DNA of 64,000 bases, from NCBI GenBank assembly GCA_019750255.1, contig JAIEOU010000004.1, positions 63,116 through 127,115 on the forward strand. The letters are read 5' to 3'. How positions within the stretch are numbered: the first letter of the stretch is position 1; every line of letters starts with the position of its first letter. Of the stretch, positions 1 to 64,000 are shown piece after piece. The DNA is from Patescibacteria group bacterium. GTDB lineage: Bacteria; Patescibacteriota; Minisyncoccia; Phycocordibacterales; UBA918. Both the position numbers and the translations under genes were made by a program. A model generated the notes under the pieces. It was not told where the DNA came from. It saw nothing but the letters and a program-made list of their open reading frames with translations, and did not search any database.

Positions 1-19
1 TCTACTATTTGCCCGAATC

Positions 20-235
20 ATGCCGTCGGAGTTTCGAGAAACTAAATTTGAAAGTTTTGGTAAGAAATTAGTCCTCGCGGTCGTCGCCACATTACTGGTC
101 ATGGTCTACAGTTTCACCATCTTGCCAGTGGCTGAATTTCTTAACCCTGACACCCCTCTTCAGTCGCTCTTCGGCCAGCAAGATAAGTTTTTCTGGTGGC
201 TCCTCACCCCACTAGTGATTTTGTTCTTTATTTAG
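20..235 (+). CDS. small hypothetical membrane protein (71 aa)
   Basis: ORF with two hydrophobic stretches; no recognisable motif. Confidence 0.3.
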   Translation: MPSEFRETKFESFGKKLVLAVVATLLVMVYSFTILPVAEFLNPDTPLQSLFGQQDKFFWWLLTPLVILFFI

Positions 236-241
236 ACTGTT

Positions 242-925
242 ATGGATATTCCCTTATCCCCACTGCTACTGCTTAGCCTACTTGTTTTTATACTCCATAT
301 CACTGGATACATCGTCTACGCCATAAACACTCTTCGTGAAGACATAAAACCAAACGCCGCGAGCTGGCTTATGTGGATGTTTGGTGGGGTTATTGAATAC
401 GCTACATACGAAGCCATTGATAGCGAAACCTGGTTTAGCTCGAGCCTTCCAATCGCCTGCCTGATTGGCTTAACGATGATTTTCATAGCTACTGTCGTTG
501 TACAGGTTAGACACAGACTTAGTGGAAACGGGAACACCGTAACCTTTCATAAACCACAGACGCTAGATTACGGCCTCATGAGCTTTGACGCTTCAGCAGG
601 GCTTATTTGGTATTTCTTGCATCTACCGACGCTAGCTAATATGCTTGCGGTTAGCTCATCCGTCGTTACGTTTTTCCCTATCTGGAGAACCACCTTGAGA
701 ACCGGACAAGAAAAACCCGCTCCGTGGATTTTTTGGTGCCTCGCCTATCTTGGTATGGCTACAATTGTTTTTTTTGAAGGCGGGCAAGCGATTTTAAATC
801 AGCTATTCTATCCACTTTATTACCTACTACTTCACATTGGAGTTTTAATTTTGTGTTATCCAAGCTGTCGCTCTTGGATTCAAACACAAATTCACAAAAT
901 TTATTTCACTCCCTTACAAACATGA
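242..925 (+). CDS. hypothetical polytopic membrane protein
   Basis: 227-aa ORF with multiple hydrophobic helices; no catalytic motif recognised. Confidence 0.4.
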   Translation: MDIPLSPLLLLSLLVFILHITGYIVYAINTLREDIKPNAASWLMWMFGGVIEYATYEAIDSETWFSSSLPIACLIGLTMIFIATVVVQVRHRLSGNGNTVTFHKPQTLDYGLMSFDASAGLIWYFLHLPTLANMLAVSSSVVTFFPIWRTTLRTGQEKPAPWIFWCLAYLGMATIVFFEGGQAILNQLFYPLYYLLLHIGVLILCYPSCRSWIQTQIHKIYFTPLQT

Positions 926-1509
926 AACCGCTCATAAAAAAAGTTCAGCACTCATATCTACTAGAACTCATACGGGCACTAATTCGTTTTAAGTCTCATG
1001 ATAAAAAGCGCATGCACCTCTACGTTCAAGAACTAGGAATAAAAGGGAAGGGTTTATTCACCAGTGCTGCATTCAAAAAAGGAGAGCTAGTTTTTATAGC
1101 TCCGGGCACCACCCGCGTCGCACATTTTGAGGGGAATGATTGCTACCTCTACCCAGACTGGTACGGTGTTGATGAGCATACTTGGATTGATATAACGTAT
1201 CCTTTTGTAAAAATTAATCACTCCTGCAGCCCCAATACCGGAATTTTTTCTTCTCGATGCTTTGTTGCCCTCCGTGATATTGAAGCAGGCGAAGAGGTAA
1301 CGTTTGACTATTCAACTTCAGACGATGAGAGCGATTGGGTGATGGGGCCGACTGCGTGTGCCTGCGAAGCACAACATTGCCGAGTACATATTGGACCTAT
1401 CCAGACACTACCCCAACCGTACATCGATCAAGTGTACCCATACATACCAAACTATTTTATTAAAAAATACCACTTAAAAGGAAGAGTAGACTCATCTGTA
1501 GACATTTAA
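922..1509 (+). CDS. SET-domain protein (putative protein-lysine methyltransferase)
   Basis: NHSCSPN motif, EEVTFDY motif and post-SET Cys cluster CACEAQHC; start taken at internal ATG 922 (MKPLIKK) to avoid overlap with upstream gene. Confidence 0.7.
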   Translation: MKPLIKKVQHSYLLELIRALIRFKSHDKKRMHLYVQELGIKGKGLFTSAAFKKGELVFIAPGTTRVAHFEGNDCYLYPDWYGVDEHTWIDITYPFVKINHSCSPNTGIFSSRCFVALRDIEAGEEVTFDYSTSDDESDWVMGPTACACEAQHCRVHIGPIQTLPQPYIDQVYPYIPNYFIKKYHLKGRVDSSVDI

Positions 1510-1578
1510 AATTATGCACAAAATAGAGAGACGAACTAAGACTTGTTACCGGGAATGACATATACTCATTACGATACT

Positions 1579-1716
1579 ATGGGCGCAACAATCAGGCTCA
1601 CTCTTGTCGTCCTTTTAATTCTTTCTATAGGGGTGTCCTACTACGTTATGGTAATTAAAAAAGACTATGACATCATCACCAACCCCGACGGACCAATAAC
1701 GAGTGACGAAGCGTAA
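1579..1716 (+). CDS. small single-TM ORF (45 aa)
   Basis: ATG..TAA ORF below the 60-aa track cutoff, hydrophobic core LTLVVLLILSIGVSYYVMV, sits just upstream of the histidine kinase. Confidence 0.25.
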   Translation: MGATIRLTLVVLLILSIGVSYYVMVIKKDYDIITNPDGPITSDEA

Positions 1717-1724
1717 TTTTTTAT

Positions 1725-3407
1725 ATGGATAAAATAATTGATCCATTAATTTGTAATTGGGATACCGCGTCTTACTTAATCTTTTCTGGAAACGTTTTTG
1801 GTGACTTCATTTACTATTCGCACTTATTTCCGGCCATTTCCGTTCTCATACTTGCATCGATTCTTCTTATTCAAAATCCCCGAGAGCTAGCAAATCGTTC
1901 ACTCTTTGTCATTGCCATCATCTTTTCGTGCTGGAGCTTTATAGATCTTGTTCTGTGGGCAACGGAAAGAACTGATTTTACAATGTTCTTTTGGTCAATT
2001 TTGATTTTCTTTGACCTCGGACTGTATATTGCTTCATTTTATTTTATATACACTCTACTCAAAGGCACAATGCCCCCCTGGTTCGTTGACGGTATTTTTT
2101 TTCTTTTATGTCTTCCACTTTTTCTACTCGCCCACACCAAGCTCAATCTAGTTGCATTTGATTTTACCAATTGCTACCGAGAGGCCCTCGAGGGACCGCT
2201 CTGGCAATATTATGTCTACCCAGTAGAAGCCCTTATAGCCATCACTATCTTGATAATGGGGCTTTCCATTGCACTAAAAAAATCTACCACCCGAAGCAGA
2301 ATTGAAGCCACACTTGCCGTATTTGGTACATTTCTCTTCCTCCTCATGTTTTCGGCAGGCAATATTGCTGGCAGTTTAGAAATTGACTGGGAGCTCGGAC
2401 AGTACGGTTTATTTGGTATGCCTATTATGGTGGCGATATTATCCTATCTCGTCGTTAAGTACCAAACATTTCGGGCTAACGTCATGAGCACCGAAGCTTT
2501 AGTAGCGGCAATTGCCGTACTCCTGCTCTCTCTTTTGTTTATCAAGGAGGTTGTAAATATAAGAATCGTTACAGGCCTTACTCTGGTAATGTTCCTGATT
2601 CTAGGAGTCCTGTTGATTCGAAGTGTTCGTAAAGAGATTATTCAGCGTGAAGAAATTCAAAAACTTGCCGCTAATCTTGAGCGTGCCAATCAGCGCCTCA
2701 AGCAGCTCGATACCTTAAAGTCAGAATTCGTCTCTATCGCTTCACATCAGTTGCGGAGTCCTCTCGCAGCAATGATGGGGTACGCGTCTATGCTCCGTGA
2801 TGGTAGTTATGGCAAGCTGCCGGTAAAAGCTCAAGAAGCAGCTACAAGAATTGAGGAGTCGACCCGTTTGATGGCTCAATCAGTTGAAGACTACCTAAAC
2901 GTTTCCCGCATCGAAGCCGGGCACATGAAGTACAACCTCACCGATTTCTCATTAATTGAACAAGCCGAACACATTACTGACGACATGCGCCCGATTGGTC
3001 TCAAGAAGGGCGTTGTGACGCTTTTCCGCACCAGTGTAGCTTCAAAAGGGCTCGTACATGCCGACAAGGGCAAGACTGAGCAGATCATTCATAACCTGAT
3101 TAATAACTCTCTCAAATACACCCCGCAAGGGACCATCACAGTGATAGTGCGCGACGACATACAGAAAAAGCGTGTTTATCTCGATGTGCTCGATACTGGT
3201 ATTGGTATGAATCAACAGACCCTGCACTCTATCTTTACCAAGTTTGAGCGCGGTAGCAATGCGAACACCACGAACATTCACGGCACAGGCCTCGGTCTCT
3301 TTACCGCTTTAAAACTGGCCGAAGCCATGGGCGGCACCATTACTGCCCGATCTGAAGGGGAAGGGAAAGGTTCCTGCTTTTCGTTCGAGCTCCCACTAGT
3401 CGGCTAA
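1725..3407 (+). CDS. sensor histidine kinase with N-terminal multi-TM sensor domain
   Basis: H-box FVSIASHQLRSPL, coiled-coil linker, HATPase G-boxes DTGIGM and GTGLGL. Confidence 0.85.
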   Translation: MDKIIDPLICNWDTASYLIFSGNVFGDFIYYSHLFPAISVLILASILLIQNPRELANRSLFVIAIIFSCWSFIDLVLWATERTDFTMFFWSILIFFDLGLYIASFYFIYTLLKGTMPPWFVDGIFFLLCLPLFLLAHTKLNLVAFDFTNCYREALEGPLWQYYVYPVEALIAITILIMGLSIALKKSTTRSRIEATLAVFGTFLFLLMFSAGNIAGSLEIDWELGQYGLFGMPIMVAILSYLVVKYQTFRANVMSTEALVAAIAVLLLSLLFIKEVVNIRIVTGLTLVMFLILGVLLIRSVRKEIIQREEIQKLAANLERANQRLKQLDTLKSEFVSIASHQLRSPLAAMMGYASMLRDGSYGKLPVKAQEAATRIEESTRLMAQSVEDYLNVSRIEAGHMKYNLTDFSLIEQAEHITDDMRPIGLKKGVVTLFRTSVASKGLVHADKGKTEQIIHNLINNSLKYTPQGTITVIVRDDIQKKRVYLDVLDTGIGMNQQTLHSIFTKFERGSNANTTNIHGTGLGLFTALKLAEAMGGTITARSEGEGKGSCFSFELPLVG

Positions 3408-3463
3408 CCCCCTACTACTCAGCTGAGTAGTAGGGGACCTGATACCAAACGTAATTAATCTTC

Positions 3464-3477
3464 CTATCACATGTGAT
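3464..3477. promoter_or_regulatory. perfect 14-bp palindrome tatcacatgtgata upstream of trpS (candidate operator)
   Basis: seen directly in sequence about 50 bp upstream of the trpS start. Confidence 0.3.
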
Positions 3478-3528
3478 AGCGGGACGATGTAGTCGCACGA
3501 GTAGGCGATATCTGTTAAAATTGCCCAC

Positions 3529-4503
3529 ATGTCAGACTCTACAAAACAGCGCGTTCTCACGGGCCTTCAGCCTTCCGGCACTCTCCATATTGGTAACTAC
3601 TTTGGTGCCTTAGCACCCCTGCTTGCACTCACAAAAGAACATGATGACGTGTTTCTCATGGTCGCCGACTACCATGCCCTTACCACTGTCCGCGATGGCG
3701 TACAACTCCGCGAGCATATTATGAATATCGTACGCGACTACTTGGCAGCCGGCATCGACCCAAACCGTCGTGTCACGCTTTTCCGCCAGAGCGATAATCC
3801 CGACCACATGGAACTCGCGTGGGTACTTAACTGCATGGTGACGGTACCATTTCTGATGCAAGCACATTCATACAAGGACAAGGTAGCCAAGGGCCTTGAA
3901 GCCAACGCCGGACTGTTTACCTACCCGATGCTTATGGCGGCCGATATTGCGCTGTATGATACTGATCTTGTGCCGGTAGGGGAGGACCAGCGACAACACC
4001 TTGAATACACTCGTGAAGCGATAGCAAAATTTAATAATGCCTACGGGGAAGTACTGAAAGAACCGAAGGAGTTAATCCAAAAAACCGTCGGGGTGGTGCC
4101 GGGTACTGACGGTCAAAAGATGAGCAAGAGCTACAAAAATACCATTCCATTATTTGGTACTCGAGAAGAAATTGAAAAAGCGGTCCTCAGTATTGTTACC
4201 GACTCTTCCGGCGAACGCCCCGAACATGTCTACGCGATTCATAAGGTCGTTTACGAACACACCGGGAAAGACCTGTCTTCGCTTGATGCTCTCTACGAAG
4301 AACACAAAGGTAAGTACAAGGCACTTAAAGACGCCCTAACAGAAGACCTCGACGCCTTTGTTGCACCAATGCGCGACAAGCGAGCCAGTATTAGCGACGA
4401 GTACATTCTTGAAGTCTTAGCTACTGGCGCTGCCAAAGCCCGCGCCGCCTCCGCCTCGACCATGTCCCGCGTCAGGACGGCAATTGGTATTTCTTTGCCA
4501 TAG
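3529..4503 (+). CDS. trpS: tryptophanyl-tRNA synthetase
   Basis: class I motifs PSGTLHIGNY (HIGH) and KMSKS; length 324 aa. Confidence 0.9.
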   Translation: MSDSTKQRVLTGLQPSGTLHIGNYFGALAPLLALTKEHDDVFLMVADYHALTTVRDGVQLREHIMNIVRDYLAAGIDPNRRVTLFRQSDNPDHMELAWVLNCMVTVPFLMQAHSYKDKVAKGLEANAGLFTYPMLMAADIALYDTDLVPVGEDQRQHLEYTREAIAKFNNAYGEVLKEPKELIQKTVGVVPGTDGQKMSKSYKNTIPLFGTREEIEKAVLSIVTDSSGERPEHVYAIHKVVYEHTGKDLSSLDALYEEHKGKYKALKDALTEDLDAFVAPMRDKRASISDEYILEVLATGAAKARAASASTMSRVRTAIGISLP

Positions 4504-4509
4504 GTTGCC

Positions 4510-4745
4510 ACTCCTTCTTTATTCCGGTAGAGTGTAGTAACGCCAACGAAGCGGCTGACACCGCTGAGGTGGGGGAGGAACGTTTATCCTAGGACCGGCC
4601 TAGGATTTGCCAGTAGAACCCCCCGGGTGCGCCCGATATTGCGCATAACGAGATTCAAGTAGGGTGGTACCGCGTCTTAGCATCTTTATGATGTAGTCGC
4701 CCCTGCAGCTATATTATTAACGTAATGTAACTGGAGGGGCGTTTT
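4510..4745 (+). promoter_or_regulatory. T-box riboswitch leader of aspS
   Basis: T-box core AGGGTGGTACCGCG at 4661-4674; candidate specifier loop GCGG-CUGACA-CCGC with GAC (Asp) at 4557-4559; followed by terminator hairpin. Confidence 0.6.
4699..4745 (+). terminator. T-box attenuator terminator
   Basis: stem GCCCCTGCAG / CTGGAGGGGC followed by GTTTT; 5-prime arm CCCU complements AGGG of the T-box. Confidence 0.55.
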
Positions 4746-4893
4746 ACGTACTCTCCAAAGCTTGTTTAAAATCGATGAGTTACGAGGCGTTCGAGCGAGG
4801 ACGTACGAGGTGTACTTTTACGTACAGTGAGTGTGTCCGAGCGATGAACAACGAAGTAAATCGCGATTTTTAGCAAGCGCCTCCCAAACAAAT

Positions 4894-6246
4894 ATGGAAA
4901 GAACATTGATTAAAGACCTTGCAGCAAAGGTAGGTGAGACGGTAACTATTAACGGCTGGGTTGATGTTACCCGCGTCCAGGGCAAGGTAGCGTTCTTTGA
5001 CGTCCGCGACCGCACGAGCTTTGTGCAAGGCGTAGTCTTTGGCAAGCCAGAAGTTCTTGAAGTTGCCACAGCGCTGAAGCCCGAGTACGTGGTAGCCGTG
5101 ACTGGTGTGGTACAGAAGCGCCAAGAAAAATCCATCAACGATAAAGTTGAAAATGGCGACATTGAACTCGAGGTAACGAGTATCGAAGTGTTGAATGAAG
5201 CGCAGCCACTCCCGTTTGCGAGCGATGCCGAGATTAACCTCGATACTCTCCTTGATAACCGACCAATTACCCTCCGCCGCAAACACGAGCGCGCTATCTT
5301 TAAAGTGCAGCACGAAATTCTCGTAGCGTACCGCACCCACCTCGTCTCCCAAGGCTTTACCGAATTTCAGGCACCAAAACTGGTCGGTGGTGACGCCGAA
5401 GGTGGGGCAGAGGTGTTTAAGGTAAAGTACTTCAAGGGCGTAGAAGCGAGTCTCGCGACCAGCCCCCAGCTCTATAAGCAAATCATGGCCGGGGTGTTTG
5501 AACGTGTGTTTGCGGTTGGTCCCACCTTCCGTGCTGAAAAGAGCGCTACCTCACGCCACCTCTCCGAGATCTCCATGATGGACCTGGAGATGGCGTTTAT
5601 TAAGGACCACACCGACGTGATTACGCTCGTTACTGGTCTTATTCGCGCCATTGTCGAACACGTTAACACCACCTGCGCCAAGGAACTCGAATATCTTGGT
5701 CAGCCGCTCGCACTAGCGCCAAAAACCTTCCCGGTCATGACCCTGCGTGAGGGACTAGAAATTATTAAAAAGGAGACCGGGGTTGACAAGACCGGCGAAC
5801 CCGACCTCGAACCAGAAGACGAGCGCTTCTTGTGCGAATACGCCAATAAGCACATGGGTTCAGACTTCGTATTTGTCACCCACTACCCAACGAGTAAGCG
5901 ACCGTTTTATACCCACATCGACCCAGAGCAGCCAGAGCTCACTCGCAGCTTTGACCTCCTCTTCCGTGGCCTTGAAATGTGTTCGGGTGGCCAGCGTGTT
6001 CATAAGTACGACGAGCTCGTCAGCCGAATCGAGAAGAAGGGTCTTGATCCAGAACGTTTCCAGTTCTACCTCCAAGCCTTCAAGCATGGCATTCCACCAC
6101 ACGGCGGTATCGGTATGGGACTTGAGCGTCTCACCGCTAAATTCTGTGGGGTAGCGAACGTAAAAGAAGCTACTCTCTTCCCGCGCGACATCAACCGCAT
6201 CGACACACTGACGAGTAAAGAGTCGAGTGACGAGGCGGAGTTATAA
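4894..6246 (+). CDS. aspS: aspartyl-tRNA synthetase (short archaeal/eukaryal-type, probably non-discriminating)
   Basis: class II aaRS motifs (FRAE, GGIGMGLERL), N-terminal OB fold, 450 aa; start at ATG 4894 (MERTLIKDL). Confidence 0.9.
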   Translation: MERTLIKDLAAKVGETVTINGWVDVTRVQGKVAFFDVRDRTSFVQGVVFGKPEVLEVATALKPEYVVAVTGVVQKRQEKSINDKVENGDIELEVTSIEVLNEAQPLPFASDAEINLDTLLDNRPITLRRKHERAIFKVQHEILVAYRTHLVSQGFTEFQAPKLVGGDAEGGAEVFKVKYFKGVEASLATSPQLYKQIMAGVFERVFAVGPTFRAEKSATSRHLSEISMMDLEMAFIKDHTDVITLVTGLIRAIVEHVNTTCAKELEYLGQPLALAPKTFPVMTLREGLEIIKKETGVDKTGEPDLEPEDERFLCEYANKHMGSDFVFVTHYPTSKRPFYTHIDPEQPELTRSFDLLFRGLEMCSGGQRVHKYDELVSRIEKKGLDPERFQFYLQAFKHGIPPHGGIGMGLERLTAKFCGVANVKEATLFPRDINRIDTLTSKESSDEAEL

Positions 6247-6267
6247 ACAGAACCAAACCTTCAGTCT

Positions 6268-6345
6268 TTGCGAGCGTAGCGAAGCAATCCAGAGTACAAT
6301 AACGTTACTCTAGATTGCTTCGGCAAAGCCTCGCAAAGACGGACA
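6268..6345. repeat. REP-like inverted pair of a ~35-bp element (gattgcttcg...cgcaaagac)
   Basis: two inverted imperfect copies here; related copies at 21001-21037 and 26668-26705. Confidence 0.4.
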
Positions 6346-6352
6346 AAGTTTT

Positions 6353-6391
6353 AAACCACAGCGTGGTCCCTTTGGGACCACGCTGTGGTTT
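6353..6391. terminator. strong 18-bp stem hairpin (putative bidirectional terminator)
   Basis: aaaccacagcgtggtccc ttt gggaccacgctgtggttt; weak U-tracts on both strands. Confidence 0.4.
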
Positions 6392-6465
6392 AAAAATAAA
6401 TAAGAATCGCCCGCGAGGAGCGATTCCCAGCGGGCTTTCTTTGTGGATGAAGTAGCGGCAACATT

Positions 6466-6663
6466 TCAGTCCACCACGGATTCTGAACTATTGAAGTAGA
6501 ACTTGTAGTCTTCCTGCTCTCGAGCCAGTCCAGCCCAAATGAACCAGCACGGGGCTTGCCAGAGCCTGACCATGCCGCGCCTTGTCGACATAACCACGCC
6601 CTCGAAAATCGTACCATTCATCTTCCAATACACTCTTGCTCCCACCTTGGGCAGGTGATTCAT
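6466..6663 (-). CDS. small hypothetical protein
   Basis: ORF only; start chosen at MMNHL to avoid overlap with pepA. Confidence 0.25.
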   Translation of the reverse strand: MNHLPKVGARVYWKMNGTIFEGVVMSTRRGMVRLWQAPCWFIWAGLAREQEDYKFYFNSSESVVD

Positions 6664-6789
6664 CATTTCGTCAGCTGATTGTGCGGTCACTTTGAACTCC
6701 TGTGTTTGTTTATGCCTGGCTAATAATGCCACATAAGAGTACGATTCGAAAATAGCGACCACTATACTTTCTGCTATACTGCCCACCAT

Positions 6790-8220
6790 ATGGTAACTAT
6801 CACTGCAAAGAAGCACGGTCTACAGGAAGCGCCCACAGACTACTGCAGGCTTATCCTCACCGAAGAGCCTGCGTCGACCCACCGCTTCGTAGAAACAACC
6901 ACAGGCTCACTCGAGTATCGCCTGGGGGTAGGGAAGTACAGCGATGTAACCATGCGTACCTTCCGCACCCTCATTCGTAATGTGGTACAGATTGCCAAGA
7001 ATCACCAAATAGAAAAACTGGCCGTCGAACTACCACAAGCACAATTCCCACAGCTCGCGAGCGAACCGGCACATTGGTATACTTCTACCATTGCAGAAAA
7101 CGCCCTGCTCGCCGCGTACGAATACAACCGCTATAAAACCAAGAAGGACAAAAAGAAAAAGTTTACCGAGCTCCTTCTCTGTGGCGTGGATACGAAGGAA
7201 GAAATTTCCGGTGCAGCCCGGGGTAAAACGGTTGCGGAATTTACTAACGCCATCCGTGATCTTGCGAACACTCCCGGCAACGACCTTTCCCCAAGCCAGT
7301 TTGGTGAGGCGGCCAAGAAGCTACTTAAAATCAAAGGAGTGACCGTTACCGTCCGCGGGGAGAAAGAACTAAAGAAACTTAAGATGGGACTACATCTCGC
7401 TGTAGGAGCCGGAACCAAAAGCGAGAGTAAACTGATCGTTGCTGAATACTGGGGAGCAGGCAAACCTAGTGGAAAGAAAACCGCTGGGGACAAACAACCG
7501 ATTATTCTGATCGGTAAAGGCATAACCTTTGATAGCGGGGGACTTAATGTAAAGCCAGGCGGCAGCATGCATGACATGCATATGGACATGGCAGGCGGCG
7601 CGTCAGTGCTCGGGGCGCTCGGAGCAGCCGCAACTTTGGGACTGAAGAAAAATATCATCGCGATTGTTCCTGCGGCAGAAAATGCCATCTCGGATGATTC
7701 AATGCGGGCCGGTGATATCGTCACTGCCATGAACGGACTCACGGTTGAAGTAATGCACACCGATGCTGAGGGGCGCATGGTCCTCGCAGATGCCCTGACT
7801 TTTAGCCAGCGCTATTCACCTCGAGCCATCATTGACGTAGCCACACTCACAGGGGCGGCGCTCGTAGCCCTTGGTACCCAAGCCAGTGCCCTCTTAACCA
7901 AAGACAAGAACCTTTCTGACCGCCTCATGGACCTCAGTGAACGGTCTGGTGATCTTATCTGGCCACTCCCGCTATGGGACGAGTATAAACAGTACCTCAA
8001 GAGCTCCCGCGCTGACCTCACGAACGTTGATCCTACCTTTGCGCGTTCTCACGGATGCATCGAAGGCGGTATCTTCTTGTCGTACTTTGCTCCAAAGGGC
8101 GTACCTTTTGCGCACCTCGATATCGCACCACGTATGGAGTCAGTGAGCGCTGACAAACTCGCCAAGGGCGCTACCGGTGAACCAGTGCGCCTCCTTGTCT
8201 CCTTCCTCGAGACGTACTAG
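6790..8220 (+). CDS. pepA: leucyl aminopeptidase (M17)
   Basis: NTDAEGR signature (HTDAEGRMVLADAL), GITFDSGG. Confidence 0.85.
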   Translation: MVTITAKKHGLQEAPTDYCRLILTEEPASTHRFVETTTGSLEYRLGVGKYSDVTMRTFRTLIRNVVQIAKNHQIEKLAVELPQAQFPQLASEPAHWYTSTIAENALLAAYEYNRYKTKKDKKKKFTELLLCGVDTKEEISGAARGKTVAEFTNAIRDLANTPGNDLSPSQFGEAAKKLLKIKGVTVTVRGEKELKKLKMGLHLAVGAGTKSESKLIVAEYWGAGKPSGKKTAGDKQPIILIGKGITFDSGGLNVKPGGSMHDMHMDMAGGASVLGALGAAATLGLKKNIIAIVPAAENAISDDSMRAGDIVTAMNGLTVEVMHTDAEGRMVLADALTFSQRYSPRAIIDVATLTGAALVALGTQASALLTKDKNLSDRLMDLSERSGDLIWPLPLWDEYKQYLKSSRADLTNVDPTFARSHGCIEGGIFLSYFAPKGVPFAHLDIAPRMESVSADKLAKGATGEPVRLLVSFLETY

Positions 8221-8249
8221 GAATGAGCTGCGTGCTATCATAACCGCAT

Positions 8250-8999
8250 ATGCAGCGCGAGCACACGCGACCTCAGCTGGATTTTTCCATCAAAACCGAA
8301 GTCTTTGAAGGGCCTTTAGAGTTGCTCATAGAACTGGTAGAGCGGCGAAAGCTCCTCATTAACGACATAAGCCTCGCCACCGTCACCGATGAGTACTTAA
8401 AGAAGGTAAGTGAAATGCAAGAACGCTCACTTCCGCACACGGCTCTCTTCATCACCTTGGCAGCAACGCTCTTACTTATCAAATCGAAGTCGCTGTTGCC
8501 CGTCCTCGAGCTAAGCGGGGAAGAGGAGGCCATTATTGAAGACCTGGAGGAACGCTTGAAGCGCTACCAAATTTTCCGTGATGTCGCCAAGGATCTGGTA
8601 ACCATATTTGGTAAAACCACCCTCTACGAACCTGAATTTACTCCGCCACGTGAACCGATTTTCCACCCCACGCGCGAGTGCGCACTCTCTGAACTTACCA
8701 CCGCCATAGGTGAAGTACTTACAAACCTTCCAAAGCCCGAAATCAAACATACCGCACACGTTCGCCCCACTATTACGCTGGAAGAAATGATTTCGCGGGT
8801 CCAGTCCCACATCGAGCAAAAAATCCGCACGAGCTTTGCGGCTATTACACAGGGCGAGGTGGAACGAAAGACTTTAATTGTAGGGTTTTTAGCGATACTC
8901 GAACTCTTCAAACAAGGTGGAGTCATCGTTACTCAAAGCGGGCGTTTTGCCGACATTGAGATTGAGCGTGAACACAGCGATACGCCAAAGTACTATTAG
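8250..8999 (+). CDS. scpA: segregation and condensation protein A
   Basis: ScpA N-terminal region LELLIELVERRKLLINDISLATVTDEYL; followed by scpB. Confidence 0.8.
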   Translation: MQREHTRPQLDFSIKTEVFEGPLELLIELVERRKLLINDISLATVTDEYLKKVSEMQERSLPHTALFITLAATLLLIKSKSLLPVLELSGEEEAIIEDLEERLKRYQIFRDVAKDLVTIFGKTTLYEPEFTPPREPIFHPTRECALSELTTAIGEVLTNLPKPEIKHTAHVRPTITLEEMISRVQSHIEQKIRTSFAAITQGEVERKTLIVGFLAILELFKQGGVIVTQSGRFADIEIEREHSDTPKYY

Positions 9000-9058
9000 T
9001 ACCCAGCAAGGCATCTCCCTGGCCTTAATATACGGTCTTTTGTGGTACCATACGTGAG

Positions 9059-9595
9059 ATGTCACCCGATATTCAAATCGAGGGTTTGCTTTTTTATAAG
9101 TCGACCACCCTAAAAAAACAAGCTATTATGGCCACCCTGGGTTTGAGCGGGGAGGTATTTGATGAGGCGTTGACGCGTTTACGTGAACGTCTTTTACTTG
9201 GCGCAACCCGTCTGGTTGAGACCGATACTGAGATTGGACTCATGACCGCACCTGAGCTCGCACCACTAATAGAAACGGTGCGCAGGGAAGAGCTGCGGGG
9301 CGATATCGGCAAGGCCGGTATCGAGACCCTCGCCATTATTCTTTATCGTGAGCCGGTCACGCGTGCAGAAATAGATCGTATCCGCGGCGTCAATTCTTCA
9401 TTTTCCCTACGAGCCCTGCTCATGCGCGGCCTCATCGAGCGTAAACCGGGTAGCGGCGGAGCTCACGTATTTTTCACCACCCCGGCCCTTTTGGCACACC
9501 TTGGGGTCAGCCATAAATACGAACTGCCTAATTTTTCTACCATCATGACCGCCCTTGAACAGTTTGAAGCCACCCCTGAAGTAGCAACATCATAG
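9059..9595 (+). CDS. scpB: segregation and condensation protein B
   Basis: ScpB winged-helix motifs IEGLLFY... and ETLAIILYREPVTRAEIDRIRGV. Confidence 0.8.
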   Translation: MSPDIQIEGLLFYKSTTLKKQAIMATLGLSGEVFDEALTRLRERLLLGATRLVETDTEIGLMTAPELAPLIETVRREELRGDIGKAGIETLAIILYREPVTRAEIDRIRGVNSSFSLRALLMRGLIERKPGSGGAHVFFTTPALLAHLGVSHKYELPNFSTIMTALEQFEATPEVATS

Positions 9596-9599
9596 TAAT

Positions 9600-10631
9600 A
9601 TGAACGAAGATCAGCAAGACACAACACCAGATGCAGCACCAGCGACAGGGAGCGAGGTTCGCGCCGCCCGCTTTCCTGTCACTCTTCAACTTGGTCTCCT
9701 CGGTGTATTTTTGGTGACCCTCTTTACTATTGCTGGAGGGACAGCAACCCAGTTTATGCGGTCATTAAAAGACGAGAGTCTACCGAAGGCATCCGGACAG
9801 GCCTCACCAGCCGTTGCCTTGACCGATATTGAAAGCGGACCGTTTGAAGTACCAAACGACATCGCTCTTACCGCGGACAGTGTCTACGTCTGGGACGTAG
9901 TAGGGAAGCGGGTTTTATATGAAAAAAACGGAAGCGAGGTTCTCCCGCTCGCGTCTATTACAAAACTCATGACTGCGCTCATCGCCTATGAGCTCGTGGA
10001 CGGCAATACACGCGTAACTATCCCAGGCACCGCCGCAGCGCAAGAGAGTGCGTCTGGTCTTGCCAGTGGCGAAGTCTTTAATGTCAGGCGACTAGCGGAC
10101 CTGGCACTGATTGCTTCGGCCAACGATGCAGCCTACTCACTTGCAAGTGCTGTGGGTGCACTCCTTGGCGGAGATGAAGCGACCGCACAGTTTGTCGCCG
10201 CGATGAATATACGCGCAAAGGAGCTTGGACTGTCATCGCTCGACTTTAAAAACACGACCGGGCTTGACCTCACAATGACCGAAGCTGGCGCCTACGGCAC
10301 GGCACGTGACGTCACGTTTCTTATGGAGTACATTCTGACCGAGCACCCCGCTCTCCTTGAGAGCACCACCGAATCAGCCATGCGCGTATACAACGACTCT
10401 GGCGACTTTCATGATGTGGAAAACACTAACGTACTCATAGGACAGGTTCCTAATTTAATTGGCTCAAAGACCGGCTACACCGATCTTGCTGGCGGGAACC
10501 TGACCGTAGCCTTCGACACCGGTTTTAACCGACCAGTAATTATCACCGTTTTGTCTTCATCACAGCAAGGAAGATTTGCTGACGTAGCAGCGATTGTTGA
10601 TGCGGTACAAACAGGCAAAGGTGCTGAATAA
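9600..10631 (+). CDS. D-alanyl-D-alanine carboxypeptidase (S11 family, PBP5-like)
   Basis: SxxK (SITKLMTA), SxN (SAND), KTG (SKTGYT) motifs; N-terminal TM anchor. Confidence 0.8.
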   Translation: MNEDQQDTTPDAAPATGSEVRAARFPVTLQLGLLGVFLVTLFTIAGGTATQFMRSLKDESLPKASGQASPAVALTDIESGPFEVPNDIALTADSVYVWDVVGKRVLYEKNGSEVLPLASITKLMTALIAYELVDGNTRVTIPGTAAAQESASGLASGEVFNVRRLADLALIASANDAAYSLASAVGALLGGDEATAQFVAAMNIRAKELGLSSLDFKNTTGLDLTMTEAGAYGTARDVTFLMEYILTEHPALLESTTESAMRVYNDSGDFHDVENTNVLIGQVPNLIGSKTGYTDLAGGNLTVAFDTGFNRPVIITVLSSSQQGRFADVAAIVDAVQTGKGAE

Positions 10632-10634
10632 TTT

Positions 10635-11702
10635 TTGAGTATGGAAACCGCACTGATTAAGACACTGCTTCCCGCTCTCCTGGCCTTTGCCTTTGGCATC
10701 GCTATCACACCACTGATTACTCACCACCTGTACACTTGTCGCGTCTGGAAGAAGCAGGGAGGGAAGACAACGCTCTACGGGGACACAGCTGAAGAGTTTA
10801 ACCGCCTTAAAGGTGAGGGCGAGGTAAAGACGCCGCGCATGGGCGGCCTAGTGATTGTCGCTAGTGTGGTTATCACACTGGGCACCTTATTTGTCTTGTC
10901 GGCCCTAACGACCGGAGGATTTTTTAACGATGTCTATTTCCTCAGCCGTTCACAAACCTGGATTCCGTTATCCGTCTTTATGCTCGGGGCTTTGGTGGGT
11001 TTTTTAAATGATTTCTATGACGTCACCCATGGCGGAAAAGGTCTTCGCCTGTCAATTCGACTGGCTTTCATCGCAACCCTAGCCTCACTAATTGGCTGGT
11101 GGTTTTATGCGAAGCTTGGGGTCACCAGCATCCAGATCCCCCTTGATGGAACACTGGAACTTGGGATTTTTATCATTCCATTTTTTGTACTGCTGACGTT
11201 TGCACTCTACGCAAGCGGAGTGATTGATGGCATCGACGGTCTGTCAGGCGGCGTCTTTTCTTCAATCTTTACCGCCTACTCCGCCATCGCTTTTATTGGC
11301 GAGCAGTATGATCTTGCTGCGTTTTGCGCAATGATAGCGGGCGGCATTATTGCCTTCTTATGGTTCAACATTCCCCCGGCCCGCTTTTGGATGACGGAAA
11401 CAGGCTCGATGGCACTCACGCTCACTCTGGCGGTGGTCGTAGTGATGACTGATACTCTCGGGGAAGGGAATGGTATTTTTCTGCTCGGCATAATCGGTCT
11501 GCCTCTTATAGCGACCGTCCTTTCAAACATACTCCAGATTGGGTATCGTAAAATGACAGGAAAGAAGTTGTTCCGCATCGCGCCACTCCATCACCACTTT
11601 GAAGCCATTGGCTGGCCTTCGTACAAGGTCACTATGCGGTACTGGCTAATCAGCATGATGTGTGCGCTCCTTGGAGTCGCACTGGCTATAGTACTGCCAT
11701 AA
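10635..11702 (+). CDS. mraY: phospho-N-acetylmuramoyl-pentapeptide transferase
   Basis: MraY motifs TPRMGG and NGVIDGIDGLSGG; polytopic. Confidence 0.8.
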   Translation: MSMETALIKTLLPALLAFAFGIAITPLITHHLYTCRVWKKQGGKTTLYGDTAEEFNRLKGEGEVKTPRMGGLVIVASVVITLGTLFVLSALTTGGFFNDVYFLSRSQTWIPLSVFMLGALVGFLNDFYDVTHGGKGLRLSIRLAFIATLASLIGWWFYAKLGVTSIQIPLDGTLELGIFIIPFFVLLTFALYASGVIDGIDGLSGGVFSSIFTAYSAIAFIGEQYDLAAFCAMIAGGIIAFLWFNIPPARFWMTETGSMALTLTLAVVVVMTDTLGEGNGIFLLGIIGLPLIATVLSNILQIGYRKMTGKKLFRIAPLHHHFEAIGWPSYKVTMRYWLISMMCALLGVALAIVLP

Positions 11703-11704
11703 CT

Positions 11705-12832
11705 ATGTCCATCATTAAAACAGCAACGCCAAAATCTGCTGACTTTGTTCTGATTGCCCTCACGGCAATTCTCGTGCTCTCTGGCTTTCTCATCTTTGCC
11801 TCGGCCTCTCTCGGGCAATTAGCGCGCGGTGGCGCCAGCTACTCCGCCGTAGCAACGAGCCAACTCGTCTTTGGTATCATGGGCGGCAGCATTGCTCTGT
11901 TTATCATGAGCAACATCTACTACCGGAATTGGCGGCAGTATGCTTTTTATATATATTCTGCTGCGATTGTGCTTACCTTGGCAGTATTTATTCCTGGCAT
12001 TGGCATGAGTCACGGTGGCGCTACGCGCTGGCTTGACCTTGGCATAACCACTTTTCAACCCGCGGAATTACTTAAGATTGGATACATCATTTATGTCGCA
12101 ACGTGGCTTTCTGGCACCCATCGACACATAGATTCTTGGCGTTATGGTGTGCTTCCGTTTGTTGGTATTTCTGCTATTGCAGGGGTGGTGCTGCTTCTTC
12201 AACCAGACACCGACACCTTCCTCATCATGGCTGCGGCGGGAGCAGCGATGTTTGTAGTCTCAGGTGGACGCTGGCGAGATATTGCCATCTTAGCCGGGGC
12301 GGCTGTACTGCTCCTTGTCATCGTCGCTTTTATGCGTCCGTACGTGATGGACCGTATCACTACCTTCATGGACAGCGACAAAGATCCACTAGGAAGTGGC
12401 TACCAAATCCAACAGTCTCTTATAGCGGTTGGGTCAGGTGGACTGTGGGGAAGGGGGTACGGCCAAAGTATCCAAAAATTTGAATATTTACCGGAACCAA
12501 TTGGAGACTCCATCTTTGCCGTATTTGCTGAGGAGTTTGGATTTCTGGGGTCAACGATTCTCGTGCTGCTTATCACCGGATTTGTTTTCAGGGGACTCAA
12601 AATAGCAACCCAGGCAGCTGACTTATTTGGGACACTCATTATCGTCGGCCTCATGACCGCCATAGCCTTGCAGGCATTCTTAAACATCGGGGCAATGATA
12701 GGACTTGCTCCCGTCTCTGGTTTACCACTGCCCTTTATTAGTCATGGCGGAACAGCTCTCTTCACCTTACTAGCCGCCCTCGGTATCGTCCTTAATGTGT
12801 CAAAATACCGGCTCCAAAAGGTTAGTGCGTGA
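11705..12832 (+). CDS. ftsW: SEDS-family peptidoglycan glycosyltransferase FtsW/RodA
   Basis: polytopic, SEDS conserved C-terminal region (PLPFISHGG-like PFISHGGT); position between mraY and murG; start at ATG 11705. Confidence 0.8.
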   Translation: MSIIKTATPKSADFVLIALTAILVLSGFLIFASASLGQLARGGASYSAVATSQLVFGIMGGSIALFIMSNIYYRNWRQYAFYIYSAAIVLTLAVFIPGIGMSHGGATRWLDLGITTFQPAELLKIGYIIYVATWLSGTHRHIDSWRYGVLPFVGISAIAGVVLLLQPDTDTFLIMAAAGAAMFVVSGGRWRDIAILAGAAVLLLVIVAFMRPYVMDRITTFMDSDKDPLGSGYQIQQSLIAVGSGGLWGRGYGQSIQKFEYLPEPIGDSIFAVFAEEFGFLGSTILVLLITGFVFRGLKIATQAADLFGTLIIVGLMTAIALQAFLNIGAMIGLAPVSGLPLPFISHGGTALFTLLAALGIVLNVSKYRLQKVSA

Positions 12833-12846
12833 TAGACTCATAAGGC

Positions 12847-13965
12847 ATGCGCATCATGTTCGTCGGGGGAGGTACAGGAGGACACTTTTACCCGCTCTTA
12901 GCGGTTGCGGAGGCTCTGCGCGCCCGAACCGACGGACGGGTTCGGGAGCTCTACTACATTGGTCCAACTCCTTATGAACCAGACGAACTTGCAAGACTCG
13001 ATATTCGCTTTGTTTCTTGCCCGGCAGGAAAACAGCGTCGTTACTTTTCTTTCCAAAATTTTATTGACCCATTCAAAGTAGTGTTTGGTTTTTTTGTAGC
13101 GCTTGTAAAGCTCTACGTTATTTATCCAGACGTAATTTTTAGCAAGGGTAGCTTTACCAGCGTACCGGTCCTCTACGCAGCGCGCATACTCCGCATTCCG
13201 GTGGTAATCCACGAATCAGATGCCATTGCGGGCCGAGCTAATCTGTTGGCAAAAAAATTTGCGCGACACATAGCTATCGCCTATCCCGAAGCAGCTCAAT
13301 ATTTCCCTAAGGATAAAACAGCTCTGGTTGGCATACCAATACGGGCCGCATTACGCACGCCACCAGTAGACGCTCATGCATATTTAGGCATTCCACAGGA
13401 CCTACCACTGCTAGTGGTGACTGGCGGATCACTTGGTGCTGAGTACATCAATAACTTACTGCTGCGCTCACTACCCACTCTACTCCAGGAATACCGTATA
13501 TTCCACCTGGCCGGAACATCGCACTTTGATGAGATTAAGCTTACCGCCAAAACACTCGTAACTGACACGACCCTGCGCAGTCGTTATTACCTACAACCGA
13601 GCGTACCCGCTCCCGTTATGGCCGCACTCCTGTCGGCTGCCACTTTGGTCATCAGTCGTTCGGGGAGCTCTTCAATTCACGAATTAGCCTTCTATGGAAA
13701 ACCCGCCATCTTAATTCCTATTCCCGAAAGCGTGAGCCGCGATCAACGCACCAATGCCTTCGCGTACGCACGCTCTGGAGCAGCGTCGGTACTCGAACAA
13801 GATAACCTGACTGAGCATTTGCTTACCGCTGAAATTAAGACTATTATTGGTGACCCTACGCGCTACGAGTCCATGGCAAAGGCGGCCAAGGGCTTTGCCC
13901 TTCCGGGCGCAGCCGAGCAGGTGGCCAATCTCGTAACGTCTATTGGTGTTGAACATGGCTCCTAA
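12847..13965 (+). CDS. murG: undecaprenyldiphospho-muramoylpentapeptide beta-N-acetylglucosaminyltransferase
   Basis: GGTGGHFYPLLAVAEAL N-terminal G-loop; GT28 architecture. Confidence 0.85.
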   Translation: MRIMFVGGGTGGHFYPLLAVAEALRARTDGRVRELYYIGPTPYEPDELARLDIRFVSCPAGKQRRYFSFQNFIDPFKVVFGFFVALVKLYVIYPDVIFSKGSFTSVPVLYAARILRIPVVIHESDAIAGRANLLAKKFARHIAIAYPEAAQYFPKDKTALVGIPIRAALRTPPVDAHAYLGIPQDLPLLVVTGGSLGAEYINNLLLRSLPTLLQEYRIFHLAGTSHFDEIKLTAKTLVTDTTLRSRYYLQPSVPAPVMAALLSAATLVISRSGSSSIHELAFYGKPAILIPIPESVSRDQRTNAFAYARSGAASVLEQDNLTEHLLTAEIKTIIGDPTRYESMAKAAKGFALPGAAEQVANLVTSIGVEHGS

Positions 13966-15445
13966 TTCTACAGATACCTCACTTCGCCCCGTCGTGACGC
14001 GCTTTGCGCCATCACCCACCGGCTTCATGCATATTGGCGGTGTACGCACCGCACTTTTTGCCTACCTGTATGCCAAGCGCCACAGGGGAACCTTTATTCT
14101 ACGTATCGAAGACACTGACAAGGAACGTGAAGTCCCTGGGTCAATCGCCCACATTCAAGAGTCCCTGGCCTGGCTCGGCATCACTCCTGATTTTGGCCCA
14201 GACACTCCCGGGCCGTGGGGAAGTAACATCCAGTCAGAGCGTCTCTCAATCTATAAGCGCTACGCCGAGGAACTGATTGCCAAGGGTTTGGCGTACCCTG
14301 ACCCTTATACTGCAGCCGAGGTTGAGGCATTTCGGGCACAAGCCACAGCAGAGAAGCGGCCGTTTTTAATCCGAAACCACCGGCCCGCAACTTTTGAAGT
14401 CTGGGATGGGACCAAGCCCCTACGGCTTAAGGTACCCGAGGTAAAGCGCTACACCTGGCACGATGTGGTACGCGGCGAGCTTACGGCTGGGGAAGAGGCA
14501 CTTGATGACGTTGTGCTCATAAAGGCCGACGGCTATCCGACGTACAATTTCGCGCACATTGTGGACGACCATGAAATGGGCGTGACACACATTATGCGAG
14601 CGGACGAATTCATTTCGAGCCTGCCTAAGTTTCTTTCTATTTACGACGCCCTCGGGCTTCCGTATCCAGAGTTCGTAACGATGCCCCCCATCCTTCGTGA
14701 TGACCGCAGTAAAAAGCTCGGCAAGCGTGATGGAGCTAAAGACATCCTCGATTACCGTACTGAGGGGTATTTGCCTGAAGCCATGATGAACTTTCTGGCA
14801 CTGACCGGCTGGAACCCAGGCACCGAGCAAGAACTATTTACCCACGATGAACTTGTGGCAGCGTTTGATGCCACCAAGATCCAGCGCGCTGGGGCAGTGG
14901 TAAATGAGGACAAGCTTCTGTGGATGAACAAGTACCATCTTGGCAAGAAGGATGAGGCATTCAAACATGAGTACGTAAAGAACGCGCTTCCTGAAGCGCT
15001 CCGTAGCCTACCTACCTGCACCGAAGAAATCCTCACAGCACTCACTCCAGTAGTGCTAGAACGTATCCATACCAAGGTAGAGATTTCCGACGCCGCAAGG
15101 GAAGGGGAGTACGATTTTGCCTTTATTACTCCAGAGTACGACACTGCGTTACTACAGTGGAAGAAAGACCCGAGCGTGTTAGAAGCACTTCCGCGCCTCA
15201 AGCGCGTTTTCGAGATACTCAGTGCGGCGAATGTAGATTTCAGTAATGCCGAAGCGCTCAAAGAGTTGCTTATGCCCTACGCAGAAGAAGTAGGGAAGGG
15301 GGAGGTACTCTGGCCCCTACGGGTCGCTCTTTCAGGTCGTGCTCAGTCGCCTGATCCCTTTACAATTATGACTATCATTGGTGGGGGAGAAACCTTGAAA
15401 CGCCTCAGTAATGCCTGTGGTAAAATACAGGGTGATGCATCGTAG
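13943..15445 (+). CDS. gltX: glutamyl-tRNA synthetase
   Basis: PSPTGFMHIGG (HIGH region), KLGKRDG (KMSKS-like); 500 aa; overlaps murG 3-prime end. Confidence 0.85.
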   Translation: MVLNMAPNSTDTSLRPVVTRFAPSPTGFMHIGGVRTALFAYLYAKRHRGTFILRIEDTDKEREVPGSIAHIQESLAWLGITPDFGPDTPGPWGSNIQSERLSIYKRYAEELIAKGLAYPDPYTAAEVEAFRAQATAEKRPFLIRNHRPATFEVWDGTKPLRLKVPEVKRYTWHDVVRGELTAGEEALDDVVLIKADGYPTYNFAHIVDDHEMGVTHIMRADEFISSLPKFLSIYDALGLPYPEFVTMPPILRDDRSKKLGKRDGAKDILDYRTEGYLPEAMMNFLALTGWNPGTEQELFTHDELVAAFDATKIQRAGAVVNEDKLLWMNKYHLGKKDEAFKHEYVKNALPEALRSLPTCTEEILTALTPVVLERIHTKVEISDAAREGEYDFAFITPEYDTALLQWKKDPSVLEALPRLKRVFEILSAANVDFSNAEALKELLMPYAEEVGKGEVLWPLRVALSGRAQSPDPFTIMTIIGGGETLKRLSNACGKIQGDAS

Positions 15446-16748
15446 TAGCCTCGTCGCTTTTTTCATCGGTCTCTGCATTCTTCCTATCATCGGGACCATT
15501 TTTACTGTCACCCCCACCTTTGCACAATCTGAAATTGATAGATTACAAAATCAGATTCAAAACAGCAGTACTCGCCTCATTGAGATTGAAAGAGATATTG
15601 CAAAATTTACCTCGGACCTGCAAGTCGTCGGTGCTGAAAAGAAAACTCTACAATCAGCTATTAATCAACTAGAGCTCGAGCGCAAGAAAGTGACAGCGGA
15701 AATTAATCGTACTGAAAATCTTATTAGCTCAACAGACCTCGAGATTAATAAGCTTATCCTCGAAATTGAGAGGACCAAAAAGGATATCGAGAAAATCACT
15801 GAGGCGATCAGCGAGACTATTCGTTCACAATATCAAGCTGGCGACAATTCGCTGGTAGAGCTGTTATTACACACCTCTAAGCTGTCTGATTTTTGGAGCG
15901 CCCTTGAAGCGCACGAATTGATTGCTAGCAGCATGTCTACGAAAGTAGGGGAGCTAGATAACTTCAAAACTTTACTTGATGAGCAACGAGAAAAAAGTAC
16001 TGAGAAGCGGGGAAGTCTGGTGTCGCTCAAGGACCAGTATACTGACCAAACATTTGCGCTCGTGAGCAATAAGGCTGAGCAAGCAAAGCTTCTCGAGGTA
16101 ACAAAAAATGAAGAGGTTGGTTATCAAAAACTACTAGCTGAGCGACGCGCCGCCCGTGAGCAAATCGTGAAGGAACTGCGCGACTTTGAAGCTAAGCTAC
16201 AATTTATTCTTGACCCAAACACCATTCCGACTGCTGGCTCGCAGGTGTTCGATTGGCCACTGAAGAATATCATCATTACCCAGTACTTTGGTGGGTCAGA
16301 ATTTGCAAGGCGGAATCCCGGCATTTATGGCGGCCGAGCTTATCACCCGGGAGTAGACTTTGGCGCTCCTCGCGGCACCCCTATTCACGCACCCCTCACC
16401 GGTACCGTACGTGCTACCGGCAACACTGACCTCGTACCAGGCTGTTATTCATGGGGGAAGTGGACGCTGGTTGACCACCCAAATGGGCTCTCAACCCTCT
16501 ACGCCCACCAGGACGTCATTAGTGTTACTGCCGGCCAGCAGGTAACCACTGGTGAAATTATCGGCTATACCGGAAATACTGGCTTTTCAACCGGACCACA
16601 CCTGCACTTTACGGTCTACGCCAAGGGCGGTGTAAACGTACGTCAGTTTAATGAGATTAAAACCGTAACGGCGTGTGGACCGGCCACAACACCCGTAGCC
16701 GCAACCGAAGCCTACCTCGACCCGATGCTCTACCTGCCAGCGATATAG
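15411..16748 (+). CDS. M23 family metallopeptidase with N-terminal coiled coil (EnvC-like)
   Basis: HPGVDFGAPRGTPIHAP, LYAHQ, GPHLHF M23 motifs; long coiled-coil N-terminus; start may be the internal ATG near 15435. Confidence 0.8.
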   Translation: MPVVKYRVMHRSSLVAFFIGLCILPIIGTIFTVTPTFAQSEIDRLQNQIQNSSTRLIEIERDIAKFTSDLQVVGAEKKTLQSAINQLELERKKVTAEINRTENLISSTDLEINKLILEIERTKKDIEKITEAISETIRSQYQAGDNSLVELLLHTSKLSDFWSALEAHELIASSMSTKVGELDNFKTLLDEQREKSTEKRGSLVSLKDQYTDQTFALVSNKAEQAKLLEVTKNEEVGYQKLLAERRAAREQIVKELRDFEAKLQFILDPNTIPTAGSQVFDWPLKNIIITQYFGGSEFARRNPGIYGGRAYHPGVDFGAPRGTPIHAPLTGTVRATGNTDLVPGCYSWGKWTLVDHPNGLSTLYAHQDVISVTAGQQVTTGEIIGYTGNTGFSTGPHLHFTVYAKGGVNVRQFNEIKTVTACGPATTPVAATEAYLDPMLYLPAI

Positions 16749-16783
16749 CAAGCAAAGCAACTGCGCTCTCCATAACCAATTTC

Positions 16784-16826
16784 CGCCCGGCGAACACATG
16801 TGTGTTCGCCGGGCGGATGTTTTTTA
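16784..16826 (+). terminator. Rho-independent terminator
   Basis: ccgcccggcgaacaca tg tgtgttcgccgggcgg followed by T8. Confidence 0.7.
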
Positions 16827-16880
16827 GCACCGAGACTGCAGGCGAGCAGAAGTGACTATGAGCATCACCTAAGATTCGCC

Positions 16881-17411
16881 TTATACAGCACAGTGATCGC
16901 TGAGCAGTTCCTCGAGCTCTTCCTTCGTCGACACGGTGATCACCTCAACCCATTCAGCGTTTTGTCCGCCAATGTGACGAGAAAACCAAACAGTGACGGC
17001 TTCTCTGTCTGTAAGAGAGCCGAAGTGGTACCCGCCGTCGCCTGGCACCTGCAGATATCCGCCCCGGCGAAACGAAAAGCGATACGGGAAGTCACGCTTG
17101 GCCAGCAAACCGTTTATGTGCGACAGAACATTCGCGTGAGCAATTTCTGCAACAGCCTGACGCAGCAACTCCGTCTGTTTGCCGATCAGCGTCAAAGCGA
17201 TAGGGTGACCGGTTTTCTGTAATGCTAGATTCGCAATGGTCACCAGCAGCAGATGAACGTGTGCCTCGGTTTCGGGTTTGATGTACTCGCTCACATCCTC
17301 ACTTACGCGACCGACATTATCAGAGCACATAAACACAGGCACCAGAGCCGCCGAGTCACTCATGACCATTCCTCCTTGGGTGAACGGGATGTCCATTAAA
17401 GATTTTATCAC
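16881..17411 (-). CDS. hypothetical protein
   Basis: 176-aa ORF, no motif recognised. Confidence 0.4.
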   Translation of the reverse strand: MIKSLMDIPFTQGGMVMSDSAALVPVFMCSDNVGRVSEDVSEYIKPETEAHVHLLLVTIANLALQKTGHPIALTLIGKQTELLRQAVAEIAHANVLSHINGLLAKRDFPYRFSFRRGGYLQVPGDGGYHFGSLTDREAVTVWFSRHIGGQNAEWVEVITVSTKEELEELLSDHCAV

Positions 17412-17614
17412 CTACGACGCACTTAACAAACTTGCGTCTACCTGTAATGTAAGAAAATTTTACAGATAGGGAAGGCCGAGGTGTTCATGGAGACAGAAGA
17501 AAACCGCCTCAGAAAAAAGCGGACTGGCAGGGAAGCCAGGACGGTTTTCTCAAGGCGGAAAGTTTGGTATCGACGAGCGAAGCTGGTGTGGCCACAGCTG
17601 CCGTACTGGGCCGC

Positions 17615-18076
17615 TTACAGCGGCATAATGAACACCGGCTCAAGCACAATAAGATCTCGCTCATTCAGCCCAAATTCGCGGCGAGAAAGCCAGACGGTAT
17701 ACGTGCCGGAAATTGGCTCAAGCCGCGCTGTACCGTGATAATCTACTCCCTCACGGGCTGAAAGACGCAGCGGACAGGTAACTGGCAATAGCCGGTTAAA
17801 CGGAAGCCGTCCAACATCATCAACCAACAACTCAACAAGGCTCATAATCCGGGAAAGGCGAGCTTGACTAGCCGAGCACTCAGCAGATCGTACAGTGACA
17901 CCTACCGCACGGCAGCCACCACGTGGTACGGACGCGAACCGCATAAGCTGAACTAGTAACGACAGCTCGAAACCATAGTCGTCCGGGAACGAATTCGATA
18001 GCAGCTTGGCCAGCTGACTAAATGACAAACGCCGCAGATCAGACTCCGGAAGAATAATCATCTGAAAACTCCTCAT
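17615..18076 (-). CDS. hypothetical protein
   Basis: 153-aa ORF; weak support. Confidence 0.3.
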   Translation of the reverse strand: MRSFQMIILPESDLRRLSFSQLAKLLSNSFPDDYGFELSLLVQLMRFASVPRGGCRAVGVTVRSAECSASQARLSRIMSLVELLVDDVGRLPFNRLLPVTCPLRLSAREGVDYHGTARLEPISGTYTVWLSRREFGLNERDLIVLEPVFIMPL

Positions 18077-18269
18077 GACTGATGGTTCACAACGAACTTC
18101 AACTCATAGACTACTTAACACGCTGCTTAGATGCAACTGGAAGAGGACACACTGGGGACAACATAATTGAAAGCAGCCTTATTCTTGATATAATACTGAG
18201 TATTAGAGTTATTATACTCAGTTCTTAATTACCTGTTTCCAACTACCCCACGAGGCCCTTACAGCCACC

Positions 18270-19211
18270 ATGAACCACTTACCTCTCATCGACGACTTCT
18301 TGCTACACATCCAAGCGAATAATTATTCGCACGAGACGCTGTACAACTATGAGCGCGACCTCGATACCTTTGCACATTTCTTGCAGACTGAATTGCGCGG
18401 ACTGACCTTCGATAAAATTACTAAAAAAACTATCGAACAGTACAAGGCGTACCTCAACTCCCCCACCCGCAAAACGTCGGCCGGTAGTGAATCATTTGTA
18501 AAATTAAAAAGTGGCTCAATCAATCGGCATCTCACCTCACTACGGCGCTACCTGAACTTTCTGCTCGACATGGATGAGAAGGTTCCGGTGGCCCCCACTG
18601 CCATCAAGCTCCTACGTATGGGCAAGCCGAGTAGTCAGGTCCTTGAGCTTAATGAACTCATTAAACTTATCGAGTCCCCCACCACGCTGGAGCCTGAGCA
18701 CTTTGTCGCTATGCGTAACCGCGCTCTTCTCGAGACTCTCTTTGCTACCGGTATGCGTATATCAGAGCTCATCAGCCTACGTATCAATCAGCTCGACCAT
18801 ACCGGCAAGATCTACATTCAAGGTAAGGGCAAAAAGCAACGCTTCATATATTTAACTGAACGTGCCGAAGGTCACATCCGTGCGTATTTAAAGCTACGTG
18901 ATGATTCGTGTCCTTTTATCTTTATTGCGCAGCGTGGACTCAATGCCAAAAATACCAAAAAGCACATATCTGCAAATTATCTTCAAATGAAAATTAAACG
19001 CTACCGCGAACTGCTTGGCATTAGCATTCCAACCAGTGCCCACAGCTTACGTCACGGCTTTGCTACCTACTTGGCCGAACAAGGCGCCAATCCCGCCGCC
19101 ATTCAAGTGCTTCTCGGTCACGAATCGCTCGAGACCACGACCCGCTACGTGCACGCAAGTGACCGCTACGCTGAAACCACCCACAAGCAATTCCACCCAC
19201 TTAAGAAGTAG
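18270..19211 (+). CDS. tyrosine recombinase XerC/XerD family
   Basis: C-terminal catalytic region HSLRHGFATYLAEQG ... LGHESLETTTRYVH with active-site Tyr. Confidence 0.85.
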   Translation: MNHLPLIDDFLLHIQANNYSHETLYNYERDLDTFAHFLQTELRGLTFDKITKKTIEQYKAYLNSPTRKTSAGSESFVKLKSGSINRHLTSLRRYLNFLLDMDEKVPVAPTAIKLLRMGKPSSQVLELNELIKLIESPTTLEPEHFVAMRNRALLETLFATGMRISELISLRINQLDHTGKIYIQGKGKKQRFIYLTERAEGHIRAYLKLRDDSCPFIFIAQRGLNAKNTKKHISANYLQMKIKRYRELLGISIPTSAHSLRHGFATYLAEQGANPAAIQVLLGHESLETTTRYVHASDRYAETTHKQFHPLKK

Positions 19212-19214
19212 TGG

Positions 19215-20015
19215 TTACTCCTCAGAAACAAAGACTCCACCCAAGAGTTGGGCAATCACACGATCATAGTCTGGGCGATGTTCAGTTAGGTGAATTACTC
19301 GCTTACCGGCAGCAGGCTCCCCCACTTCCAGTTCAGGATGAGCCACGAGGTACGCTGAAAGCTTTCGCGGAATCACTTCGTCTTGAGAAATAAACACAAG
19401 TCTGCCGGCAAAGTGGTTACGTAGTTTTTCTTTTAACTCGGTATAGTGGGTACACCCAAGCACTACCGTCTTGAGGGCCGGATTACGTTCAAGCGCACCA
19501 GTAATAATCTGAGTCGCGAGACCAGCTGCCTCATCCACCTTCCCTACTTCAATGAGCGGCACGAGGCCTGGAGTAGCGATGCTGTGAAGAATGAGTGGAC
19601 TCCCCCGCTTCTCGAGCTCGCGGTCATACTTTTTCGATTCAACCGTTCGAGCAGTGGCCAGAAGAAGCGCTTCGCGTATGTTTCGATCAACCAATTCTTC
19701 AATGGTCGGAATGATCACTCCTAGAATTCGCCGATCTGGATAACGAGCGGGTACATATTCATCTTGCAATTTCCGCAGCGTTTCAGCCGAAGCGGTATTA
19801 CAGGCAATAATAATAAGCGAGCACCCGTGGTCAAATAGATAATCCATTGCTACTACCGAAAAAGCATAAATCTCGGCTTCGGTCTTATCACCATAGGGCA
19901 AATTAGCCGTATCACCGTAATAGAAAAAATCATGCGCTGGCAGCTCCTTGGCAACCGCCCGCAGGATCGTAAGTCCACCCAGTCCAGAATCAAATAAACC
20001 AATTTTCATAAGCAT
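19215..20015 (-). CDS. murI: glutamate racemase
   Basis: LFDSGLGGLTIL and IIACNTASA motifs. Confidence 0.85.
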   Translation of the reverse strand: MLMKIGLFDSGLGGLTILRAVAKELPAHDFFYYGDTANLPYGDKTEAEIYAFSVVAMDYLFDHGCSLIIIACNTASAETLRKLQDEYVPARYPDRRILGVIIPTIEELVDRNIREALLLATARTVESKKYDRELEKRGSPLILHSIATPGLVPLIEVGKVDEAAGLATQIITGALERNPALKTVVLGCTHYTELKEKLRNHFAGRLVFISQDEVIPRKLSAYLVAHPELEVGEPAAGKRVIHLTEHRPDYDRVIAQLLGGVFVSEE

Positions 20016-20507
20016 TTATTTCTCCACACCACCAATTTGTACTATTCGCTCGTATTCCCTTTCGCTCACCCGGGTAATCGAAAGACGATTCCCTCTTTCT
20101 AAAATACGCATACCGTTTAGTACTGGATCACCACGCAGTTCAGCGAGGCTAACCAACCGCGAAAAGGTCCGCACATACTCCACTTTCACCGCCACCCAAC
20201 GTGGAGCCGCTTTCGTGCTGCCTGTATCGAAATATTCACTACTTGAGTCAAACTGCAGCGGATCGGGAAATGCCCCGCCGACCACTTCCATTTCCCCCAC
20301 CACTCCAACGTCCTTAGTACTGCTGTGATAAAAAAGCGCCCGGTCCCCCACCCTAACTTCATCACGCAAAAGATTCCGTACCTGATAATTACGAACACCA
20401 TCCCATGTGGCAATTTTTTTCTGTTTTAGGTGGTCAATACCGAAAACCTCAGGTTCGCTTTTAAAAAGCCAATACCCCCGCTTTACTGTTTTTTCTCCCA
20501 TAATCAC
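20016..20507 (-). CDS. EVE (PUA-like) domain protein
   Basis: YWLFKSEPEVFGIDHL...WDGVRNYQVRNLLRDEVRVGDRALFYHS typical of EVE/thymocyte nuclear protein 1 family. Confidence 0.65.
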   Translation of the reverse strand: MIMGEKTVKRGYWLFKSEPEVFGIDHLKQKKIATWDGVRNYQVRNLLRDEVRVGDRALFYHSSTKDVGVVGEMEVVGGAFPDPLQFDSSSEYFDTGSTKAAPRWVAVKVEYVRTFSRLVSLAELRGDPVLNGMRILERGNRLSITRVSEREYERIVQIGGVEK

Positions 20508-20598
20508 AGAGTATACTAGATGGGTGGGCGGTTTGGGACTTCCCTCCCCTCACCTTATCTTTCACTCTCATTTTATGTTACAGGAATCACACCGTACA

Positions 20599-21000
20599 AT
20601 GCTTCGCAGTTACGGCATCGTACTCGCTCGCGTTTTACTTGGAGCATTATTCTTCCTCTCAGGGCTACAGACCCTACTCAGCGGATCTGTCGGCTTGGCT
20701 GGTGTCGCTGGCATGATTTCTAGTACCGGTATTCCGCTTGCTATGCTTGCTGCGTATATCGTGATTGCAATCAAAATACTTGGCGGTAGCGCGCTCATCC
20801 TCGGCTACCGTACCGGTATGGCAGCAGGTGCGCTCTTCCTCTTTACTGGTGCTGCTACCCTCGCCTTCCATATGGCTCCCGTTGAATCAATGGGGCTCTT
20901 TGGCTGGGACATGGGCCTCTTTAAGAACCTCTCGATCATGGGCGGCCTTCTCTATGCCATGACCTATGGGCCAGGCAACGGGTGGAAAGTTGGACAATAA
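20599..21000 (+). CDS. DoxX family membrane protein
   Basis: four-helix DoxX-like profile starting MLRSYGIVLARVLLGALFFLSG; start at internal ATG 20599. Confidence 0.7.
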   Translation: MLRSYGIVLARVLLGALFFLSGLQTLLSGSVGLAGVAGMISSTGIPLAMLAAYIVIAIKILGGSALILGYRTGMAAGALFLFTGAATLAFHMAPVESMGLFGWDMGLFKNLSIMGGLLYAMTYGPGNGWKVGQ

Positions 21001-21037
21001 CTGGATTGCTTCGCTTTCGCTCGCAAAGACGAACCCT
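21001..21037. repeat. REP-like element copy (ctggattgcttcg...cgcaaagacg)
   Basis: matches 6268-6345 and 26668-26705. Confidence 0.4.
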
Positions 21038-21044
21038 TACACTA

Positions 21045-21072
21045 AAAAACACCCCTACTAGGGTGTTTTTTA
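21045..21072. terminator. bidirectional terminator hairpin aaaaaacacccctactagggtgtttttt
   Basis: A-tract, perfect stem, T-tract; identical copy at 22160-22187. Confidence 0.6.
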
Positions 21073-21103
21073 GTCTTTAGATATTTGCCGCAAGCGTGAT
21101 GTT

Positions 21104-22138
21104 CTATTCAGTTGTTTTGCTTTTGATGTCTCCTAACTCAATAGAAATTTCTCTAAATGAACCTTTACCTAAAGCTTCTTCTACCAGTCTCGCGAGTGGT
21201 AGGTAGTTCCCAGAAAAATGCGCTTTAGCAAATTCATCAAAGACCACTTCTTTGGTTACCCTCGGCGAATTCGCCGCGACGACTACCCTCTCAATCACAG
21301 CCCCTAGAGCCTCTCGCTCATTTCGACGCTCGCGCACGACAGTGCGATCTTCCTTCAATTGATCAGCAATAGATTCTAAGACCTGTTCAAACTTTTGATC
21401 ATCCGAAACAGTATCGCTCTGTAGTGTTTTAAGCATTTCATGTGCACCTCTAAGCGCCACCACTTCATCTACACTCTTAAGATCTGAAGCGAGCTGCTCG
21501 ACTGAAACTGTTGCGTATTTCTGCATAAACGTCTTTAGCCACACCTTAACGGACTCAGTGTCACTTAATTCTTGCTTATACTCCGGGCTTTTGGCTAAAA
21601 CTTCAGTGACTAGACGGTAGGAAAGTTCCGCTATGACTGCCTCCTGGGCTTTGACAAAATACGCATCATCATTCTCACGGTCATACAAAGCAAGACCGCT
21701 ACGATAATTCTTATCTGTATCATCACTTCGGATTTGAGCGGCGTGATAGGCATTATTGTGAAAACACTCATGAGCAATACTCTGAGCAAATGCAACAAGT
21801 GATTGTGTTCGCCTCACTACCACCATATCTACTAAAGAGCTGCTTTTCGCTACACCATATCCCCCACTTCTCTCGCGTAAAAAATCGACATCCTCGTCTA
21901 CCACGAATACTCTTGCCTTATCAAATAATCTCGGCGAGCCGTATAGTTGAGCAATTCCGTTTGCATAGTCAACAGCCCTCACTATGAGCGACGCCTCTTC
22001 AGGAGTCGGCTCAACCGCCTTTCCCTTAAGTAAATCCTCCGCGGTGCGCCCCGCCTGTCTTTCTGTCCACGAAAGAAAGGTGCGTTTGTCTTCGGTTGTT
22101 CCGCCAACCACCTTTCTAAACACAGGCTCTTTTTCCAT
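21104..22138 (-). CDS. hypothetical protein with HExxH motif (possible metallopeptidase-like)
   Basis: AHECFH motif; no other family signature recognised. Confidence 0.45.
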   Translation of the reverse strand: MEKEPVFRKVVGGTTEDKRTFLSWTERQAGRTAEDLLKGKAVEPTPEEASLIVRAVDYANGIAQLYGSPRLFDKARVFVVDEDVDFLRERSGGYGVAKSSSLVDMVVVRRTQSLVAFAQSIAHECFHNNAYHAAQIRSDDTDKNYRSGLALYDRENDDAYFVKAQEAVIAELSYRLVTEVLAKSPEYKQELSDTESVKVWLKTFMQKYATVSVEQLASDLKSVDEVVALRGAHEMLKTLQSDTVSDDQKFEQVLESIADQLKEDRTVVRERRNEREALGAVIERVVVAANSPRVTKEVVFDEFAKAHFSGNYLPLARLVEEALGKGSFREISIELGDIKSKTTE

Positions 22139-22159
22139 GTAGTAAGTCTAGCACAACTA

Positions 22160-22187
22160 AAAAACACCCCTACTAGGGTGTTTTTTA
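22160..22187. terminator. bidirectional terminator hairpin, identical to 21045-21072
   Basis: exact duplicate of aaaaaacacccctactagggtgtttttt. Confidence 0.6.
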
Positions 22188-22295
22188 GTCTTTTCGCCGA
22201 TCGCTACCATTACTTTCTTCGCTTTGATGCTCGAAAGTAATGGAGCGCCTGCATAAGGAAAATATGGTCGGCACTTTGTGCCTCCCTATTTCTCC

Positions 22296-22733
22296 TTAGA
22301 TATTTGCAGCAATCGTGATGTTCTTATTCCAACACGGTGCTGATGCACTCCATGGCTGAGTGCCCTGTGTCTCATAGAGATACCGAGCGTACGCCATATT
22401 GTGATAAATATCGTTAAGATCGAGTTCGAGCTGTGCAGCCTTCACGCCGTGGTAACGACGATTGATCTGCATTATGCCCGTATCGTCGGAGTCAACCTTC
22501 CCTCGGAGTACCTCACCGTTAGGTAAGGTCTGGCGGAATGTTGACTCACAGCGCGCGATTTCGGCCATCACTGGAATGTCGCGGAAGTAGGAACGAACAA
22601 TGTCTTCCTGGGTAGTCACCTCCACAGTGGCTACCGCAACTTCTGCAACACTAGTATCAGCAATGGTACCGTACGCGGTTTCCGGCGGGGTGATGGTGGT
22701 CACGGAAGTAGCCATCAGGACCGCTAGAATCAC
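22296..22733 (-). CDS. small secreted lytic transglycosylase-like protein
   Basis: signal peptide; CES...GIMQIN...AYARYLY resembling SLT/transglycosylase catalytic core (Glu in CES). Confidence 0.5.
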   Translation of the reverse strand: MILAVLMATSVTTITPPETAYGTIADTSVAEVAVATVEVTTQEDIVRSYFRDIPVMAEIARCESTFRQTLPNGEVLRGKVDSDDTGIMQINRRYHGVKAAQLELDLNDIYHNMAYARYLYETQGTQPWSASAPCWNKNITIAANI

Positions 22734-23043
22734 TGTCGATAAAATAAGCCAACTGTCTTATCAAGTAAACATCGGGGTACGAGGAGCAATGCCGCCCGCC
22801 CACCGATGACCGCATTATCGTATCACAAACTGCGCGATAATATTATAATAGCATGATTTCTACTTTATGTCAATATTATGTGTCTCTCATGCTGCATAAG
22901 TATCTATATTTAGAGCCATGAAAATAACGGGCGCATCCCTCATTGAGATTAGACTAATGCCTAAATGTGTTGCCTAAAAAACAGTGACCTCAAGCAGCCA
23001 CTGTACGCACCAGCCGATTCCCTACCGTAAAAATGAGCATTAT

Positions 23044-23898
23044 TTATGCCTCCTCGTACTGCCGCGCCAGCACAAGCGCCCCCCAGAGACCGGCCCCGTC
23101 ACCAAGAGCGGCGGTAGTAATAAGCGGTGAGTCCACGAAGCCATTTAACGCTTCGACGGTTTGTTTCCGAATATCAACAATCTGAATGCGCGGATTGCCA
23201 AGTATCATAGACCCGCCGAGCACAATAACATCAGGTGACCAATACAAAATCGTATTACGGAGCCCCTGAGCCAGATAACCCGCCAAATCGTGCCACACTA
23301 CATCTTCTTGCGGTATTTCTTTCGGAGCGACGCCCACACGTGAAGCTAAACCCGAACCTGAAACTAAGTTCTCGAGCGTTGGTGATATGTCTTCGCCTAA
23401 AATCGTTCTGTCTATATCTAACACCTGGTGGCCGGGTTCAAACCCAACACTGGCCGCCTCGACTTTTCCCTCAACAATTTTAACTCCACCAACTCCAGTG
23501 GAAATCGTATGGTATGCCACAATCGGCATTTCTTTTCCAGCACCATATACCGCTTCGCCAAGTCCCGCTACTGCCGTATCATTTTCTAGAATAAACGGAG
23601 CTTCATAACCGGCATTTTTAAAAGCCTTAGCAATCGACTTTCCGGCCCACTCGTTCAAAACCCCATCGTTTTGAATACCACTACGGTCCTCAGCCAACAG
23701 TCCTCTGATTCCGCCGGCGATGAGGAGGATTTCTTCTGGATGAACACCAAACGCCGCTGCTTCAGCCAAGAGCGCCTTCATACCCATATCAAAACCCTTT
23801 GGTGTCCTGAACGTTGCAGTGTCGGTAATACTGTCGTGATTACGCGAAAGCGCTACCCGGGTGTTGGTTCCTCCGATATCAAACAAAAGATAGGTCAT
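23044..23898 (-). CDS. ASKHA-fold sugar kinase (glucokinase/BadF-ROK-like)
   Basis: N-terminal LLFDIGGTNTRVAL phosphate-1 motif; 4-bp overlap with pgi suggests operon. Confidence 0.6.
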   Translation of the reverse strand: MTYLLFDIGGTNTRVALSRNHDSITDTATFRTPKGFDMGMKALLAEAAAFGVHPEEILLIAGGIRGLLAEDRSGIQNDGVLNEWAGKSIAKAFKNAGYEAPFILENDTAVAGLGEAVYGAGKEMPIVAYHTISTGVGGVKIVEGKVEAASVGFEPGHQVLDIDRTILGEDISPTLENLVSGSGLASRVGVAPKEIPQEDVVWHDLAGYLAQGLRNTILYWSPDVIVLGGSMILGNPRIQIVDIRKQTVEALNGFVDSPLITTAALGDGAGLWGALVLARQYEEA

Positions 23899-25145
23899 AG
23901 GCCAAGAAGTTCACGGGTTTTAATTTTATATAACTCTACATGTGGCTGATCAAACGCCGAGACATTCATGAGGTGTGCTAGGTACATTGTCTCTCTCATA
24001 GCACTGGCCATGTAGTACCCAAGGCTATAGGGGAGATTTTCCGAAAGTACGGTGGCACGGTACGGCAGACTGCGTTCTTGATATGCCCCCACTACCCCAC
24101 CATACAGAGCCGCACCCACTTGCTCAAGAGTGAACTTAGCCAGCTGTGGAGCTAGCTTGGTTGGTCCAATTTTGTAGTCAACACTATTATCATCAATAGA
24201 GACAAACTCGGTATACACACCAGGAAAATTTGAAAGATAGAGCTGACCAACCGAGTGAAGCTCGACCGGAGTAGAGATGGTTGGTAGAAATCCGAGCTTC
24301 ACCGGCTTCCCGGCCTTGTCGGTTTCCTTCCCAAGACTTTCAGCAGCCAGCTGCCGATACCAACACCCGAGCTTATAAAGACGCGCTTCAAATGCAAAAA
24401 AATTATAGTGTCGATATCCCGCTTTAACATAGGAAAATAGGTGTACAGCGGAAGCTGCCGTTCCCTCTTCCGTCCCCGGCTCGCTGGCGGATACAAAACC
24501 CTGCGCAAATGCTTCAATATCATGACCAAGGAGCGCGAGCGGAATCAGTCCCACCTCCGTACCCACACTGTAGCGTCCGCCAATCACTGTAGGCATAGAG
24601 ATATACTCTGCACCAAGCTTCTTAGCGACTTTAGCGAGCGGGGTACCCGGATCACCAACATAGAGCACCTGCTCGTGCACCGCTGCTCCAAAACGACCTT
24701 CGAGCATGCGCAACAGTACACTAGCGTTCGCAAGAGTTTCAGTAGTGGTGCCCGACTTACTCATGACACACACCGCGAGCTGCTTCACTTTTTTAATACT
24801 GAGGAGCGTTTCCTCAAGCGCGGTAAGGGCTGATGGAGTGATCATATCGAGCACCGTGAGCACCGGCGCCGTAGCGCTATTTTTAAGCGCGCTGTGGACA
24901 GCCTCCACCCCCAAGCTAGAACCCCCAATCCCAAGCACAATCACGTGACGCACACCCGCAAATCGCTTCGTCACGGTTCGTACCGCGCGTAGCACATCAT
25001 CATGCACATACGCGAGGGAGAACTCGGGCTTCGCTGCGTCTCTCTCGCGAATCACGCGGGCCACCTCTACGCGGTACGCGGCGAGTCTTTTTTCATCTTT
25101 CAGCGTCGTCGGTCGTGCTTTCGCGTCAAATCGTGTCTGAAACAT
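23895..25145 (-). CDS. pgi: glucose-6-phosphate isomerase
   Basis: SIS-domain signature SKSGTTTET and GGRYS. Confidence 0.85.
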   Translation of the reverse strand: MFQTRFDAKARPTTLKDEKRLAAYRVEVARVIRERDAAKPEFSLAYVHDDVLRAVRTVTKRFAGVRHVIVLGIGGSSLGVEAVHSALKNSATAPVLTVLDMITPSALTALEETLLSIKKVKQLAVCVMSKSGTTTETLANASVLLRMLEGRFGAAVHEQVLYVGDPGTPLAKVAKKLGAEYISMPTVIGGRYSVGTEVGLIPLALLGHDIEAFAQGFVSASEPGTEEGTAASAVHLFSYVKAGYRHYNFFAFEARLYKLGCWYRQLAAESLGKETDKAGKPVKLGFLPTISTPVELHSVGQLYLSNFPGVYTEFVSIDDNSVDYKIGPTKLAPQLAKFTLEQVGAALYGGVVGAYQERSLPYRATVLSENLPYSLGYYMASAMRETMYLAHLMNVSAFDQPHVELYKIKTRELLGL

Positions 25146-25175
25146 AGTGGAATTAGCGATAAGCGACTCTACGCA

Positions 25176-25964
25176 CTAAAGCTGGCGTATGTTATCGCAA
25201 GAAACGTTTTTAAGAATATATTTATAGGCGTCTTCTACGCTATCGACCACTTGGAAGAGTTCCAGGTCTTCTTTACTGATGGTTTTGTACTTCTTAAGCA
25301 AATCCTTCTCAAACCAGCGAACGAGTGGTTCCCAGTACTCTTTTCCGTAGAGCAACACCGGGAGCCGCTCAATCTTCTTTGTTTGTATAAGTGTAATGAT
25401 CTCAAATAATTCATCGAGCGTACCAAAACCACCAGGGAAATAAACATACACTTCAGAGGCAAAGGTGAGCATCACCTTGCGCGAGAAAAAGAAATCAAAA
25501 TTGAGTGACTCAGTGGTGTATGGATTGAGTTTTTGTTCAAACGGTAGCTGGATATTAAGCCCAATCGACTTCCCTCCGACTTTAAATGCACCCACATTTG
25601 AGGCCTCCATGATACCTCCACCCCCTCCAGAAATTATCGCAAAACCTTTTTTCGCCAGCTTAGCAGCTAGCTCTTCAGCGGCTTTGTAATATGGGTCTTC
25701 GGGTGATAGCCGTGCACTGCCCCAAAACGTTGCAGCCAGTCCATAGTTACGCAACATCTCAAAACCCTGCACAAATTCCGACATAATGCGGAACACGCGC
25801 CATGACTGCACCGCGTCACCATCACTACCCTTAGCTTTAGGATCAAGCAGTTCCGTTACCACTCGGCAGTGCGGCGCTACCGCTACGACCTTGGGTTTCT
25901 TTTTACCCGGTTCTTTTTTACCAAAGAGAAAATCTCGTACCATATCCAGTAGTGTACCAGGCAC
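25176..25964 (-). CDS. LOG family protein (cytokinin riboside 5-prime-monophosphate phosphoribohydrolase-like)
   Basis: PGGFGTLDELFE (PGGxGTxxE) motif, GGGxG-like ISGGGGGIM. Confidence 0.8.
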   Translation of the reverse strand: MPGTLLDMVRDFLFGKKEPGKKKPKVVAVAPHCRVVTELLDPKAKGSDGDAVQSWRVFRIMSEFVQGFEMLRNYGLAATFWGSARLSPEDPYYKAAEELAAKLAKKGFAIISGGGGGIMEASNVGAFKVGGKSIGLNIQLPFEQKLNPYTTESLNFDFFFSRKVMLTFASEVYVYFPGGFGTLDELFEIITLIQTKKIERLPVLLYGKEYWEPLVRWFEKDLLKKYKTISKEDLELFQVVDSVEDAYKYILKNVSCDNIRQL

Positions 25965-26560
25965 TAGGCCGCAAACGGCACTGGTAGGTGAGCAAACTCG
26001 GGGAGAAGTGGCCGGTCGTAGAGGAGGCGATGAGCCACCTCAGCGTGGCAGAGGGCGCCAGTCAGAGCGTTGTGTGGCTCTGGCTCATCAGGGATACCAC
26101 AGTAATTTAATACCGCATCGAGATTGAGGCTACTACGGCGATGCTGCTCGTCAATTGGTGCTGCAAGCCCCCTCCGCACCATGTGCATCCAACACATAGT
26201 ATGCGTGTCGAGCGTGCGGTGCGCTAGGTCCCACGCTAAATCCGCCCGATCAGCGGCAGCGCGCAGCATATCCCGGTCGTACGATACATTTTGCCCAGTG
26301 AGCGTCCGGTCCGAAAGATGCTGTGACCATTCTAGGAATTGCTGCACGAGCTCCCCTTCTGACATTTTGTGTGGATCGGTAATTTCGGCCTCGGTAAAAC
26401 CGTTTACGCCAAGCGCCTCTTCCATGATGTGCGCCCCGTCCCACACTCGACATTCGCCGTAAAAACGGTTTTCGGGATTACTAAAATCCACCGCCCCAAT
26501 TGAAACAATTGAGTGCTTCCGGTAATCAGTCCCTGATCCTTCAATATCGATAATGAGCAT
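25964..26560 (-). CDS. DEDD-family 3-prime to 5-prime exonuclease
   Basis: Exo I motif LIIDIEGSG, later H..D motif. Confidence 0.65.
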   Translation of the reverse strand: MLIIDIEGSGTDYRKHSIVSIGAVDFSNPENRFYGECRVWDGAHIMEEALGVNGFTEAEITDPHKMSEGELVQQFLEWSQHLSDRTLTGQNVSYDRDMLRAAADRADLAWDLAHRTLDTHTMCWMHMVRRGLAAPIDEQHRRSSLNLDAVLNYCGIPDEPEPHNALTGALCHAEVAHRLLYDRPLLPEFAHLPVPFAA

Positions 26561-26667
26561 AGTGAAAGTATAAATTACAAATGAATAATAAAGAAGTTTT
26601 ACCGGTACTCATGTGCTAATTCCCGTCTTCGCGAGACATGCCAAATCAATCCGGGTTTTTTGCAACT

Positions 26668-26705
26668 AACTCTAGATTGCTTCGCTGCGGCTCGAAATGA
26701 CGAAA
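26668..26705. repeat. REP-like element copy (ctctagattgcttcg...)
   Basis: matches 6311-6345 and 21001-21037. Confidence 0.35.
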
Positions 26706-26836
26706 TGTATTGGAATTACGCTAATCAAGCATCGAGATAGGCGCTCATATCCGCGAAGCAGCAGAGATGGCGCGCGAGACGTATGTGGGTATACGGTGAG
26801 CGCGCCGTCGACCGCTGCGACAATGGAGATGAGTGT

Positions 26837-27625
26837 CTAGCTCGGTGCGTTGTCGTATTCGTGGACAACCGCCGCCCCAAAATAAACAATCGACGCCGCT
26901 GCATAAATCCAGATGAGAAGCGCGACAATCAGGCCCGCCGCGTCGTAGAGTTTTGGCACGGCCGCCGTGTCGACATAGAGTGCAATCATGCTTTTAGCCA
27001 GACCGAGCAGCACGCTCGCAACGAGCGCTCCCATCAAACTAGCCTTACGCGTATGTGGAGAAACGGTCAAGAACCGGTACATTAGATAAAACAACCAGGT
27101 CGTGGCAATAAATGCTATTGCGGCGGTAATAAGCGGTTGAATGGCGAGTGTATCTACTCCCAAAAAGAACCCATCAATACCCATAATCAAAATGAGATAG
27201 GCCTGGAGAACAAACACGAACACCACCGAACGCCAACTCTTCTCTAGCCAGCCCCTTACCCCCCTTTTGGGAATTTCCCAAATTGTATGGAAGCCGCTTG
27301 TCAGGGTATTAAAGGCAATAATAATCATGGAAAAGAAGAACACTGAACCAATGACCGGAATTTCAAAGGTGGTGTTGGTACTGCGCAAATTAGCGATAGC
27401 GTCACTTAAAGAGGACAACATATCGGGCCCGAGCACATTTCCCCATATCATCATCATCTCAACCGCAAAATCCGAGCCGTAGACATATGACAAGACAGTG
27501 ACAGAGACGAAGATGAGCGGGGTTAGGGCAAATGGCGTGTAATACGACAGAGCGGCCGCCAGGTGGTCCGCATCGTGGTTGTACCACCGTCCGGCGGCAG
27601 TCTTTAAAATACGGAAAAAATTCAT
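26837..27625 (-). CDS. YihY/BrkB family inner membrane protein
   Basis: six-TM profile with YihY-like N-terminal region (RWYNHDADHLAAALSYYT). Confidence 0.75.
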   Translation of the reverse strand: MNFFRILKTAAGRWYNHDADHLAAALSYYTPFALTPLIFVSVTVLSYVYGSDFAVEMMMIWGNVLGPDMLSSLSDAIANLRSTNTTFEIPVIGSVFFFSMIIIAFNTLTSGFHTIWEIPKRGVRGWLEKSWRSVVFVFVLQAYLILIMGIDGFFLGVDTLAIQPLITAAIAFIATTWLFYLMYRFLTVSPHTRKASLMGALVASVLLGLAKSMIALYVDTAAVPKLYDAAGLIVALLIWIYAAASIVYFGAAVVHEYDNAPS

Positions 27626-27628
27626 GAA

Positions 27629-28066
27629 TTAAGGGGTGAGGATTTTGCAATTAGCGGCCGGGCCGTAGCCAGCTGCCCGTGCGGCAGCTTCGGTCGTAAA
27701 GTATAGCTTGTTTTCAGGTTTGATTTGTTTGGCTCCCCCACAGCTTTCGTGATGATACTTCTTTCCCGACCGGGAGGCGACGTAAGGCCCGGTGCCTGGA
27801 ACGGATTCAGGGCTATTCGGCCCAGTAGTACTGGCCAGCGAACCGCCAGGTAACTCATTAGTCTCCCCCATCTCTCTGGGTGCCGTATCAGTATACGCCA
27901 TGGAAACAGCAGCCGAGCCGCCCGAACCACCTCCATTGCCCCACAAGGCCCCCACAGGCGCGTTTGAGTGTCGACCCAGCGCGAAGCTCGCAAGCGCCAC
28001 GAGCACAACTAAACAAGCCATATATAACCGGTCGTCCGCGAGGATTAACTTGAATTTTTCTCTCAT
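27629..28066 (-). CDS. hypothetical secreted protein with C-terminal Ada-like metal-binding motif
   Basis: N-terminal TM/signal; C-terminal YHHESCGG...[20 protein letters not shown] resembles the Ada Zn-binding pattern. Confidence 0.4.
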
Positions 28067-28130
28067 ATACCGTATAGTACCGCGGTTAGATCGACACGAA
28101 GATTATTACTTTCCACATCCATCACATACT

Positions 28131-28412
28131 ATGGCAACTAAAAAAGCAGGCGGTACCGCGAAAAACCTGCGCGATTCACAACCAAAATACCTCGGCGTCA
28201 AAAAAGCGGCTGGTTCTAAGGTGAAAACCGGTCAGATTATCGTGCGTCAGCGCGGCACCAAGATCGAGGCTGGTGCTGGTGTCCTCGTTGGAAAGGACCA
28301 CACACTCTTTGCTAAGAACGATGGCGTGGTGGCCTTCCGTGACATCCGCAAGAAGCGTTTTGACGGCAAGCTTGTAGTTAAGAAAGAGGCGTCGGTATCG
28401 GCGACTGCATAG
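28131..28412 (+). CDS. rpmA: 50S ribosomal protein L27
   Basis: MATKKAGG...IIVRQRGT...DHTLFA signature; start at ATG 28131. Confidence 0.85.
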
Positions 28413-28430
28413 ATTGAAGCAATAACGCCT

Positions 28431-28469
28431 GAAAATGCCCTGCCTCATGTGTGAAGCAGGGCATTTTCT
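28431..28469 (+). terminator. Rho-independent terminator after rpmA
   Basis: gaaaatgccctgc ... gcagggcattttc. Confidence 0.6.
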
Positions 28470-28497
28470 ATGCATTTCTGAAAGGTATTTACATTAC

Positions 28498-28526
28498 TAT
28501 TTATTCGTGCTATAATATAAATAGCA
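28498..28526 (+). promoter_or_regulatory. sigma70-like promoter (TTTACA - 17 bp - TATAAT)
   Basis: seen in sequence upstream of the 28545 ORF, followed by AAAGGAG RBS. Confidence 0.45.
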
Positions 28527-28544
28527 TTATAAAGGAGAGTTAGT

Positions 28545-28814
28545 ATGTCGAAGCGCCGTTCTTCGCCACCACTCGAAGCAGGTTCACTTGTAACCATTAC
28601 GGGTGGCAAAAATTACCGCACCATCCCCCGGTCAGTAATGGCACGCCCGGGTGATACCTATCCACTTACCGTAAAGCCGACCACCCAAGTGATCGGGCTC
28701 GTGGTACAGCGCATTGATTGGCAACGCGGATATTATGAGATTGCGGCTGAGCTGCAGCCAGGAGCGCCGCTCGTTACCCTCGAAGTCAACCGGGCTGATA
28801 TTATCGAACGGTGA
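28545..28814 (+). CDS. hypothetical protein (89 aa)
   Basis: good promoter and RBS (aaaggagag), terminated by hairpin at 28881. Confidence 0.5.
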   Translation: MSKRRSSPPLEAGSLVTITGGKNYRTIPRSVMARPGDTYPLTVKPTTQVIGLVVQRIDWQRGYYEIAAELQPGAPLVTLEVNRADIIER

Positions 28815-28880
28815 GTCTGATGCAATCTTCGGCGCGGACAGGTATCCCCTGCTCCGCGCCGTTCACATTTTTTTTAATTC

Positions 28881-28918
28881 AAAAAAGCGGCGGGCCCTTT
28901 GGGGCCCGCCGCTTTTTC
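28881..28918. terminator. bidirectional Rho-independent terminator
   Basis: aaaaaagcggcgggccc tttg gggcccgccgcttttt. Confidence 0.7.
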
Positions 28919-28949
28919 ATTTACTCATGTATTCAGTCGCTCAAGTTTA

Positions 28950-29717
28950 CTAGCTACGTACAATCTCCACCTTCTCCACCACAATCGCCTCGAGCGGGAG
29001 ATTATTTCCCGGATTCACCTCTACCTGTCCAATTGCATCAACAATGTCCATACCTCCAACTACCCGACCAAATACTGGATGCTTTGATGACAAAGGTTCC
29101 TTATCGAAGTCGAGGAAAGTATTATCAACAAGGTTAATGAAGAATTGACTACCGCCACTTTGTGGACCACTGTTAGCCATCGCGATGGTGCCGCGGAGGT
29201 TCGTGAGGAACTCACCCTTTATGTGCTCGTCAGCAATTGCGTAGCCAGGCCCCCCACTACCGTAACTTATTACGTTATCAGTTTTAGTATTTGGATCACC
29301 TCCCTGCACCATAAAACCCTCAATTACACGATGAAACTTGGTACCACTATAAAATCCTTCCTCAGCCAACTTCATGAAGTTTTCGGTAGTGATAGGCATG
29401 GTATCGGCAAATAACTCAAGTTCAATCACTCCTTTGTTCGTGGTAATTTTTGCTACTGGATTCATAGGATTAGTTTTATCTGTATCATAAGCGGCGAGTT
29501 CTTCGACAGTAAGTGGTGCAGGCAAGTTCTCCTCAAGTGCAATTTGGTCAGTACTACCCTGACCAAACTGACTCAAACTCCCTCCTCCACCCAACCAGTA
29601 AGAGATACCGCCAATCAAAAGCGCGCATATACCAATCACCGCAAGCACTGTCACCGATCCTTTGGGAAGTTGATCCATAATTGTGTGAACAAATACTAAA
29701 TAAACGCTACGCCGCAA
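28950..29717 (-). CDS. cyclophilin-type peptidyl-prolyl cis-trans isomerase, membrane anchored
   Basis: HRVIEGFMVQGGDP signature; N-terminal TM. Confidence 0.85.
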   Translation of the reverse strand: MRRSVYLVFVHTIMDQLPKGSVTVLAVIGICALLIGGISYWLGGGGSLSQFGQGSTDQIALEENLPAPLTVEELAAYDTDKTNPMNPVAKITTNKGVIELELFADTMPITTENFMKLAEEGFYSGTKFHRVIEGFMVQGGDPNTKTDNVISYGSGGPGYAIADEHIKGEFLTNLRGTIAMANSGPQSGGSQFFINLVDNTFLDFDKEPLSSKHPVFGRVVGGMDIVDAIGQVEVNPGNNLPLEAIVVEKVEIVRS

Positions 29718-30147
29718 CTACCGTTACTGTAAACTCCCCCTTCACGTCCCCCTGCTTCACGGCGATTGTGTGCTCACCCAATTCCTTCACCGGCACATCG
29801 ATAACCATCGCTCCAGCTGCAATCGGGGCGCCGGCAGCCACCGTCGCCGCTGCAATCATTTCTTTACTCACCTGCTTAAACAAGTGCCCCTTTTCGTTGG
29901 CTTCAGCCGTGACTGTGACCGTAGTCTGTTCGAGCGTCTTTAGGCTTTCACTCAGCGATGCCGCCTGCAGCTTCTTTTCATTTTCAACGTAATCACGCTG
30001 CGCTTTGTAGCGTCCCATCATGTCTTTAGTAGCCGGAACTGCGAGCTTTGATGGTATTAAACGATTGCGCGCAAAACCGTCCGGTACTTCAACCACGGTG
30101 TGCCTTCTTCCAATCTTTGCAACATCTTGTAGGAGAATTACTTTCAT
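29707..30147 (-). CDS. rplI: 50S ribosomal protein L9
   Basis: MKVILLQDVAKIGRRHTVVEVPDGFARNRLIP. Confidence 0.85.
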   Translation of the reverse strand: MKVILLQDVAKIGRRHTVVEVPDGFARNRLIPSKLAVPATKDMMGRYKAQRDYVENEKKLQAASLSESLKTLEQTTVTVTAEANEKGHLFKQVSKEMIAAATVAAGAPIAAGAMVIDVPVKELGEHTIAVKQGDVKGEFTVTVVAA

Positions 30148-30272
30148 ACTTTAAAACCACACTAACGACTAATGCGGGCACTAGTATACCCCGCTTAAAG
30201 CACTTTAATCAAAGTGTACCGGCAAAACATAACGCACATACACCAAACCTCAGAGCTTCTAACGGGGCGAGC

Positions 30273-31709
30273 TTACTGCGAAACTGGTGTCGAGGACGCC
30301 ACCTCACTCACCACCTCCTCGCCCTTAAGGAAGCGGAGCGCAGCATCAAGTTGCGGGTCCTGGCCATCGATAAATTGCTGTGGTGTGCGGTTAATTTTGA
30401 TGTCTGGAGTGAGACCACCTTGCGAGATTGAGACACCATCTGGAGTGAGCCAGCGAGCCACCGTCACCTTCACTGACGCGCCCGATGGAAGATCTACGAG
30501 TTCTTGTACTGAGCCTTTTCCAAAAGTGGCTGAACCGATGACTGTAGCAACACCATGATCCTGGAGAGCGCCAGCTAGAATTTCGGAAGCCGAGGCTGAA
30601 CCGCCATCAACCAGGACGACGAGCTGCTTGGGCGCAAAGTCACGCAACGTACGACCCTGACTACGAAACACTGTCTCTTCCTCGTCATCACCGTAGTTTT
30701 CACGGACGACAATTTTGCCCGTCGGCAGGAAGAAGCCAGCAATCGCAACGGCACTTTGGAGGAGGCCGCCAGGGTTTCCTCGCAAATCGAGTACCATCGT
30801 GGTGGCGTCACTGCGCACGTATTCACGCAGAGCGTCCTGCATTTTAGCTTCAGAAATAGCATTAAAGCTGTAGAGTTTGATGACAAAGGTGTCGTCCTTG
30901 CGCTCGGTCACTACAGTTGGAACATTAATATTATCGCGCACTACCTCAATGGTGCGGAACTCTGTCTCACCCTTGCGGAAAATTTCAAACGTAACGGACG
31001 TGCCCTTTTCACCACGAATCAGACGCACTGCCTCATCTACCCGCATCGATTCGGTCGTTACCCCGTCAATTTTTACGATCACGTCCCCAGCTACAATACC
31101 CGCCCGTTCGGCCGGTGTTTCAGGAAGTGGAGCGATAACGGTAATGACCTCATCGCGAATACCCACCTCCATACCGACTCCGCTAAAATTGCCAGAAATG
31201 TCTTCGGTAAGTGCTTGTGTATCAGCCGGCGGCAGGAAAACCGTATAGGGATCACCATATGCATCAACCAAACCATCGATAGCACCTTGAATTTTTTCTT
31301 CCGTAGAAACGGTGGTGGTTCCAGAGGTCGTAAATTTGTTGTCCAAAATCTCCCACACACGCCAAAACTCATCAAGATTTACACCACTTTGACTCACGCC
31401 CGGGGTCGAGGCAAAAAGTGAAAAGGAATTCGCTTCGTTATTGCCGGCGGCGCTCAGTATACCGAGCTCACCGAGCCGGAGCCCGGTCATAAACGTTCCA
31501 ATCGCAAACAGGAGGGCTAGCGTGATACCTAAGTAACGACCACGCTTGGGAGTCGTCCCTTCACTTCGATCTACCTTTGCCCGAACCGACGCGGGAGTAA
31601 TTTCATTCACCATGTCACTAGTATCGCACAAGTGATGGTGCTCTCCAAAATTATGCCTGTGAGTGCAGCATGAACGGTGCCGAGCGCAGCAGTTTTCTGC
31701 TATACTCAT
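30273..31709 (-). CDS. ctpA: carboxyl-terminal processing protease (S41) with PDZ domain
   Basis: GNPGGLL, SASASEILAGALQD (catalytic Ser), PDZ region. Confidence 0.85.
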   Translation of the reverse strand: MSIAENCCARHRSCCTHRHNFGEHHHLCDTSDMVNEITPASVRAKVDRSEGTTPKRGRYLGITLALLFAIGTFMTGLRLGELGILSAAGNNEANSFSLFASTPGVSQSGVNLDEFWRVWEILDNKFTTSGTTTVSTEEKIQGAIDGLVDAYGDPYTVFLPPADTQALTEDISGNFSGVGMEVGIRDEVITVIAPLPETPAERAGIVAGDVIVKIDGVTTESMRVDEAVRLIRGEKGTSVTFEIFRKGETEFRTIEVVRDNINVPTVVTERKDDTFVIKLYSFNAISEAKMQDALREYVRSDATTMVLDLRGNPGGLLQSAVAIAGFFLPTGKIVVRENYGDDEEETVFRSQGRTLRDFAPKQLVVLVDGGSASASEILAGALQDHGVATVIGSATFGKGSVQELVDLPSGASVKVTVARWLTPDGVSISQGGLTPDIKINRTPQQFIDGQDPQLDAALRFLKGEEVVSEVASSTPVSQ

Positions 31710-31720
31710 ACTGTTTTAGT

Positions 31721-33181
31721 ATGTTTGGTTCACTCTTTAAGGCCGCTACCGCACCAGCACCGGCTCCCCATGTGCGTTTTTATAACACCCTGTCCGGAAA
31801 AATTGAGGACTTTGTTCCACTCACTCCTCCTACAGTGACGATGTATAGCTGCGGACCCACTGTCTACGGACACGCACACATTGGCAATCTTCGGTCTTAT
31901 GTCTTCGCGGACATTCTCCGCCGCACCTTAATCAACGCAGGGTACGACGTTAAGCACACGATTAACCTCACCGACTTCGGCCACCTTACTGATGACGCTG
32001 ATGCGGGTGAGGACAAAATGATGAAGGGACTCAAGCGCGAGGGTCTACCTATCACCCTGACGGCTATGCGCGAACTATCAGACCGCTACATTATCGCCTT
32101 TAAAGATGATGTCGACGCCCTGCGCATCTTACCGCCCACCACCTGGGCCAGAGCTAGTGACTATGTGGATGTGCAAATTCGACTCATTGAAACTCTTGAC
32201 GGAAAGGGCTATACGTACGAAACCAGTGACGGTGTCTACTTCGATATCAGTAAGTTTCCAACATACGGCCGACTTGGCAATATCAACCTTGATCGCCTCC
32301 GCAGTGGTGCGCGTGTTGAAATCAACAGTGAAAAGCGTCATCCGGCCGACTTTGCCGTCTGGAAAAAAGGTCTCCTCGGCTGGGACAGTCGCTGGGGCAA
32401 GGGGTTCCCTGGTTGGCACATTGAATGCTCGGCCATGGCCATTGCAACCCTCGGGAAACAGATTGATATCCATACCGGTGGCATTGACCATGTCCACACC
32501 CATCACAATGCGGAACGTGCCCAAAGCGAGGCTGCCACCGGCAAAGAGTTTGCCCACTTTTGGATGCACAACGAATTTATCACTATTGATAACACCAAGA
32601 TATCCAAGTCGCTCGGCAACGACCTCACCTTGCGTCACTTGGTTGAAAACGGCTTTTCTGCAGACGACTACCGCTACTGGCTACTGACGGCTCATTACCG
32701 CTCACCGGTAAACTTTTCTTTCGAAGCTCTCAAGGGCGCAAAACAAGCCCTGTACCGACTCAAGCGGCACATGTATGAAGAATACCGCGGAGTTAAGCCA
32801 ACTCTTAATGACACGCTTCTTAATCGCTTTACCGCCCACCTCGCGAACGACCTCGACACACCTGGCGCCCTTGCCCTTGCCTGGGAGGTAGTGAAAGATT
32901 CTTCCCTTTCGCTCGGCAGTAAATATGGAACCCTCCTTGCCATGGACAGCCTGCTTGACCTTGGTCTTGGCGACGATCCAGATAAGGGCGCTCGTTCGCT
33001 CGGCATTATTGCCAAAGACGAGCTTCCCGAAGATGTTCAGCTGTTAGTCGACAACCGAGAAATCGCTCGCATTGCGCGCAACTGGCCCCAGGCCGATTAT
33101 CTGCGCGAGGCTCTTAACCTTAAAGGCTACACTGTCGAGGACACACCGCACGGTCCGAAAGTGACAAAGGCAGTATCCTAG
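31721..33181 (+). CDS. cysS: cysteinyl-tRNA synthetase
   Basis: CGPTVYGHAHIGN (HIGH) and KISKSLGN (KMSKS); start at ATG 31721. Confidence 0.9.
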   Translation: MFGSLFKAATAPAPAPHVRFYNTLSGKIEDFVPLTPPTVTMYSCGPTVYGHAHIGNLRSYVFADILRRTLINAGYDVKHTINLTDFGHLTDDADAGEDKMMKGLKREGLPITLTAMRELSDRYIIAFKDDVDALRILPPTTWARASDYVDVQIRLIETLDGKGYTYETSDGVYFDISKFPTYGRLGNINLDRLRSGARVEINSEKRHPADFAVWKKGLLGWDSRWGKGFPGWHIECSAMAIATLGKQIDIHTGGIDHVHTHHNAERAQSEAATGKEFAHFWMHNEFITIDNTKISKSLGNDLTLRHLVENGFSADDYRYWLLTAHYRSPVNFSFEALKGAKQALYRLKRHMYEEYRGVKPTLNDTLLNRFTAHLANDLDTPGALALAWEVVKDSSLSLGSKYGTLLAMDSLLDLGLGDDPDKGARSLGIIAKDELPEDVQLLVDNREIARIARNWPQADYLREALNLKGYTVEDTPHGPKVTKAVS

Positions 33182-33286
33182 AGGTAGACTCACTCCAGTG
33201 ATTAATTGACAAAGGTCAATTTATAATACACTGTTTGTAACAGTTCTTTTTTCCCTCCCACCAATCAAAACACAAGGAGACGTTTA

Positions 33287-33715
33287 ATGCCTTATGACAG
33301 CGACCTACCAATTCACGATCAAATCCTGTCGATCCTACCCGGGGCAGAGCTCTGGTTTGTAAAGCAAGCTCTACAGAAGAGCCATCCACCGCGAGCGCAC
33401 TTTGCCTCTTTCGAAGCGGCGCTCTCAGCGTATCGAGCAATTCCTAAGGAAAGAATCGACCGCGAATACCGCGATAGCCTGAGGCGAGCACTGATCGAAC
33501 TTGCCTCCACCTTCGACGAAGCGTGGACAGCACACCAGCTGACCGACCGCGATTCCATCACGAGAGGACTCGCCTTCAGCAAAGCCGCTGAGGTAGCAAA
33601 TGATGTAGGTCAGCTACAAATACTGTTCTACAACTGCGACCGGAGCAGTATACTGGAAGCAGACGTCATTCTACGCCTCGCGACCTTACTCACGAACCCC
33701 GGGAGTGATTCCTAA
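33287..33715 (+). CDS. hypothetical protein (142 aa)
   Basis: RBS aaggagacg; own terminator; no family recognised. Confidence 0.5.
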   Translation: MPYDSDLPIHDQILSILPGAELWFVKQALQKSHPPRAHFASFEAALSAYRAIPKERIDREYRDSLRRALIELASTFDEAWTAHQLTDRDSITRGLAFSKAAEVANDVGQLQILFYNCDRSSILEADVILRLATLLTNPGSDS

Positions 33716-33730
33716 CCTCCCCACCCCCAG

Positions 33731-33772
33731 CCCGGGCCGTGCGCACAAGCGCACGGCCCGGTATTTGCGTTT
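33731..33772 (+). terminator. Rho-independent terminator
   Basis: ccgggccgtgcgc acaa gcgcacggcccgg + tatttgcgtttt. Confidence 0.55.
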
Positions 33773-33851
33773 TGAGGACCATCCGCGTACGCTTGTAGAT
33801 AGATTTTGTTCCCACCCCACCAGCACAACTGGCAACTAAAGGAGACGGATA

Positions 33852-34334
33852 GTGAACGCATCTTCGACCAAGCACCGCGGGGGAATTGCCCTTCGGTTTG
33901 ATGGTGAATACTACCTGCTACGCAGCGCAGGCGGCAGCATCATTCCCTATCACAGCCTTAGTCACCTGCAGGTGCTTCTGCAGTCAACCATGGCCCTGCA
34001 GCCGAAACAGCGTGCGCAAGCAGTTGCGGGAGACGCCCAGGCGTACCGTACCGACGAGGTACAAACATGTCTGGAAAGGCGATTCGGTGACGCACAAGAA
34101 GTCACCTCTCCCCTTCACTGTTTTGCCTTGCTTGCGGACGGGACGCGCAGAATCAAGATCGGTGAAGAGATACATGTCACGCCAGGACCAGACTTTATTC
34201 ATGCCATACTGAATGCGTCCTGTCTTTGGCATATGACCGATACTTCATGGGTGAATGCGGTCATTGAGATGCTACAGAATCAGCCCTCGGACGTGCTCGC
34301 TCGATTTTACGACATGCGGGCTGCTACCGCATAA
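33852..34334 (+). CDS. hypothetical protein (160 aa, GTG start)
   Basis: RBS aaaggagacgg similar to preceding gene; own terminator. Confidence 0.5.
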   Translation: MNASSTKHRGGIALRFDGEYYLLRSAGGSIIPYHSLSHLQVLLQSTMALQPKQRAQAVAGDAQAYRTDEVQTCLERRFGDAQEVTSPLHCFALLADGTRRIKIGEEIHVTPGPDFIHAILNASCLWHMTDTSWVNAVIEMLQNQPSDVLARFYDMRAATA

Positions 34335-34346
34335 ATACCATCATCG

Positions 34347-34380
34347 TTGCGGCGGCCTCATCCGAGGCCGCCGCTTATGT
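34347..34380 (+). terminator. Rho-independent terminator
   Basis: gcggcggcctc atcc gaggccgccgc + ttatgttt. Confidence 0.5.
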
Positions 34381-34452
34381 TTATAAGAACCTTTTTACTT
34401 TACCCATCCACTGGCTGCTGACAAAAAGTCATCTCTATGGTATAAATTACAG

Positions 34453-35085
34453 TTGAATACCCTAGTACCCGCTGCCGTGCGGTCCCGCGGCATTCTCCCT
34501 TCAAGGCCAACCGCCATGGGAACACTTCTGATTGAACCTCACATACTCGCGTCACAATGTGCCGGACTGAGACAATTTGTTGACTACCAAGACACTCCGC
34601 AGTCACATGTACCAAACCGTTTATGGAAAGCCGTACAGTCGCGCTGTGCTGTCGCAATAGCAGGTCCTGCCCGGTGCACCAACCTGGCCGCCCTTCAGCT
34701 CGCGCACATCATGCCGGGCATCGAAGACGAGCAGGAATACACGAACTACCCGTTTGCAACGCGCGAGCGCTGCGGAAAGGGCTGGATAGGCCTGAGATCA
34801 ACCTCAAACATGGCCGTAGTAGCGAACATGACCATGTCCGAGCAGCTCCGCGGTACAAAGGCAGCGCTGCCAAACGCGGTTACCCTCATCTGGGCCATGC
34901 AAGCGTACCAAGCGTGCAACCGAGAACGGTTGATGGGGAAATATTTTGCACGCACTAGTTCGGTGATTCCTGATGTCGGAAGAATCGTCGTCGGACAATC
35001 GTACAATGCTGGGCCAATTACCGTCACGGTCAAGCGCGACGACGAACGCTCACCCAAACTCAGTCTTCTTAAATTATTTAGCTAA
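34453..35085 (+). CDS. hypothetical protein (210 aa)
   Basis: ORF only; followed by GC hairpin at ~35090-35135. Confidence 0.45.
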   Translation: MNTLVPAAVRSRGILPSRPTAMGTLLIEPHILASQCAGLRQFVDYQDTPQSHVPNRLWKAVQSRCAVAIAGPARCTNLAALQLAHIMPGIEDEQEYTNYPFATRERCGKGWIGLRSTSNMAVVANMTMSEQLRGTKAALPNAVTLIWAMQAYQACNRERLMGKYFARTSSVIPDVGRIVVGQSYNAGPITVTVKRDDERSPKLSLLKLFS

Positions 35086-35239
35086 ACCTCAGGGACCCTG
35101 GCACAATCGTGCCGGGGTCCTTGGACCACAAAAGCTTCGCCTGCGCGAGGTTTTTCTTTTATCCCCAGCTAGTACCCTGCATCCACAGATGAGGAGTTCG
35201 TGCACGAGCGACCACCCCGGGGTACAATAGCCCGTACGT

Positions 35240-36622
35240 ATGGCTACTGATCGTCCCGCTACTAGCCGTTCACTGCGGACTCCTCCCCACAACGTGGATG
35301 TAGAAAAAGCTCTGCTTGGTGCCCTCATTCTCAAACCCGATGTAATGCACGATGTATCAGTGACTGTCTTTCCAGAGAGTTTCTACGCTGACAAGCACCG
35401 CATTATTTTTGGAGCTATCGCTTCCCTGTTCTCGCACGGGAACCCAATCGACCTCGTGAGTGTGGTATCTAAACTTAAAGACGCCAGCAATCTCGACCGG
35501 GTTGGTGGCGCCACCTACATCACTGAACTCATTGAAACGGTACCAGCCGCCGGTAATGCTCTCTATTACGCGGAAATTGTGCAAGGTAAAGCTGCCCTAC
35601 GCGGTCTTATTCACGCAGCTGACGATATCGCCGAGATTGGCTACAGCGACCCCGACAGCGTCGACGAAGCACTCGATCAAGCGGAAAAGAAAATTTTCCA
35701 CGCAACACAATCTCCCTCTGCCCAAAAATTTAAAACGATTGGGAGCTCACTCACCGAAGCATGGGAGCGCTTCGAGCATTTGGCAGCGAACCCCGACGAA
35801 AAGCGTGGCGTACAATCTGGCTTTACCGCCCTCGATAATCTACTTGCTGGCTTTCAGAAGTCAGACCTGATTATTCTCGCCGCTCGCCCCTCCATGGGAA
35901 AGACCACATTTGCGCTCGACGTAGCGCGTAATGCGGCACTAAAGTACGGTGCGTCGGTTGGTATCTTTTCGCTTGAAATGAGTGATCAGCAGCTCGTAGA
36001 CCGTATGCTCGCGGCCGAAGCCGGTGTGGACTCCTGGAAACTGCGGACCGGAAAGCTCAGCAACGACCACGAGTTTGAAGCCGTGCAAAAAGCTATGGCA
36101 AAACTGTCTGAGGCGCAAATTCATATTGATGACCAGGCCGGCAACAACATTCTGCGCATGCGCTCGGCCGCCCGCCGCCTTAAAAACGAGCACGGGCTTG
36201 ACCTAATTATTGTCGACTACCTGCAGCTCATGTCTCCCACCTCGACCAAGGCGAGCGACAACATGGTGCAGCAAGTGACCGAAATCTCGCGCTCGCTTAA
36301 AATCCTCGCGCGCGAGCTTGAGGTGCCGGTCATCGCCCTCTCACAGCTCTCTCGTGCCGTTGAGCAACGCGGAGGAAAGCCGCGCCTGTCCGACCTGCGT
36401 GACTCGGGTTCGATTGAGCAGGATGCTGACGTAGTGATGTTCATTCACCGTGAAGATAAGATCAATAAGGAATCGGATCGCCCTAACATTGCTGAGATCA
36501 TGGTCGAGAAGCATCGTAACGGCGCCGTCGGATCGGCGGAACTCTACTTTGATGGCAAGCATGTCCGCTTTCTCAATCTCGACACACACCACGCAACTGC
36601 ACCAGGTGCTGACGACTTTTAA
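35240..36622 (+). CDS. dnaB: replicative DNA helicase
   Basis: DnaB N-terminal domain plus RecA-like core ARPSMGKTTFALDVA, later H-motifs; 460 aa. Confidence 0.9.
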   Translation: MATDRPATSRSLRTPPHNVDVEKALLGALILKPDVMHDVSVTVFPESFYADKHRIIFGAIASLFSHGNPIDLVSVVSKLKDASNLDRVGGATYITELIETVPAAGNALYYAEIVQGKAALRGLIHAADDIAEIGYSDPDSVDEALDQAEKKIFHATQSPSAQKFKTIGSSLTEAWERFEHLAANPDEKRGVQSGFTALDNLLAGFQKSDLIILAARPSMGKTTFALDVARNAALKYGASVGIFSLEMSDQQLVDRMLAAEAGVDSWKLRTGKLSNDHEFEAVQKAMAKLSEAQIHIDDQAGNNILRMRSAARRLKNEHGLDLIIVDYLQLMSPTSTKASDNMVQQVTEISRSLKILARELEVPVIALSQLSRAVEQRGGKPRLSDLRDSGSIEQDADVVMFIHREDKINKESDRPNIAEIMVEKHRNGAVGSAELYFDGKHVRFLNLDTHHATAPGADDF

Positions 36623-36780
36623 GAAAAAGGTGAAGGGAGAGCCCTTTTGTTTTTCTACCGCGATCGCTTGAGCCGTTTTACGCGTAAGGTGACTATTCAA
36701 CCGTACCTAAAAGGTAGGATGTGATGACAAAATTTGAGGTGTGGTACAGTTGCTAAGGTACTCCTGAGGAGCACATCGCG

Positions 36781-37155
36781 ATGGTACGCACCTTACAGTT
36801 ACTGGTTGTAGAGGACGATCTGACATGGTGGATCTTCCTCCAACATGAGCTGGGTAAAAAGTTCGATATTCAGCTAGCCTCGACCATACACACTGCCAGA
36901 GCGCGCCTTGCGAATTCCGGTCCCTATGACGGGATTGTTATGGACGGATATCTCGTACGAGAGAATACGCTTGCACTAATTGTAGACATAAGAAATGACG
37001 GGTACGCGGGACCACTGTTTGCATTCTCGAGCGACCGAGAGATGCGCAAGAAACAAATGGAATCGGGCTGCAGCCACGAACTCCCGAAAGAAGAACCTGG
37101 GAAGTGGTTAAGCATCATTGAAACAGCCAACGCAGCTTTCTCAAGCAGTAACTAA
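36781..37155 (+). CDS. stand-alone CheY-like receiver domain protein
   Basis: LLVVEDD ... GIVMDG (phospho-acceptor Asp) ... receiver fold length. Confidence 0.55.
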   Translation: MVRTLQLLVVEDDLTWWIFLQHELGKKFDIQLASTIHTARARLANSGPYDGIVMDGYLVRENTLALIVDIRNDGYAGPLFAFSSDREMRKKQMESGCSHELPKEEPGKWLSIIETANAAFSSSN

Positions 37156-37159
37156 ATAG

Positions 37160-37210
37160 CCCGCAGAGGCGGAGAATCATCCAATTCTCCGCCTTACGGG
37201 CTCTTTTTTA
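37160..37210 (+). terminator. Rho-independent terminator
   Basis: ggcggagaat...attctccgcc nested in cccg...cggg then ctctttttt. Confidence 0.65.
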
Positions 37211-37251
37211 TATTTCCCCTTTTGTCGTTCTTCCTTTATCATTGACCATTC

Positions 37252-37863
37252 ATGACCACACTCGATAAACTTATTGCGCACTTCGAACGATTTCCGGGCA
37301 TCGGGAGTCGTCAGGCAAAACGCTTTGCCTTTCATTTACTACGACAAGACGCAGCCCAGATTGCCGAGCTTTCTTCCCTAATTGCCGAACTCCCCTCAGT
37401 TATGGCCGAGTGCGAAGGCTGTGCCCGCTACTTTTCCCGCAATGGCCAGGGTGGACTTTGTCCCATTTGTGCAAGCACAGGGCGCGACCGTAGCCAACTC
37501 CTCATCATTGAGCAAGACAGTGACATTCAACCGGTTGAACGAAGTGGGTATGAAGGACTCTATTTTGTACTCGGCGGGACGGTCCCTCTCCTTCATCAGG
37601 AAGAAGGCCGCCGGATTCGCGGACCCCGGCTTAAGGAACTCGTTAACGGACGAGTAAAAGACGGCCTGACTGAGATTATCCTCGGCTTTGCTGTGAATCC
37701 CGATGGTGAAAATACCGCTCGGTACGTTGAAGCGCTTCTTGCTCCGGTTCTTAGTGGCACTACCGTAAAACTCTCGCACCTGGGTCGCGGCCTTTCTACC
37801 GGGAGCGAACTTGAATATGCCGACCCGGAAACTATCAAGAGCGCTTTAAAAAACCGGGACTAG
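37252..37863 (+). CDS. recR: recombination protein RecR
   Basis: HhH RFPGIGSRQAKRFAFHLL, C4 zinc finger CEGCARYF...CPIC, Toprim. Confidence 0.9.
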   Translation: MTTLDKLIAHFERFPGIGSRQAKRFAFHLLRQDAAQIAELSSLIAELPSVMAECEGCARYFSRNGQGGLCPICASTGRDRSQLLIIEQDSDIQPVERSGYEGLYFVLGGTVPLLHQEEGRRIRGPRLKELVNGRVKDGLTEIILGFAVNPDGENTARYVEALLAPVLSGTTVKLSHLGRGLSTGSELEYADPETIKSALKNRD

Positions 37864-37928
37864 CGACCTAACGAAATTTTATATTTCATCGAGCAAAGTC
37901 TTACCAGTAATGCACCGTTTCAGTCATT

Positions 37929-37961
37929 CAAAAAACCACGGCGGCGGGCCGTGGTTTTTTT
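37929..37961 (+). terminator. Rho-independent terminator
   Basis: aaaaaccacggc ggcg ggccgtggttttttt. Confidence 0.65.
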
Positions 37962-37969
37962 AGTACGTT

Positions 37970-38344
37970 CTAGAGAGACTCAATTTTCACTTCTGCGTAG
38001 TGCTGGCGGTGGCCAATGCGTCGGTCACGGTTACTCTTGGCTTTATAGCGCACAATGGTGAGCTTTGGGCCCTTCTTCTCGCCGAGGTAGGTGGCTTTTA
38101 CCTTGGTACCCGTCGTTGGAGAACCGACTTTGGCTACCTTTCCGTCGTCAGTCATAAGCACCTGGTCGAACTCAATTGCGTCACCCTCCTTATGATCACC
38201 AAGAAGTTCAACCTTAAGTACGTCACCAACTGATACCACATACTGCTTACCACCCGTCATAATGACGGCGAAGCTCTCGCTTTTGGCCTTAGCCTTCTTA
38301 ACCACTATCTTAGCTGTTGTTTGAGTTGCCATAATGCGGGCCAT
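37970..38344 (-). CDS. rplU: 50S ribosomal protein L21
   Basis: FAVIMTGGKQYVVSVGD...IEFDQVLM...GHRQHYAEVKI; start uncertain (ORF extends to 38404). Confidence 0.8.
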   Translation of the reverse strand: MARIMATQTTAKIVVKKAKAKSESFAVIMTGGKQYVVSVGDVLKVELLGDHKEGDAIEFDQVLMTDDGKVAKVGSPTTGTKVKATYLGEKKGPKLTIVRYKAKSNRDRRIGHRQHYAEVKIESL

Positions 38345-38679
38345 TGTAACAGAATAAGGAGAAATAACAAGGGGCAAAGCCCCGAGTCTGTTTTGCTTAG
38401 GCAAACACTTCGCTGGATTCGACCCTAAAGGGATAAACAGAAATGATGAGGCTGTAAGCCGACTATATTTTGTTTACTCAAACACTTCACCAGTTACGAC
38501 CTCTGGAGGAGTAACTGGTGGTAGTGTTGTAGAATCCAGCGTTTATGTTTGTAAAAAACCAGTAGTAGCGACTTGCTCTGGCTAAATTGCAAGCATGTAA
38601 GCCGCCATATGTGTGTACACATTACCCTCACTACTTGACACTTCCACTTAAGTATGCTAAACTAAAAAAGTCTGGCGGC

Positions 38680-39130
38680 TTGGGGTACGGCATGCGCCCG
38701 CCCACCGCGTCGGAGCTACGCTCGCAACCGCTTTTTGGAAGCGACCAGCGCCACGCAGAGCCGCCAGACACCCTGTCCTCCCGACGACGAAAAGTTGGAA
38801 GGATTTCACCGCAAAGAGGAGACTGCACGCATGCGTGACTTCACCGAGAAGATCCAGGGCAACACCCCGGGGAATTATGAAACGAGCAACACCAATCTCG
38901 ATCTCGGCGCCGGCGCGGGCGCGATGCTGCTGGGCGCGACGACGGCCACGGCTCGCTGACCTGCACGCGGAGACTGACCTAGCGGAGGTCGTCACCTACA
39001 CCGCTTAGCACCACCGGATGTTCCGCCATCCCGCCGAGGTGTCTCGGTCAACCACAACTACCCGGCGAGATAGGGGGACACCACCCTTCTCGCCACCTCG
39101 TTCTTTCAATAGTTTTCCGAAGTGAGCTGG
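38680..39130. other. anomalous GC-rich intergenic segment with small SD-led ORF (38829-38957, 42 aa)
   Basis: local GC far above flanks; ORF MRDFTEKIQGNTPGNYETSNTNLDLGAGAGAMLLGATTATAR preceded by AAGAGGAG; strongly GC3-rich codons. Confidence 0.3.
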
Positions 39131-39244
39131 GATACCTGGCACATGTCTTTCATTGCCGCACATCCCACCATTACTTCGAAGAGCCGCCATCAGCCGCAAA
39201 ATGAATGTACTTACATTTATTTTGCACCAGCTGGGCGGTTTTTG

Positions 39245-40372
39245 TTATTCATCTTCGCTCTTTACCGGTTTCTCAATTGCTAGCATTTCAATACCCACAG
39301 CCGCTCCGGTAATTTTTGTAACGTCCTTATCAATCTTTCCAAGCTCCTTCTGAGCACTATTGTAGTGGTTAACTGTAGTGGAGAGGCTGTTGCCTACCTT
39401 CTTGAAGTACTCATCGTAGGCCGAGAGGTGGCGCGAGAGCTGCTCAACCTGCTTCCCTATCTGCTTGGCACTCTCTTCAATTTTAAACGCCCGAAATCCA
39501 TACAGCACTGACTGGAGGTACGCAGAAAAAGTAGTTGGAGAAACAATAATCACATTCTTGTCCTTATAGGCGTAATCGATGAGCGATCGAGTATTTACCT
39601 TTACGGAACCCACCTCATTGATGAGCAGGTCGTAGTAAATTGCTTCCGCCGGGATGTACATAAAGGCAAACGGTAACGTGCCGTCGCTTGGACGGATGTA
39701 CTTGGCCGTTTCATCTATGCGCTTTTTTAGGTCATTCTTAAACTCTTTTTCAAGGAATTCCCGCTCATCATCGGTGGTAGCGTCAACCAGGCGACGGTAG
39801 TTGTCAAGCGAAAACTTGGCATCAACCGGAATCATGCCATCCTTGCTCTCAATCACCGCATCCACCGTCTCACCACCTGGAAACTGATACTGCATCTTGT
39901 ACGAACCAGCCGGCAACATATTTTCTAGAGCGAGCTGCAAAGAAGCCTCGCCCAAATTTCCCCGCTGCTTTTGGTGCTTGAGCACCTTCTCAAGATTCTG
40001 CAGCTGCTCGGCCACGGTAAACACCTGCTTACTTGATTCGCTCACCTCACTTACGCCGCGCTGCACATGCAGCAGTTTTTCACCGACACTTTCCTGGATG
40101 TATTTAATCTGTTCGTTTACCTCTTTAGCGATGCCTTGCATCAGCTTCTGACTTTCAGAAAATTGCGAGCGACTGCCCTCCTGCATCGTCCGGTTAGTTT
40201 CCGAAAGACGATTATCCATTGTCCTCGTAAGTTCTTGGAGCTGCTGCTGCATGAGGAGCATGCTTGCGCTAGCACCCTCTGGACTCGTCGACTGCGGCCG
40301 GAGCAAAAAATAGAGCAGAACACCGTTCCCCACTACCAGCGCCGTAAACACAACAATCAGAAGCAATTCCAT
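39245..40372 (-). CDS. rmuC: DNA recombination protein RmuC
   Basis: N-terminal TM, long coiled coil, C-terminal RmuC nuclease-like domain (FAFMYIPAEAIYYDLL). Confidence 0.8.
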   Translation of the reverse strand: MELLLIVVFTALVVGNGVLLYFLLRPQSTSPEGASASMLLMQQQLQELTRTMDNRLSETNRTMQEGSRSQFSESQKLMQGIAKEVNEQIKYIQESVGEKLLHVQRGVSEVSESSKQVFTVAEQLQNLEKVLKHQKQRGNLGEASLQLALENMLPAGSYKMQYQFPGGETVDAVIESKDGMIPVDAKFSLDNYRRLVDATTDDEREFLEKEFKNDLKKRIDETAKYIRPSDGTLPFAFMYIPAEAIYYDLLINEVGSVKVNTRSLIDYAYKDKNVIIVSPTTFSAYLQSVLYGFRAFKIEESAKQIGKQVEQLSRHLSAYDEYFKKVGNSLSTTVNHYNSAQKELGKIDKDVTKITGAAVGIEMLAIEKPVKSEDE

Positions 40373-41063
40373 AATGCCTCCAGAATATCACAGACAGCCG
40401 CCGCTACTTTAGCAAATCATAGAAGGACTTGCGCCCTTATTGATTCTGCTTACACGCTGGTTAGCTTGAATGTAGTGAGGCGCCTGTATCAGAATGATTT
40501 TGGTCTACCATCTTCTCTGGGTAACCCATATCGAAAGAATGCCTCGGTGCGACTTAGAGCTCCATTCTGCCGACCGCTTCAGTGAATGAGTAGTCGACCT
40601 CTGGCCGCACAATATGTTTCTCCCCTCGCGCACTGCATGCGCTTGCACATCATGAGGAGAGGTTTATACTGCCGAAAGGTGCAGTCGTGCACCACTAGAC
40701 AAGGATTCATACGATGCTCAAAGCGTTTGTTCAAGACATGAAAGATCTGCTCCAGATACCACGGGCACTCATCGCTCCTCTCTTCTCCAAAGAGATTCGC
40801 GGCGACTGATTCTGCCCGAACAGCCCCAGGACGACCCAAGTAGGTGCTAGCTTCACCTTCTCGCGTCGTTCTGGGGCTCTCCTTTTTTATACGCGCAATA
40901 CCAAAAACCAAGACTTTATAGTATGTCTACCTATCATTCATGATGGTGACGCTGTAGTTTTTATTGCCCGGCTACCCTGAGCTCTGCACCTTCGGTTACC
41001 AATCCCTCATCACGGCAACCTCCCGATTTTGCCATTCTGCCATTAATGCTAGAATGAACCCAT

Positions 41064-41516
41064 ATGACACTCCACGAAACACTACGCGAGACCTTAAAAG
41101 AGGCCATGAAAGCCAAGGACGAAGTGCGGCTGCGCACCGTTCGCAGCATGCTCACTGCGATGACTAACGAACTAGTCGCCACCGGCAAAAAGCCGCAAGA
41201 CATGATTGAGGATGCTGGTTTTCTCGCCGTTGTTAAGCGCCTCGCCAAGCAGCGGAAGGAATCAATTGTACAGTTTGACGCCGCCGGTCGAGCCGACCTT
41301 TCCGAACCCGAAAAGGCGGAGCTTATGATTCTTGAAGCCTACCTCCCTACCCTCATGACCCAAGAAGCCATCCGCCCAATAGCGGAAGCAAAAAAGGCTG
41401 AGCTCGGGGTGAGCGACAAATCAGGCGTCGGCAAACTCATTGGGGCAGTCAATAGAGAACTCGCTGGCAAAGCCGATGGTGGCGATATAAAGACAGTCGT
41501 GGAGTCACTCTTTTAA
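41064..41516 (+). CDS. GatB/YqeY domain protein
   Basis: MTLHETLRETLKEAMKAKDEVRLRTVRSMLTA typical YqeY N-terminus. Confidence 0.75.
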   Translation: MTLHETLRETLKEAMKAKDEVRLRTVRSMLTAMTNELVATGKKPQDMIEDAGFLAVVKRLAKQRKESIVQFDAAGRADLSEPEKAELMILEAYLPTLMTQEAIRPIAEAKKAELGVSDKSGVGKLIGAVNRELAGKADGGDIKTVVESLF

Positions 41517-41610
41517 GGAAGGGCGGCAGTATCCCCAGAAACTATGTGGCTTATTTGACAGATTGGTATTTTTTGTCATAATTTTGATGTAACCTTTTTG
41601 GGAGGCCACA

Positions 41611-41829
41611 GTGAGGTACGACATCACTTCCCTCGCCACCAAAGCAGCGGGGTTAATAGATTCAGGCCTGAGTGCTCCAGCCGCGGTCGACAGACTCTAC
41701 CAGAGTCTCCGCTGCTTTAACTGGGCTGAGTGGAGAAAATTACGGGCAGATATCCTTTCTGAGCTTGGAAGGCGGGGCGCACGCGCAAGAGACTCGGCCA
41801 AGCGGCAGACTCTGGCACCTCCGCAATGA
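41611..41829 (+). CDS. small hypothetical protein (GTG start)
   Basis: GGGAGG RBS 6 nt upstream of GTG. Confidence 0.35.
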   Translation: MRYDITSLATKAAGLIDSGLSAPAAVDRLYQSLRCFNWAEWRKLRADILSELGRRGARARDSAKRQTLAPPQ

Positions 41830-42018
41830 CAGGCCCAACACACACGAGTCCGCCCGACACCCCGGAATAGACATCCGGGGTGTCCTTATATTCTCTCTAC
41901 AGACCAATTCTCATTGGTATCATTATTTATTGACCACTTCACAATACCAGCGTATAACGTACAGGTCTTTACCCGTGGGGGGTAGGGATAAAAACAAGTG
42001 TCCAAGGGGGACAGAACA

Positions 42019-42462
42019 ATGGGAAAGAAAGTGACCAAGACCAAAGCGAACGCGGAGCCGGCCGCACTCAAGTTTGAAGCGGTGGAGTTCATCGTTGTGT
42101 CGGGCGAGCCGGATTTTCTCGCGGCGCTTAAAAGCGCCCCGTTTATCAAGCAGTTGCTCATCGCGGCCCTCGCACGAGGCAACTGCTCCTGCTCTCCAAC
42201 CCTCGAAACCGGAACCGACAATGGCCAACCGGTCCTCGAGATCTACTGCGACGGCGCAGTTCTGACCGATACAGCTCGGAAAGAGGTGGCTGCCTGGCAC
42301 AAGGCCGCGGTAGCATGGTACGGTGAGAACTTCACCAAAAAGAACATCACCTTCAGCCAGGCGCGAGTCGCGCCTACGGCCAACCAAACCGCTCAGTGGG
42401 CAGTCTGCAAAGCCGAGGTTCTGAGGGAGCAGACCCTGTTCCTCAATCAACGTATGGCCTAG
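42019..42462 (+). CDS. hypothetical protein
   Basis: RBS AAGGGGGA 7 nt upstream of ATG 42019 (MGKKVTKTK). Confidence 0.45.
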   Translation: MGKKVTKTKANAEPAALKFEAVEFIVVSGEPDFLAALKSAPFIKQLLIAALARGNCSCSPTLETGTDNGQPVLEIYCDGAVLTDTARKEVAAWHKAAVAWYGENFTKKNITFSQARVAPTANQTAQWAVCKAEVLREQTLFLNQRMA

Positions 42463-42543
42463 CTGGCCTTAACCGTCATTGCGTATACGCAGCGACACCG
42501 GTTCCGGGATGCGCAAGCAGCCCGGGACTTTTTTATACTCGAC

Positions 42544-43806
42544 TTACCACACAAGCAACTCTGGGTTGAACGCCAAAATACTACCCAGCGCAAGCATCAG
42601 TAACCCACCAATCAGCAGTGACAGGTTGGCGTACTTTCCACCCAGCGCCTGCAGCTTTCCATAACCCCAAATCGCGAGACCAAACACAATAACATCGTCT
42701 ACCATGTACCCAGCGGTATACACGAGCAGGTACCACTGCCGCTCCATAAACGTAAGCATGTTCATTTCCAGAATCTTGGTATACGCCTGCGGAATACCAA
42801 TTGAGCAGGCGAACTCAATTACATTGACCGAGAAGGCAATACCGATAATTGAAATGATCGACAACGCGGTAATTGGTTGGTTGGCAATTGCCTTGAACCG
42901 GGCAATCACTTTCCCCTGCGTTTCAAGGTCTGTCACATCGCACACGAGCGCCGCCTCCCGGTTTTTGTACCACCGCCACAAAAAGTAGGCACCGCCACCC
43001 AGAGCGAGAAAGCCGACGAGGGGGGTCACAATTTGATCAAGCGCAACAAAGTCCCAGGTTTTGTACCACACATTAAGAATAAGGTTGTACATGATGCCCT
43101 CGGCCAACATAAAGAGCCCTGCCAGGAACACCATTTTGCGGCGACTACCGGCCTGTGACAGAAGCACACAGAATGTCACAAGCACCCACATCGCACACGG
43201 GTTGAAACCATCGATTGTGCCTAAGACTAAAGAGAGGGTGAAGAGCGAAAACGACTGGAGATCTACAATTCCAAGAAGGGGTAAATCGAAAACAAACGAA
43301 GAATTTGAACCTTGATCACACGAGATATCAGAACACCCACCACCTCCTGAAGTTACGCTTTGCTTGGGAGCTTCGGAAAGATGTTCTTCAATTGTACGGA
43401 TAGTGCCCGTAAGAGCGACGCTGTATGCTTCTTTTATGGCCAGACCGGTCGTTTCGGGAGCATTAAAGCCAACAATCACTCTTTCCCCCACCACTGTGAT
43501 GGGAGTCACTTGAGAGATTTCATGCTTGGCAGTCAGCTGATCAAAAAGTGCCTTTGCCTCTGGATCTGTCTTTATATTTAAGTATTCATACGGCAGGTCG
43601 GTGGTTTCCAGCCACGCAAACTGCTTTTTACAAAAGCCACAATCATCGCGTCCAAAAATGAGCAGCTTCACTTCCCCATCACTACTCGCTGTAGCAGCGA
43701 CTACTGGCGCTGGTGCCGGCTGTACACCAACCATAGCTGGTCCATACCACCAGGCGAACAATGCAACCCCCAGCACCACCCAGCTACCCCACAAAAATTT
43801 CTTCAT
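42544..43806 (-). CDS. glutaredoxin/thioredoxin-like domain fused to CcdA/DsbD-like thiol:disulfide transporter membrane domain
   Basis: N-terminal TM + CGFC redox motif (LLIFGRDDCGFCKKQ); C-terminal polytopic domain with conserved TM cysteines (FNPCAMW, EFACSIG). Confidence 0.6.
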   Translation of the reverse strand: MKKFLWGSWVVLGVALFAWWYGPAMVGVQPAPAPVVAATASSDGEVKLLIFGRDDCGFCKKQFAWLETTDLPYEYLNIKTDPEAKALFDQLTAKHEISQVTPITVVGERVIVGFNAPETTGLAIKEAYSVALTGTIRTIEEHLSEAPKQSVTSGGGGCSDISCDQGSNSSFVFDLPLLGIVDLQSFSLFTLSLVLGTIDGFNPCAMWVLVTFCVLLSQAGSRRKMVFLAGLFMLAEGIMYNLILNVWYKTWDFVALDQIVTPLVGFLALGGGAYFLWRWYKNREAALVCDVTDLETQGKVIARFKAIANQPITALSIISIIGIAFSVNVIEFACSIGIPQAYTKILEMNMLTFMERQWYLLVYTAGYMVDDVIVFGLAIWGYGKLQALGGKYANLSLLIGGLLMLALGSILAFNPELLVW

Positions 43807-43844
43807 AAGTACGCCACTATAACAGAATAAAAAGCCGGGAGGGA

Positions 43845-44291
43845 CTACACTTGGTTGATGTAATCAGCGTATCCGGACACCTCCATCTCGGCCTTTGGAA
43901 TAAACTGTAATGCGACTCCGTTCATGCAGTACCGCATGCCGCCACGGTCACGCGGACCGTCAGGAAACACGTGGCCTAAGTGGTTATCACCTATAATGGA
44001 ACGAACCTCAGTACGTGAACTAAAAAAGGTATTATCTTCTACTTCACGCACTGCCGAGACCGAAATTGGTTTTACAAACGATGGCCACCCGGTGCCCGAG
44101 TCAAATTTATCCCCCGATGAAAAGAGCGGCTCGCCCGAGAGCACATCAACATAAATACCCGGCTCATAATTCTTATCGAGCGGACTCGTGCCCGCCCGTT
44201 CAGTACCATCTTCTTGGGTAACGTTGTACGTAACTGGCTCGAGCACGTGCTTGAGTTCATCTAGAGTTGGTTTTTTGTAGGCATTCCACAT
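43845..44291 (-). CDS. msrB: peptide methionine sulfoxide reductase MsrB (zinc-less form)
   Basis: GTGWPSF, HLGHVFPDGP, catalytic RYCMN; no CxxC zinc pairs. Confidence 0.85.
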   Translation of the reverse strand: MWNAYKKPTLDELKHVLEPVTYNVTQEDGTERAGTSPLDKNYEPGIYVDVLSGEPLFSSGDKFDSGTGWPSFVKPISVSAVREVEDNTFFSSRTEVRSIIGDNHLGHVFPDGPRDRGGMRYCMNGVALQFIPKAEMEVSGYADYINQV

Positions 44292-44466
44292 GGAGTGTGT
44301 GTTACTTTGACTAACAGTGCTTATTGTGCGGATCGTCGCGGACGTCGTAGGGGTGGCGATGGTGGCGGTATCTTAACTGGCTGTGGTACCCAAAACCACC
44401 ACCGCCCTAAGAGCCGGTACCATTGCCGCGAGGAAAACCGTATGGTAGATATAACTGAATTAAACA

Positions 44467-45138
44467 ATGACATTCCCTATTGATACGCAAGCGGCACTTA
44501 AACATTTCATTGTAGTGGACCCTACGATGGCCGCTCTCGTCAGTACAGCTCTGACGGCCCCCGCCCCAATTGCACTTCCAGAGGCAAAATCACAGAGTGA
44601 CTATTTCGGCAGCATCGTTCGCTCGATTGTCAGCCAGCAGATCAGTGTCAAAGCTGCCGATGCAGTTTTCGTTAGAGTGCTTGCGCGCGTCAGTGGAGTT
44701 GAGGTTGTGCGCACACAGCGCCGCGACACACCCGGCATTACCCCAGAGCGGGTACTCGCTGTGCCAGAAGACGAGCTCCGTGCCTGTGGCCTCTCTTTGC
44801 AAAAAACTAAATACATTCGGCACAACGCCCTTGTGTGGGACAGTATCGATACCAAGCACTTCGCCACCCGACCCGACAATGAAATTATCGAGGAGTTGGT
44901 TAAGCTCTATGGAATCGGGCGCTGGACGGCAGAAATGTTTTTAATGTTCACCCTTGCCCGCCCTGATGTCTTCTCCTTTGGCGACCTAGGGCTCATGCAA
45001 AGCATTTATGAGCACTACCCAGTGAAACCCCACCACGTCCGTAAAATCAATACTCTCGTAGAAAGTTGGGCACCGCACCGAACACTTGCATCACTCGCGC
45101 TCTGGTGGCACAAGGACGGCGGACCAGTCTTACTGTAG
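44467..45138 (+). CDS. DNA-3-methyladenine glycosylase II (AlkA-like, HhH-GPD)
   Basis: HhH-GPD motif LYGIGRWTAEMFLMFTLARPDVFSFGDLGL with catalytic Asp. Confidence 0.8.
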   Translation: MTFPIDTQAALKHFIVVDPTMAALVSTALTAPAPIALPEAKSQSDYFGSIVRSIVSQQISVKAADAVFVRVLARVSGVEVVRTQRRDTPGITPERVLAVPEDELRACGLSLQKTKYIRHNALVWDSIDTKHFATRPDNEIIEELVKLYGIGRWTAEMFLMFTLARPDVFSFGDLGLMQSIYEHYPVKPHHVRKINTLVESWAPHRTLASLALWWHKDGGPVLL

Positions 45139-45143
45139 ACTTG

Positions 45144-45617
45144 TCACTCGATCAGAAGACACTGTGAACACTCGGCGTGTGCCTCTGTGAGCTTGGTGAG
45201 CGCAGACACACTCGTGCCAGAGGTGCGCTCGAATTGTCGTAGCGCCACCGCTCGCGCCTTCGCGTCAGGCATGAGCGATTCCACCTCACGCCAAAAATCA
45301 ACGCTGTGATTCAGGACGCGCAGGTGACACAACTCGTGGATAATTATGTACTCCCGCAGACACGGCGGCAAAAAGAGCAGCTTGTAATTGAAATTGAGAT
45401 TACCCTTCGATGAGCAACTCCCCCACGAGCGACGCGTATCGCGAATAGCTATTCGCCCAAAGGTAAAGGTGTGTAACTCTGCATGATGTCGAGTCCGCTC
45501 ACTGATGAGCGCTCGTGCGCTTTCCTTGTGCGCCACATATGAGGCGGCGGGTGCACGTTTCCTTGTCCGCACGCGACGACGGCGACGAACGGTGAAAAAT
45601 TGAGGCCAGACTGGCAT
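45144..45617 (-). CDS. YgjP/DUF45-like (SprT/WLM-type) metal-dependent hydrolase
   Basis: IIIHELCHLRVLNHSVDFW (HExxH...H) zinc motif. Confidence 0.65.
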   Translation of the reverse strand: MPVWPQFFTVRRRRRVRTRKRAPAASYVAHKESARALISERTRHHAELHTFTFGRIAIRDTRRSWGSCSSKGNLNFNYKLLFLPPCLREYIIIHELCHLRVLNHSVDFWREVESLMPDAKARAVALRQFERTSGTSVSALTKLTEAHAECSQCLLIE

Positions 45618-45630
45618 ATATGGCTATTGT

Positions 45631-45674
45631 AACGCAAAACACAAACGACCACCCCTGGAGAGGGGTGGTCGTTT
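45631..45674 (-). terminator. Rho-independent terminator of the 45690-46721 gene
   Basis: aaacgaccacccct ggag aggggtggtcgttt followed on the minus strand by gtgttttgcgtt. Confidence 0.5.
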
Positions 45675-45689
45675 GTTATAGTTCTCTAC

Positions 45690-46721
45690 CTAGCGATCAT
45701 CCTCATCCTCATCCTCGTCTTCGTCCTCGTCTTCGTCCTCGTCTTCGTCCTCATCTTCGTCCTCATCAAGCTTCTCTCCAGCTTCCTCTACCATTTCTCG
45801 AACCTCCTTTGCTAGCTCGTAGGCTTCCTCAAAATCACTCTGGTTAAGGGCGCGGCGGGCCTCCATCAATTTCTTTACCGCCTCGTCAGTTGCGTCCTCT
45901 GCTTCCTCAATCATGTCATCCGTGTAATCACCATCATCTTCGCCTTCACGGATATCCATACGGAATCGCTGGATTTCTCGCTCGGCAGCAGCAATCTCCT
46001 TTCGAGCATCTTCCCGGCCAACGTCTTTACTTGATGATGCTGTATCGTCGTCTTCACTTTCATCTTCGTCTTCATTAGCACCACTCCCCTTGTCACCACG
46101 ATGTTTCTTTACCTTGTCACAGAACTTTTGGTTGCCCGGGAGTGTGTAGTCACAATTCGTCCACTTGTCGCCCAGACGATCCCACACCCGTGTTCGCACC
46201 TCAAGTGACTTTAGAAGTCCTGGAGGTACTGAACCCTCTACCCGCTCCTTGCGTAATTCACGCATCAGCTCGCGAGTTGGCGCATCGGGGCGACCCGTCA
46301 CTTCAAGCTCATAGCGAGCCTGGAAGCGCTTGATGGCTTCACGGGTCATTGGACCAAAGTAGCCAGTCACCCGACCCTCTGGATAGAGCTCCTTGTCACT
46401 CGCGAGTAACTCCTGAACCTTTATAATATCATCATTTTCTGTCCCTTCTTCAATATCCTTCACCAGTTCCTGTACGTCACCCTGCAAGGTAGCGAGGAGT
46501 GCCCGCAACTCGGTAATTCGCTTCAAGAGTGCCTCCAGCGCCTTCATGTTCGACGTCACTGGTGCGCTAGTGGTAGCAGTAGTGGTTGCAGTTGTTGTAA
46601 CAGAGGTCGTGGCGGTGGTGGTCGATGTTTGTGCACTGGCGACCATAGCTCCAGCACCCATCGTAAGTACGAGCACTGCTGCACACGCAGCAATACTGTA
46701 CGAGATTGTATGAGTTCTCAT
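45690..46721 (-). CDS. secreted peptidoglycan-binding-domain protein with T/A-rich linker and long (DE)n acidic C-terminal tail
   Basis: signal peptide, low-complexity TTATTSVTTTATTTATTS, PG_binding_1-like motif GRVTGYFGPMTREAIKRFQ...LEVTGRPD, C-terminal DEDEDED x ~15. Confidence 0.6.
   Translation of the reverse strand: MRTHTISYSIAACAAVLVLTMGAGAMVASAQTSTTTATTSVTTTATTTATTSAPVTSNMKALEALLKRITELRALLATLQGDVQELVKDIEEGTENDDIIKVQELLASDKELYPEGRVTGYFGPMTREAIKRFQARYELEVTGRPDAPTRELMRELRKERVEGSVPPGLLKSLEVRTRVWDRLGDKWTNCDYTLPGNQKFCDKVKKHRGDKGSGANEDEDESEDDDTASSSKDVGREDARKEIAAAEREIQRFRMDIREGEDDGDYTDDMIEEAEDATDEAVKKLMEARRALNQSDFEEAYELAKEVREMVEEAGEKLDEDEDEDEDEDEDEDEDEDEDEDDR
45697..45775. repeat. tandem trinucleotide repeat (GAN/CTC)n encoding the (DE)n tail
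   Basis: catcctcatcctcgtcttcgtcctcgtcttcgtcc... seen directly. Confidence 0.5.
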
Positions 46722-46790
46722 AATCTAAACATTAAAAGTAATAAACATCAGCACGCGACTGACTGGTGTTTAGTATAGCACCGGTACTTT

Positions 46791-48536
46791 TTAGAAAACG
46801 ACTTCGTCCGTTCGTTTAACCACACTCTTACGATGCAGTGCCCTTAAAACTCGTAAAATATTGTAGTCATAGCGCTCTTCGAGCGCTTCGTATAGAGGTT
46901 TGAGGGCTGAATCCCCGTGAATGCCAATCATAGCCTCTACTTCACGAAGGGCTTCATCCAATGAAAATTGTTCCCCCATGACGATACGAAGCTGCTCTAT
47001 ACCTACTGCCTCTTCATCAATCAATTCTTCCAAATGGCTGAAGATTGTAGATTCGGCGAGTCCTCGCAGGGCGGCAATGTCCGCCACATACTTTCCTTCC
47101 ATTGCGAGTTGTCGGGTTCGTTCTTGAGTACGTTCTTTTTTAACACGCTCCACGACACTACGCTTACCACCAGCAGGCGCCACGGCGCCGGCCACAGGCA
47201 CCCTGCCACCGCGAGTCGTAACAAACAACGCCTGAAGTTTCGCCACCTCTTCTTCACCCTGTTCGGCCAATAAGTCTTCAAGCATGCTGGACTCGGTGCG
47301 AAAGCGCTCATCTTGCGCCACCACGCGCGGGTCGACCGAAAGCGCCGCAGCACCCACCCCAAGCACCTTCAGACCTTTAAGTGTACGCACACGCGAAAGC
47401 GCTACATAGCCCTGACCATACACAAAAGCTCGTGAGAGGTCCATCTCAGCAGCATCAAGCGACATTCCCTGACTTTTGTGTACGGTAATTGCCCATGCGA
47501 GGCGGAGCGGCACCTGCGTTATCTGCGCGAGCACCTTTCCTTCATCGGTTACTTCCCACGACGTGGGACGAACCACCACCCTACGCCCATCAGCCATTTC
47601 AATTTCGGGGAAGCCATCGTCAGCATCGAAGCCCACCACGCGACCGAGGGTGCCATTTACATACCCCGCCTCGAAATTATTTTTAGTACACATAACCATC
47701 GCGTCCTCTTTAAGGACGAGTGCCTGCGGAGACAGGCAGGTGCGGACCAGCCCCTCGACGAGCGGCTTCCCTCCCTTAGTAGCCATACTAAACGTGCGTC
47801 CATATCCCGGCAGTGCCTTCAGCTGCTCTAGATTCACTGCGTCTACGTCCGCATTGTGGGTATAGAGTCGGGTCGGAACAATACCTTCAAACCCAATTTC
47901 AGTTTGCTCCGAAAGTAACGTGTAGTGCTCTTCCTCAACGGCGGCGCGGCGAATAGCAGACAGCAGTCCGGCAAGCATCTCATCTTCATGTCGCCACTGC
48001 TCGGAGAGATAGCACACGAGGGGCCGCGCCGCCTCCCACGCCCGACTCGCAAACGCATACCGCATCGAATTGCCCGGCTTTGTAATCGGTGGTAATTGGA
48101 AAAAGTCACCAACAAATACCACCTGCACACCACCAAACGCTTCGTTCTTGCCTCTCGCCGTCTTTAATACCAAATCAACCATATCAAGGACTGTTCCATC
48201 GAGCATGGAGATCTCATCAATCACGAGCACCTGCGCTCGCTCAAACCGCTTTACCAATTTTTCTTTTGTCGCTATCTGATCCAGATCGTAGCGCGTGAGC
48301 GTGTCTCGCACCCCAATTCCGCTCCACGAGTGAATCGTCATGCCACCAATGTGCGTGGCGGCGATTCCTGTCGAGGCCGTCACCGCCACCGTAAGTCCCG
48401 CCGCCTCGAGGTAAGAAATGTATTCATTGAGCACGTAGGTCTTCCCTGCTCCTGGCTCACCGGTAAGAAAAACATTGGCTCCAGTTTTGAGGGCTGTCAG
48501 CGCTTGTGCTTGTGTCATTGGGAATAAGCCTACCAT
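46791..48536 (-). CDS. PIF1/RecD-like SF1B DNA helicase with C-terminal HTH region
   Basis: Walker A GEPGAGKT, Walker B LVIDEISM, motif III VFVGDFFQLPPI, motif VHKSQG; start at one of two ATGs (48536 or 48518). Confidence 0.8.
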   Translation of the reverse strand: MVGLFPMTQAQALTALKTGANVFLTGEPGAGKTYVLNEYISYLEAAGLTVAVTASTGIAATHIGGMTIHSWSGIGVRDTLTRYDLDQIATKEKLVKRFERAQVLVIDEISMLDGTVLDMVDLVLKTARGKNEAFGGVQVVFVGDFFQLPPITKPGNSMRYAFASRAWEAARPLVCYLSEQWRHEDEMLAGLLSAIRRAAVEEEHYTLLSEQTEIGFEGIVPTRLYTHNADVDAVNLEQLKALPGYGRTFSMATKGGKPLVEGLVRTCLSPQALVLKEDAMVMCTKNNFEAGYVNGTLGRVVGFDADDGFPEIEMADGRRVVVRPTSWEVTDEGKVLAQITQVPLRLAWAITVHKSQGMSLDAAEMDLSRAFVYGQGYVALSRVRTLKGLKVLGVGAAALSVDPRVVAQDERFRTESSMLEDLLAEQGEEEVAKLQALFVTTRGGRVPVAGAVAPAGGKRSVVERVKKERTQERTRQLAMEGKYVADIAALRGLAESTIFSHLEELIDEEAVGIEQLRIVMGEQFSLDEALREVEAMIGIHGDSALKPLYEALEERYDYNILRVLRALHRKSVVKRTDEVVF

Positions 48537-48558
48537 AGTGACAGGGACATGCGGTAGA

Positions 48559-50592
48559 ATGAGCGTAATGAGTGAACGTTCTTCGGTGATCATTCCTATC
48601 AAAAATGGAACGAAGCTGGTAAAAAAATTAGCTACTCCTAAGGCTGTGGTTAAGAAACCGGCCGCGCCAAAAGCGGCGCCCATTCTTTCCGCCACGCCTT
48701 CCGCCGAAACCCGTCAGGTTACGATTACGTCTCCATCTATTCCAAAAGGAGCTGCAAAAAAGCTCGCAGCAAAAAGCGATGCTAAAAGTGCCCCTAAAAA
48801 AGTGACAGCTACATCAGCTCACCACGGTCACAACCACGGTAACGCTGTTCATCCCCCCATCATGCGCCAGTTGCTCCCTGGCGAGCGCATCAACCTGAAG
48901 CGCGATCCGCTCGGTCACTTACTCGTTGAAAAAATGCTTCGTGAAGCTGGCTTCCGCGGCCTGATTTCTAGTGACAAAGACCTACTCCAAAAATACAGCA
49001 CGGACGAAAGTATTTTTGCGATTACCCCGCAAGTAGTCCTGCAGCCTAAAAATCGACGCGATGTTGAAATCGCTGTTGGAGTAATAGCACGAGAGACCAA
49101 GCGGTTCACCTCCCTGTCGCTTACCCCGCGCGCAGCCGGCACCGGCCTGTCCGGAGGATCTCTTACCGACTCGATTACCATCGACGTGTGCGCGCACCTC
49201 CATCACATTGGTGAGGTCGTAGTAAAGAAAGATAAAATTACCTTTACCTGCGAACCGGGCGCCATGTGGCGTGACGTTGAGAAAAAGCTCAAGCGGTACG
49301 ATGCCTACCTACCGCCATACACCTCCTCAAAAGATATTTGTTCAATTGGAGGCTCGATTAGCAACAACGCGGCCGGACCTGACTCCCTACGCTACGGTCA
49401 CTGTGCTGATTGGCTTGAGTCGCTCGACGTTATCCTGGCCGATGGTCACACCTACACTATCAGGCCCCTGACCTACCGCGAATATAAACTGCTCGCCAAG
49501 GAAAAGCACGAGCATGCTCGTATCGCGCGCGCTGTATTTTCTCTTATCGAAGATAATGAAAAAGATATTCTGGCCGGCAAGCCACCAACGCCAAAAAATA
49601 CTGCCGGCTATGCCCTCTGGCGGGTATTTTCAGAGGGCGTAGAAGCCTTTAAGAAAGGCAACGGCACTTTTGACCTCACCCGGGTTATTTCTGGTAGCCA
49701 GGGCACCATTGGTGTCATTACCGAAATCACTATGCGTGCGCTACCGATTCAACACGATACCACCATGCTCACCATCCCCGTCTTTGACCTCCAAGATGCT
49801 GCTGAAGTGGTTCAAAAAGCCATCGGCTTTAATCCCATCAACGTTGAAATCTATGACGCACTGACCTTTGATATGGCGCTCAAGAACCCTTCGTTCTTTA
49901 AGTCCCGCCTCACCGGCCTCGCCTACTACCGCACCATGCTCGCGATGTACAAGACCTACCACGTACGCTACAGCCGTAAAGTACCTGAATTCACCATACT
50001 TGTGACACTTGATAAAGAGACGAGTGCACGGTATACCCAGGCGGAGCTTGCGAGCGCGATGAGCGGTGGTGGCACCCGCGCACGCGTGGTCACAAGCAAG
50101 ACCGAGGTCGAAATGTTTCTACAAATCCGCCGCGCTAGTTACCTGCTTTCTAAGCTTATCGATCCAGCGAAGCGCCCCGCCGCCTTCCTAGAAGACATGA
50201 CAGTTCCACCAGAATCGATGGGTAAGTTCTTTATGGAGATTAAAGCCCTCCTTAAAGAGTTCAATGTCGTATCTGCTGTTCATGGCCACGGCGCGAATGG
50301 CCACTTCCATTTCTATCCTCTCCTCGATTTTACGAATGCGACTACCCCCCTCCTTGTTGAACGCATGGCCGAACGCTTCTACAGCACCGCTATTAAATAC
50401 AAGGGGAATATCTGTGGCGAGCATAATGACGGCATCATCCGTACCCCGTACCTCAACAAGCTGTTTACCCCAAAAATGCTCCAGCTCTTCAAGGACCTCG
50501 AGCACATCTTTGACCCTGATGACATATTCAACCCTGGTAAAAAAGTAAACCCTCGCTTCGACATCAAAAGCTCAATGAGGAAGGTGAACTAA
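48559..50592 (+). CDS. FAD-linked oxidase (GlcD/D-lactate dehydrogenase-like) with lysine/alanine/proline-rich histone-H1-like N-terminal extension
   Basis: FAD-binding PCMH domain RAAGTGLSGGS; N-terminal 110 aa KKPAAPKAAP...AAKKLAAKSDAKSAPKK plus HHGHNHGN. Confidence 0.8.
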   Translation: MSVMSERSSVIIPIKNGTKLVKKLATPKAVVKKPAAPKAAPILSATPSAETRQVTITSPSIPKGAAKKLAAKSDAKSAPKKVTATSAHHGHNHGNAVHPPIMRQLLPGERINLKRDPLGHLLVEKMLREAGFRGLISSDKDLLQKYSTDESIFAITPQVVLQPKNRRDVEIAVGVIARETKRFTSLSLTPRAAGTGLSGGSLTDSITIDVCAHLHHIGEVVVKKDKITFTCEPGAMWRDVEKKLKRYDAYLPPYTSSKDICSIGGSISNNAAGPDSLRYGHCADWLESLDVILADGHTYTIRPLTYREYKLLAKEKHEHARIARAVFSLIEDNEKDILAGKPPTPKNTAGYALWRVFSEGVEAFKKGNGTFDLTRVISGSQGTIGVITEITMRALPIQHDTTMLTIPVFDLQDAAEVVQKAIGFNPINVEIYDALTFDMALKNPSFFKSRLTGLAYYRTMLAMYKTYHVRYSRKVPEFTILVTLDKETSARYTQAELASAMSGGGTRARVVTSKTEVEMFLQIRRASYLLSKLIDPAKRPAAFLEDMTVPPESMGKFFMEIKALLKEFNVVSAVHGHGANGHFHFYPLLDFTNATTPLLVERMAERFYSTAIKYKGNICGEHNDGIIRTPYLNKLFTPKMLQLFKDLEHIFDPDDIFNPGKKVNPRFDIKSSMRKVN

Positions 50593-50703
50593 CGTTCTGA
50601 ATTTCTCCTTCAGAAAGTGCTGATTATATGGATTTCGGTTAGTTTTACAGTCCATTTGTTTTATGACATAGTACACCTTAGGATCAACAACGGAGACATA
50701 GCA

Positions 50704-51324
50704 ATGTCAGCAGCGACCGCTTCGACCCTTCGGATATCCTCATATGGTTCCGGTAGGTTCGAGCTCAGAGACCTCTCAAGTACCGACATCCAAATCCTTG
50801 ATGGTTCATTTCGAGGTGGCTTTCATTGGGTACGCCGGGGCGACGACGGTCGCTTAGAGCACGTCCCTTTCTACAAGGCCCTACCCGCAGCCGCGGAAGA
50901 CGCTTCTATGCATCCGTTTTGGCAGGCGCCAGTCAGTTCTGTCGGAGTACAGATGGAAATGTTTCCACTATATGAGTGTGGGGACACGGGTCACCGCTTT
51001 ACAGATTCATCTATTATCATTCAGAGTCTGTGTGGGTACGAGTACACTGAAGATCGCTACCGCTCAAACGCTACCATTCTCGAAGAGTGCGGTTTCGTCT
51101 GCCTGAGGTCTCGTCGAGACCCTCAGCAAGGACAATTTTGGGAACTGTGGTTTCTTCCCGGTACCTGGGCGGCGGCAGGTAAGCTTAGGGCAGCGATTAA
51201 GGCAAGCGGAGCCAACACACCAAACGAAAAGACCAAGGCCGCTGTCGAATTTCTCCAAACACACGTTCGGTTCGGAACTCTCGATGTGTCGGTTCAGCGA
51301 CTAGCGCTGACGATTTCCGATTAA
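50704..51324 (+). CDS. hypothetical protein
   Basis: ORF only; start at MSAATAST chosen. Confidence 0.4.
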   Translation: MSAATASTLRISSYGSGRFELRDLSSTDIQILDGSFRGGFHWVRRGDDGRLEHVPFYKALPAAAEDASMHPFWQAPVSSVGVQMEMFPLYECGDTGHRFTDSSIIIQSLCGYEYTEDRYRSNATILEECGFVCLRSRRDPQQGQFWELWFLPGTWAAAGKLRAAIKASGANTPNEKTKAAVEFLQTHVRFGTLDVSVQRLALTISD

Positions 51325-51404
51325 TTACTGACTCGTCCAATCAGATAACAAAGACAACCCCGGCGCGACTCATCCCTTGGGCCGCGCCGAAAATTTTCAT
51401 ACAC

Positions 51405-52268
51405 TCACGGATTACACCACTGACACTCCCCCGGCTCGGCTGTAGATGTCTGTTCAATAGGTAATGTCACGGTGTGCTGACATTTTTTACAAGACCGTAC
51501 CGTCGCCTTCGCGAGATCTGTCGCGAGGCCACAGCTGCAACACGGCAATCCCTTTATGACTTCGGTAACCACAAATCCCGGAATATGACACCTTGGGCAA
51601 AGGCTTTTACAATTTCGTATCAAATCAGCGGTTGCCTGCCCGATGTTTTCCCTCCTCGCCGGACAACGATGGGCGCGCATGTCGGTTTCAATAAAGATGC
51701 TTGTACAGAACCATTTTGATAAGAGCTCTTCCGCTGCAGCACGCACCGCTTCAGTCGTTCTTAGTTCTTTATACATGGATGCACTGCTCTTCTCTTTCCC
51801 CCTCACTATAATTCCCTGTTCAGGAAACCCCCACGCTACCGCGAGCGCCACCGCCTCGTCAGGTGTACGCACTGCTTCCCCTCTTACCAGCACGCTACTA
51901 CTTCGATAATGACCGACAACCTCTATATCGTTTTTTACATCTACCAAAACTACTATTTCAAGACTACTCGGCACAAACGGAAGGGACGGGTGGCTTCCAA
52001 AGCTACCTTCACTCGCGATGCCCACATCCATTCCGGTACACTCCACAGCTGCTCGCGCCTTCTTTCGTGCGGCTTCTAACTGATCCCCGGCGCGCTCTAC
52101 CTCTCGGGTAAAGGTACCGAACTGGTCGGTGTTAAAGTTTGCCGGAACCATCACATCAATACCAAGCCCCTCCTTTATAAGTGGCGAAATCACGACCTCT
52201 TTACTATGCATGGTGGCAAGTACCGCAGTCCTACCTCTCCATTCACTGAGAATGTCTTTATGTTCCAT
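51405..52268 (-). CDS. hypothetical protein with C-terminal 4x CxxC zinc-ribbon region
   Basis: CPRCH...CCSCG...CKKCQH...CQWC at C-terminus. Confidence 0.45.
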   Translation of the reverse strand: MEHKDILSEWRGRTAVLATMHSKEVVISPLIKEGLGIDVMVPANFNTDQFGTFTREVERAGDQLEAARKKARAAVECTGMDVGIASEGSFGSHPSLPFVPSSLEIVVLVDVKNDIEVVGHYRSSSVLVRGEAVRTPDEAVALAVAWGFPEQGIIVRGKEKSSASMYKELRTTEAVRAAAEELLSKWFCTSIFIETDMRAHRCPARRENIGQATADLIRNCKSLCPRCHIPGFVVTEVIKGLPCCSCGLATDLAKATVRSCKKCQHTVTLPIEQTSTAEPGECQWCNP

Positions 52269-52452
52269 TGGTAGAAATTATAAGGTATGGAGCGGTTAGT
52301 GACACCGCCTATCCAAGCCGTTCATGGTCGCAGCCATTGCGGGCAAGCTTTTTCAGTACTATATACCAAACAGTGCGGTTATAGCGAAGCCTTTAATGTA
52401 CGAGTTTCCGCCATGTCTTCCGAGAGTGCTATCATGGCGGCACTTATTTACC

Positions 52453-53991
52453 ATGAAAGACATCAGCAATACTACGAACTGGACGGCCTGCAACAACTGC
52501 TTCGGACTGGGAACGGTCCTCCGCGAACATTCTCTAAAAAAGCGTCAGCACCAAGAGTGGCAACTGGCCACCTTTTTAAGCAACCTGGCCGGCACGAACG
52601 CTCCTAAACCGCTTAGAGAGCACCGCGACACCTGTGACGCCTGTGCCGGCTCGGGACTAATCGCTACCGCTAGCGTGAGGAAGATTATTCCCGACCACTT
52701 CCCCACCGTAGCCATTATTGGCGCTGGTATCGGAGGAGTAGCTCTAGCGGTAGCCTGTCTCCACCGCCGTATTCCTTTTACACTGTATGAGCGTGACGAA
52801 AGTTTTAGCGCTCGCTCCCAGGGCTACGGCCTCACCCTACAACAAGCCAACAAGGCTATACGTGGTTTAGGTATACAGTATCTAGCTGGAGGCATTAACA
52901 CAACGAGACACGTCGTACACAACGCGGCCGGAACAGTGCTCGGTGAATGGGGTCTCCGCAAGTGGAATAAGCCGCAAGCTGAAAACAGCACGAAACGCCG
53001 CAACGTGCACGTTGCGCGGCAGACACTACGCTCTGAACTGCTCCTCCAGCTGGGTGAGCATCCACCGGTCAGCTGGGGTTACACCCTGACCGGCATCAGG
53101 AAGAATGGAAATAGCGGCACCGATCTCCACTTCACAGTTGGCGACAAGACACACATTGCAACAGCGGATCTAGTTGTCGGAGCTGATGGTATTCGTAGTT
53201 CCGTACGGAATTTTCTGATTGGTGAAGAGGCATCGCCGCTCCACTATCTTGGCTGCGTTGTCATATTAGGCATCTGTCCACTGCAATCTCTCAAACACGT
53301 CATGACTCCACTGCTCGATTCAGCAACTGTCTTCCAAACAGTCAATGGCATAGAGCGATTATATGTCATGCCGTATGACGCGGACTCCATCATGTGGCAG
53401 TTTAGTTTCCCGCTATCTGAAATCGCCGCGAAAGCATTGAGCGCACGTGGTCCTGAAGCCCTAAAAGCAGAAGCGTTGACCCGACTGCGATGGCATGACC
53501 CAATACCGCACATTATAGAGAACACCTTAGCGGCAGACATCACCGGGTATCCCGTTTACGACCGGCCAGTGCTTGACCCGCACCTACTACACGGAGCAGA
53601 AAATGCCACTCTAATGGGCGACGCTGCCCATCCAATGAGTCCATTTAAAGGTCAGGGGGCTAATCAAGCCTTACTTGATTCCCTGTTACTCGCTCGCATG
53701 ATTTCTCTCGAGTGTGGGCCCGATTCGAAGTGGCGGCAAACGGGCCTGCGCGACGCTGTACTTGCCAAGTTCGAAAAAGAAATGATCGAGCGGTCGAAGG
53801 GTAAGGTTGAGGAATCAAGGGAAGCCGCCTACTTTCTACACTCTGAGGCAGTCCTCCACGTCAGTGACGAACCAAGAGGTTATCGGACACAGACAGCAGA
53901 GACTGCCAAGCAAAGCTACCATGAGAAACAAGTCAGACTCAGTCGGACTCAGAACGCCGGAGAAGTTATTCTAAAATCGCACTCGTTTTAG
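52453..53991 (+). CDS. FAD-dependent monooxygenase (flavoprotein hydroxylase family) with N-terminal Cys-rich extension
   Basis: GxGxx[51 protein letters not shown]-terminal CNNCFGLG...CDACAGSG; start uncertain (ORF opens at 52324). Confidence 0.75.
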
Positions 53992-55219
53992 GTAATTCTT
54001 CAAACTTAGCCTTCATTGTTGGATTACCTCGGGTCAATTTTTTAATGGTGAGGTCTTGAGCTTTATCATTTGCTAGGCGTAGGTTATTTTCAGAAGACAG
54101 CAGAGCGGCTTTCGTTTTTTCTAGTTGCGTAATGGTCTTGTCGATTCCTTCGATTGCTTCACCAAATCTCCGACCCCAGAGTTCATAATTTTTTGCAAAA
54201 CCCTCCTTAAAGAGCTGTACATTATTTTCAAAGTTGGTGATATCAATATTTTGATTCTTTACCAATGCCAGTTCAGCCTTATATTTCAGTGAATTTAATG
54301 CCGCGTTTCTAAGAAGAGTGATAATTGGAATAAAGAATTGAGGACGGACGACATACATTTTGGGATACTTGTGTGACACATCAAGTATTCCCGTATTATA
54401 TAAGTCACTTTCTGGCTCTAACATAGACACAAGTACAGCAAATTCGCACCCCTTCTCAGTGCGATCTCTATCAAGCTCTCTCAGGAAGTCCTCGTTCTTC
54501 TTCTTAGTCGCAGTTTCATCTCCTTCGTTTTTCATCTCAAACATGATTGAGATAATTTCATTTCTCGACTCATCACTCTCACGATAAATATAGTCACCTT
54601 TACTCCCCGTTTTAGAATCATTATCCTTCTCAAAATACGCGCTCTGAAAGCCGGTTGCGCGCAGCTTATTAAATTCAATCTCGCAGTGCTGCTCAAGCGT
54701 CTCCCCTACCATCTTGGTTGAAAGTTTTAGCTTTAAATCTTTTCGAAGCGTTATTTCTTCGTCTTTCAACTTAATAATTTCATCTTTTGCTTTAAGTTCA
54801 GTGGTAAATTTTTCTTTTAGGTTTGTTTCGAGTAATTGCTTCTCAATGTTTTTACTTTTGAGTTCATTTGCGAGCTCGTCCCGTTCACGCTTAATCGCGT
54901 CTAACGCTTCATTGACCGCCAGTTTTTTCTCGGTTTCAGACGCTTCAATTTTGGCTTGTAGTTTAGTGACCTCTGCATCCTTATCTGCTTTTAACTTGGC
55001 AATTTCAGTATCTTTCTTTGCAATATCTACCTGCACGGCATTCTTGGTAGTAGCCTCTGCTAATTTGACGGCATTATCTTTCTCTCTTTCCAGCGAGGCA
55101 AGACGATCATGTAATTCCTTTTCAAATTCCTTATTCCTAACTTGGGCTAAGATATCAGCAAAGCCGGCGTCATCGATTTTGAACGCTTTTTTGCAGTGCG
55201 GACAAATAATTTCATTCAT
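53966..55219 (-). CDS. DUF2130-like coiled-coil protein with N-terminal zinc ribbon
   Basis: N-terminal [13 protein letters not shown] then ~250 aa of K/E-rich coiled coil and a C-terminal globular part. Confidence 0.55.
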
Positions 55220-55773
55220 AAGCAGGCATTTAGTATGGTCAATTCTCGGTGGTGTACATATTTTCCCGAAAGGTTTCTAATACCCGTACTTTCGAGCTTC
55301 ATGACTGCTTCGGAGAGAGGCATCCACTCTACTACTGCACCAGCCTTATGTTCGTCCTCTGTCATTACGGTCTCCATTTTCTCTCCCGCCACAGTTGCCC
55401 TATAGCACTGCGATATTTGCTTTTTATGCTGTTCTTTTTTGATTTCAGTTACCGTACCGATATAGGTAATATTTTCAATGTATACTCCGGCTTCTTCAAG
55501 ACATTCTCTCTTAAGTGCCACAAGTACTGACTCCCCGTCTTCGACACCTCCGCCGGGAACTTTATAGAAATTGTGTACGGAAAAATGTACTAGCGCAACA
55601 TTGCCATCCGTATCATAGATCACACACCGTGCGGCACGACGAAGTTCCATCGTCTCCGCTTCAGTAGCTGAAGCAGCTTCAAAGTTAAAAGTAATATCGA
55701 ATGTATTCATGTTCAAATTATACAGTAGATACAGTGGTTGGCAGCAATGTTCAAAACCCAGTGGATGTACCAT
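55216..55773 (-). CDS. NUDIX hydrolase
   Basis: Nudix box [24 protein letters not shown]. Confidence 0.8.
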
Positions 55774-55872
55774 TGAACCTACCGCTCAAAACCCGTCTTG
55801 CCCGACACTAACTCACAACCCACATAGAGAAAACCATGTTTTCATAAGCTACTAACCATAACTATTGATAAC

Positions 55873-56025
55873 GGGCGAGCGCTTGGCGAGCAGCGCGGCG
55901 CACCACCACTCGCGGCGAGCGTACGGAGAGGAACAATGCCTCCACGCGCTCGGCGCGTGCGAAGCACGCGATTACACGCTTTGCGAGGTGAAATGGGTTC
56001 GCGCAAAGGTAAGTATTTCATCACA
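55873..56025 (+). repeat. GC-rich repeat family, copy A (core only, ~150 bp)
   Basis: last ~100 nt identical to copy C (gagcgtacggagaggaacaatgcctccacgcgctcggcgcgtgcgaagcacgcg...ggtaagtatttcatcaca). Confidence 0.7.
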
Positions 56026-56034
56026 AAAAGCAAA

Positions 56035-56071
56035 AAAAGCACCTCCACATGGAATGTGCTTTTTGTATTTT
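56035..56071 (+). terminator. putative hairpin + U-tract immediately after repeat copy A
   Basis: aaagcac ...13 nt... gtgcttt then ttgtatttt. Confidence 0.35.
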
Positions 56072-56156
56072 GTGACCCACTAGCGTGGCTTTCAGAACTT
56101 TACAAAAATAGAAGTTATATCCAAAAAGCGGTAAGTGAATTGTCTATGGTAATGAA

Positions 56157-56741
56157 TTAGCTCTTTGCAGAAGTCAAAAAGTCCCGTAACTCGTCAATTG
56201 TTTTTGTATCACCTCGTAGTACACCATCATACACATCAACTGATATAAACTCTTTTCCAACCCCATATAGGTTCTTCCCAATAAGTTCTTCTTTCAGCAA
56301 AAGTATAGCGGTGCGGTGTTCATCACTTATGGTTAAAAGCTCTTCTGCATAGCGGTTTGTATCTCCTGTATACCACTCTGGTTTTTGTAGCCAAATGTCT
56401 AGTTTCCAAACATTGTCACCGAAATTGATGTCGGGAGACACCCAGTAACCAAAAGGTCTTTTTTCTGAATGTGTATGTGGGTAATTTACTCTATCTGCAG
56501 ATTTGAACTTTGAGGTATAGTCCAATCTTATGAGTTCACCAGAAAGCTTGGCAAAAAAATCTTTAGATACGTCATCGCTAACAACATCAATGTCCAAATC
56601 AGGATAGTTTAGAAGTTTATAGGAATAGCTTCCACCAACTGATACCTTTCCGTATTGTTCAAGAATTGGTAATAGCGTTTTTTCCAGTAGTAAGGATGCT
56701 TCGTCGTGAAGTGCGTTTTGTTTTTGTAAAAGTGGGTGCAT
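56157..56741 (-). CDS. nucleotidyltransferase (Pol beta superfamily) domain protein
   Basis: GGSYSYKLLNYPDLDIDVV = GS...D.D NTase motif; 194 aa. Confidence 0.6.
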   Translation of the reverse strand: MHPLLQKQNALHDEASLLLEKTLLPILEQYGKVSVGGSYSYKLLNYPDLDIDVVSDDVSKDFFAKLSGELIRLDYTSKFKSADRVNYPHTHSEKRPFGYWVSPDINFGDNVWKLDIWLQKPEWYTGDTNRYAEELLTISDEHRTAILLLKEELIGKNLYGVGKEFISVDVYDGVLRGDTKTIDELRDFLTSAKS

Positions 56742-56816
56742 ATACGAAAGTATATCAAAGTTCTGAACTCCCTTTAGGGTGCACTGAAATACGTTGATAA
56801 ATATAGCTCCTTATTT

Positions 56817-57070
56817 TGTGATGAAATACTTACCTTTGCGCGAACCCATTTCACCTCGCAAAGCGAGTGATTGCGTGCCTCGCACGCGCCGAGCGCGTGG
56901 TGGTTTTGTACCTCTCCGTACGCTCGACGCGGGTGGTGGCGCGCCCCGCCGCTCGCTAACCGCTCGCCCCCAACCAATGAAATATCCTTACTTTTTGATT
57001 TTTCGGTGGAGGGGTCTGGGGAGGAGCCGACAAAAAATTGAAAGGATATTTCATTGGTTGGGGGTCGCCG
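56817..57070 (-). repeat. GC-rich repeat family, copy B (full, ~255 bp, inverted relative to A and C)
   Basis: reverse complement matches copy C almost base for base; contains perfect 21-bp inverted repeat arms 56967-56987 / 57044-57064. Confidence 0.75.
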
Positions 57071-57274
57071 CTTCGTCCTCCAAAAAGCTCCGTTTTAGTC
57101 TCCATCTACTTGAGAGCCTACCACTTCGCTTTTTTACGTCCTCGCGTCGAGCGTGGCACGCTTCCCGTATACAGCGCGCGTGGTATATCGAGAGTCCGCT
57201 CACACTACGCAACCACCTCGCATAGGCACGCTCGCATCCGCTCGCGCCGCCTGCTCGTCGCTAACGCTAATGTG

Positions 57275-58579
57275 CTATTTAAACTTCGAGAATAAATTAA
57301 CTATTGATTTTAAAGTTTCATTATCAGGCACTATTTCTTTAAGTTCTTTGGCTTTAGTAATAATGTCGTCAATGTCGAGACCTTCACTTTTTTCTTGTAC
57401 GTCATTTTGACTTGATGAATTACGCTGAGGAGAATAGCCTTCAAAGGGCTCAGAGTATAAGCTGGCCATCGACTCTCGTATAAATTGACCTGTTGGAACG
57501 TCCGTTCGCTTGATTTCTTCAATCAAAAAGTTTGTATGCTCTCTCATAACCACAGCACGAGCTGCTTTAAAAGCATATTTCTCGTTTAGCCTTCTTTCTA
57601 TCCCATACTGTCTAATTGAAAAGCCTATAAGTAGCAGGAGTGGTGATGTGAGAGTGAGTCTGTAAATTAACACTCGCAACTCTGGAACCGAATCCAGACC
57701 ATTAAAAACGTACAAAAGTACAAAAGATAAACCTATGACACTGAGTACGAAAACTGCTAACCAGACAACCGCTGTAACTCGTAGCATCCTTTCACGTTGC
57801 TGAAACGCATTAGCGAAGCCGGTGTCAGTGATAAGATTGGTGATTTTTTCAACCTCATCTCGTCTACTCTTTGCAATTTCCAGATTATCCTGAATTTCGA
57901 TACGGAGTGTATCAGAAATTGTCTTATTAGCTTTAATTTCTTCTAAGTATTTCAGGCTCTCATCTCGAAAAGACTGAATTTCAATAAAAAGCGCACCGGA
58001 TTTCTTCTGTAAGTTTGTTGAGTTGGCAAGTATTGCTTCTAGGCCGGTTTTCTCATCAGAAATTTTTCCATAAACAACCAAAAAGCCCTCATAGGCTTTT
58101 TGCATCTGATCAATCTTGCTTTGAACTTGAGCTAGTAGGTCTTCTATACTCAGCAGTCTTTGCTGTGCTGCTTTCTTGAGTGTATCGATATCGTTATGAA
58201 GGCTTGTGGCGGCTGTAAGCAGTGTGCTAATCTCTCCGCTCTTTCCTTTAACTTCACCTTGTAGTGTTGCAAATTCATTAAGACCATTTTCAATACTCGC
58301 TAGCACTGATTCAGCTCTTTCGAGATCACCTTTAATGGCTGTTATATGGGTTGTTGAGTTGTTTTTAGCATTCTCAATTGAAGCTAAATAACCGCGCGCA
58401 TCTGCACTTAATTTTTCAACGTTTCCTACACTATTTTTTAGCCCTGCTTCAGCCGACTCGTACTGGGTTTGTAAGGCAGTAACCTTCTCAATCAGTTCAC
58501 TCGCCTTACTAAATTTAGCGCGTAGCTGTTTCAGTTCTTCCGTACTTATAGGTTCTGAAGTCTGATTTTCGTCGTCCAT
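57275..58579 (-). CDS. coiled-coil protein with C-terminal two-TM hairpin
   Basis: ~250 aa heptad-rich region then hydrophobic segments VVWLAVFVLSVIGLSFVLLYV and LLLLIGFSI. Confidence 0.5.
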   Translation of the reverse strand: MDDENQTSEPISTEELKQLRAKFSKASELIEKVTALQTQYESAEAGLKNSVGNVEKLSADARGYLASIENAKNNSTTHITAIKGDLERAESVLASIENGLNEFATLQGEVKGKSGEISTLLTAATSLHNDIDTLKKAAQQRLLSIEDLLAQVQSKIDQMQKAYEGFLVVYGKISDEKTGLEAILANSTNLQKKSGALFIEIQSFRDESLKYLEEIKANKTISDTLRIEIQDNLEIAKSRRDEVEKITNLITDTGFANAFQQRERMLRVTAVVWLAVFVLSVIGLSFVLLYVFNGLDSVPELRVLIYRLTLTSPLLLLIGFSIRQYGIERRLNEKYAFKAARAVVMREHTNFLIEEIKRTDVPTGQFIRESMASLYSEPFEGYSPQRNSSSQNDVQEKSEGLDIDDIITKAKELKEIVPDNETLKSIVNLFSKFK

Positions 58580-58662
58580 GGTTTATAAAATACACCAAAT
58601 ATTGACGAAGCACAAAGTTCACGTTCTGGTTATTTAGTGTTTTAATTTGTTATACTTTAGCA

Positions 58663-59343
58663 ATGATTCAGTGGATGAAAGCCACCTGGTACTATCAAGT
58701 TCTTGCTGTCGTTTTGGGTGTAGTAATTTTCTATATTGGATTTAGCGTTGGTGAGCGTACTACTGTACAAGTAACTACGGAAGTACTAACGCAAGCAACT
58801 GCTACTACCTCCGAAGCAACTACACCCACAGAGACCGGGCTAATAACTTTCAAGGGTCTTGAAATGACTGAAAAAGCGCTCCCGCCACTACCAACCCAAG
58901 AAGAATGGGACGAGGTTTTACGCGGGAGTGGTGTTTTTGAGAATAGATATAAAGAAGACGCGGTCAAATTCGGTGATATTGCAAAGCGATACCACAGTAT
59001 TAGCGACGATAACAATCCTTACATAAACGTTGAAGTTGCCGATGTTACAGGAGACGGGCAACCTGAGCAGATTGTCTCACTAAGTGGTGGCGGTTCATAC
59101 GGTGTTGACACATATGAGATTGTGCAAGGAGAAAGCATAATTGCAACCATTGATGCCTACTCAGTTGGTCGCGGTGCCTCGCTCAAACCCAATGAGTCCA
59201 AGGATGGATTTGAGATGGTGTGGTTCCGTGACGATATGTACCCAGGTGGTTATTGCTGCCCAAGTGCCCAAATGGTCACTAAATTTAAATACCACAAGGG
59301 TGAGTATATGGCAGTTAGTGAGACAGTAGAGCTATTGAACTAA
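58663..59343 (+). CDS. hypothetical membrane-anchored/secreted protein
   Basis: N-terminal TM YYQVLAVVLGVVIFYIGF, T/A-rich linker, globular C-terminus. Confidence 0.45.
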   Translation: MIQWMKATWYYQVLAVVLGVVIFYIGFSVGERTTVQVTTEVLTQATATTSEATTPTETGLITFKGLEMTEKALPPLPTQEEWDEVLRGSGVFENRYKEDAVKFGDIAKRYHSISDDNNPYINVEVADVTGDGQPEQIVSLSGGGSYGVDTYEIVQGESIIATIDAYSVGRGASLKPNESKDGFEMVWFRDDMYPGGYCCPSAQMVTKFKYHKGEYMAVSETVELLN

Positions 59344-59444
59344 CTTCAAAATTTTTTAGGTAGTGAACTATCCCTATTCAGAGCACGTGCGGTAGTGTAT
59401 GTGTAAATGAAGTGGGCTAAGGATGAGTATAGGGTGCAAATATT

Positions 59445-59807
59445 TTAAGCAGCACCACGCGAATCTGAAATAATTTTCTCCGCATCAGTAAGAACTTCTT
59501 TAATCGCATCAAAGTTCTCACATTCTTCAATTTCATCCGCAAGTACGTTTAGCCAGTGGCGCTTATCATCTGAACGCGAAACAGGTGGTGGGGTGAACCA
59601 TCCTTGAACAACCTTCGCATCATCACCATATACAGCCCAGACTAGGTTATTTGAATTGAACATACTCCAGAAACTTCCTCCAGGGGGTAACTTCCATATT
59701 CTCACTTCAGAACAATATCCATCTTTATACTTTGCAAAAACTCGGATGCAGAAATCCGAAAATTCAATCACTGCATGCTTTTCATTTATCGTTCTTATAT
59801 TTGCCAT
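59445..59807 (-). CDS. hypothetical protein (120 aa)
   Basis: ORF only. Confidence 0.4.
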   Translation of the reverse strand: MANIRTINEKHAVIEFSDFCIRVFAKYKDGYCSEVRIWKLPPGGSFWSMFNSNNLVWAVYGDDAKVVQGWFTPPPVSRSDDKRHWLNVLADEIEECENFDAIKEVLTDAEKIISDSRGAA

Positions 59808-59968
59808 TTTGTTTTAAAAATAAGTAATATCATCATTCGTTCTGACAGACTTAATCACAATACTACTATCGCCTAGGTCTATATTCAACATCATTGGTTT
59901 TACACTAACATACGGTCACAAGCCCATCAGTACCTCGCATGGGAATGCTCACACCACTCGCTCAGTAG

Positions 59969-60946
59969 TTATTTTTTTATATAGTACTTGTCGAACTCTT
60001 TAAATATCTCAGTGGAGTAGTACTTTTTAGATGTACCAGTCTGCTTAATAAAATCCAGAAATCTTTCGTCGGAATATTTTTTATCACTCTCCAGTCGCTT
60101 CTTATGTGCGTAAAATCCATTATTAGTTACAAAATCCATATATCGCTCTTGCATTTTTTTAACTAGTTCTTGATAGTCCATCGGATACTTATTTTTGAAC
60201 TGCTCTTCTACGTCAACTCTTATCTTCAATGTGGCGCTTGGGTCGTATTGCACCCTCAATGCATCCGGAGTGGAGCTTTTAGAAAACTTCGTCTCAATTT
60301 TTAAAGAAATATTATGATCCATTTTCTCATCAGACGGATACTGGCTTTCTTTTTGTAGAACCTGAGCTAGTAAATTTTTAACCTGTGTAGATTGTTTATT
60401 GACTGAAAAACTTTCCATTTCAAAGGAGTGAAAAAAAGAAATTGGCATCAAGTAAAAATTATATTGGCTTAAGTCGTTGTCAAACCACTCATTAAACATC
60501 CTCACGTAACTTTTCAAGTTTGCAGTCCCTACTTCTAAGACCTTCTTTTGAAAAAATGGGTCTTTATTTAAAAAATGAATTGCATTATCTCGTATCTCAA
60601 TTAAGAGATTAAGGTTTTCCTTTAAAATATCTGGCAATCCCAATTTTTCCATTGCTCCTCTAATTTCTATTGTCATCGGATTGAGAGAGCGGTTGAGTTT
60701 AGGATAAAAACGTTTGGACGGTGTGCCGTTTTTATTTACACTTCGCTCTTGTACATAAATTGATCGCAAATCATTAGCACTATCCTTCAAAATTTTTGAT
60801 TTTAGAAGTAATTCCCATGCGTTAATCATCAATATTGAAAATGTCTCCTCGCGATACTTGAAATCTGGTTTGTTATAAACCTCTATCGCTGAAATGGCTG
60901 AGGCAATTGATTTTTCTAGCAGTGCTTTGTTTCTCTCTTTTGCCAT
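59969..60946 (-). CDS. hypothetical protein, last gene of the C-M-R operon
   Basis: 20 bp downstream of the DUF262-HNH gene on the same strand; no secure family assignment. Confidence 0.5.
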   Translation of the reverse strand: MAKERNKALLEKSIASAISAIEVYNKPDFKYREETFSILMINAWELLLKSKILKDSANDLRSIYVQERSVNKNGTPSKRFYPKLNRSLNPMTIEIRGAMEKLGLPDILKENLNLLIEIRDNAIHFLNKDPFFQKKVLEVGTANLKSYVRMFNEWFDNDLSQYNFYLMPISFFHSFEMESFSVNKQSTQVKNLLAQVLQKESQYPSDEKMDHNISLKIETKFSKSSTPDALRVQYDPSATLKIRVDVEEQFKNKYPMDYQELVKKMQERYMDFVTNNGFYAHKKRLESDKKYSDERFLDFIKQTGTSKKYYSTEIFKEFDKYYIKK

Positions 60947-60965
60947 ATCTCTAAATTACAGCTAT

Positions 60966-62069
60966 CTACTTACCAGACTTTCGGCGGTTGCAGTCCTTGC
61001 ACAACATTTGGCAATTTTCTGCGGTAGTTTTCCCGCCCTCGTGCCATGGGGTAATGTGGTCGGCTTCCATTTCTCCAATTTCAAACTGACTACCGCATTT
61101 CGGGCAGATACCTTTCTGGCGCTCGTAGGCTTCACGTTTCATTTTGTCGTTGAAAGCGCGGATTGAAAGGTGACGCTCTTGGCGGGTAAGAACGTACGGA
61201 TAAATACCAGACTTTTTAGTAACGTCCTCGTCTTGCATCAGAGTCGAGATTTCTTCCTCTAGTTTTACAGCGTTGAGTTTCTTGCCATTGTACTCGTTGT
61301 GTAGCTCGCCCCAATTTACGCTCGCCATTTCTCGGCGGTAATTTGGAAACGTCTGGCGCACCCACGCTATAACGCTTTGAAAATACTCCCACAACTCATT
61401 GGCATTTTTGTCGTGCTGGTGTTTTGCCATGTAGCCGGCAACTTCATCGTTATTGATCCAAGAAAGTGCTGTTTCGAGGTATTCTTGGCGGATTGGTGAG
61501 CCAGTGAGTAGTGCACCACCATCGTTAGCAAGCAAGTATGCCGCACAACCAGACTTACTAAATTTGAGTTTTGCATCTGAGAGCCACTCGCCAGTGTATA
61601 CAGCGTTTTTCAGTTCTTGCGGGGTAAGTTTTTCTCCTGCAATGTTGATTATTTCAAACCAGTCCAATTTTTCTTTATCCGTTCCTTCGCAGTGGTAAAT
61701 CATTAGTTCGTAGTCTAAAATCTGCTCCTGTTCCTCTTTGGTGAGGTTATGGAACATGGCGGTACGCCCATTAAAATCTACTGAGAAGTCATTATTTACA
61801 AACTGACCGATACTGATAGTTCGCTGCTGTCCGTCGAGTACTTCAAAACTTCCTTCACTTGTCTTGACCCAATACATCACGTTGAGGGGAAAGCCTTTCT
61901 TGACAGTATCAATTACCGCATTACGTTGCTTTTCTTTGTAGACAAACTCTCGTTGGTATTTTGGGCGCACATCGAGCTTGCCACCATAGGCAACTACACC
62001 TTCCTCGTTGTTGTCTGCATAGCCAGCGACAACGTCTCGTATCTTAATTCTGTATAGTTCGATTTTCAT
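60966..62069 (-). CDS. DUF262 (ParB/GmrS-like) + HNH endonuclease fusion, GmrSD-family-like nuclease
   Basis: N-terminal DUF262 signature RPKYQREFVW...LDGQQRT; C-terminal HNH CPKCG...DHITPWHEGG...NCQMLCKDCN; ATGA overlap with upstream MTase stop. Confidence 0.8.
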   Translation of the reverse strand: MKIELYRIKIRDVVAGYADNNEEGVVAYGGKLDVRPKYQREFVYKEKQRNAVIDTVKKGFPLNVMYWVKTSEGSFEVLDGQQRTISIGQFVNNDFSVDFNGRTAMFHNLTKEEQEQILDYELMIYHCEGTDKEKLDWFEIINIAGEKLTPQELKNAVYTGEWLSDAKLKFSKSGCAAYLLANDGGALLTGSPIRQEYLETALSWINNDEVAGYMAKHQHDKNANELWEYFQSVIAWVRQTFPNYRREMASVNWGELHNEYNGKKLNAVKLEEEISTLMQDEDVTKKSGIYPYVLTRQERHLSIRAFNDKMKREAYERQKGICPKCGSQFEIGEMEADHITPWHEGGKTTAENCQMLCKDCNRRKSGK

Positions 62070-63190
62070 ACTATTTTTTTTACTTTAAGATTTTTGATAA
62101 CGATACGGTCGTACAAGCGTTGGTACGTTCCATCTTTATTTCTAATGTAAAACCGTGGGCCACCAGGAGAGTATGTTCCTTTTTGAGCAAGTTTAGTCAT
62201 GGGTTCACCAAGTGTCTTGCTAGAACCAATAATTTCAAACTGCATTGGATTGTACTTGTCTATAAAGGTGATAGGTACGCCGATGTGACCTTCATAATCC
62301 ATCGGTATGTCAGAAACTTTCGAGACTTCAATTGCATTGTAATTAAAGTATGTTGGGTATTCAGAAGGTGTATATTTTTTATAAAGTACTTGCTCTTGAA
62401 ATCTTTTAGTAGTGTCCAAATTTGTAAACCAGTAAATCCTTCCCATACTAAAATACTTAATACCGTTCTCAATCTTTTTTCTTGATTCCGTTGGTATATC
62501 GTAGTCCATTGGTACCTGAAACCATTTAGTTCCACCATTATCATAACCAAGCCACAATTTGTTATCTTTGATGTAGTTGAAGGTTTCTTTATATGTTATA
62601 GCGTTTTGATCACCAAGAATTAAAAACTTTTTGTTGTATTCCATTAATTGAGCCACGTATTCACGAAATAGTGAGAAGGGTGGATTTGTAACAACAATAT
62701 CTGCCTGCTTAAGCAGCTCAATACTTTCTTCGCTCCTGAAGTCACCCTCACTCTCCATCGGAGACCATTCGTTATTTTTGTTTGCTTTAAGTTGTTCAGC
62801 AATATCGCGTAGGTCATAAGCGCAATCACCATCCAAATCGTGAACTTCGTTAATTATAAACTTGTTTGCTGTAGCTTTTGGGCGACCTTTCGGAGTCTCA
62901 AGTACTTGAACACCACCAAACAAGTCAATTTGTGTATTCGCAATGGGTGATGGCTTATAACTCGTTGCGATGAGACGCTTAAGTCCTAATGCATTAAAAT
63001 TACCTGCAAAGTACTTAAAAAAGTTGCTCTCAAACGGGTCGTCACAATTACAGTAGACGACCTTTCCTCGAAACTGCTCTTTGTAATGTTTGAGTTCCTT
63101 TTCAATATCAATGAGTTGAGTATAAAACTCATCTTTCTTTGCTTGTCCGGCCTTATTAAGACCCATATTTAAAGTTGGCTTTGTGCTCAT
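62066..63190 (-). CDS. N6-adenine DNA methyltransferase (EcoRI-methylase-like family)
   Basis: DIVVTNPPFS (motif IV NPPF); N-terminal KDEFYTQ...VVYCNCDDP resembling EcoRI-MTase family N-terminus (recollection, not searched). Confidence 0.75.
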   Translation of the reverse strand: MSTKPTLNMGLNKAGQAKKDEFYTQLIDIEKELKHYKEQFRGKVVYCNCDDPFESNFFKYFAGNFNALGLKRLIATSYKPSPIANTQIDLFGGVQVLETPKGRPKATANKFIINEVHDLDGDCAYDLRDIAEQLKANKNNEWSPMESEGDFRSEESIELLKQADIVVTNPPFSLFREYVAQLMEYNKKFLILGDQNAITYKETFNYIKDNKLWLGYDNGGTKWFQVPMDYDIPTESRKKIENGIKYFSMGRIYWFTNLDTTKRFQEQVLYKKYTPSEYPTYFNYNAIEVSKVSDIPMDYEGHIGVPITFIDKYNPMQFEIIGSSKTLGEPMTKLAQKGTYSPGGPRFYIRNKDGTYQRLYDRIVIKNLKVKKIV

Positions 63191-63191
63191 G

Positions 63192-63389
63192 TTACTTTTT
63201 CAAAAGGTCGTCTACCTTAACTTCGAGCGCGGTGGCAATTTTGGAAAGAGAGTTAATGGTGGGGTTTTGATTCGTGCCGTCCTCAATCTTCACAACGGTG
63301 CTAAGTGACACATCAGCAAGCCTGGCAACCCTTTCGAGTGAGTAACCTTTTTCGGCACGAATCTTTTTTATGTTACTCGCTATGCTCAT
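63192..63389 (-). CDS. XRE-family HTH transcriptional regulator (controller C-protein-like, 65 aa)
   Basis: IKKIRAEKGYSLERVARLADVSLSTVVKIEDG helix-turn-helix; stop 1 nt before MTase ATG. Confidence 0.8.
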   Translation of the reverse strand: MSIASNIKKIRAEKGYSLERVARLADVSLSTVVKIEDGTNQNPTINSLSKIATALEVKVDDLLKK

Positions 63390-63414
63390 AATCAGTATTG
63401 TGTAATTTGATACT

Positions 63415-63424
63415 AGTATTATAA
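63415..63424. promoter_or_regulatory. palindrome ATACTAGTAT overlapping a TATAAT-like -10, candidate C-box/operator for the XRE-MTase operon
   Basis: seen in sequence 26-35 bp upstream of the XRE start codon (minus strand). Confidence 0.35.
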
Positions 63425-63491
63425 TACAAAGTATGTACTCCTTATATCTTAATCATACGGGACTTTGGAGCATTTGCAATTTTACGGACTC

Positions 63492-63749
63492 ATTGCGGCG
63501 ACCCCCAACCAATGAAATATCCTTTCAATTTTTTGTCGGCTCCTCCCCAGACCCCTCCACCGAAAAATCAAAAAGTAAGGATATTTCATTGGTTGGGGGC
63601 GAGCGGTTAGCGAGCGGCGGGGCGCGCCACCACCCGCGTCGAGCGTACGGAGAGGAACAATGCCTCCACGCGCTCGGCGCGTGCGAAGCACGCGATTACA
63701 CGCTTTGCGAGGTGAAATGGGTTCGCGCAAAGGTAAGTATTTCATCACA
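63492..63749 (+). repeat. GC-rich repeat family, copy C (full, ~255 bp)
   Basis: perfect 21-bp inverted repeat arms 63502-63522 / 63579-63599 with 56-nt spacer, then core identical to copy A. Confidence 0.75.
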
Positions 63750-63911
63750 CATCGCTACTTCCTCGGAAGATAGCACCGAAGCAGGGCGCGGCGTAGCCGC
63801 GCCCACCGAGCAGAAACCGCCCCGCGCCATGCTGGCGCTCACGAAAACGGAGGGTGGGCGCTGCGCTAAATGAGTCCTCAATAGTTTTGTCGCTTTTGAA
63901 TCTAAAATTGT

Positions 63912-64000
63912 ATGTCCAAACCAAAATATTTTCTCTACGCCCGCAAAAGTACCGAAGACGATGACAAACAGGTTATGTCTATCGAGGCACAGCTCTTTGA
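63912..64000 (+). CDS. serine recombinase (resolvase/invertase or large serine recombinase), N-terminal fragment, truncated by window end
   Basis: MSKPKYFLYARKSTEDDDKQVMSIEAQL matches the catalytic N-terminus pattern YARVST..Q...S[IL]EAQ with nucleophile Ser. Confidence 0.55.
   Translation, partial: MSKPKYFLYARKSTEDDDKQVMSIEAQLF

What the first reader, a model, noticed from the sequence alone, without database searches (positions are those of the whole stretch)
4510..4745. T-box riboswitch with candidate GAC (Asp) specifier controlling a short archaeal-type aspS
The leader contains the canonical T-box core AGGGTGGTACCGCG (4661-4674). An attenuator terminator follows it, whose 5-prime arm can alternatively pair with the T-box region. 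Upstream, a short hairpin GCGG-CUGACA-CCGC presents GAC followed by A in a 6-nt loop. Terminal-loop specifiers are atypical and recall the ultrashort Stem I T-boxes of Actinobacteria. A T-box on a 450-aa (likely non-discriminating) AspRS in this kind of genome would be notable for T-box phylogenetic distribution.
Basis: partly seen in the sequence, partly recalled or inferred. Interest (0 to 1): 0.5.

Follow-up and report, generated by a model that had tools for sequence, protein, structure and literature searches.

The report
Short-stem T-box riboswitch controlling aspS
The leader of the aspartyl-tRNA synthetase gene in this ultrasmall (Patescibacteria) bacterium is a real tRNA-sensing T-box riboswitch of an unusual stripped-down build, which standard annotation misses and which pairs a decoding module known from translational switches with a transcription terminator.

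Summary
AGGGUGGUACCGCG is at 4661-4674, the GCGG-CUGACA-CCGC hairpin at 4551-4564, and a strong terminator at 4698-4741 shares its 5' arm with the antiterminator.

Rfam's T-box model aligns full length (4537-4707) but scores only 32.1 bits against a threshold of 93, because 74 upper Stem I positions and Stem III are missing. Comparative evidence settles the identity. The same leader precedes the non-discriminating aspS in 31 of 43 Patescibacterial loci that could be assessed.

- Covariation supports Stem I, Stem II, the IIA/B pseudoknot and the antiterminator/terminator switch.
- The apical loop always reads U-GAC-A/U, once GAU.
- Two related leaders carry AAC (Asn) at the same loop position; one is cut off by its contig end.

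The architecture is the short Stem I decoding module of Actinobacterial ileS T-boxes (K-turn, specifier in a 6-nt apical loop, Stem II S-turn, pseudoknot). It is joined to an intrinsic terminator rather than a ribosome-binding-site sequestrator. This lineage also lacks Stem III.

The most likely mechanism is attenuation relieved by uncharged tRNA-Asp. tRNA complementarity could not be tested because no tRNA gene was available. I found no paper in the searchable library linking T-boxes to this phylum. Verdict: new variant of a known kind.

The parts
4505..4533 (+). Promoter-like site: TTGCCA, 17-nt spacer, TAGAGT. It would start the leader transcript at about 4540, just after the trpS stop at 4503.
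   Evidence: The consensus scan gives 9 of 12 matches. Relatives have TTGAC(A/G/C)-N17-TAnnnT at the same distance upstream of Stem I (sequences). The role is inferred, not shown.
4542..4570 (+). Ultrashort Stem I. The base helix is G4542-C4544 with G4568-U4570. The K-turn (GA motif) has an AAC bulge and G4548-A4549 opposite G4566-A4567. The upper helix is A4550-G4554 with C4561-U4565, closed by the 6-nt apical loop CUGACA.
   Evidence: Rfam alignment, RNAfold and alignment A1 of 31 leaders. Covariation in the upper helix is GC25/AU3/GU3, CG28/UA3 and AU24/GC7, with 0 of 500 shuffles reaching the score.
4557..4560 (+). Specifier GAC (Asp codon, complementary to anticodon GUC) followed by the usual purine, A4560.
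   Evidence: U-G-A is invariant in the 31 aligned leaders. The third codon base is C in 30 and U in 1, and GAU is also Asp. The next base is A in 29 and U in 2. The base before U varies (C, U or A), so a CUG reading is not conserved. L069 and L160 have AAC at the same loop position.
4571..4623 (+). Stem II. The lower helix is G4571-G4575 with C4619-C4623. An internal loop carries the S-turn-type motif AGUAGAA (4612-4618) opposite AGGAA (4576-4580). A short distal hairpin spans 4586-4606.
   Evidence: Rfam alignment to the Stem II consensus GAA...AGUA and a fold of -21.4 kcal/mol. The lower helix covaries: AU7/GC3, GC11/AU1 and GC10/AU2. AGUAGA is conserved in relatives that have a long Stem II.
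4624..4646 (+). Stem IIA/B pseudoknot. IIA is CGG(G) 4624-4627 with (C)CCG 4632-4635. The loop GUGCGC (4627-4632) pairs with GCGCAU (4641-4646). An F-box-like CGAUA lies at 4634-4638.
   Evidence: Found by a restricted search. The IIB pairing covaries across relatives: GUGC/GCAC, ACGC/GCGU, GCGC/GCGC, UUGCGC/GCGCAA, UUGGU/ACCAA, UUGGC/GCCAA and UGC/GCA.
4647..4660 (+). Linker AACGAGAUUCAAGU, with the conserved RAG element (GAG, 4650-4652). Stem III, which relatives place between GAG and AAGUA, is absent here.
   Evidence: The Rfam alignment replaces 17 Stem III positions with 2 nt. The same Stem III-less form occurs in L001 and L082, and the cut-off L081 ends in the same UCAAGUAGGG junction. 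The role of RAG is taken from PMC11297988.
4661..4704 (+). T-box sequence (4661-4674) and antiterminator. Helix A1 is AGGG with CCCU (4701-4704). The 7-nt bulge is UGGUACC (4665-4671), in which UGGU would pair with the tRNA 3' NCCA. Helix A2 is GCG.C (4672-4676) with G.CGC (4696-4700) and carries an extra hairpin at 4680-4694.
   Evidence: A1 is invariant in 32 leaders. The fourth A2 pair is GC13/AU13/GU3; in the window it is a U.U mismatch.
4698..4745 (+). Intrinsic terminator: hairpin 4698-4741 followed by UUUU at 4742-4745. It is mutually exclusive with the antiterminator because 4698-4704 is shared.
   Evidence: -25.8 kcal/mol, z = -6.05. All 32 leaders have an equivalent hairpin of -15 to -67 kcal/mol, and 27 have at least 6 U in the next 12 nt. 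The shared strand covaries with both partners. The simple terminator scan did not flag it.
4760..4879 (+). Imperfect palindromic insertion of about 120 nt between the terminator and the start codon. It is not part of the riboswitch core but sits inside the regulated leader.
   Evidence: It folds at -50.2 kcal/mol and has no other copy in the window or the loci. It is absent in L001 (96% AspRS identity) and L081 (89%), and present at 86% identity in L082 (87%).
4894..6246 (+). Regulated gene: aspS, an archaeal-type non-discriminating aspartyl-tRNA synthetase of 450 aa.
   Evidence: NF003483 492.5 bits (cutoff 353) and TIGR00458 386 bits (cutoff 368), while the AsnRS models fall below their cutoffs. 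Pfam finds tRNA-synt_2 and the OB fold. Homologs are 450 aa and named ND-AspRS.

Best explanation
Window 4540-4745 encodes a T-box riboswitch leader that controls aspS by transcription attenuation in response to uncharged tRNA-Asp.

Proposed sequence of events:
1. Transcription starts just downstream of the promoter-like site at 4505-4533.
2. The nascent RNA folds an ultrashort Stem I, in which a K-turn and a 5-bp helix present GAC-A in a 6-nt apical loop.
3. Stem II, with its S-turn, and the IIA/B pseudoknot dock next to Stem I. Together they form an anticodon-binding groove like that of the Mycobacterium and Nocardia ileS T-boxes.
4. The anticodon GUC of tRNA-Asp pairs with GAC.
5. If the tRNA is uncharged, its 3' NCCA pairs with UGGU in the bulge at 4665-4668. 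This stabilises the weak antiterminator (4661-4704), blocks the strong terminator (4698-4741), and lets RNA polymerase read through into aspS.
6. If the tRNA is charged, it cannot dock, and the terminator forms.

What is shown: the sequence elements, the alternative helices, their conservation and covariation, and the link to ND-AspRS genes. What is inferred: tRNA binding, the docking geometry, the transcription start and the regulatory output.

The leader belongs to a Patescibacterial clade of T-boxes that all lack the tRNA-elbow-binding top of Stem I yet carry terminators. The window's sublineage has in addition lost Stem III.
For: - **Model matches:** Rfam T-box aligns over its full length at E = 2.2e-5 locally and 0.0023 for the window. 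It is the only T-box core in 64 kb.
- **Association with aspS:** the same leader lies upstream of the ND-AspRS gene in 31 of 43 Patescibacterial loci that could be assessed.
- **Custom model:** a covariance model built from 6 leaders finds all full-length leaders not used to build it at 38-97 bits. It finds only one strong hit in 0.5 Mb of unrelated metagenome contigs, and that hit is itself a homologous leader.
- **Covariation:** Stem I; Stem I, Stem II and the antiterminator together (95.6% of cells paired, 9 pairs changed on both sides, 0 of 500 shuffles); the pseudoknot.
- **Three-way covariation of the shared strand:** the position just 5' of CGCCCCU pairs as GC13/AU13 in the antiterminator and as UA15/CG7 in the terminator.
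- **Specifier:** GAC in 30 leaders and GAU in 1, both Asp; AAC in two related leaders (L160 cut off after Stem I), and both Asp and Asn tRNAs are substrates of ND-AspRS.
- **Bulge:** UGGC in 29 of 32 leaders, which fits G73 of tRNA-Asp (G73 is established knowledge). UGGU, as in the window, also occurs in canonical GAC T-boxes of Clostridium that score 119-127 bits.
- **Terminator:** z = -6.05 with a U tract, and 27 of 32 leaders have U-rich tails.
- **Selection on the Stem III-less form:** it is shared by L001 and L082 (AspRS 87-96% identical), and the cut-off L081 (89%) is consistent with it; all three keep the switch helices intact.
Against: - The Rfam score is far below the gathering threshold (32.1 against 93 bits).
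- Stem III is absent. Structural work describes it as part of the discriminator domain that senses the tRNA 3' end.
- Helix A2 has a U.U mismatch in the window, at a position where relatives have a G-C or A-U pair.
- The U tract is short and interrupted (UUUUACGU), and the simple terminator scan did not call the site.
- No tRNA gene lies in the window or in any Patescibacterial locus scanned. Anticodon and discriminator-base complementarity therefore rest on general knowledge only.
- A 120-nt palindromic insertion and a weak promoter-like site (4743-4772) lie between the terminator and aspS, and could partly uncouple the gene from the switch.
- Reviews state that transcriptional T-boxes generally need the elbow-binding motif for fast tRNA capture (PMC7583486). 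A terminator-coupled short Stem I therefore runs against current expectation.
- There are no experimental data.
Confidence: 0.82

Rival explanations
1. The window's copy is a decaying relic. The family is a real T-box, but in this sublineage the loss of Stem III, the UGGC-to-UGGU change, the A2 mismatch and the insertion after the terminator have disabled tRNA sensing. The leader then acts only as a constitutive partial terminator or is bypassed.
For: Stem III is absent. There is a U.U mismatch in A2 where relatives pair. The 120-nt insertion carries a promoter-like site at 4743-4772. Eleven related genomes have lost the leader altogether, so loss is tolerated.
Against: The Stem III-less form is kept with intact Stem I, Stem II, pseudoknot, T-box sequence and terminator in L001 and L082, whose AspRS has diverged to 87-96% identity, and the part of L081 that is held (T-box sequence and terminator) agrees. 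The pseudoknot change between the window and L001 is compensatory, GUGCGC/GCGCAU to GUGC/GCAC. UGGU is used by canonical Asp T-boxes. A dead terminator of -25.8 kcal/mol in front of what is presumably the cell's only aspS would be costly.
Confidence: 0.1
2. The switch senses tRNA-Asn as well as, or instead of, tRNA-Asp. GAC can pair with the tRNA-Asn anticodon GUU through a first-position G.U wobble, so one leader could monitor both substrates of the non-discriminating enzyme.
For: The enzyme is predicted to charge both tRNAs. Two related leaders carry AAC at the same loop position, one of them in front of an ND-AspRS and one cut off before the gene, so tRNA-Asn sensing is selected in some lineages. 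A Clostridium T-box on the ND-AspRS/GatCAB operon reads two tRNAs (Saad 2013, as cited in PMC4052509).
Against: This rests on pure inference from base-pairing rules. In solved complexes of short-Stem-I T-boxes, the Stem II S-turn braces the specifier-anticodon helix (PMC10482949), which may disfavour a wobble. If GAC already read tRNA-Asn, the switch to AAC in L069 and L160 would be unnecessary.
Confidence: 0.08
3. Control is translational or acts through RNA stability rather than transcription termination, as in the Actinobacterial short-Stem-I T-boxes.
For: The decoding module is of the type that 'mostly' regulates translation (PMC10482949). The 3' arm of the terminator contains GGAGG (4733-4737).
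Against: The start codon is 153 nt downstream in the window and 25-45 nt downstream in relatives. No Shine-Dalgarno sequence precedes the ATG (sequences). The hairpin is followed by a U-rich tail in 27 of 32 leaders.
Confidence: 0.04
4. The match is a chance resemblance to a T-box in an ordinary intergenic region.
For: The Rfam score is sub-threshold.
Against: The 14-nt core has a chance expectation of 0.11 even with one mismatch allowed. All modules occur in the correct order. The leader is conserved, with covariation, in more than 30 genomes.
Confidence: 0.01

Closest known systems
Class III (short or 'ultrashort' Stem I) ileS T-boxes of Actinobacteria: Mycobacterium tuberculosis, M. smegmatis and Nocardia farcinica (Sherwood 2015; Battaglia 2019; classes as defined in PMC10482949)
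   Same: Stem I lacks the elbow-binding double T-loop motif. The specifier sits in a 5-6-nt apical loop. The K-turn, the Stem II S-turn, the IIA/B pseudoknot with an F-box-like sequence, the RAG element and the T-box bulge are all present.
   Different: The expression platform is an intrinsic terminator, not a Shine-Dalgarno sequestrator. The specifier is Asp (GAC) on aspS, not Ile on ileS. The host phylum is Patescibacteria. Stem III is absent in the window's sublineage. The Stem II domain is dispensable in many relatives, whereas class III T-boxes are described as requiring it.
Canonical class I T-boxes on archaeal-type ND-AspRS genes in Clostridia (loci L063, L064, L067 and L074 here; C. 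acetobutylicum system of Saad 2012/2013)
   Same: The regulated enzyme family is the same (NF003483). Both have a GAC-A specifier and a UGGU bulge, act through a terminator-based switch, and monitor a substrate tRNA of a non-discriminating AspRS.
   Different: The Clostridial leaders have a full-length Stem I with the AG bulge and distal loop. They occur in tandem and pass the Rfam threshold at 119-127 bits. The window leader lacks 74 Stem I positions and scores 32 bits.
Class II glyQS T-boxes (Bacillus, Geobacillus)
   Same: Both control transcription through a terminator. The single-stranded linker that replaces the Stem II domain in glyQS resembles the linker in the minimal relatives L010, L014, L018 and others.
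   Different: glyQS depends on a long Stem I with the elbow-binding motif and is glycine-specific. The window leader keeps Stem II and the pseudoknot but has no long Stem I.

Membership tests
T-box leader (Rfam RF00230) | Conserved 14-nt T-box sequence AGGGUGGNACCGCG | tested here: met
   Exact match at 4661-4674, the only one in the window.
T-box leader (Rfam RF00230) | Antiterminator with helices A1 and A2 around a 7-nt bulge UGGNACC | tested here: met
   AGGG/CCCU and GCG/CGC around UGGUACC. A1 is invariant, and A2 covaries in 32 leaders.
T-box leader (Rfam RF00230) | A mutually exclusive terminator (or sequestrator) that uses the 3' strand of the antiterminator | tested here: met
   Terminator 4698-4741 at -25.8 kcal/mol, z = -6.05, sharing 4698-4704. 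The shared strand covaries with both partners.
T-box leader (Rfam RF00230) | Stem I with a specifier codon that matches the regulated gene's amino acid, followed by a purine | tested here: met
   GAC-A at 4557-4560 upstream of aspS. GAC or GAU occurs in 31 of 31 aligned leaders.
T-box leader (Rfam RF00230) | K-turn (GA motif) at the base of Stem I | tested here: met
   CC-AAC-GA...GA-GG by sequence. G11, A12, G31 and A32 of alignment A1 are at least 90% conserved. The three-dimensional kink cannot be tested.
T-box leader (Rfam RF00230) | Score at or above the curated gathering threshold | tested here: not met
   32.1 bits against 93. The deficit is explained by the deleted upper Stem I and Stem III.
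T-box leader (Rfam RF00230) | Stem III between the RAG element and the T-box sequence | tested here: not met
   Only AUUC lies between GAG (4650-4652) and AAGUA. Stem III is present in most relatives.
T-box leader (Rfam RF00230) | Binds the cognate uncharged tRNA through the anticodon and the NCCA end | not testable with these tools
   No tRNA gene in the window or in the Patescibacterial loci scanned. Binding needs experiment.
Class I/II transcriptional T-boxes | Long Stem I with a distal double T-loop motif (AG bulge plus distal loop) that contacts the tRNA elbow | tested here: not met
   74 model positions are replaced by 4 nt. The promoter-like site lies directly upstream, so there is no room for a longer stem.
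Class III (short Stem I) T-boxes | Short Stem I with the specifier in a 5-6-nt apical loop, plus a Stem II S-turn and IIA/B pseudoknot | tested here: met
   Hexaloop CUGACA; AGUAGAA S-turn motif; covarying pseudoknot. The definition is from PMC10482949.
Class III (short Stem I) T-boxes | Translational expression platform (Shine-Dalgarno sequestrator / antisequestrator) | tested here: not met
   A terminator with a U tract is present, the ATG is 153 nt downstream, and no Shine-Dalgarno sequence is seen. The literature says 'mostly' translational, so this feature is typical rather than strictly defining.
Non-discriminating (archaeal-type) AspRS (regulated gene) | Passes the NCBIfam equivalog models for aspartate--tRNA(Asn) ligase and not those for AsnRS or bacterial AspRS | tested here: met
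   NF003483 492.5 bits (cutoff 353) and TIGR00458 386.2 bits (cutoff 368.4). AsnRS scores 292 against 414, and bacterial AspRS 236 against 443. Charging of tRNA-Asn itself was not tested.

The most novel reading that the evidence does not exclude
The window leader stands for a previously undescribed Patescibacterial clade of transcriptional T-boxes that work without any tRNA-elbow contact.

- A class III-type decoding module, with an apical-loop specifier, is coupled to an intrinsic terminator.
- Natural derivatives have further lost Stem III (this lineage) or the whole Stem II domain. Those minimal leaders, such as L014 and L010, are 108-126 nt long and fall outside all four described classes.
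- The specifier switches between the two substrate tRNAs of the non-discriminating AspRS: GAC or GAU in most leaders, AAC in L069 and L160.

If these leaders are functional, they contradict the view that co-transcriptional T-box switching needs the elbow-binding motif.
Probability: 0.45. Interest if true: 0.7.

Novelty: new variant of a known kind. Interest (0 to 1): 0.56.

Why it matters
- **Phylogenetic reach:** it places T-box regulation in Patescibacteria (Candidate Phyla Radiation). I found no paper in the searchable library linking T-boxes to this group.
- **Annotation gap:** all of these leaders score below the Rfam threshold (27-52 bits), so standard pipelines miss them.
- **Mechanism:** reviews hold that transcriptional T-boxes need the long Stem I elbow contact for fast tRNA capture, and that short Stem I forms are tolerated because translational switches have no time limit (PMC7583486). 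More than 30 natural leaders that couple a short Stem I to a terminator give a direct test of that kinetic argument.
- **Minimal forms:** the relatives without Stem II or Stem III define very small natural T-boxes, useful for structural work and engineering.
- **Biology:** of the four aminoacyl-tRNA synthetase genes in this window (trpS, aspS, gltX, cysS), only the non-discriminating aspS has a T-box. Its specifier can be Asp or Asn in different lineages. This points to control of the shared entry step for Asp-tRNA and tRNA-dependent Asn synthesis in organisms with very reduced metabolism.

Tried and rejected
- **Rfam at gathering thresholds, whole window:** nothing found.
- **tRNA search:** none in the window or in 46 related loci, so acceptor and anticodon complementarity could not be checked.
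- **Exact-protein lookup of the window's AspRS:** not on record.
- **Alternative specifiers in CUGACA:**
  - CUG-A is rejected because the first loop base varies C, U or A, which would give Leu, Leu and Met.
  - ACA is rejected because the position after GAC can be U.
- **A hidden long Stem I further upstream:** rejected. The trpS stop is at 4503 and a promoter-like site lies directly before Stem I, in the window and in relatives. In L005, L011 and L012, what first looked like a long Stem I is an extension of Stem II.
- **Translational control:** rejected; see the rival explanations.
- **Metagenome pattern scan for the same Stem I with a specifier not starting with G:** 83 stretches matched. 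None has a T-box core downstream, and only L160 is a real leader. No other amino-acid specificities were found. The pattern was narrow, being limited to a GCAG/CUGC stem and excluding codons that start with G.
- **Automated pseudoknot finder:** noisy, often picking Stem III. A restricted version plus manual reading was used instead.
- **The 120-nt insertion as a repeated mobile element:** no second copy in the window or the loci.
- **Recovering the rest of L160 through its TrpRS:** the exact protein exists only on that 1.4-kb contig.
- **Sherwood 2015:** the paper is not held in the library, so its content is cited second-hand.
Full report
**1. The observation**

- AGGGTGGTACCGCG lies at 4661-4674. 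It is the only match in the window even with one mismatch allowed, against 0.11 expected by chance.
- The hairpin GCGG-CUGACA-CCGC lies at 4551-4564.
- A long hairpin at 4698-4741 is followed by UUUU. It folds at -25.8 kcal/mol, z = -6.05, and 0 of 200 shuffles fold as well.
- The first seven bases of that hairpin (CGCCCCU, 4698-4704) are also the 3' strand of an antiterminator that pairs with AGGG and GCG of the T-box sequence. The antiterminator is -12.8 kcal/mol.

**2. Rfam**

No family reaches its gathering score anywhere in the window. With relaxed thresholds the T-box model RF00230 aligns over its full length (positions 1-219) to 4537-4707. The score is 32.1 bits against a threshold of 93. 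E is 2.2e-5 for the 601-nt region and 0.0023 for the whole 64 kb.

The alignment shows why the score is low. Seventy-four positions of upper Stem I are replaced by 4 nt, and 17 positions of Stem III by 2 nt. The K-turn, the Stem II GAA...AGUA motif, Stem IIA and the antiterminator all align.

**3. Context**

- The downstream gene starts at the ATG at 4894 and encodes 450 aa. It passes both NCBIfam equivalog models for the non-discriminating aspartate--tRNA(Asn) ligase and fails those for AsnRS and for bacterial AspRS.
- trpS ends at 4503. A promoter-like TTGCCA-17-TAGAGT lies at 4505-4533, directly before Stem I.
- Homologs are named Patescibacteria, Paceibacterota or Parcubacteria. The closest locus, L001 (96% identity), is a Candidatus Paceibacterota genome bin.
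- The window also holds gltX and cysS. None of the other three synthetase genes has a T-box.
- tblastn finds no aspS or asnS paralog in the window. No GatA or GatB domain was seen among the large ORFs scanned with Pfam.

**4. Comparative evidence**

Eighty loci encoding relatives of the AspRS were fetched. The core GGGTGG[C/T]ACC lies upstream of aspS in 31 of the 43 Patescibacterial loci that have upstream sequence. Eleven of the other twelve, listed, have only a short intergenic region or another gene there; in the twelfth, L041, the only core-like match lies inside the trpS coding sequence.

*Stem I (alignment A1, 31 leaders).*
- The K-turn residues are at least 90% conserved.
- The helix below the loop covaries: GC25/AU3/GU3, CG28/UA3 and AU24/GC7. 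None of 500 shuffles reaches the observed covariation score, and all slid registers are much worse.
- In the loop, U-G-A is invariant. The next base is C in 30 leaders and U in one, and GAU is also Asp. The base after that is A in 29 and U in 2.
- The base before U is C, U or A. The alternative reading CUG would therefore not be conserved, and GAY is the specifier.

*Leaders with a long Stem II (alignment A2, 13 leaders).* Stem I, the lower Stem II helix and the antiterminator are 95.6% paired, with 9 pairs changed on both sides and 0 of 500 shuffles as good.

*The IIA/B pseudoknot* covaries strongly: GUGCGC/GCGCAU (window), GUGC/GCAC, ACGC/GCGU, GCGC/GCGC, UUGCGC/GCGCAA, UUGGU/ACCAA, UUGGC/GCCAA and UGC/GCA.

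*The switch itself* shows three-way covariation.
- The base just 5' of CGCCCCU pairs as G-C (13), A-U (13) or G.U (3) in helix A2, and as U-A (15) or C-G (7) in the terminator.
- A C-to-U change in the shared strand becomes G.U in the antiterminator and is compensated to U-A in the terminator.
- All 32 leaders have a terminator hairpin, and 27 have at least 6 U in the following 12 nt.

*Custom model.* A covariance model built from six leaders (R1) finds the full-length leaders not used to build it at 38-97 bits. In 0.5 Mb of unrelated metagenome contigs it finds one strong hit, and that hit turned out to be a homologous leader.

**5. Architecture compared with known classes**

PMC10482949 defines four classes.
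- Class I: long Stem I plus Stem II; transcriptional.
- Class II: glyQS type; long Stem I, no Stem II.
- Class III: short Stem I without the elbow-binding double T-loop motif, specifier in a 5-6-nt apical loop, Stem II required; mostly translational; Actinobacterial ileS.
- Class IV: Stem I of intermediate length.

The window leader has a class III decoding module. It has the K-turn, the hexaloop specifier, the S-turn motif AGUAGAA (4612-4618), the pseudoknot, an F-box-like CGAUA, and the RAG element GAG at 4650-4652 (role taken from PMC11297988). Its expression platform, however, is a terminator, with the start codon 153 nt further on and no Shine-Dalgarno sequence.

The review PMC7583486 states that transcriptional T-boxes generally require the long Stem I, and that short forms are a feature of translational ones. 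This combination is therefore unexpected.

Canonical Clostridium T-boxes on the homologous gene serve as a positive control. They score 119-127 bits, have a long Stem I, a GAC-A specifier and a UGGU bulge. UGGU is therefore compatible with Asp specificity. The Patescibacterial leaders that matched in the same scan score 27-52 bits, all below the threshold.

**6. Peculiarities of the window's sublineage**

- The window, L001 and L082 lack Stem III, have UGGU rather than UGGC, and carry a small extra hairpin on helix A2. L081, cut off by its contig start, shows the same junction, UGGU bulge and A2 hairpin.
- All keep intact switch helices while their AspRS has diverged to 87-96% identity. The pseudoknot change between the window and L001 is compensatory.
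- I read this as a functional Stem III-less variant rather than decay. This is inference, and the relic hypothesis keeps about 10%.

**7. Mechanism**

The best-supported mechanism is classical T-box attenuation. Uncharged tRNA-Asp binds GAC through its anticodon, in a groove formed by Stem I and Stem II. It pairs its NCCA end with UGGU and stabilises the antiterminator against a terminator twice as stable.

The sequence and the comparative data establish the elements and the alternative pairings. tRNA binding, the transcription start and the regulatory outcome are inferred. No tRNA gene was available. G73 of tRNA-Asp is taken from general knowledge; it fits the UGGC of 29 of 32 leaders and would form a G.U pair with the window's UGGU.

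**8. Beyond the window**

- **Asn specifiers.**
  - L069 is a divergent ND-AspRS locus (484 bits on NF003483). It has the same short Stem I and terminator design, but its hexaloop is CAAACA, that is AAC-A (Asn).
  - L160 is a metagenome contig with the same histidine kinase-trpS-leader synteny. Its loop is CCAACA, also AAC-A, but the contig ends just after Stem I, so neither the T-box core nor the downstream gene could be seen.
  - The closest TrpRS relatives of L160 have UGAC-A loops.
  - The specifier therefore switches between the two tRNA substrates of the enzyme. T-box control of an ND-AspRS operon by tRNA-Asn is known in Clostridium acetobutylicum (Saad 2012 and 2013, as cited in PMC4206432 and PMC4052509), but with long Stem I leaders.
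- **Minimal leaders.** About eleven leaders (L010, L014, L018, L019, L021, L022, L027, L029, L036, L166, L167) have only a 12-22-nt A-rich linker between Stem I and the RAG element. These leaders, some only 108-126 nt long, fit none of the four classes.
- **Possible relocated elbow-binding motif.** In L005, L011 and L012 the tip of a long Stem II resembles the AG bulge and distal loop of a canonical Stem I. This was not tested further.

**9. Novelty and verdict**

Searches of the library found no paper that links T-box riboswitches to Patescibacteria, the Candidate Phyla Radiation or Parcubacteria. The T-box database paper searched for short Stem I leaders only in Actinobacteria, plus hits of the Rfam model with a truncated Stem I.

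The element is a genuine T-box, so it is not a new kind of system. It is a new variant in three respects: host phylum, the pairing of decoding module with expression platform, and the loss of modules. Interest is moderate, at 0.56.

The main caveats are the lack of any experiment, the missing tRNA genes, and the limits of the literature library.

Noticed in passing
L069 2261-2426 (+); L160 1386-1425 (+): Two homologous short-Stem-I leaders carry AAC-A (Asn) instead of GAC-A at the same apical-loop position: CAAACA in L069 and CCAACA in L160. L069 sits in front of an ND-AspRS. L160 is cut off by the contig end but shares the histidine kinase-trpS-leader synteny. The closest relatives of L160 (L166, L167) have GAC.
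   Followed up: partly
L014 1237-1344; L010 564-684; also L018, L019, L021, L022, L027, L029, L036, L166, L167: These are minimal T-boxes, some only 108-126 nt long. An ultrashort Stem I is joined by a 12-22-nt A-rich linker directly to the RAG element, Stem III and the antiterminator. They have no Stem II or pseudoknot, a combination outside the four described T-box classes.
   Followed up: partly
L005 about 1335-1365; L011 and L012, equivalent positions in Stem II: The tip of a long Stem II extension carries a conserved AGCGAAGU-CGCU-UGGCAGGU-AGCG. It resembles the AG bulge plus distal loop (elbow-binding motif) of a canonical Stem I, for example AGCGAGU-AGG-GUUGGUGUAAG-CCUA in Clostridium L063. 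It may be an elbow contact relocated to Stem II.
   Followed up: no
L028, L066 and L082: Stem II extensions: A second type of conserved Stem II insert (GCGACUAnUnCGAAnUUnCAUCCCGAUUUnGC...GCAAAUC) is shared by three leaders. The window and L001 have only a short hairpin at that place.
   Followed up: no
window 4760-4879: An imperfect palindrome of about 120 nt (-50 kcal/mol) lies between the terminator and the aspS start. It is absent in L001 and L081. In L082 the 155-nt stretch that contains it is 86% identical, and that copy folds more weakly (-32 kcal/mol). There is no other copy in the window. A 10-nt direct repeat, TTTTACGTAC, occurs at 4742 and 4816. A weak promoter-like site lies at 4743-4772.
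   Followed up: partly
window 28827-28920 (-): A sub-threshold match to the Rfam ylbH leader: 33.4 bits against a threshold of 50, E = 0.0026 for the whole window, over the full length of the model. It lies just downstream of a cyclophilin gene (28950-29717, minus strand).
   Followed up: no
window 3529-4503, 13943-15445, 31670-33181: Three other aminoacyl-tRNA synthetase genes in the window (trpS, gltX, cysS) have no T-box. In some relatives (L015, L025, L033) trpS and aspS are directly adjacent with no leader, so the T-box has been lost or was never acquired in 12 of 43 related loci.
   Followed up: partly
L026 about 2310-2500; L011 terminator loop; L018-L023 and L029 helix A2 loops: Palindromic insertions recur at permissive sites of these leaders: after the terminator, inside the terminator loop, and on top of helix A2 (for example AUGUUCGACGUCCGACGUCGAACAU). 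This suggests small mobile or hairpin-forming elements that target or are tolerated in these leaders.
   Followed up: no
window 18270-19211 (+): A tyrosine recombinase (phage integrase family) gene lies in the window. No tRNA gene lies anywhere in the 64 kb.
   Followed up: no

What the first reader, a model, noticed from the sequence alone, without database searches (positions are those of the whole stretch)
38680..39130. 450-bp GC-rich island between rplU and rmuC with an SD-led 42-codon GC3-rich ORF
An ~830-bp gap lacks any convincing protein gene. Its central ~450 bp are far more GC-rich than anything else in the window. It contains an ORF (38829-38957) MRDFTEKIQGNTPGNYETSNTNLDLGAGAGAMLLGATTATAR with a strong AAGAGGAG Shine-Dalgarno and almost exclusively G/C third positions, unlike host genes. 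The peptide has a polar leader-like N-half and a Gly/Ala/Thr-rich C-half reminiscent of RiPP precursors or secreted small peptides. Alternatively the segment may be a structured RNA or a fragment captured from a high-GC donor.
Basis: seen in the sequence. Interest (0 to 1): 0.5.

Follow-up and report, generated by a model that had tools for sequence, protein, structure and literature searches.

The report
Orphan small gene in variable slot
The GC-rich patch between rmuC and rplU is not a known RNA or a RiPP locus; it is most likely a lineage-specific 42-codon mini-gene with its own promoter and terminator, at a genomic position where related Patescibacteria carry many different small genes.

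Summary
The gap is 912 nt (38333-39244). The ORF is 38831-38959. The island has the highest GC in the window (0.63 against a mean of 0.49) but lies only about 2.6 SD out. No Rfam family, tRNA or tmRNA matches. None of the three open frames has a homologue in protein, phage, plasmid, viral or metagenome searches.

The two nearest relatives (RmuC 86-87% identical) have only about 45 nt between rmuC and rplU, so about 870 nt is a lineage-specific insert. Independent assemblies overlap it with identical sequence.

The + strand carries a full expression unit: promoter, 100-nt 5' stem-loop, AAGAGGAG, an unstructured ORF rich in G/C at third codon positions (GC3), a structured 3' region and an intrinsic terminator.

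Of 160 related loci, 128 keep rmuC-rplU. In 52 of 68 distinct gaps of 150 nt or more there is a Shine-Dalgarno (SD)-led small ORF in the same antisense orientation (shuffles 12.8). These fall into about 64 unrelated families.

Best reading: a real orphan small-protein gene in a hypervariable slot (confidence about 0.5). RiPP is not supported. A high-GC donor is possible but none was found.

The parts
38333..39244 (.). Whole rmuC-rplU intergenic gap (912 nt). About 870 nt of it is absent from the nearest relatives.
   Evidence: L001 has 45 nt between the rmuC stop and the rplU ATG. L088 has about 50 nt or less.
38343..38370 (-). Native rplU promoter (TTGTTA-16-TACAAT). A 10-nt leader without SD follows before the ATG at 38332. 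This marks the left edge of the insert.
   Evidence: Promoter scan. The same architecture, TTGCAt-N17-tcTTGTAcaAT-N9/10-ATG, is conserved in about 50 related loci.
38371..38634 (.). AT-richer (GC 0.43) structured part of the insert. It holds a GGGGCAAAGCCCC hairpin, a 43-nt direct repeat (38382 and 38459) and a branched hairpin closed by 38411-38423 / 38529-38541. Function unknown.
   Evidence: z = -4.2 on both strands. No Rfam match. No similarity in 160 related loci apart from one 30-nt match to L042.
38609..38622 (.). Palindrome ATGTGTGTACACAT, 12 nt upstream of the -35 box of the + strand promoter. Candidate operator (inference).
   Evidence: 38609-38638 matches L042 at 26 of 30 positions, where the palindrome sits just upstream of the rplU -35 box.
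38635..38663 (+). Sigma-70-like promoter TTGACA-17-(TG)n-TAAACT. The predicted start of transcription is near 38670.
   Evidence: 10 of 12 matches plus an extended -10. Predicted only.
38670..38769 (+). 100-nt stem-loop at the predicted 5' end, closed by a 12-bp stem (38670-38681 / 38758-38769). On the minus strand it is followed by T6 (38669-38664), so it could also terminate read-through from rmuC.
   Evidence: I4; z = -3.4 on +, -2.6 on -. The sequence shows the A6/T6 run.
38814..38821 (+). Shine-Dalgarno-like AAGAGGAG, 9 nt before the ATG. Mean probability of being unpaired is 0.53.
38831..38959 (+). 42-codon ORF: MRDFTEKIQGNTPGNYETSNTNLDLGAGAGAMLLGATTATAR plus TGA.
   Evidence: called as a gene in a Logan assembly; GC3 0.83, Fisher p 0.003; no excess structure, z = +1.0.
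38960..39178 (+). Structured, GC-rich 3' region, with hairpins at 39064-39094 and 39119-39177. It shows coding-like 3-base periodicity in other frames, so it may be a relic of a longer or older coding sequence.
   Evidence: 38770-39178: z = -3.2 on +, -0.6 on -.
39179..39246 (+). Intrinsic terminator for the + strand unit: a long hairpin followed by TTTTTGTT. It abuts and overlaps the rmuC stop codon, so the two genes converge tail to tail.
   Evidence: I1; z = -6.4 on +. The T-run follows the hairpin only on the + strand.
38600..39189 (.). Four copies of the 8-mer AGCCGCCA or its complement, at 38600 (+), 38673 (-), 38759 (+) and 39182 (+). There is one more in the other 63 kb. The copies at 38600 and 39182 extend to AGCCGCCAT.
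   Evidence: Repeats D3, I4 and I8. Meaning unknown.

Best explanation
The island is the core of an insert of about 870 nt that only this Patescibacteria lineage carries, between the convergent rmuC and the divergent rplU.

Proposed expression unit on the + strand:
- Transcription starts from TTGACA-17-TGnTAAACT at about 38670.
- The first 100 nt fold into a stem-loop. I infer that it stabilises the 5' end.
- AAGAGGAG and the ATG lie in a less structured stretch, and a 42-residue peptide is translated.
- A structured 3' region ends in an intrinsic terminator that abuts the rmuC stop codon.

The peptide has a polar N-terminal half that is slightly acidic. Its C-terminal half is Gly/Ala/Thr-rich and only weakly hydrophobic. 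I infer a small accessory protein, possibly membrane-peripheral or self-associating. It is not a precursor for enzymatic modification.

The gene occupies a position that works as a hypervariable small-gene slot across the clade. Most relatives with a gap there carry an unrelated SD-led small ORF in the same antisense orientation.

What is shown and what is inferred:
- Shown: the sequence signals, the composition, the absence from relatives and the slot pattern.
- Inferred: transcription, translation, the peptide's role and a foreign high-GC origin.
For: Lineage-specific and real:
- The nearest relatives, L001 and L088, have only about 45 nt at this junction.
- A contig from an independent run reproduces 38472-43053 with no mismatch in the gap, and a second reaches about 40 nt into the island.

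Same-strand expression signals:
- The promoter matches 10 of 12 positions and has an extended -10.
- The terminator folds with z = -6.4 and has a U-tract only on the + strand.
- SD and ATG are 9 nt apart.

Coding signature:
- GC by codon position is 24, 23 and 35 of 42 (Fisher p = 0.003).
- The third-position excess spans the ORF and falls away after the stop.
- 3-base periodicity reaches z = 3.4 at 38790-38939, within the range of rmuC and dnaB windows.
- The ORF segment has no excess structure (z = +1.0). The flanks do.
- An SD-led ORF of this size arises in only 3% of shuffles.

Strand: the fold z-score is -5.8 on +, against -2.5 on -.

Slot context:
- 128 of 160 loci keep rmuC followed by rplU. 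Gaps range from 0 to 3094 nt.
- 52 of 68 distinct gaps of 150 nt or more hold an SD-led ORF of 30 aa or more on the antisense strand. The sense strand has 24, and shuffles give 12.8 +/- 2.9.
- The 81 antisense ORFs fall into 64 families.
- Several are GC3-rich against genomes of 0.46-0.50 GC: L107 0.76, L109 0.81, L110 0.86, L048 0.69.
- The L107/L109/L110 family keeps a conserved C-terminal half with two Cys, so ORFs in this slot can encode real proteins.
Against: - No homologue exists, so neither purifying selection nor covariation can be tested.
- The AlphaFold2 single-sequence model is unfolded, with pLDDT 60.
- No transmembrane segment or signal peptide is predicted. The maximum Kyte-Doolittle mean is 1.2-1.3.
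- The unit is oddly large for 42 codons. The 5' leader is about 160 nt and the 3' region about 280 nt, whereas slot genes in relatives are compact.
- The 3' region shows coding-like periodicity in other frames. The ORF may therefore be the truncated stump of a decayed longer gene.
- Most long host genes here lack an SD: 4 of 40, which is background level. Some small host genes do have one.
- There are no expression data.
Confidence: 0.5

Rival explanations
1. A non-coding structured RNA of about 570 nt on the + strand (38670-39240), with the ORF incidental. A variant of this reading is a cis-antisense RNA that overlaps read-through transcripts from rmuC and modulates the rmuC 3' end or rplU expression.
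For: - The whole unit folds with z = -5.8 and the central 409 nt with z = -3.2, on the + strand only.
- A promoter and a terminator bracket it.
- rmuC has no good terminator of its own. The 38670-38769 hairpin is followed by T6 on the minus strand, so the two transcripts could overlap by about 570 nt.
- The 8-mer AGCCGCCA or its complement occurs four times and allows alternative pairings.
Against: - No Rfam family matches, even at E<=10.
- No related sequence exists in 160 syntenic loci or in the viral, plasmid and phage collections, so there is no covariation support.
- The ORF segment is less structured than its shuffles and has a codon-position bias that an RNA gene would not need.
- Relatives carry protein-coding small ORFs at this position.
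Confidence: 0.2
2. Non-functional relic: decaying foreign or former slot DNA. The 42-codon ORF would be the leftover 5' part of a longer gene broken by frameshifts and stops, and the promoter and terminator matches would be fortuitous or residual.
For: - Coding-like GC periodicity changes phase along the island: phase 2 at 38810-38959, phase 0 at 38960-39049, and phase 2 again at 39020-39139.
- Periodicity reaches z = 2.7 at 39030-39179 and z = 4.4 at 38430-38579.
- Three frames stay open for more than 110 codons with single stops.
- The insert is much larger than the ORF needs.
- The slot turns over quickly in relatives.
Against: - No frame has any homologue. This covers the word-indexed search of 5.8 billion clusters, HMMER against 1.84 billion representatives, Pfam, NCBIfam, PHROGs, PADLOC, and tblastn against plasmids and phages.
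- Promoter, SD, start, stop and terminator are all intact and correctly ordered on one strand.
- The gap portion covered by the independent DRR851323 contig (38472-39244) shows no mismatch.
Confidence: 0.2
3. Type I toxin-antitoxin-like module: a small toxic peptide translated from a heavily structured mRNA and repressed by an antisense RNA.
For: - A small ORF with long structured untranslated regions.
- A possible 5'-3' pairing through TGGCGGCT (38673) and AGCCGCCA (39182).
- A weak antisense promoter match at 38901..38874, 9 of 12 positions.
- A position in variable DNA.
Against: - The peptide is not hydrophobic enough for a membrane helix. The Kyte-Doolittle maximum is 1.2-1.3.
- It has a polar N-terminus and no charged tail.
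- PADLOC, Pfam and NCBIfam give no match.
- The antisense promoter match is at chance level, and no antisense terminator lies nearby.
Confidence: 0.05
4. RiPP precursor or secreted bacteriocin-like peptide.
For: The size fits, as does a polar N-terminal half followed by a Gly/Ala/Thr-rich C-terminal half.
Against: - No modification enzyme, protease or transporter family matches a gene within about 5 kb.
- There is no Cys, no double-glycine or other known leader motif, and no precursor family hit.
- No other genome carries the peptide.
Confidence: 0.02

Closest known systems
Orphan small ORF-encoded proteins in strain-variable intergenic islets of bacterial genomes
   Same: - Fewer than 50 codons and no homologues.
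- Its own promoter, SD and terminator.
- Atypical composition.
- Absent from close relatives.
- Sits at a junction whose content differs between lineages.
   Different: - Here the slot is positionally conserved across a whole clade: rmuC-rplU in 128 of 160 loci.
- There is a strong orientation bias for the small ORFs.
- Untranslated regions are unusually long for this one.
Dual-function or structured small-ORF transcripts (for example RNAIII/hld, SgrS/SgrT, SR1/SR1P); named from general knowledge, not tested here
   Same: A predicted transcript of several hundred nucleotides that is significantly structured and contains a short SD-led ORF.
   Different: There is no evidence for a base-pairing target, no conservation and no Rfam family. 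The structure lies outside the ORF, and any regulatory role is pure inference.
Type I toxin-antitoxin loci (hok/sok-like)
   Same: A small ORF, a long folded mRNA, possible pairing between the 5' and 3' ends, and a location in variable DNA.
   Different: The peptide lacks a clear transmembrane helix. No credible antisense RNA gene is present, and no family matches.
RiPP precursor peptides
   Same: The length, and a polar N-terminal half followed by a small-residue-rich C-terminal half.
   Different: No biosynthetic neighbours, no Cys, no leader motif and no homologues.
Horizontally acquired GC-atypical DNA (genomic islets)
   Same: - GC 0.63 against 0.49 for the window.
- GC3 0.83 against 0.49-0.58 in host genes.
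- A strong SD in a genome where most long genes have none.
- Missing from the nearest relatives.
   Different: - No donor was found.
- No integrase, tRNA, inverted terminal repeats or attC sites.
- GC3-rich small ORFs at this slot are also seen in a family shared by three lineages (L107, L109, L110). High GC3 alone therefore does not prove recent import.

Membership tests
Known structured RNA families (Rfam 15: RNase P, SRP, 6S, tmRNA, riboswitches, large ncRNAs such as OLE, GOLLD, ROOL, HEARO) | A covariance-model match at or near the family's gathering score | tested here: not met
   No match in the window at gathering score. None at E<=10 on 38250-39350, both strands. ARAGORN found no tRNA or tmRNA.
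RiPP precursor | Modification enzyme, protease or transporter genes located next to it | tested here: not met
   The genes within about 5 kb are dnaB, a receiver-domain protein, recR, rplU, rmuC, a YqeY-domain gene, a glutaredoxin-domain protein, msrB (SelR), an HhH-GPD glycosylase and a few orphans. None matches a modification-enzyme, protease or transporter family.
RiPP precursor | A recognisable leader or core family, or homologous precursors in other genomes | tested here: not met
   Pfam and NCBIfam give nothing significant. No homologue was found. The two HMMER hits are short motifs inflated by repeats.
RiPP precursor | A core rich in modifiable residues (Cys, Ser, Thr) | tested here: inconclusive
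   Eight Thr in the whole peptide (four in the C-terminal half), one Ser and no Cys (sequence).
Type I toxin | A peptide of 60 aa or fewer with a predicted transmembrane helix | tested here: not met
   The maximum Kyte-Doolittle mean is 1.29 (15 aa), 1.20 (17 aa) and 1.09 (19 aa), below the conventional 1.6. The AlphaFold2 model shows no helix in the C-terminal half.
Type I toxin | A cognate antisense RNA gene | tested here: inconclusive
   Only a 9-of-12 promoter match on the minus strand at 38901..38874. The scan finds 4 sites against 1.2 expected. No transcript data are available.
Pseudogene of a known protein family | Significant similarity of some reading frame to a known protein or family | tested here: not met
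   The three open frames were searched. So were HMMER against 1.84 billion representatives, Pfam, NCBIfam, PHROGs and PADLOC, tblastn against plasmids and phages, and tblastx against 160 loci. All were negative or at chance level.
Integron gene cassette | An attC site with R'' (RYYYAAC) and R' (GTTRRRY) boxes | tested here: not met
   No such pair lies 40-130 nt apart on either strand of the gap. Presence of an integron integrase in the window was not tested.
Insertion sequence or MITE | Terminal inverted repeats, a target-site duplication, and further copies in the genome | tested here: not met
   There are no terminal inverted repeats and no second copy in the 64 kb, where matches are at most 14 nt. 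A 9-nt direct repeat AGCCGCCAT at 38600 and 39182 is the only hint.
Diversity-generating retroelement target | A template repeat, a reverse transcriptase and adenine-specific variation | tested here: not met
   The window has no repeat of the island. In the L109/L110 pair the substitutions are not A-biased, and there is no template copy in the locus.
rmuC-rplU small-gene slot (a positional class defined here) | An SD-led ORF of 30 aa or more, antisense to rmuC and rplU, with its own promoter and a terminator next to the rmuC stop | tested here: met
   For the window. For relatives: 52 of 68 distinct gaps, against 12.8 +/- 2.9 in shuffles. Examples are L048 and L107-L110.

The most novel reading that the evidence does not exclude
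The island is one allele of a clade-wide hypervariable cassette slot between rmuC and rplU in Paceibacteria-like Patescibacteria. Small SD-led genes are swapped or diversified there very fast. In L109 and L110, for example, rmuC is 99.7% identical but the slot ORF only 75%. Their products are small membrane, secreted or basic peptides that would mediate strain-specific interactions such as host attachment, immunity or phage exclusion. GC-rich alleles such as this one would be imported from high-GC partners of these episymbionts.
Probability: 0.15. Interest if true: 0.55.

Novelty: new member of a known kind. Interest (0 to 1): 0.3.

Why it matters
On its own this is one more orphan mini-gene in an uncultured bacterium. 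It has no known family and no testable function, so its value is modest.

The context is more useful. The same junction is a positionally conserved and strongly oriented hotspot of unrelated small genes, and it diverges sharply even between nearly identical strains. If that holds, it is a convenient marker locus for strain-level diversification and gene flow in Patescibacteria. It is also a source of candidate small proteins involved in their episymbiotic lifestyle.

The work also shows that most long genes in this genome have very short leaders without an SD, while some small genes in the window, and the ORFs found at this slot in relatives, use a strong SD. This matters for gene calling in such genomes.

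Tried and rejected
**Known RNA.** Rfam at gathering score and at E<=10, and ARAGORN, found nothing. Sixteen related loci also had no Rfam hit.

**Mobile DNA.**
- blastn of the gap against phages and plasmids found nothing.
- blastn and nhmmer against 160 syntenic loci found nothing, apart from a 30-nt match to L042 and a 31-nt chance match to L121.
- A viral scan for the 5' hairpin arms gave 5 hits in GC-rich phage coding DNA with unrelated interiors, which is about chance level.
- A second viral scan found none.

**Pseudogene.**
- All open frames were negative.
- The ACP_syn_III hit (E = 0.07, on the GAGAGA stretch) is at chance level for nine queries.
- P0002 and P0003 are repeat proteins that match 10-residue motifs.
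- A conceptual frameshift-repaired 60-mer found nothing in plasmids or phages.

**Structure prediction.** The AlphaFold2 model of the peptide was uninformative.

**tmRNA.** A resemblance of CTGGATTCGAC (38413-38423) to the 5' part of tmRNA was recalled from memory. It was rejected because ARAGORN and Rfam are negative and no acceptor or T-arm is present.

**Other element classes.** attC, MITE and DGR readings were rejected.

**Look-ups that failed.** Looking up rplU by exact protein, to find alternative junctions, failed for three start choices.

**Literature.** Searches for this junction or for SD usage in Patescibacteria gave nothing useful.

Full report
**Organism and setting.** The window has 49% GC. 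Its RmuC is identical to NCBI MBY0309905.1, from a 'Patescibacteria group bacterium'. The best relatives are assemblies labelled Paceibacteria, Kaiserbacteria or Nomurabacteria. rmuC (39245-40372) and rplU (37970-38332) both lie on the minus strand. Comparison with about 50 relatives fixes the rplU start at the ATG at 38332. That start is preceded by a conserved promoter (TTGCAt-N17-tcTTGTAcaAT) and a 9-10 nt leader without a Shine-Dalgarno (SD) sequence. In the window the promoter is TTGTTA-16-TACAAT at 38370-38343. The intergenic gap is therefore 38333-39244, which is 912 nt.

**Checking the observation.**
- The GC island is real. GC is 0.625 for 38680-39130, against 0.43 for 38335-38670 and 0.47 for 39131-39244.
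- It holds the highest 300-nt and 450-nt windows of the 64 kb (0.637 and 0.627). That is only about 2.6 SD above the mean. Other places reach 0.60-0.62, so 'far more GC-rich than anything else' is too strong.
- The ORF is at 38831-38959. AAGAGGAG lies at 38814-38821, 9 nt upstream of the ATG.
- GC3 is 35 of 42, against 24 and 23 of 42 at positions 1 and 2 (Fisher p = 0.003). Host genes have GC3 of 0.49-0.58.
- In 60-nt windows the third-position excess spans the ORF and falls away after the stop.
- Two independent sequencing runs overlap the region with matching sequence. The DRR851323 contig covers the whole island with no mismatch in the gap, and the SRR15085122 contig reaches about 40 nt into it. 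A one-off chimeric assembly is therefore unlikely.

**What it is not.**
- Rfam 15 finds nothing in the window at gathering score. It also finds nothing at E<=10 in 38250-39350 on either strand. ARAGORN finds no tRNA or tmRNA.
- No pseudogene of a known family was detected. The three frames that stay open across the island were searched against the 5.8-billion-cluster protein collection without a hit.
- HMMER against 1.84 billion representatives returned only two repeat proteins that match 10-residue motifs.
- Pfam, NCBIfam, PHROGs and PADLOC gave nothing above chance.
- Phage and plasmid collections were negative at both DNA and protein level.
- Viral and JGI metagenome scans with the peptide were negative.
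- The RiPP idea fails on context. Within about 5 kb there are only housekeeping genes and a few orphans.

**Comparative anatomy.**
- With RmuC as the anchor I fetched 80 genome loci and 80 metagenome loci. In 128 of them rplU follows rmuC on the same strand. The gap ranges from 0 to 3094 nt, with a median of 296.
- The two closest relatives (RmuC 86-87% identical) have about 45 nt between the rmuC stop and the rplU ATG, which is just the rplU promoter. About 870 nt (38371-39244) is therefore specific to this lineage.
- None of the 160 loci contains DNA or peptide similar to the island.

**Anatomy of the insert.**
- *Left part (38371-38634).* This part is AT-richer and significantly structured on both strands (z = -4.2). 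It holds a 43-nt direct repeat and a branched hairpin. I could not assign it a function.
- *Promoter.* A palindrome, ATGTGTGTACACAT, sits at 38609-38622. A good + strand promoter follows at 38635-38663 (TTGACA, 17 nt, TG-extended TAAACT).
- *5' stem-loop.* The predicted transcript would begin at about 38670 with a 100-nt stem-loop closed by 12 bp (z = -3.4).
- *Initiation region.* SD and ATG are partly unpaired (mean unpaired probability 0.53 and 0.70).
- *ORF.* The ORF segment has no excess structure (z = +1.0).
- *3' region.* It contains hairpins at 39064-39094 and 39119-39177.
- *Terminator.* A long hairpin is followed by TTTTTGTT (z = -6.4). The U-tract exists only on the + strand and overlaps the rmuC stop.
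- *Strand.* The whole unit folds with z = -5.8 on + against -2.5 on -. The central 409 nt fold with z = -3.2 against -0.6.

These are the signals expected of a self-contained + strand gene that converges on rmuC. One caveat applies. The 5' stem-loop is followed by T6 on the minus strand, and rmuC lacks a good terminator of its own. Read-through from rmuC could therefore cross the island in antisense and stop there.

**The slot.** This result changed my prior most.
- Among 68 distinct gaps of 150 nt or more in relatives, 52 carry an SD-led ORF of 30 aa or more on the strand antisense to rmuC and rplU. The sense strand has 24, and shuffled gaps give 12.8 +/- 2.9.
- The 81 antisense ORFs fall into 64 similarity groups.
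- Many are plainly small membrane or secreted proteins: L032 (41 aa), L103 (47 aa), L107/L109/L110 (68-69 aa, with a conserved C-terminal half and two Cys) and L070 (108 aa).
- Others are small and very basic, such as L048 and L100, which share MAK[TS]N[AS]RK[AI]RDK.
- Several are GC3-rich in genomes of 46-50% GC: 0.69-0.86.
- The window's ORF is unrelated to all of them. It has the same position, orientation, SD use and convergent tail-to-tail arrangement with rmuC.
- The slot is also hypervariable at short range. L109 and L110 share 99.7% identical rmuC DNA, yet their slot ORFs are only 75% identical. About 70 of the 105 mismatches in 4 kb lie in the cassette of about 230 nt. The substitutions show no adenine bias and no template repeat is present, so this is not a DGR.

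**Translation signals in the host.**
- Only 4 of 40 long ORFs have even a 4-mer SD core upstream, which is the background rate. Many have a -10-like box 8-12 nt before the ATG.
- A minority of mostly small genes do have AAGGAG-type sites.
- In the SD-filtered scan of relatives' gaps, SD-led ORFs are far commoner on the antisense strand than shuffles predict.
- The strong SD here therefore sets the ORF apart from the long genes of this genome and matches those slot ORFs. It is not proof of foreign origin.

**Interpretation.**
- I rate a genuine, lineage-specific small-protein gene as most likely (about 0.5).
- The peptide (net charge -1) has no signal peptide or clear membrane helix. Its Kyte-Doolittle maximum is 1.2-1.3, and its AlphaFold2 pLDDT is 60. 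Its biochemical role is inferred only by analogy with the other small accessory proteins in the slot.
- A non-coding or antisense RNA (about 0.2) is kept alive by the strand-specific structure and the convergent layout.
- A decaying relic (about 0.2) is kept alive by the oversized untranslated regions. It is also supported by coding-like periodicity in shifted frames at 38960-39180 and in the AT-rich part.
- Type I toxin and RiPP readings are weak.
- A high-GC donor is plausible from the composition, but no donor was found. The L107/L109/L110 family shows that GC3-rich slot genes can persist across lineages.

**Verdict.** Its nature is ordinary: an orphan accessory mini-gene, not a known RNA and not a RiPP. 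The more interesting by-product is the conserved, oriented, fast-turning small-gene slot between rmuC and rplU.

Noticed in passing
L001-L167 (rmuC-rplU junction); window 38333-39244: The rmuC-rplU junction is a clade-wide hotspot. Gaps range from 0 to 3094 nt. In 52 of 68 distinct gaps of 150 nt or more there is an SD-led small ORF antisense to both genes, and these fall into about 64 unrelated families (small membrane, secreted or basic proteins). Other cargo includes an IS200-like TnpA plus RadC (L051) and three pilin-like genes (L030).
   Followed up: partly
L109 1590-1937 vs L110 3593-3942: Two contigs have 99.7% identical rmuC DNA, but their 68/69-aa slot ORF is only 75% identical. Divergence starts and stops sharply at the cassette borders. 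Substitutions are not adenine-biased and no template repeat is present. This looks like allele replacement or strong diversifying selection.
   Followed up: partly
window-wide; for example upstream of 6790, 35240, 42544-43806(-), 58663: Most long genes lack an SD (4 of 40, which is background). They have a -10-like box (TATACT or TACAAT) only 8-12 nt before the ATG, which suggests very short-leader or leaderless mRNAs. A minority of small genes (for example 33287, 33852, 28545, 16881-17363) have AAGGAG-type SDs.
   Followed up: partly
window 38472-38486 and 39094: Logan contigs from two samples (DRR851323, DRR851307) both end exactly at 38486. The next DRR851323 contig starts at 38472, a 15-nt overlap. 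An SRR15085122 contig ends at 39094, at the 3' edge of a GC hairpin. The cause could be a coverage dropout or a structural polymorphism inside the insert.
   Followed up: no
window 38371-38634: The AT-rich half of the insert is strongly structured (z = -4.2 on both strands). It has a 43-nt direct repeat (38382 and 38459, 74% identical) and a multi-branched hairpin closed by CGCTGGATTCGAC / GTAGAATCCAGCG. It also shows coding-like 3-base periodicity at 38430-38580 (z = 4.4). No Rfam match and no homologue.
   Followed up: partly
window 38609-38638; L042 5853-5882: The palindrome ATGTGTGTACACAT and the adjacent TTGA of a -35 box match L042 at 26 of 30 positions. In L042 the same palindrome sits just upstream of the rplU promoter, in the opposite orientation relative to synteny. 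It may be a shared operator or a chance match (E = 0.001 in a small database).
   Followed up: partly
window 38600, 38673, 38759, 39182: The 8-mer AGCCGCCA or its complement occurs four times within 600 nt of the insert and once in the remaining 63 kb. The copies at 38600 and 39182 extend to AGCCGCCAT and bracket the promoter, ORF and 3' region like a 9-nt direct repeat.
   Followed up: no
L048 5221-5400 (minus strand); L100: A small, very basic, GC3-rich protein family (MAKTNARKARDKQARAGNGKG... 55 aa, and MAKSNSRKIRDKRARAG... 54 aa). In L048 it has a GGAGGA SD, a TTGACA promoter back to back with the rplU promoter, and a clean terminator. The L048 member has no Pfam match; L100 was not scanned.
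   Followed up: partly
window 40373-41063 and 41950-42462: A second oversized gap lies between rmuC and the YqeY-domain gene. It is 690 nt, against about 200 nt in L001, and holds no convincing gene. Nearby is the second most GC-rich patch of the window (0.60). It holds an orphan 147-aa ORF (42019-42462, GC3 0.72, no Pfam hit) in a region that also differs from L001.
   Followed up: no

What the first reader, a model, noticed from the sequence alone, without database searches (positions are those of the whole stretch)
55873..64000. Three copies of a GC-rich 150-255 bp repeat delimit two cassettes next to a serine recombinase
Copy B (56817-57070, reverse) and copy C (63492-63749, forward) are near-identical over ~255 bp and lie in inverted orientation. 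They bracket a 6.4 kb AT-rich segment carrying the defence operon plus three other genes. Copy A (55873-56025, forward, core only) and copy B bracket the nucleotidyltransferase gene. A serine recombinase gene begins 163 bp outside copy C. This layout is A then [NTase] then inverted B then [6.4 kb cargo] then C then the serine recombinase. It recalls multiple-inversion (Gin/Min/shufflon-like) or cassette-exchange systems, or a composite mobile element with long terminal inverted repeats. Either would imply programmed inversion or mobilisation of an entire defence module.
Basis: partly seen in the sequence, partly recalled or inferred. Interest (0 to 1): 0.75.

Follow-up and report, generated by a model that had tools for sequence, protein, structure and literature searches.

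The report
Attachment-site arms of a tRNA-targeting recombinase element
The three GC-rich repeats are copies of one arm of the attachment site of a small mobile element, driven by a large serine recombinase, that inserts at the end of a tRNA gene. The same unusual layout, with a second attachment site in inverted orientation inside the element, recurs across a very large and apparently undescribed element family in Patescibacteria (CPR bacteria).

Summary
In detail: copies A (55864-56028, +), B (56814-57071, -) and C (63495-63749, +) are real and are the only copies in the 64 kb.

They are not a REP/MITE family and show no sign of being an RNA gene. A profile built from them finds the same sequence next to relatives of the adjacent recombinase in dozens of independent metagenome contigs.

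Close relatives of that recombinase are about 530 aa large serine recombinases (LSR). In 57 of 69 testable loci the 3' end of the LSR gene abuts a tRNA gene on the opposite strand.

The recurring layout is: flank | inverted U - cargo - U|V - LSR - inverted V | tRNA. U is the repeat; V is an inverted copy of the LSR 3' end.

U ends in a T-loop-like GTTCG motif. It lies exactly 6 bp further from the crossover core than the tRNA's own T-loop. This matches the known attP/attB half-site offset of serine integrases.

In the window:
- B is the distal end of the element, placed where relatives have tRNA-Glu.
- C is the internal inverted site.
- A is probably a relic.

Two otherwise identical contigs carry the cargo in opposite orientations, so inversion does occur. 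Whether it is programmed is not shown.

Verdict: a new variant of a known kind, and interesting.

The parts
53966..55773 (-). DUF2130 (53966-55219) and NUDIX (55216-55773) genes, AT-rich. Probably the cargo of an older, decayed element whose U arm is copy A.
   Evidence: Pfam hits; GC drop from about 53% to about 40% at 53966. The genes are transcribed away from copy A, as the cargo is at copy C in this window and in most of the 19 other elements. The relic status is inferred.
55864..56028 (+). Copy A: a truncated U arm (GC-rich core plus P-type half-site, no hairpin). Its core TCACA is at 56021-56025.
   Evidence: It is 100% identical to C over the last 110 nt and has 11 differences in the first 52 nt.
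56029..56064 (-). Spacer with a hairpin followed by a T-run on the minus strand. It looks like the terminator of the 194-aa gene and lies between copy A and the tRNA-end-like motif.
   Evidence: Read from the sequence. Not listed by the consensus scan.
56065..56095 (-). tRNA-end-like motif GTTCTGAAAGCCACGCTAGTGGGTCACAAAATAC, 3' of the NTase gene. It is a secondary or relic attachment site.
   Evidence: Conserved 3' of the gene in L001, L002, L005 and L010. The same motif replaces the tRNA next to the LSR 3' end in L061 and L074.
56157..56741 (-). 194-aa Pol-beta-fold nucleotidyltransferase. It is chromosomal flank, not a cassette.
   Evidence: 78 homologues in Kaiserbacteria/Parcubacteria. AF2 pLDDT 90; Foldseek hits to TUTase/Cid1/OAS/MenT. 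Sits directly after tRNA-Glu in L002 and L005/6.
56742..56816 (-). B' flank: the conserved upstream region of the NTase gene, which in relatives follows the 3' end of tRNA-Glu.
   Evidence: Homology to L001, L002, L005 and L010 runs exactly up to 56821, inside the TCACA core of copy B.
56814..57071 (-). Copy B: the distal U arm, an attR-type junction (U-core-chromosome). The core TGTGA is at 56817-56821 and the hairpin at 56967-57064.
   Evidence: The same position and orientation as the distal IR2 arm in 12 complete related elements.
57072..57274 (-). GC-rich 3' untranslated region of the 434-aa gene; not part of the repeat.
   Evidence: No significant similarity to the repeat or to V. Positions 57214-57275 are conserved with the gene in L013-L017.
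57275..59807 (.). Cargo genes of unknown function: a 434-aa coiled-coil/membrane protein (57275-58579, -), a 226-aa protein (58663-59343, +) and a 120-aa protein (59445-59807, -).
59969..63389 (-). Cargo defence genes: DUF3644/PDC-S19 (59969-60946), GmrSD_N+HNH type II nuclease (60966-62069), EcoRI-like N6 methylase (62066-63190) and HTH control protein (63192-63389). The consensus scan gives one promoter-like site, at 63479-63452.
   Evidence: Pfam and PADLOC hits; promoter-like site.
63495..63749 (+). Copy C: the proximal U arm of the internal, inverted attP-like site. Hairpin at 63502-63599; mosaic junction at 63640-63655; P-type half-site GTTCG...TCACA at 63721-63749.
63750..63891 (+). V arm: an inverted copy of the 3' end of the LSR gene. 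Together with the end of U, its minus strand encodes ...LSSEEVAMCDEILTFARTHFTSQSV*.
   Evidence: Matches both the region upstream of the L022 LSR gene and, in reverse, the 3' end of that gene. The translation aligns with P0172 residues 473-512, E 1e-4. This kind of arm pair is present in 67 of 80 loci.
63912..64000 (+). First 29 codons of the large serine recombinase gene, cut by the window end.
   Evidence: 146 database proteins match, among them the 530-aa P0172 at 97% identity. P0172 has Resolvase + Recombinase + Zn_ribbon_recom domains.

Best explanation
The repeat, called U here, is the long left arm (P arm) of the attachment site of a small integrative element. The adjacent large serine recombinase (LSR) moves the element, and the target is the extreme 3' end of tRNA-Glu.

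Layout of the family (LSR on the top strand):
chromosome | inverted U - cargo - U . core . V - LSR gene body - inverted V . core | tRNA (opposite strand)
V is an inverted duplicate of the last ~130 nt of the LSR gene.

Assignment in the window:
- Copy B is the distal end of the element (attR type: U-core-chromosome). It sits exactly where relatives have the 3' end of tRNA-Glu, next to the nucleotidyltransferase gene.
- Copy C plus 63750-63891 is a complete attP-like site (U-core-V), inverted and internal, just upstream of the LSR gene.
- The second V arm and tRNA-Glu are predicted to lie about 1.6 kb beyond the window end.
- Copy A is most simply the surviving U arm of an older related element (cargo NUDIX + DUF2130) that has lost its recombinase module.

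Proposed mechanism:
- The LSR reads the universal T-loop motif GTTCG/A of the tRNA as the B-type half-site.
- It reads the same motif in the end of U, placed 6 bp further out, as the P-type half-site.
- It crosses over in the shared core (TCACA here).
- The free form would be a circle carrying two inverted attP-like sites. Integration through one of them gives the observed layout.
- Because cargo and recombinase body are each flanked by near-identical inverted arms, each can flip.

Shown:
- The repeat is linked to the LSR across the family.
- The tRNA junction.
- The 6-bp rule.
- The V arm and its coding potential.
- Sequence exchange among the copies.
- One natural cargo inversion.

Inferred:
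- The circular twin-site intermediate.
- Which enzyme catalyses inversion.
- The relic status of A.
- The right-hand end of this particular element.
For: 1. The recombinase family. The 29-aa N-terminus matches 146 proteins. The only near-full-length one, P0172 (530 aa, 97% identical over the 29 residues), has Resolvase, Recombinase and zinc-ribbon domains. At least 5,892 protein clusters match P0172 at E <= 1e-50. Every hit that a source names to an organism is from Patescibacteria.

2. Repeat-LSR linkage. An HMM of A/B/C finds the repeat upstream of the LSR gene in dozens of the 80 LSR loci (E down to 1e-24), often with a second, inverted copy 2-7 kb further upstream. It finds nothing elsewhere in the window or in 17 non-LSR loci.

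3. Architecture. 67 of 80 loci have the V arm pair, one arm before the ATG and one inside the LSR 3' end. 12 of 24 loci with at least 3 kb of upstream flank have a full U pair (212-330 nt, 93-100% identical, cargo 2.1-7.0 kb). U and V abut with a 4-8 nt overlap.

4. Target. 57 of 69 loci with downstream flank have a tRNA gene on the opposite strand abutting the LSR 3' end. Nineteen are tRNA-Glu, including the closest relatives of the window's gene.

5. Half-site geometry. In 32 of 36 loci the GTTCG motif in the end of U lies exactly 6 bp further from the shared core than the tRNA T-loop motif. In the window the distances are 24 nt against 18 nt in tRNA-Glu of L002. For LI integrase, the zinc-ribbon-domain motif in attB is shifted 5 bp toward the centre relative to attP (PMC3783163).

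6. Empty-site comparison. In L002 and L005/6 the NTase gene follows tRNA-Glu directly (...GGTCACA|AAATAAG...). In the window the same junction reads ...CATCACA|AAATAAG..., with copy B in place of the tRNA.

7. V arm in the window. 63786-63891 matches the reverse of the L022 LSR 3' end. Its minus strand encodes an LSR C-terminus-like peptide that runs through the core into the end of U.

8. Recombination between arms. Copy C is a mosaic. L088 and L090 are 100% identical over 2,865 nt of U-V-LSR-tRNA, but their 2.1 kb cargo is inverted at 99.95% identity.

9. Cargo. It differs between elements: type II and III restriction-modification, a reverse transcriptase, DUF4411, and also metabolic genes.
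Against: - The window holds only 29 codons of the recombinase. It holds neither the second V arm nor the tRNA, so the right end of this particular element is a prediction.
- The source contig could not be retrieved.
- No reads were available. Nothing shows that this copy is active or inverts.
- The L088/L090 orientation difference rests on two assemblies through a ~148-nt repeat, so it carries an assembly caveat.
- Eight contigs show inverted U instead of a tRNA after the LSR gene. These may be circular forms or graph-path artefacts. Only L085, whose arms are 73% alike, is clearly unambiguous.
- Classical serine integrases recombine only attP with attB. An internal attP is therefore not expected to react with attL or attR, and RecA-type recombination could explain both the flips and the arm homogenisation.
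- U is about 10 times longer than a half-site, with conserved blocks and a hairpin that this model does not explain.
- In L061 and L074 the partner of the core is a non-tRNA motif with P-like spacing.
- The origin of copy A is inferred only.
Confidence: 0.8

Rival explanations
1. The locus is a programmed multiple-inversion switch of the Gin/Min or shufflon type. The recombinase would exist mainly to flip the defence cargo and the nucleotidyltransferase segment for phase variation.
For: Neighbouring copies alternate in orientation. A cargo flip is seen between L088 and L090, and older flips are implied for L030/L034 versus L031 and for L024 versus L076. Arm identity of 93-100% within an element implies frequent exchange. 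Either orientation of the LSR body would keep an intact reading frame.
Against: Family members are ~530-aa integrase-type LSRs, not ~190-aa invertases. The layout is anchored on a tRNA 3' end and has attP/attB-type half-site geometry. The one promoter-like site found for the cargo operon lies inside the invertible segment, so flipping has no evident effect on its expression. The NTase segment is ordinary chromosomal flank in relatives. Cargo differs between elements and includes housekeeping-type enzymes.
Confidence: 0.12
2. B and C are the long terminal inverted repeats of a non-autonomous composite transposon (56814-63749). A recombinase encoded outside it would mobilise it in trans.
For: The arms are 255 nt, 97% identical, and have outward-facing ends. 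There is no transposase gene inside.
Against: There is no target-site duplication: the flanks are ...CCTTATTT and CATCGCTA.... In every related locus the proximal arm is fused to V and the LSR gene, and the unit ends at a tRNA. No U-cargo-U unit was seen away from an LSR in the loci examined.
Confidence: 0.04
3. The repeat is a dispersed REP/MITE-like element or a structured non-coding RNA gene, and lies near the recombinase by chance.
For: It is GC-rich, and a single copy folds better than shuffled sequence (z = -5). Related genomes have other intergenic GC-rich repeats.
Against: There are three copies within 8 kb and none in the other 56 kb. Exact blocks are absent from 185,579 genomes and from the JGI metagenomes. 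There is no Rfam match. An 18-sequence alignment shows no consensus structure or covariation in the ~180 nt nearest the core; most of the inner hairpin lay outside that alignment. The repeat is strictly linked to the LSR gene across the family.
Confidence: 0.03
4. The arrangement is an assembly artefact of a metagenome-assembled genome, caused by contig mis-joins at a repeat.
For: The source is a MAG. 19 related contigs start and 7 end inside a repeat arm, which shows that assemblers struggle here.
Against: The same order and orientation recur in dozens of independent contigs from many samples, some of them hundreds of kb long. The arms in the window differ at 8-19 positions. The mosaic junction in C needs reads that carry both variants within 18 nt.
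Confidence: 0.02

Closest known systems
Serine-integrase integrative elements (phage A118/LI, Bxb1, phiC31; SCCmec with CcrAB)
   Same: A large serine recombinase with Resolvase + Recombinase + zinc-ribbon domains. A short shared crossover core. The attP half-site motif is displaced outward relative to attB (6 bp here; 5 bp for LI integrase, PMC3783163). As with SCC elements at rlmH, insertion is at the 3' end of a conserved gene, and the window suggests a relic of a second element next to the first.
   Different: The target is the 3' end and T-loop of tRNA genes, with at least 10 different tRNA species used across the family. The elements are minimal: the LSR is the only shared gene, plus 2-7 kb of cargo. 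A complete second attP-like site lies inside the element in inverted orientation. The arms are long (U 212-330 nt, V ~130 nt). The LSR reading frame runs across the core, so integration rewrites its last ~15-20 codons. No conserved directionality factor was seen.
Tycheposons of Prochlorococcus (10.1101/2020.12.28.424599)
   Same: Small cargo-carrying integrative elements in streamlined genomes. They target tRNA genes, pile up at the same site and leave decayed remnants. The cargo is defence and niche genes. A minority encode large serine recombinases.
   Different: 910 of 937 tycheposons use tyrosine recombinases, and partial tRNA direct repeats mark their ends. No internal inverted attachment site or recombinase-overlapping inverted repeats came up in my term search of that preprint. 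The host phylum is different.
Serine invertase systems (Hin, Gin, Cin, and Min of p15B)
   Same: A serine recombinase lies next to segments bounded by inverted sites. Several adjacent invertible segments are possible.
   Different: Those recombinases are ~190 aa, act on ~26-bp sites with an enhancer, and switch promoters or protein C-termini (general knowledge, not tested here). Here the enzyme is integrase-type, the arms are hundreds of nt long, and the system is an integrated mobile element.
Yeast 2-micron plasmid (FLP/FRT)
   Same: If the inferred free circle exists, it would carry two long inverted repeats, each holding a recombination site. These would split the circle into two unique segments, one of which encodes the recombinase.
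   Different: Flp is a tyrosine recombinase, the plasmid replicates autonomously and does not integrate. This is an analogy of layout only, recalled from general knowledge.
SSV-type archaeal integrases whose attP lies inside the int gene
   Same: Integration alters the recombinase reading frame, because the crossover point lies within the gene.
   Different: There a tyrosine integrase gene is split in two. Here only the C-terminal tail of a serine recombinase is exchanged, and a tRNA-like sequence in U supplies an alternative tail.

Membership tests
Large serine recombinase (serine integrase) integrative element | Recombinase with an N-terminal resolvase catalytic domain followed by Recombinase and zinc-ribbon domains (about 450-700 aa) | tested here: inconclusive
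   The window's own gene is cut after 29 aa and gives no Pfam hit by itself. Its N-terminus is 97% identical to that of the 530-aa P0172, which has all three domains. The 80 related loci match P0172 over about 500 residues or more where the contig allows.
Large serine recombinase (serine integrase) integrative element | Element junctions share only a short core with the empty target site | tested here: met
   Window attR reads ...CATCACA|AAATAAGGAGC. The empty site in L002 reads ...GGTCACA|AAATAAGAAAC. In 36 loci the attP-side and tRNA-side sequences become identical only from the core onward. The window's own attL lies beyond its end.
Large serine recombinase (serine integrase) integrative element | The distal recognition motif of the attP half-site is displaced outward by about half a helical turn relative to attB | tested here: met
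   The offset of the GTTCG motif is +6 bp in 32 of 36 loci, and 24 versus 18 nt for the window against tRNA-Glu. The reference rule is a 5-bp shift for LI integrase (PMC3783163).
Large serine recombinase (serine integrase) integrative element | Unidirectional attP x attB integration; excision needs a directionality factor | not testable with these tools
   This needs biochemistry. No conserved second gene was apparent among the cargos.
Small serine invertase multi-inversion system (Hin/Gin/Cin/Min) | Recombinase of about 190 aa with a C-terminal HTH domain | tested here: not met
   The family members examined are mostly about 510-580 aa with Recombinase and zinc-ribbon domains.
Small serine invertase multi-inversion system (Hin/Gin/Cin/Min) | The segment between inverted sites is found in both orientations | tested here: met
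   L088 versus L090: the cargo is inverted at 99.95% identity while the flanks are 100% identical. This is in the family, not in the window itself, and carries an assembly caveat.
Small serine invertase multi-inversion system (Hin/Gin/Cin/Min) | Inversion reconnects a promoter or alternative coding ends | tested here: inconclusive
   The only promoter-like site for the cargo operon lies inside the segment. The one coding consequence seen is an alternative LSR C-terminal tail encoded by V plus the end of U.
Shufflon (R64 type) | Rci-type tyrosine recombinase with 19-bp sfx sites inside alternative pilV ends | tested here: not met
   The recombinase is of the serine type. The arms hold no protein-coding alternatives other than the LSR tail.
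Composite or TIR-bounded transposon | Terminal inverted repeats flanked by a target-site duplication; the unit is found at unrelated sites | tested here: not met
   The flanks of B and C differ. The unit is always fused to V-LSR and anchored at a tRNA.
REP/MITE dispersed repeat family | Many copies scattered through the genome, independent of any recombinase gene | tested here: not met
   There are no copies in the other 56 kb, none in the genome or metagenome pattern scans, and copies elsewhere lie only next to LSR genes. The rest of the source genome could not be read.
tRNA-integrated genomic island of the tyrosine-integrase type (Islander class, most tycheposons) | Tyrosine integrase, with a displaced true tRNA 3' fragment as a direct repeat at the far end | tested here: not met
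   The recombinase is of the serine type. The far end carries a tRNA-like sequence with a 6-nt longer spacing, not a tRNA fragment.
Structured non-coding RNA family | Rfam match, or conserved secondary structure with covariation | tested here: not met
   No Rfam hit. RNAalifold on 18 diverse U ends gave 4 invariant pairs and no covariation; most of the inner hairpin lay outside that alignment. The inner hairpin is the only part that keeps its pairing while its sequence changes.

The most novel reading that the evidence does not exclude
This would be a Patescibacteria-wide class of minimal mobile elements in which a large serine recombinase uses the universal tRNA T-loop as its attB half-site. 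Each element carries two inverted copies of its own attP.

Consequences of that design:
- The distal junction (U-core-flank) and the internal site (U-core-V) share an identical P arm.
- The tRNA junction and the internal site share V.
- So the same recombinase could flip the cargo and its own gene back and forth indefinitely without a directionality factor, because each inversion regenerates its own substrates.

In addition, integration rewrites the enzyme's C-terminal tail. The twin-site design, together with the conserved hairpin and sequence blocks in U, would then be a new mode of self-regulation or of re-establishment after DNA uptake. It would not be a by-product.
Probability: 0.3. Interest if true: 0.85.

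Novelty: new variant of a known kind. Interest (0 to 1): 0.75.

Why it matters
- It explains a puzzling repeat layout as the signature of a very large element family: at least 5,892 recombinase clusters, annotated only as 'recombinase family protein'. These elements carry restriction-modification and other accessory genes in CPR bacteria, for which I know of few described mobile elements (general knowledge, not checked here).
- It gives a simple, testable recognition rule: a T-loop motif, with a 6-bp offset between the element site and the target site. The rule holds across at least ten tRNA targets.
- That supplies many natural attP/attB pairs, which is useful for understanding serine-integrase specificity and for engineering it.
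- The internal inverted attachment site, and the recombinase gene that overlaps both its own site and a tRNA, are features I did not find described anywhere. They raise a concrete question about how directionality and expression are controlled.
- Contigs of these genomes often break at these repeats, so recognising the architecture also helps assembly and annotation of CPR genomes.

Tried and rejected
Searches that found nothing or could not be run:
- Exact-block searches for the repeat found nothing in 185,579 genomes, the JGI metagenomes or viral contigs. The family diverges too fast for exact words.
- Megablast of the region against plasmids and phages found nothing.
- Look-ups of four window proteins (three read from the window, plus the 100% identical database protein P0079) did not retrieve the source contig. 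The recombinase gene could therefore not be completed.
- The second genome scan, with the NTase protein, returned only a locus already held.
- The 29-aa fragment was too short for the word-indexed protein search, and gave no PDB or Pfam hit.

Ideas considered and dropped:
- Structured RNA, riboswitch or omega/bridge-type guide RNA. There is no Rfam hit and no covariation.
- An aberrant tRNA or tmRNA gene. ARAGORN finds none, and only the last ~35 nt are tRNA-like.
- A coding fragment. ORFs over the repeats have no Pfam hit.
- The GC-rich flanks 57072-57275 and 63750-63911 as further copies of the repeat. There is no significant similarity. The first is a conserved 3' UTR and the second is the V arm.
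- The NTase gene as a mobile cassette bounded by A and B. In relatives it has no such repeats and sits next to tRNA-Glu.
- NTase as a constant partner of the LSR. There is no NTase homologue in the 80 LSR loci.
- L037 and L067 as proven circles. They have no terminal overlap, and their path through the repeat is ambiguous.

Full report
**1.

A repeat search over 54-64 kb gives three relations:
- B (56817-57071) and C (63495-63749) are inverted copies, 255 nt, 97% identical.
- A (55864-56025) is a direct copy of the right 162 nt of C, 93% identical.
- A and B are inverted copies, 165 nt, 88% identical.

A scan of the whole window, and later a profile search, find no fourth copy. B and C consist of three parts:
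- a 98-nt hairpin with 30-bp arms;
- a GC-rich core of about 150 nt;
- a common end, ...GGTAAGTATTTCATCACA.

A has only the core and the end. Beyond TCACA the three copies are unrelated.

The copies have exchanged sequence. All 11 A/C differences lie left of 63640, and all 8 B/C differences lie at 63656-63700. C therefore equals B on its left and A on its right. The region from 53966 onward is AT-rich compared with the ~53% GC backbone.

**2. Genes in the region**

- Left of A: DUF2130 and NUDIX.
- Between A and B: a 194-aa protein without family hits. Structure prediction and Foldseek place it among Pol-beta-fold nucleotidyltransferases.
- Between B and C, seven genes:
  - a 434-aa coiled-coil/membrane protein;
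  - two small unknown proteins;
  - DUF3644 (PDC-S19);
  - a GmrSD_N+HNH nuclease;
  - an EcoRI-like methylase;
  - an HTH control protein.
- 163 nt after C: an ORF starting MSKPKYFLYARKSTEDDDKQVMSIEAQLF, cut by the window end.

The rest of the window is ordinary chromosome (GltX, CysS, DnaB). There are no tRNA genes and no Rfam hits.

**3. What the flank says**

Homologues of the 194-aa gene are common in Kaiserbacteria and other Parcubacteria. In the loci fetched for them the repeat is absent. Homology to the window runs from 56068 to exactly 56821, which is inside the TCACA of copy B.

In L002 and L005/6, the sequence that occupies the place of copy B is a tRNA-Glu gene:
- relatives: ...CCCCGTAAGGTCACA|AAATAAG-NTase
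- window: ...GTATTTCATCACA|AAATAAG-NTase

. A tRNA-end-like motif (GGGTCACAAAA) also follows the gene. The outer end of B therefore marks a recombination junction at a site where relatives have the 3' end of tRNA-Glu.

**4. The recombinase**

The 29-residue fragment was searched with one upstream codon added to reach the minimum length. It matches 146 representative proteins. Most are short fragments from contig ends, but P0172 is 530 aa and 97% identical over the fragment. P0172 has Resolvase, Recombinase and zinc-ribbon domains, so it is a large serine recombinase (LSR), not a small invertase.

At least 5,892 clusters match P0172 at E <= 1e-50. The hits that a source names to an organism are from Magasanikbacteria, Taylorbacteria, Yonathbacteria, Minisyncoccia and Paceibacterota, all Patescibacteria.

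**5. The repeat belongs to the recombinase family**

A metagenome scan with P0172 returned 80 loci from at least 596 matches. An HMM of A/B/C hits these loci strongly, down to E 1e-24. It typically finds one copy on the LSR strand ending 150-300 nt before the ATG. Where the flank allows, it finds a second, inverted copy 2-7 kb further upstream.

Self-comparison of every locus shows two pairs of inverted repeats.
- **IR1 (the V arms)** is present in 67 of 80 loci. The arms are mostly 84-155 nt and 85-100% identical. One arm lies between the repeat and the ATG; the other is inverted inside the 3' end of the LSR coding sequence.
- **IR2 (the U arms, equivalent to B/C in the window)** is complete in 12 of 24 loci with at least 3 kb of upstream flank. 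The arms are 212-330 nt and 93-100% identical, around 2.1-7.0 kb of cargo. About seven further contigs begin inside the distal U arm.
- The proximal U arm and the V arm abut with a 4-8 nt overlap.
- In all, 19 contigs start and 7 end inside an arm. This explains why so many database proteins of this family are fragments.

**6. The target is a tRNA**

The layout predicted a tRNA just beyond the LSR gene. ARAGORN finds one on the opposite strand, overlapping or abutting the LSR 3' end, in 57 of 69 loci with flank:

| tRNA | loci |
|---|---|
| Glu | 19 |
| Ala | 10 |
| Ser | 10 |
| Arg | 9 |
| Ile | 4 |
| Val, Lys, Met, Leu, Tyr | 1 each |

The closest relatives of the window's gene use tRNA-Glu. 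The LSR reading frame runs through the core into the antisense of the tRNA.

**7. Half-site geometry**

I aligned the element-side junction (end of U, then V) with the tRNA-side junction (tRNA, then V). They become identical only from the core onward.

The end of U carries a T-loop-like GTTCG motif within a conserved block, AAGTGGGTTCGCGCAAAGGTTAGTATTTC. In 32 of 36 loci this motif lies exactly 6 bp further from the core than the tRNA's own GTTCG/A. At least two of the four exceptions are mis-picks of my pattern. In the window the distances are 24 nt against 18 nt in tRNA-Glu.

This matches the rule worked out for LI integrase, where the motif bound by the zinc-ribbon domain is the same in attP and attB but shifted 5 bp toward the centre in attB (PMC3783163). 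The end of U is therefore a P-type half-site, and the tRNA T-arm a B-type half-site.

**8. The V arm in the window**

- Window 63813-64000 matches the start of L022 at 91%.
- Window 63786-63891 matches, in reverse, the 3' end of the L022 LSR gene.
- The minus strand of 63696-63911 reads ...LSSEEVAMCDEILTFARTHFTSQSV*. It aligns with the C-terminus of P0172 (residues 473-512, E 1e-4) and crosses the core (ATG TGT GAT) into the end of U.

The site at C is thus a complete, inverted copy of what the joined ends of the element would form (U-core-V).

**9. Model**

A plain LSR element would read: flank | inverted U - cargo - LSR - inverted V | tRNA. These elements have one addition, an inverted U-core-V inserted between the cargo and the LSR gene. 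A circle carrying two inverted attP-like sites, integrated through one of them, gives exactly this order (inference).

Eight contigs show inverted U rather than a tRNA after the LSR gene, as such a circle would. Most could instead be paths through a collapsed repeat. L085, whose arms are only 73% alike, cannot be explained that way.

Applied to the window:
- B is attR type.
- C plus V is the internal site.
- The attL junction with tRNA-Glu is predicted to lie about 1.6 kb past the window end.
- Copy A faces the tRNA-end-like motif 3' of the NTase gene. In L061 and L074 that motif takes the tRNA's place next to an LSR 3' end. A is followed by genes transcribed away from it. It therefore looks like the internal U arm of an older element that lost its recombinase module (inference; those loci have no NTase homologue).

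**10. Does it invert?**

- L088 and L090 come from two samples. They are 100% identical over 2,865 nt of U-V-LSR-tRNA, but carry their 2.1 kb cargo in opposite orientations at 99.95% identity.
- Older flips are implied by L030/L034 versus L031 and by L024 versus L076.
- Arms are kept 93-100% identical within elements while U diverges quickly between elements. The mosaic of copy C shows the same exchange in the window.

Inversion between the arms therefore happens. Which of these causes it is not shown: the LSR acting at the cores, or homologous recombination along the arms. Classical serine integrases pair only attP with attB, which argues for caution. No function of flipping is evident, since the only promoter-like site found for the cargo operon lies inside the segment.

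**11. What is left unexplained**

- U is far longer than a half-site.
- An alignment of 18 diverse U ends shows four conserved sequence blocks but no RNA-type covariation.
- A hairpin at the inner end of U is conserved in position while its sequence changes.
- Cargo varies between elements: type II and III restriction-modification, a reverse transcriptase, DUF4411, and also aminotransferase, GTP cyclohydrolase II and dehydrogenases. The elements are general cargo carriers, several of them carrying defence genes; they are not a dedicated defence switch.

**12. Comparison and novelty**

Full-text searches found no description of LSR elements in Patescibacteria, of tRNA T-loop recognition by a serine integrase, or of an internal inverted attP. 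The nearest known systems are:
- serine-integrase islands such as SCCmec;
- tRNA-targeting tycheposons, which mostly use tyrosine recombinases;
- for layout only, invertase systems and the 2-micron plasmid.

I rate it a new variant of a known kind: an LSR integrative element with a new target logic and a new twin-site architecture. Confidence is high for what the repeats are. It is low to moderate for why the second site exists and for what drives inversion.

Noticed in passing
window 38650-39120: About 470 nt of GC-rich sequence (120-nt windows of at least 64% GC over most of it). Its ORFs match no Pfam family, and there is no Rfam hit at the gathering threshold. It could be an unannotated RNA or a decayed gene.
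   Followed up: partly
window 56157-56741 (-); L001, L002, L005, L010, L012: A 194-aa protein family without Pfam or PDB sequence hits folds confidently (pLDDT 90) as a Pol-beta-type nucleotidyltransferase, closest to TUTase/Cid1/OAS/MenT. It is 45-90% conserved across Parcubacteria. It sits right after tRNA-Glu in two lineages, with att-like sequence on both sides.
   Followed up: partly
window 56065-56095 (-); L061 about 11520-11560; L074 about 1300-1345: A 30-nt motif, GTTCTGAAAGCCACGCT.GTGGGTCACA, follows the NTase gene everywhere. In two LSR loci without an NTase homologue it takes the place of the tRNA next to the recombinase 3' end. Its spacing is P-like (23 nt), not tRNA-like.
   Followed up: partly
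LSR loci, e.g. L019 2225-2264; P0172 residues 510-530: The recombinase reading frame overlaps the tRNA gene in antisense. The tail (...MC..GNRT...) is encoded by the complement of the tRNA acceptor and T arms, so integration rewrites the last ~15-20 codons.
   Followed up: partly
window 57214-57275; L013-L017: The 434-aa coiled-coil/membrane protein is found across Patescibacteria (64 homologues). It keeps a GC-rich 3' untranslated stretch (GAGCAGGCGGCGCGAGCG..GCGAGCGTGCCTATGCGAGGTG) in relatives that are 70% identical.
   Followed up: no
L005 9491-9689 and 9899-9925: There are 2.5 tandem copies of a 79-nt unit just upstream of tRNA-Glu. A second partial copy of the tRNA-Glu 3' end lies 130 nt downstream of the gene. 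These are signs of past integration at this hot spot.
   Followed up: no
L056 versus L059 and L063: The first 1.55 kb of the L056 recombinase gene is 94% like the tRNA-Ser-targeting group. Its last 640 nt, including tRNA-Ile, are 99.8% like L059. This is either a natural swap of the C-terminal/V module that changed the target, or a chimeric contig.
   Followed up: no
L007 1176-1505 versus L006; L001 5005-6430: An IS200-like Y1 transposase is inserted next to the NTase gene in one of two otherwise matching contigs. CBASS-like SMODS + HORMA genes and a methylase lie next to the NTase gene in another genome. Together with the RM cargo here, this suggests the neighbourhood is a variable, defence-rich hot spot in some genomes.
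   Followed up: no
L018-L097 contig ends: 19 contigs start and 7 end inside a U or V arm, and most database proteins matching the recombinase N-terminus are truncated fragments. These repeats systematically break assemblies of these genomes.
   Followed up: yes
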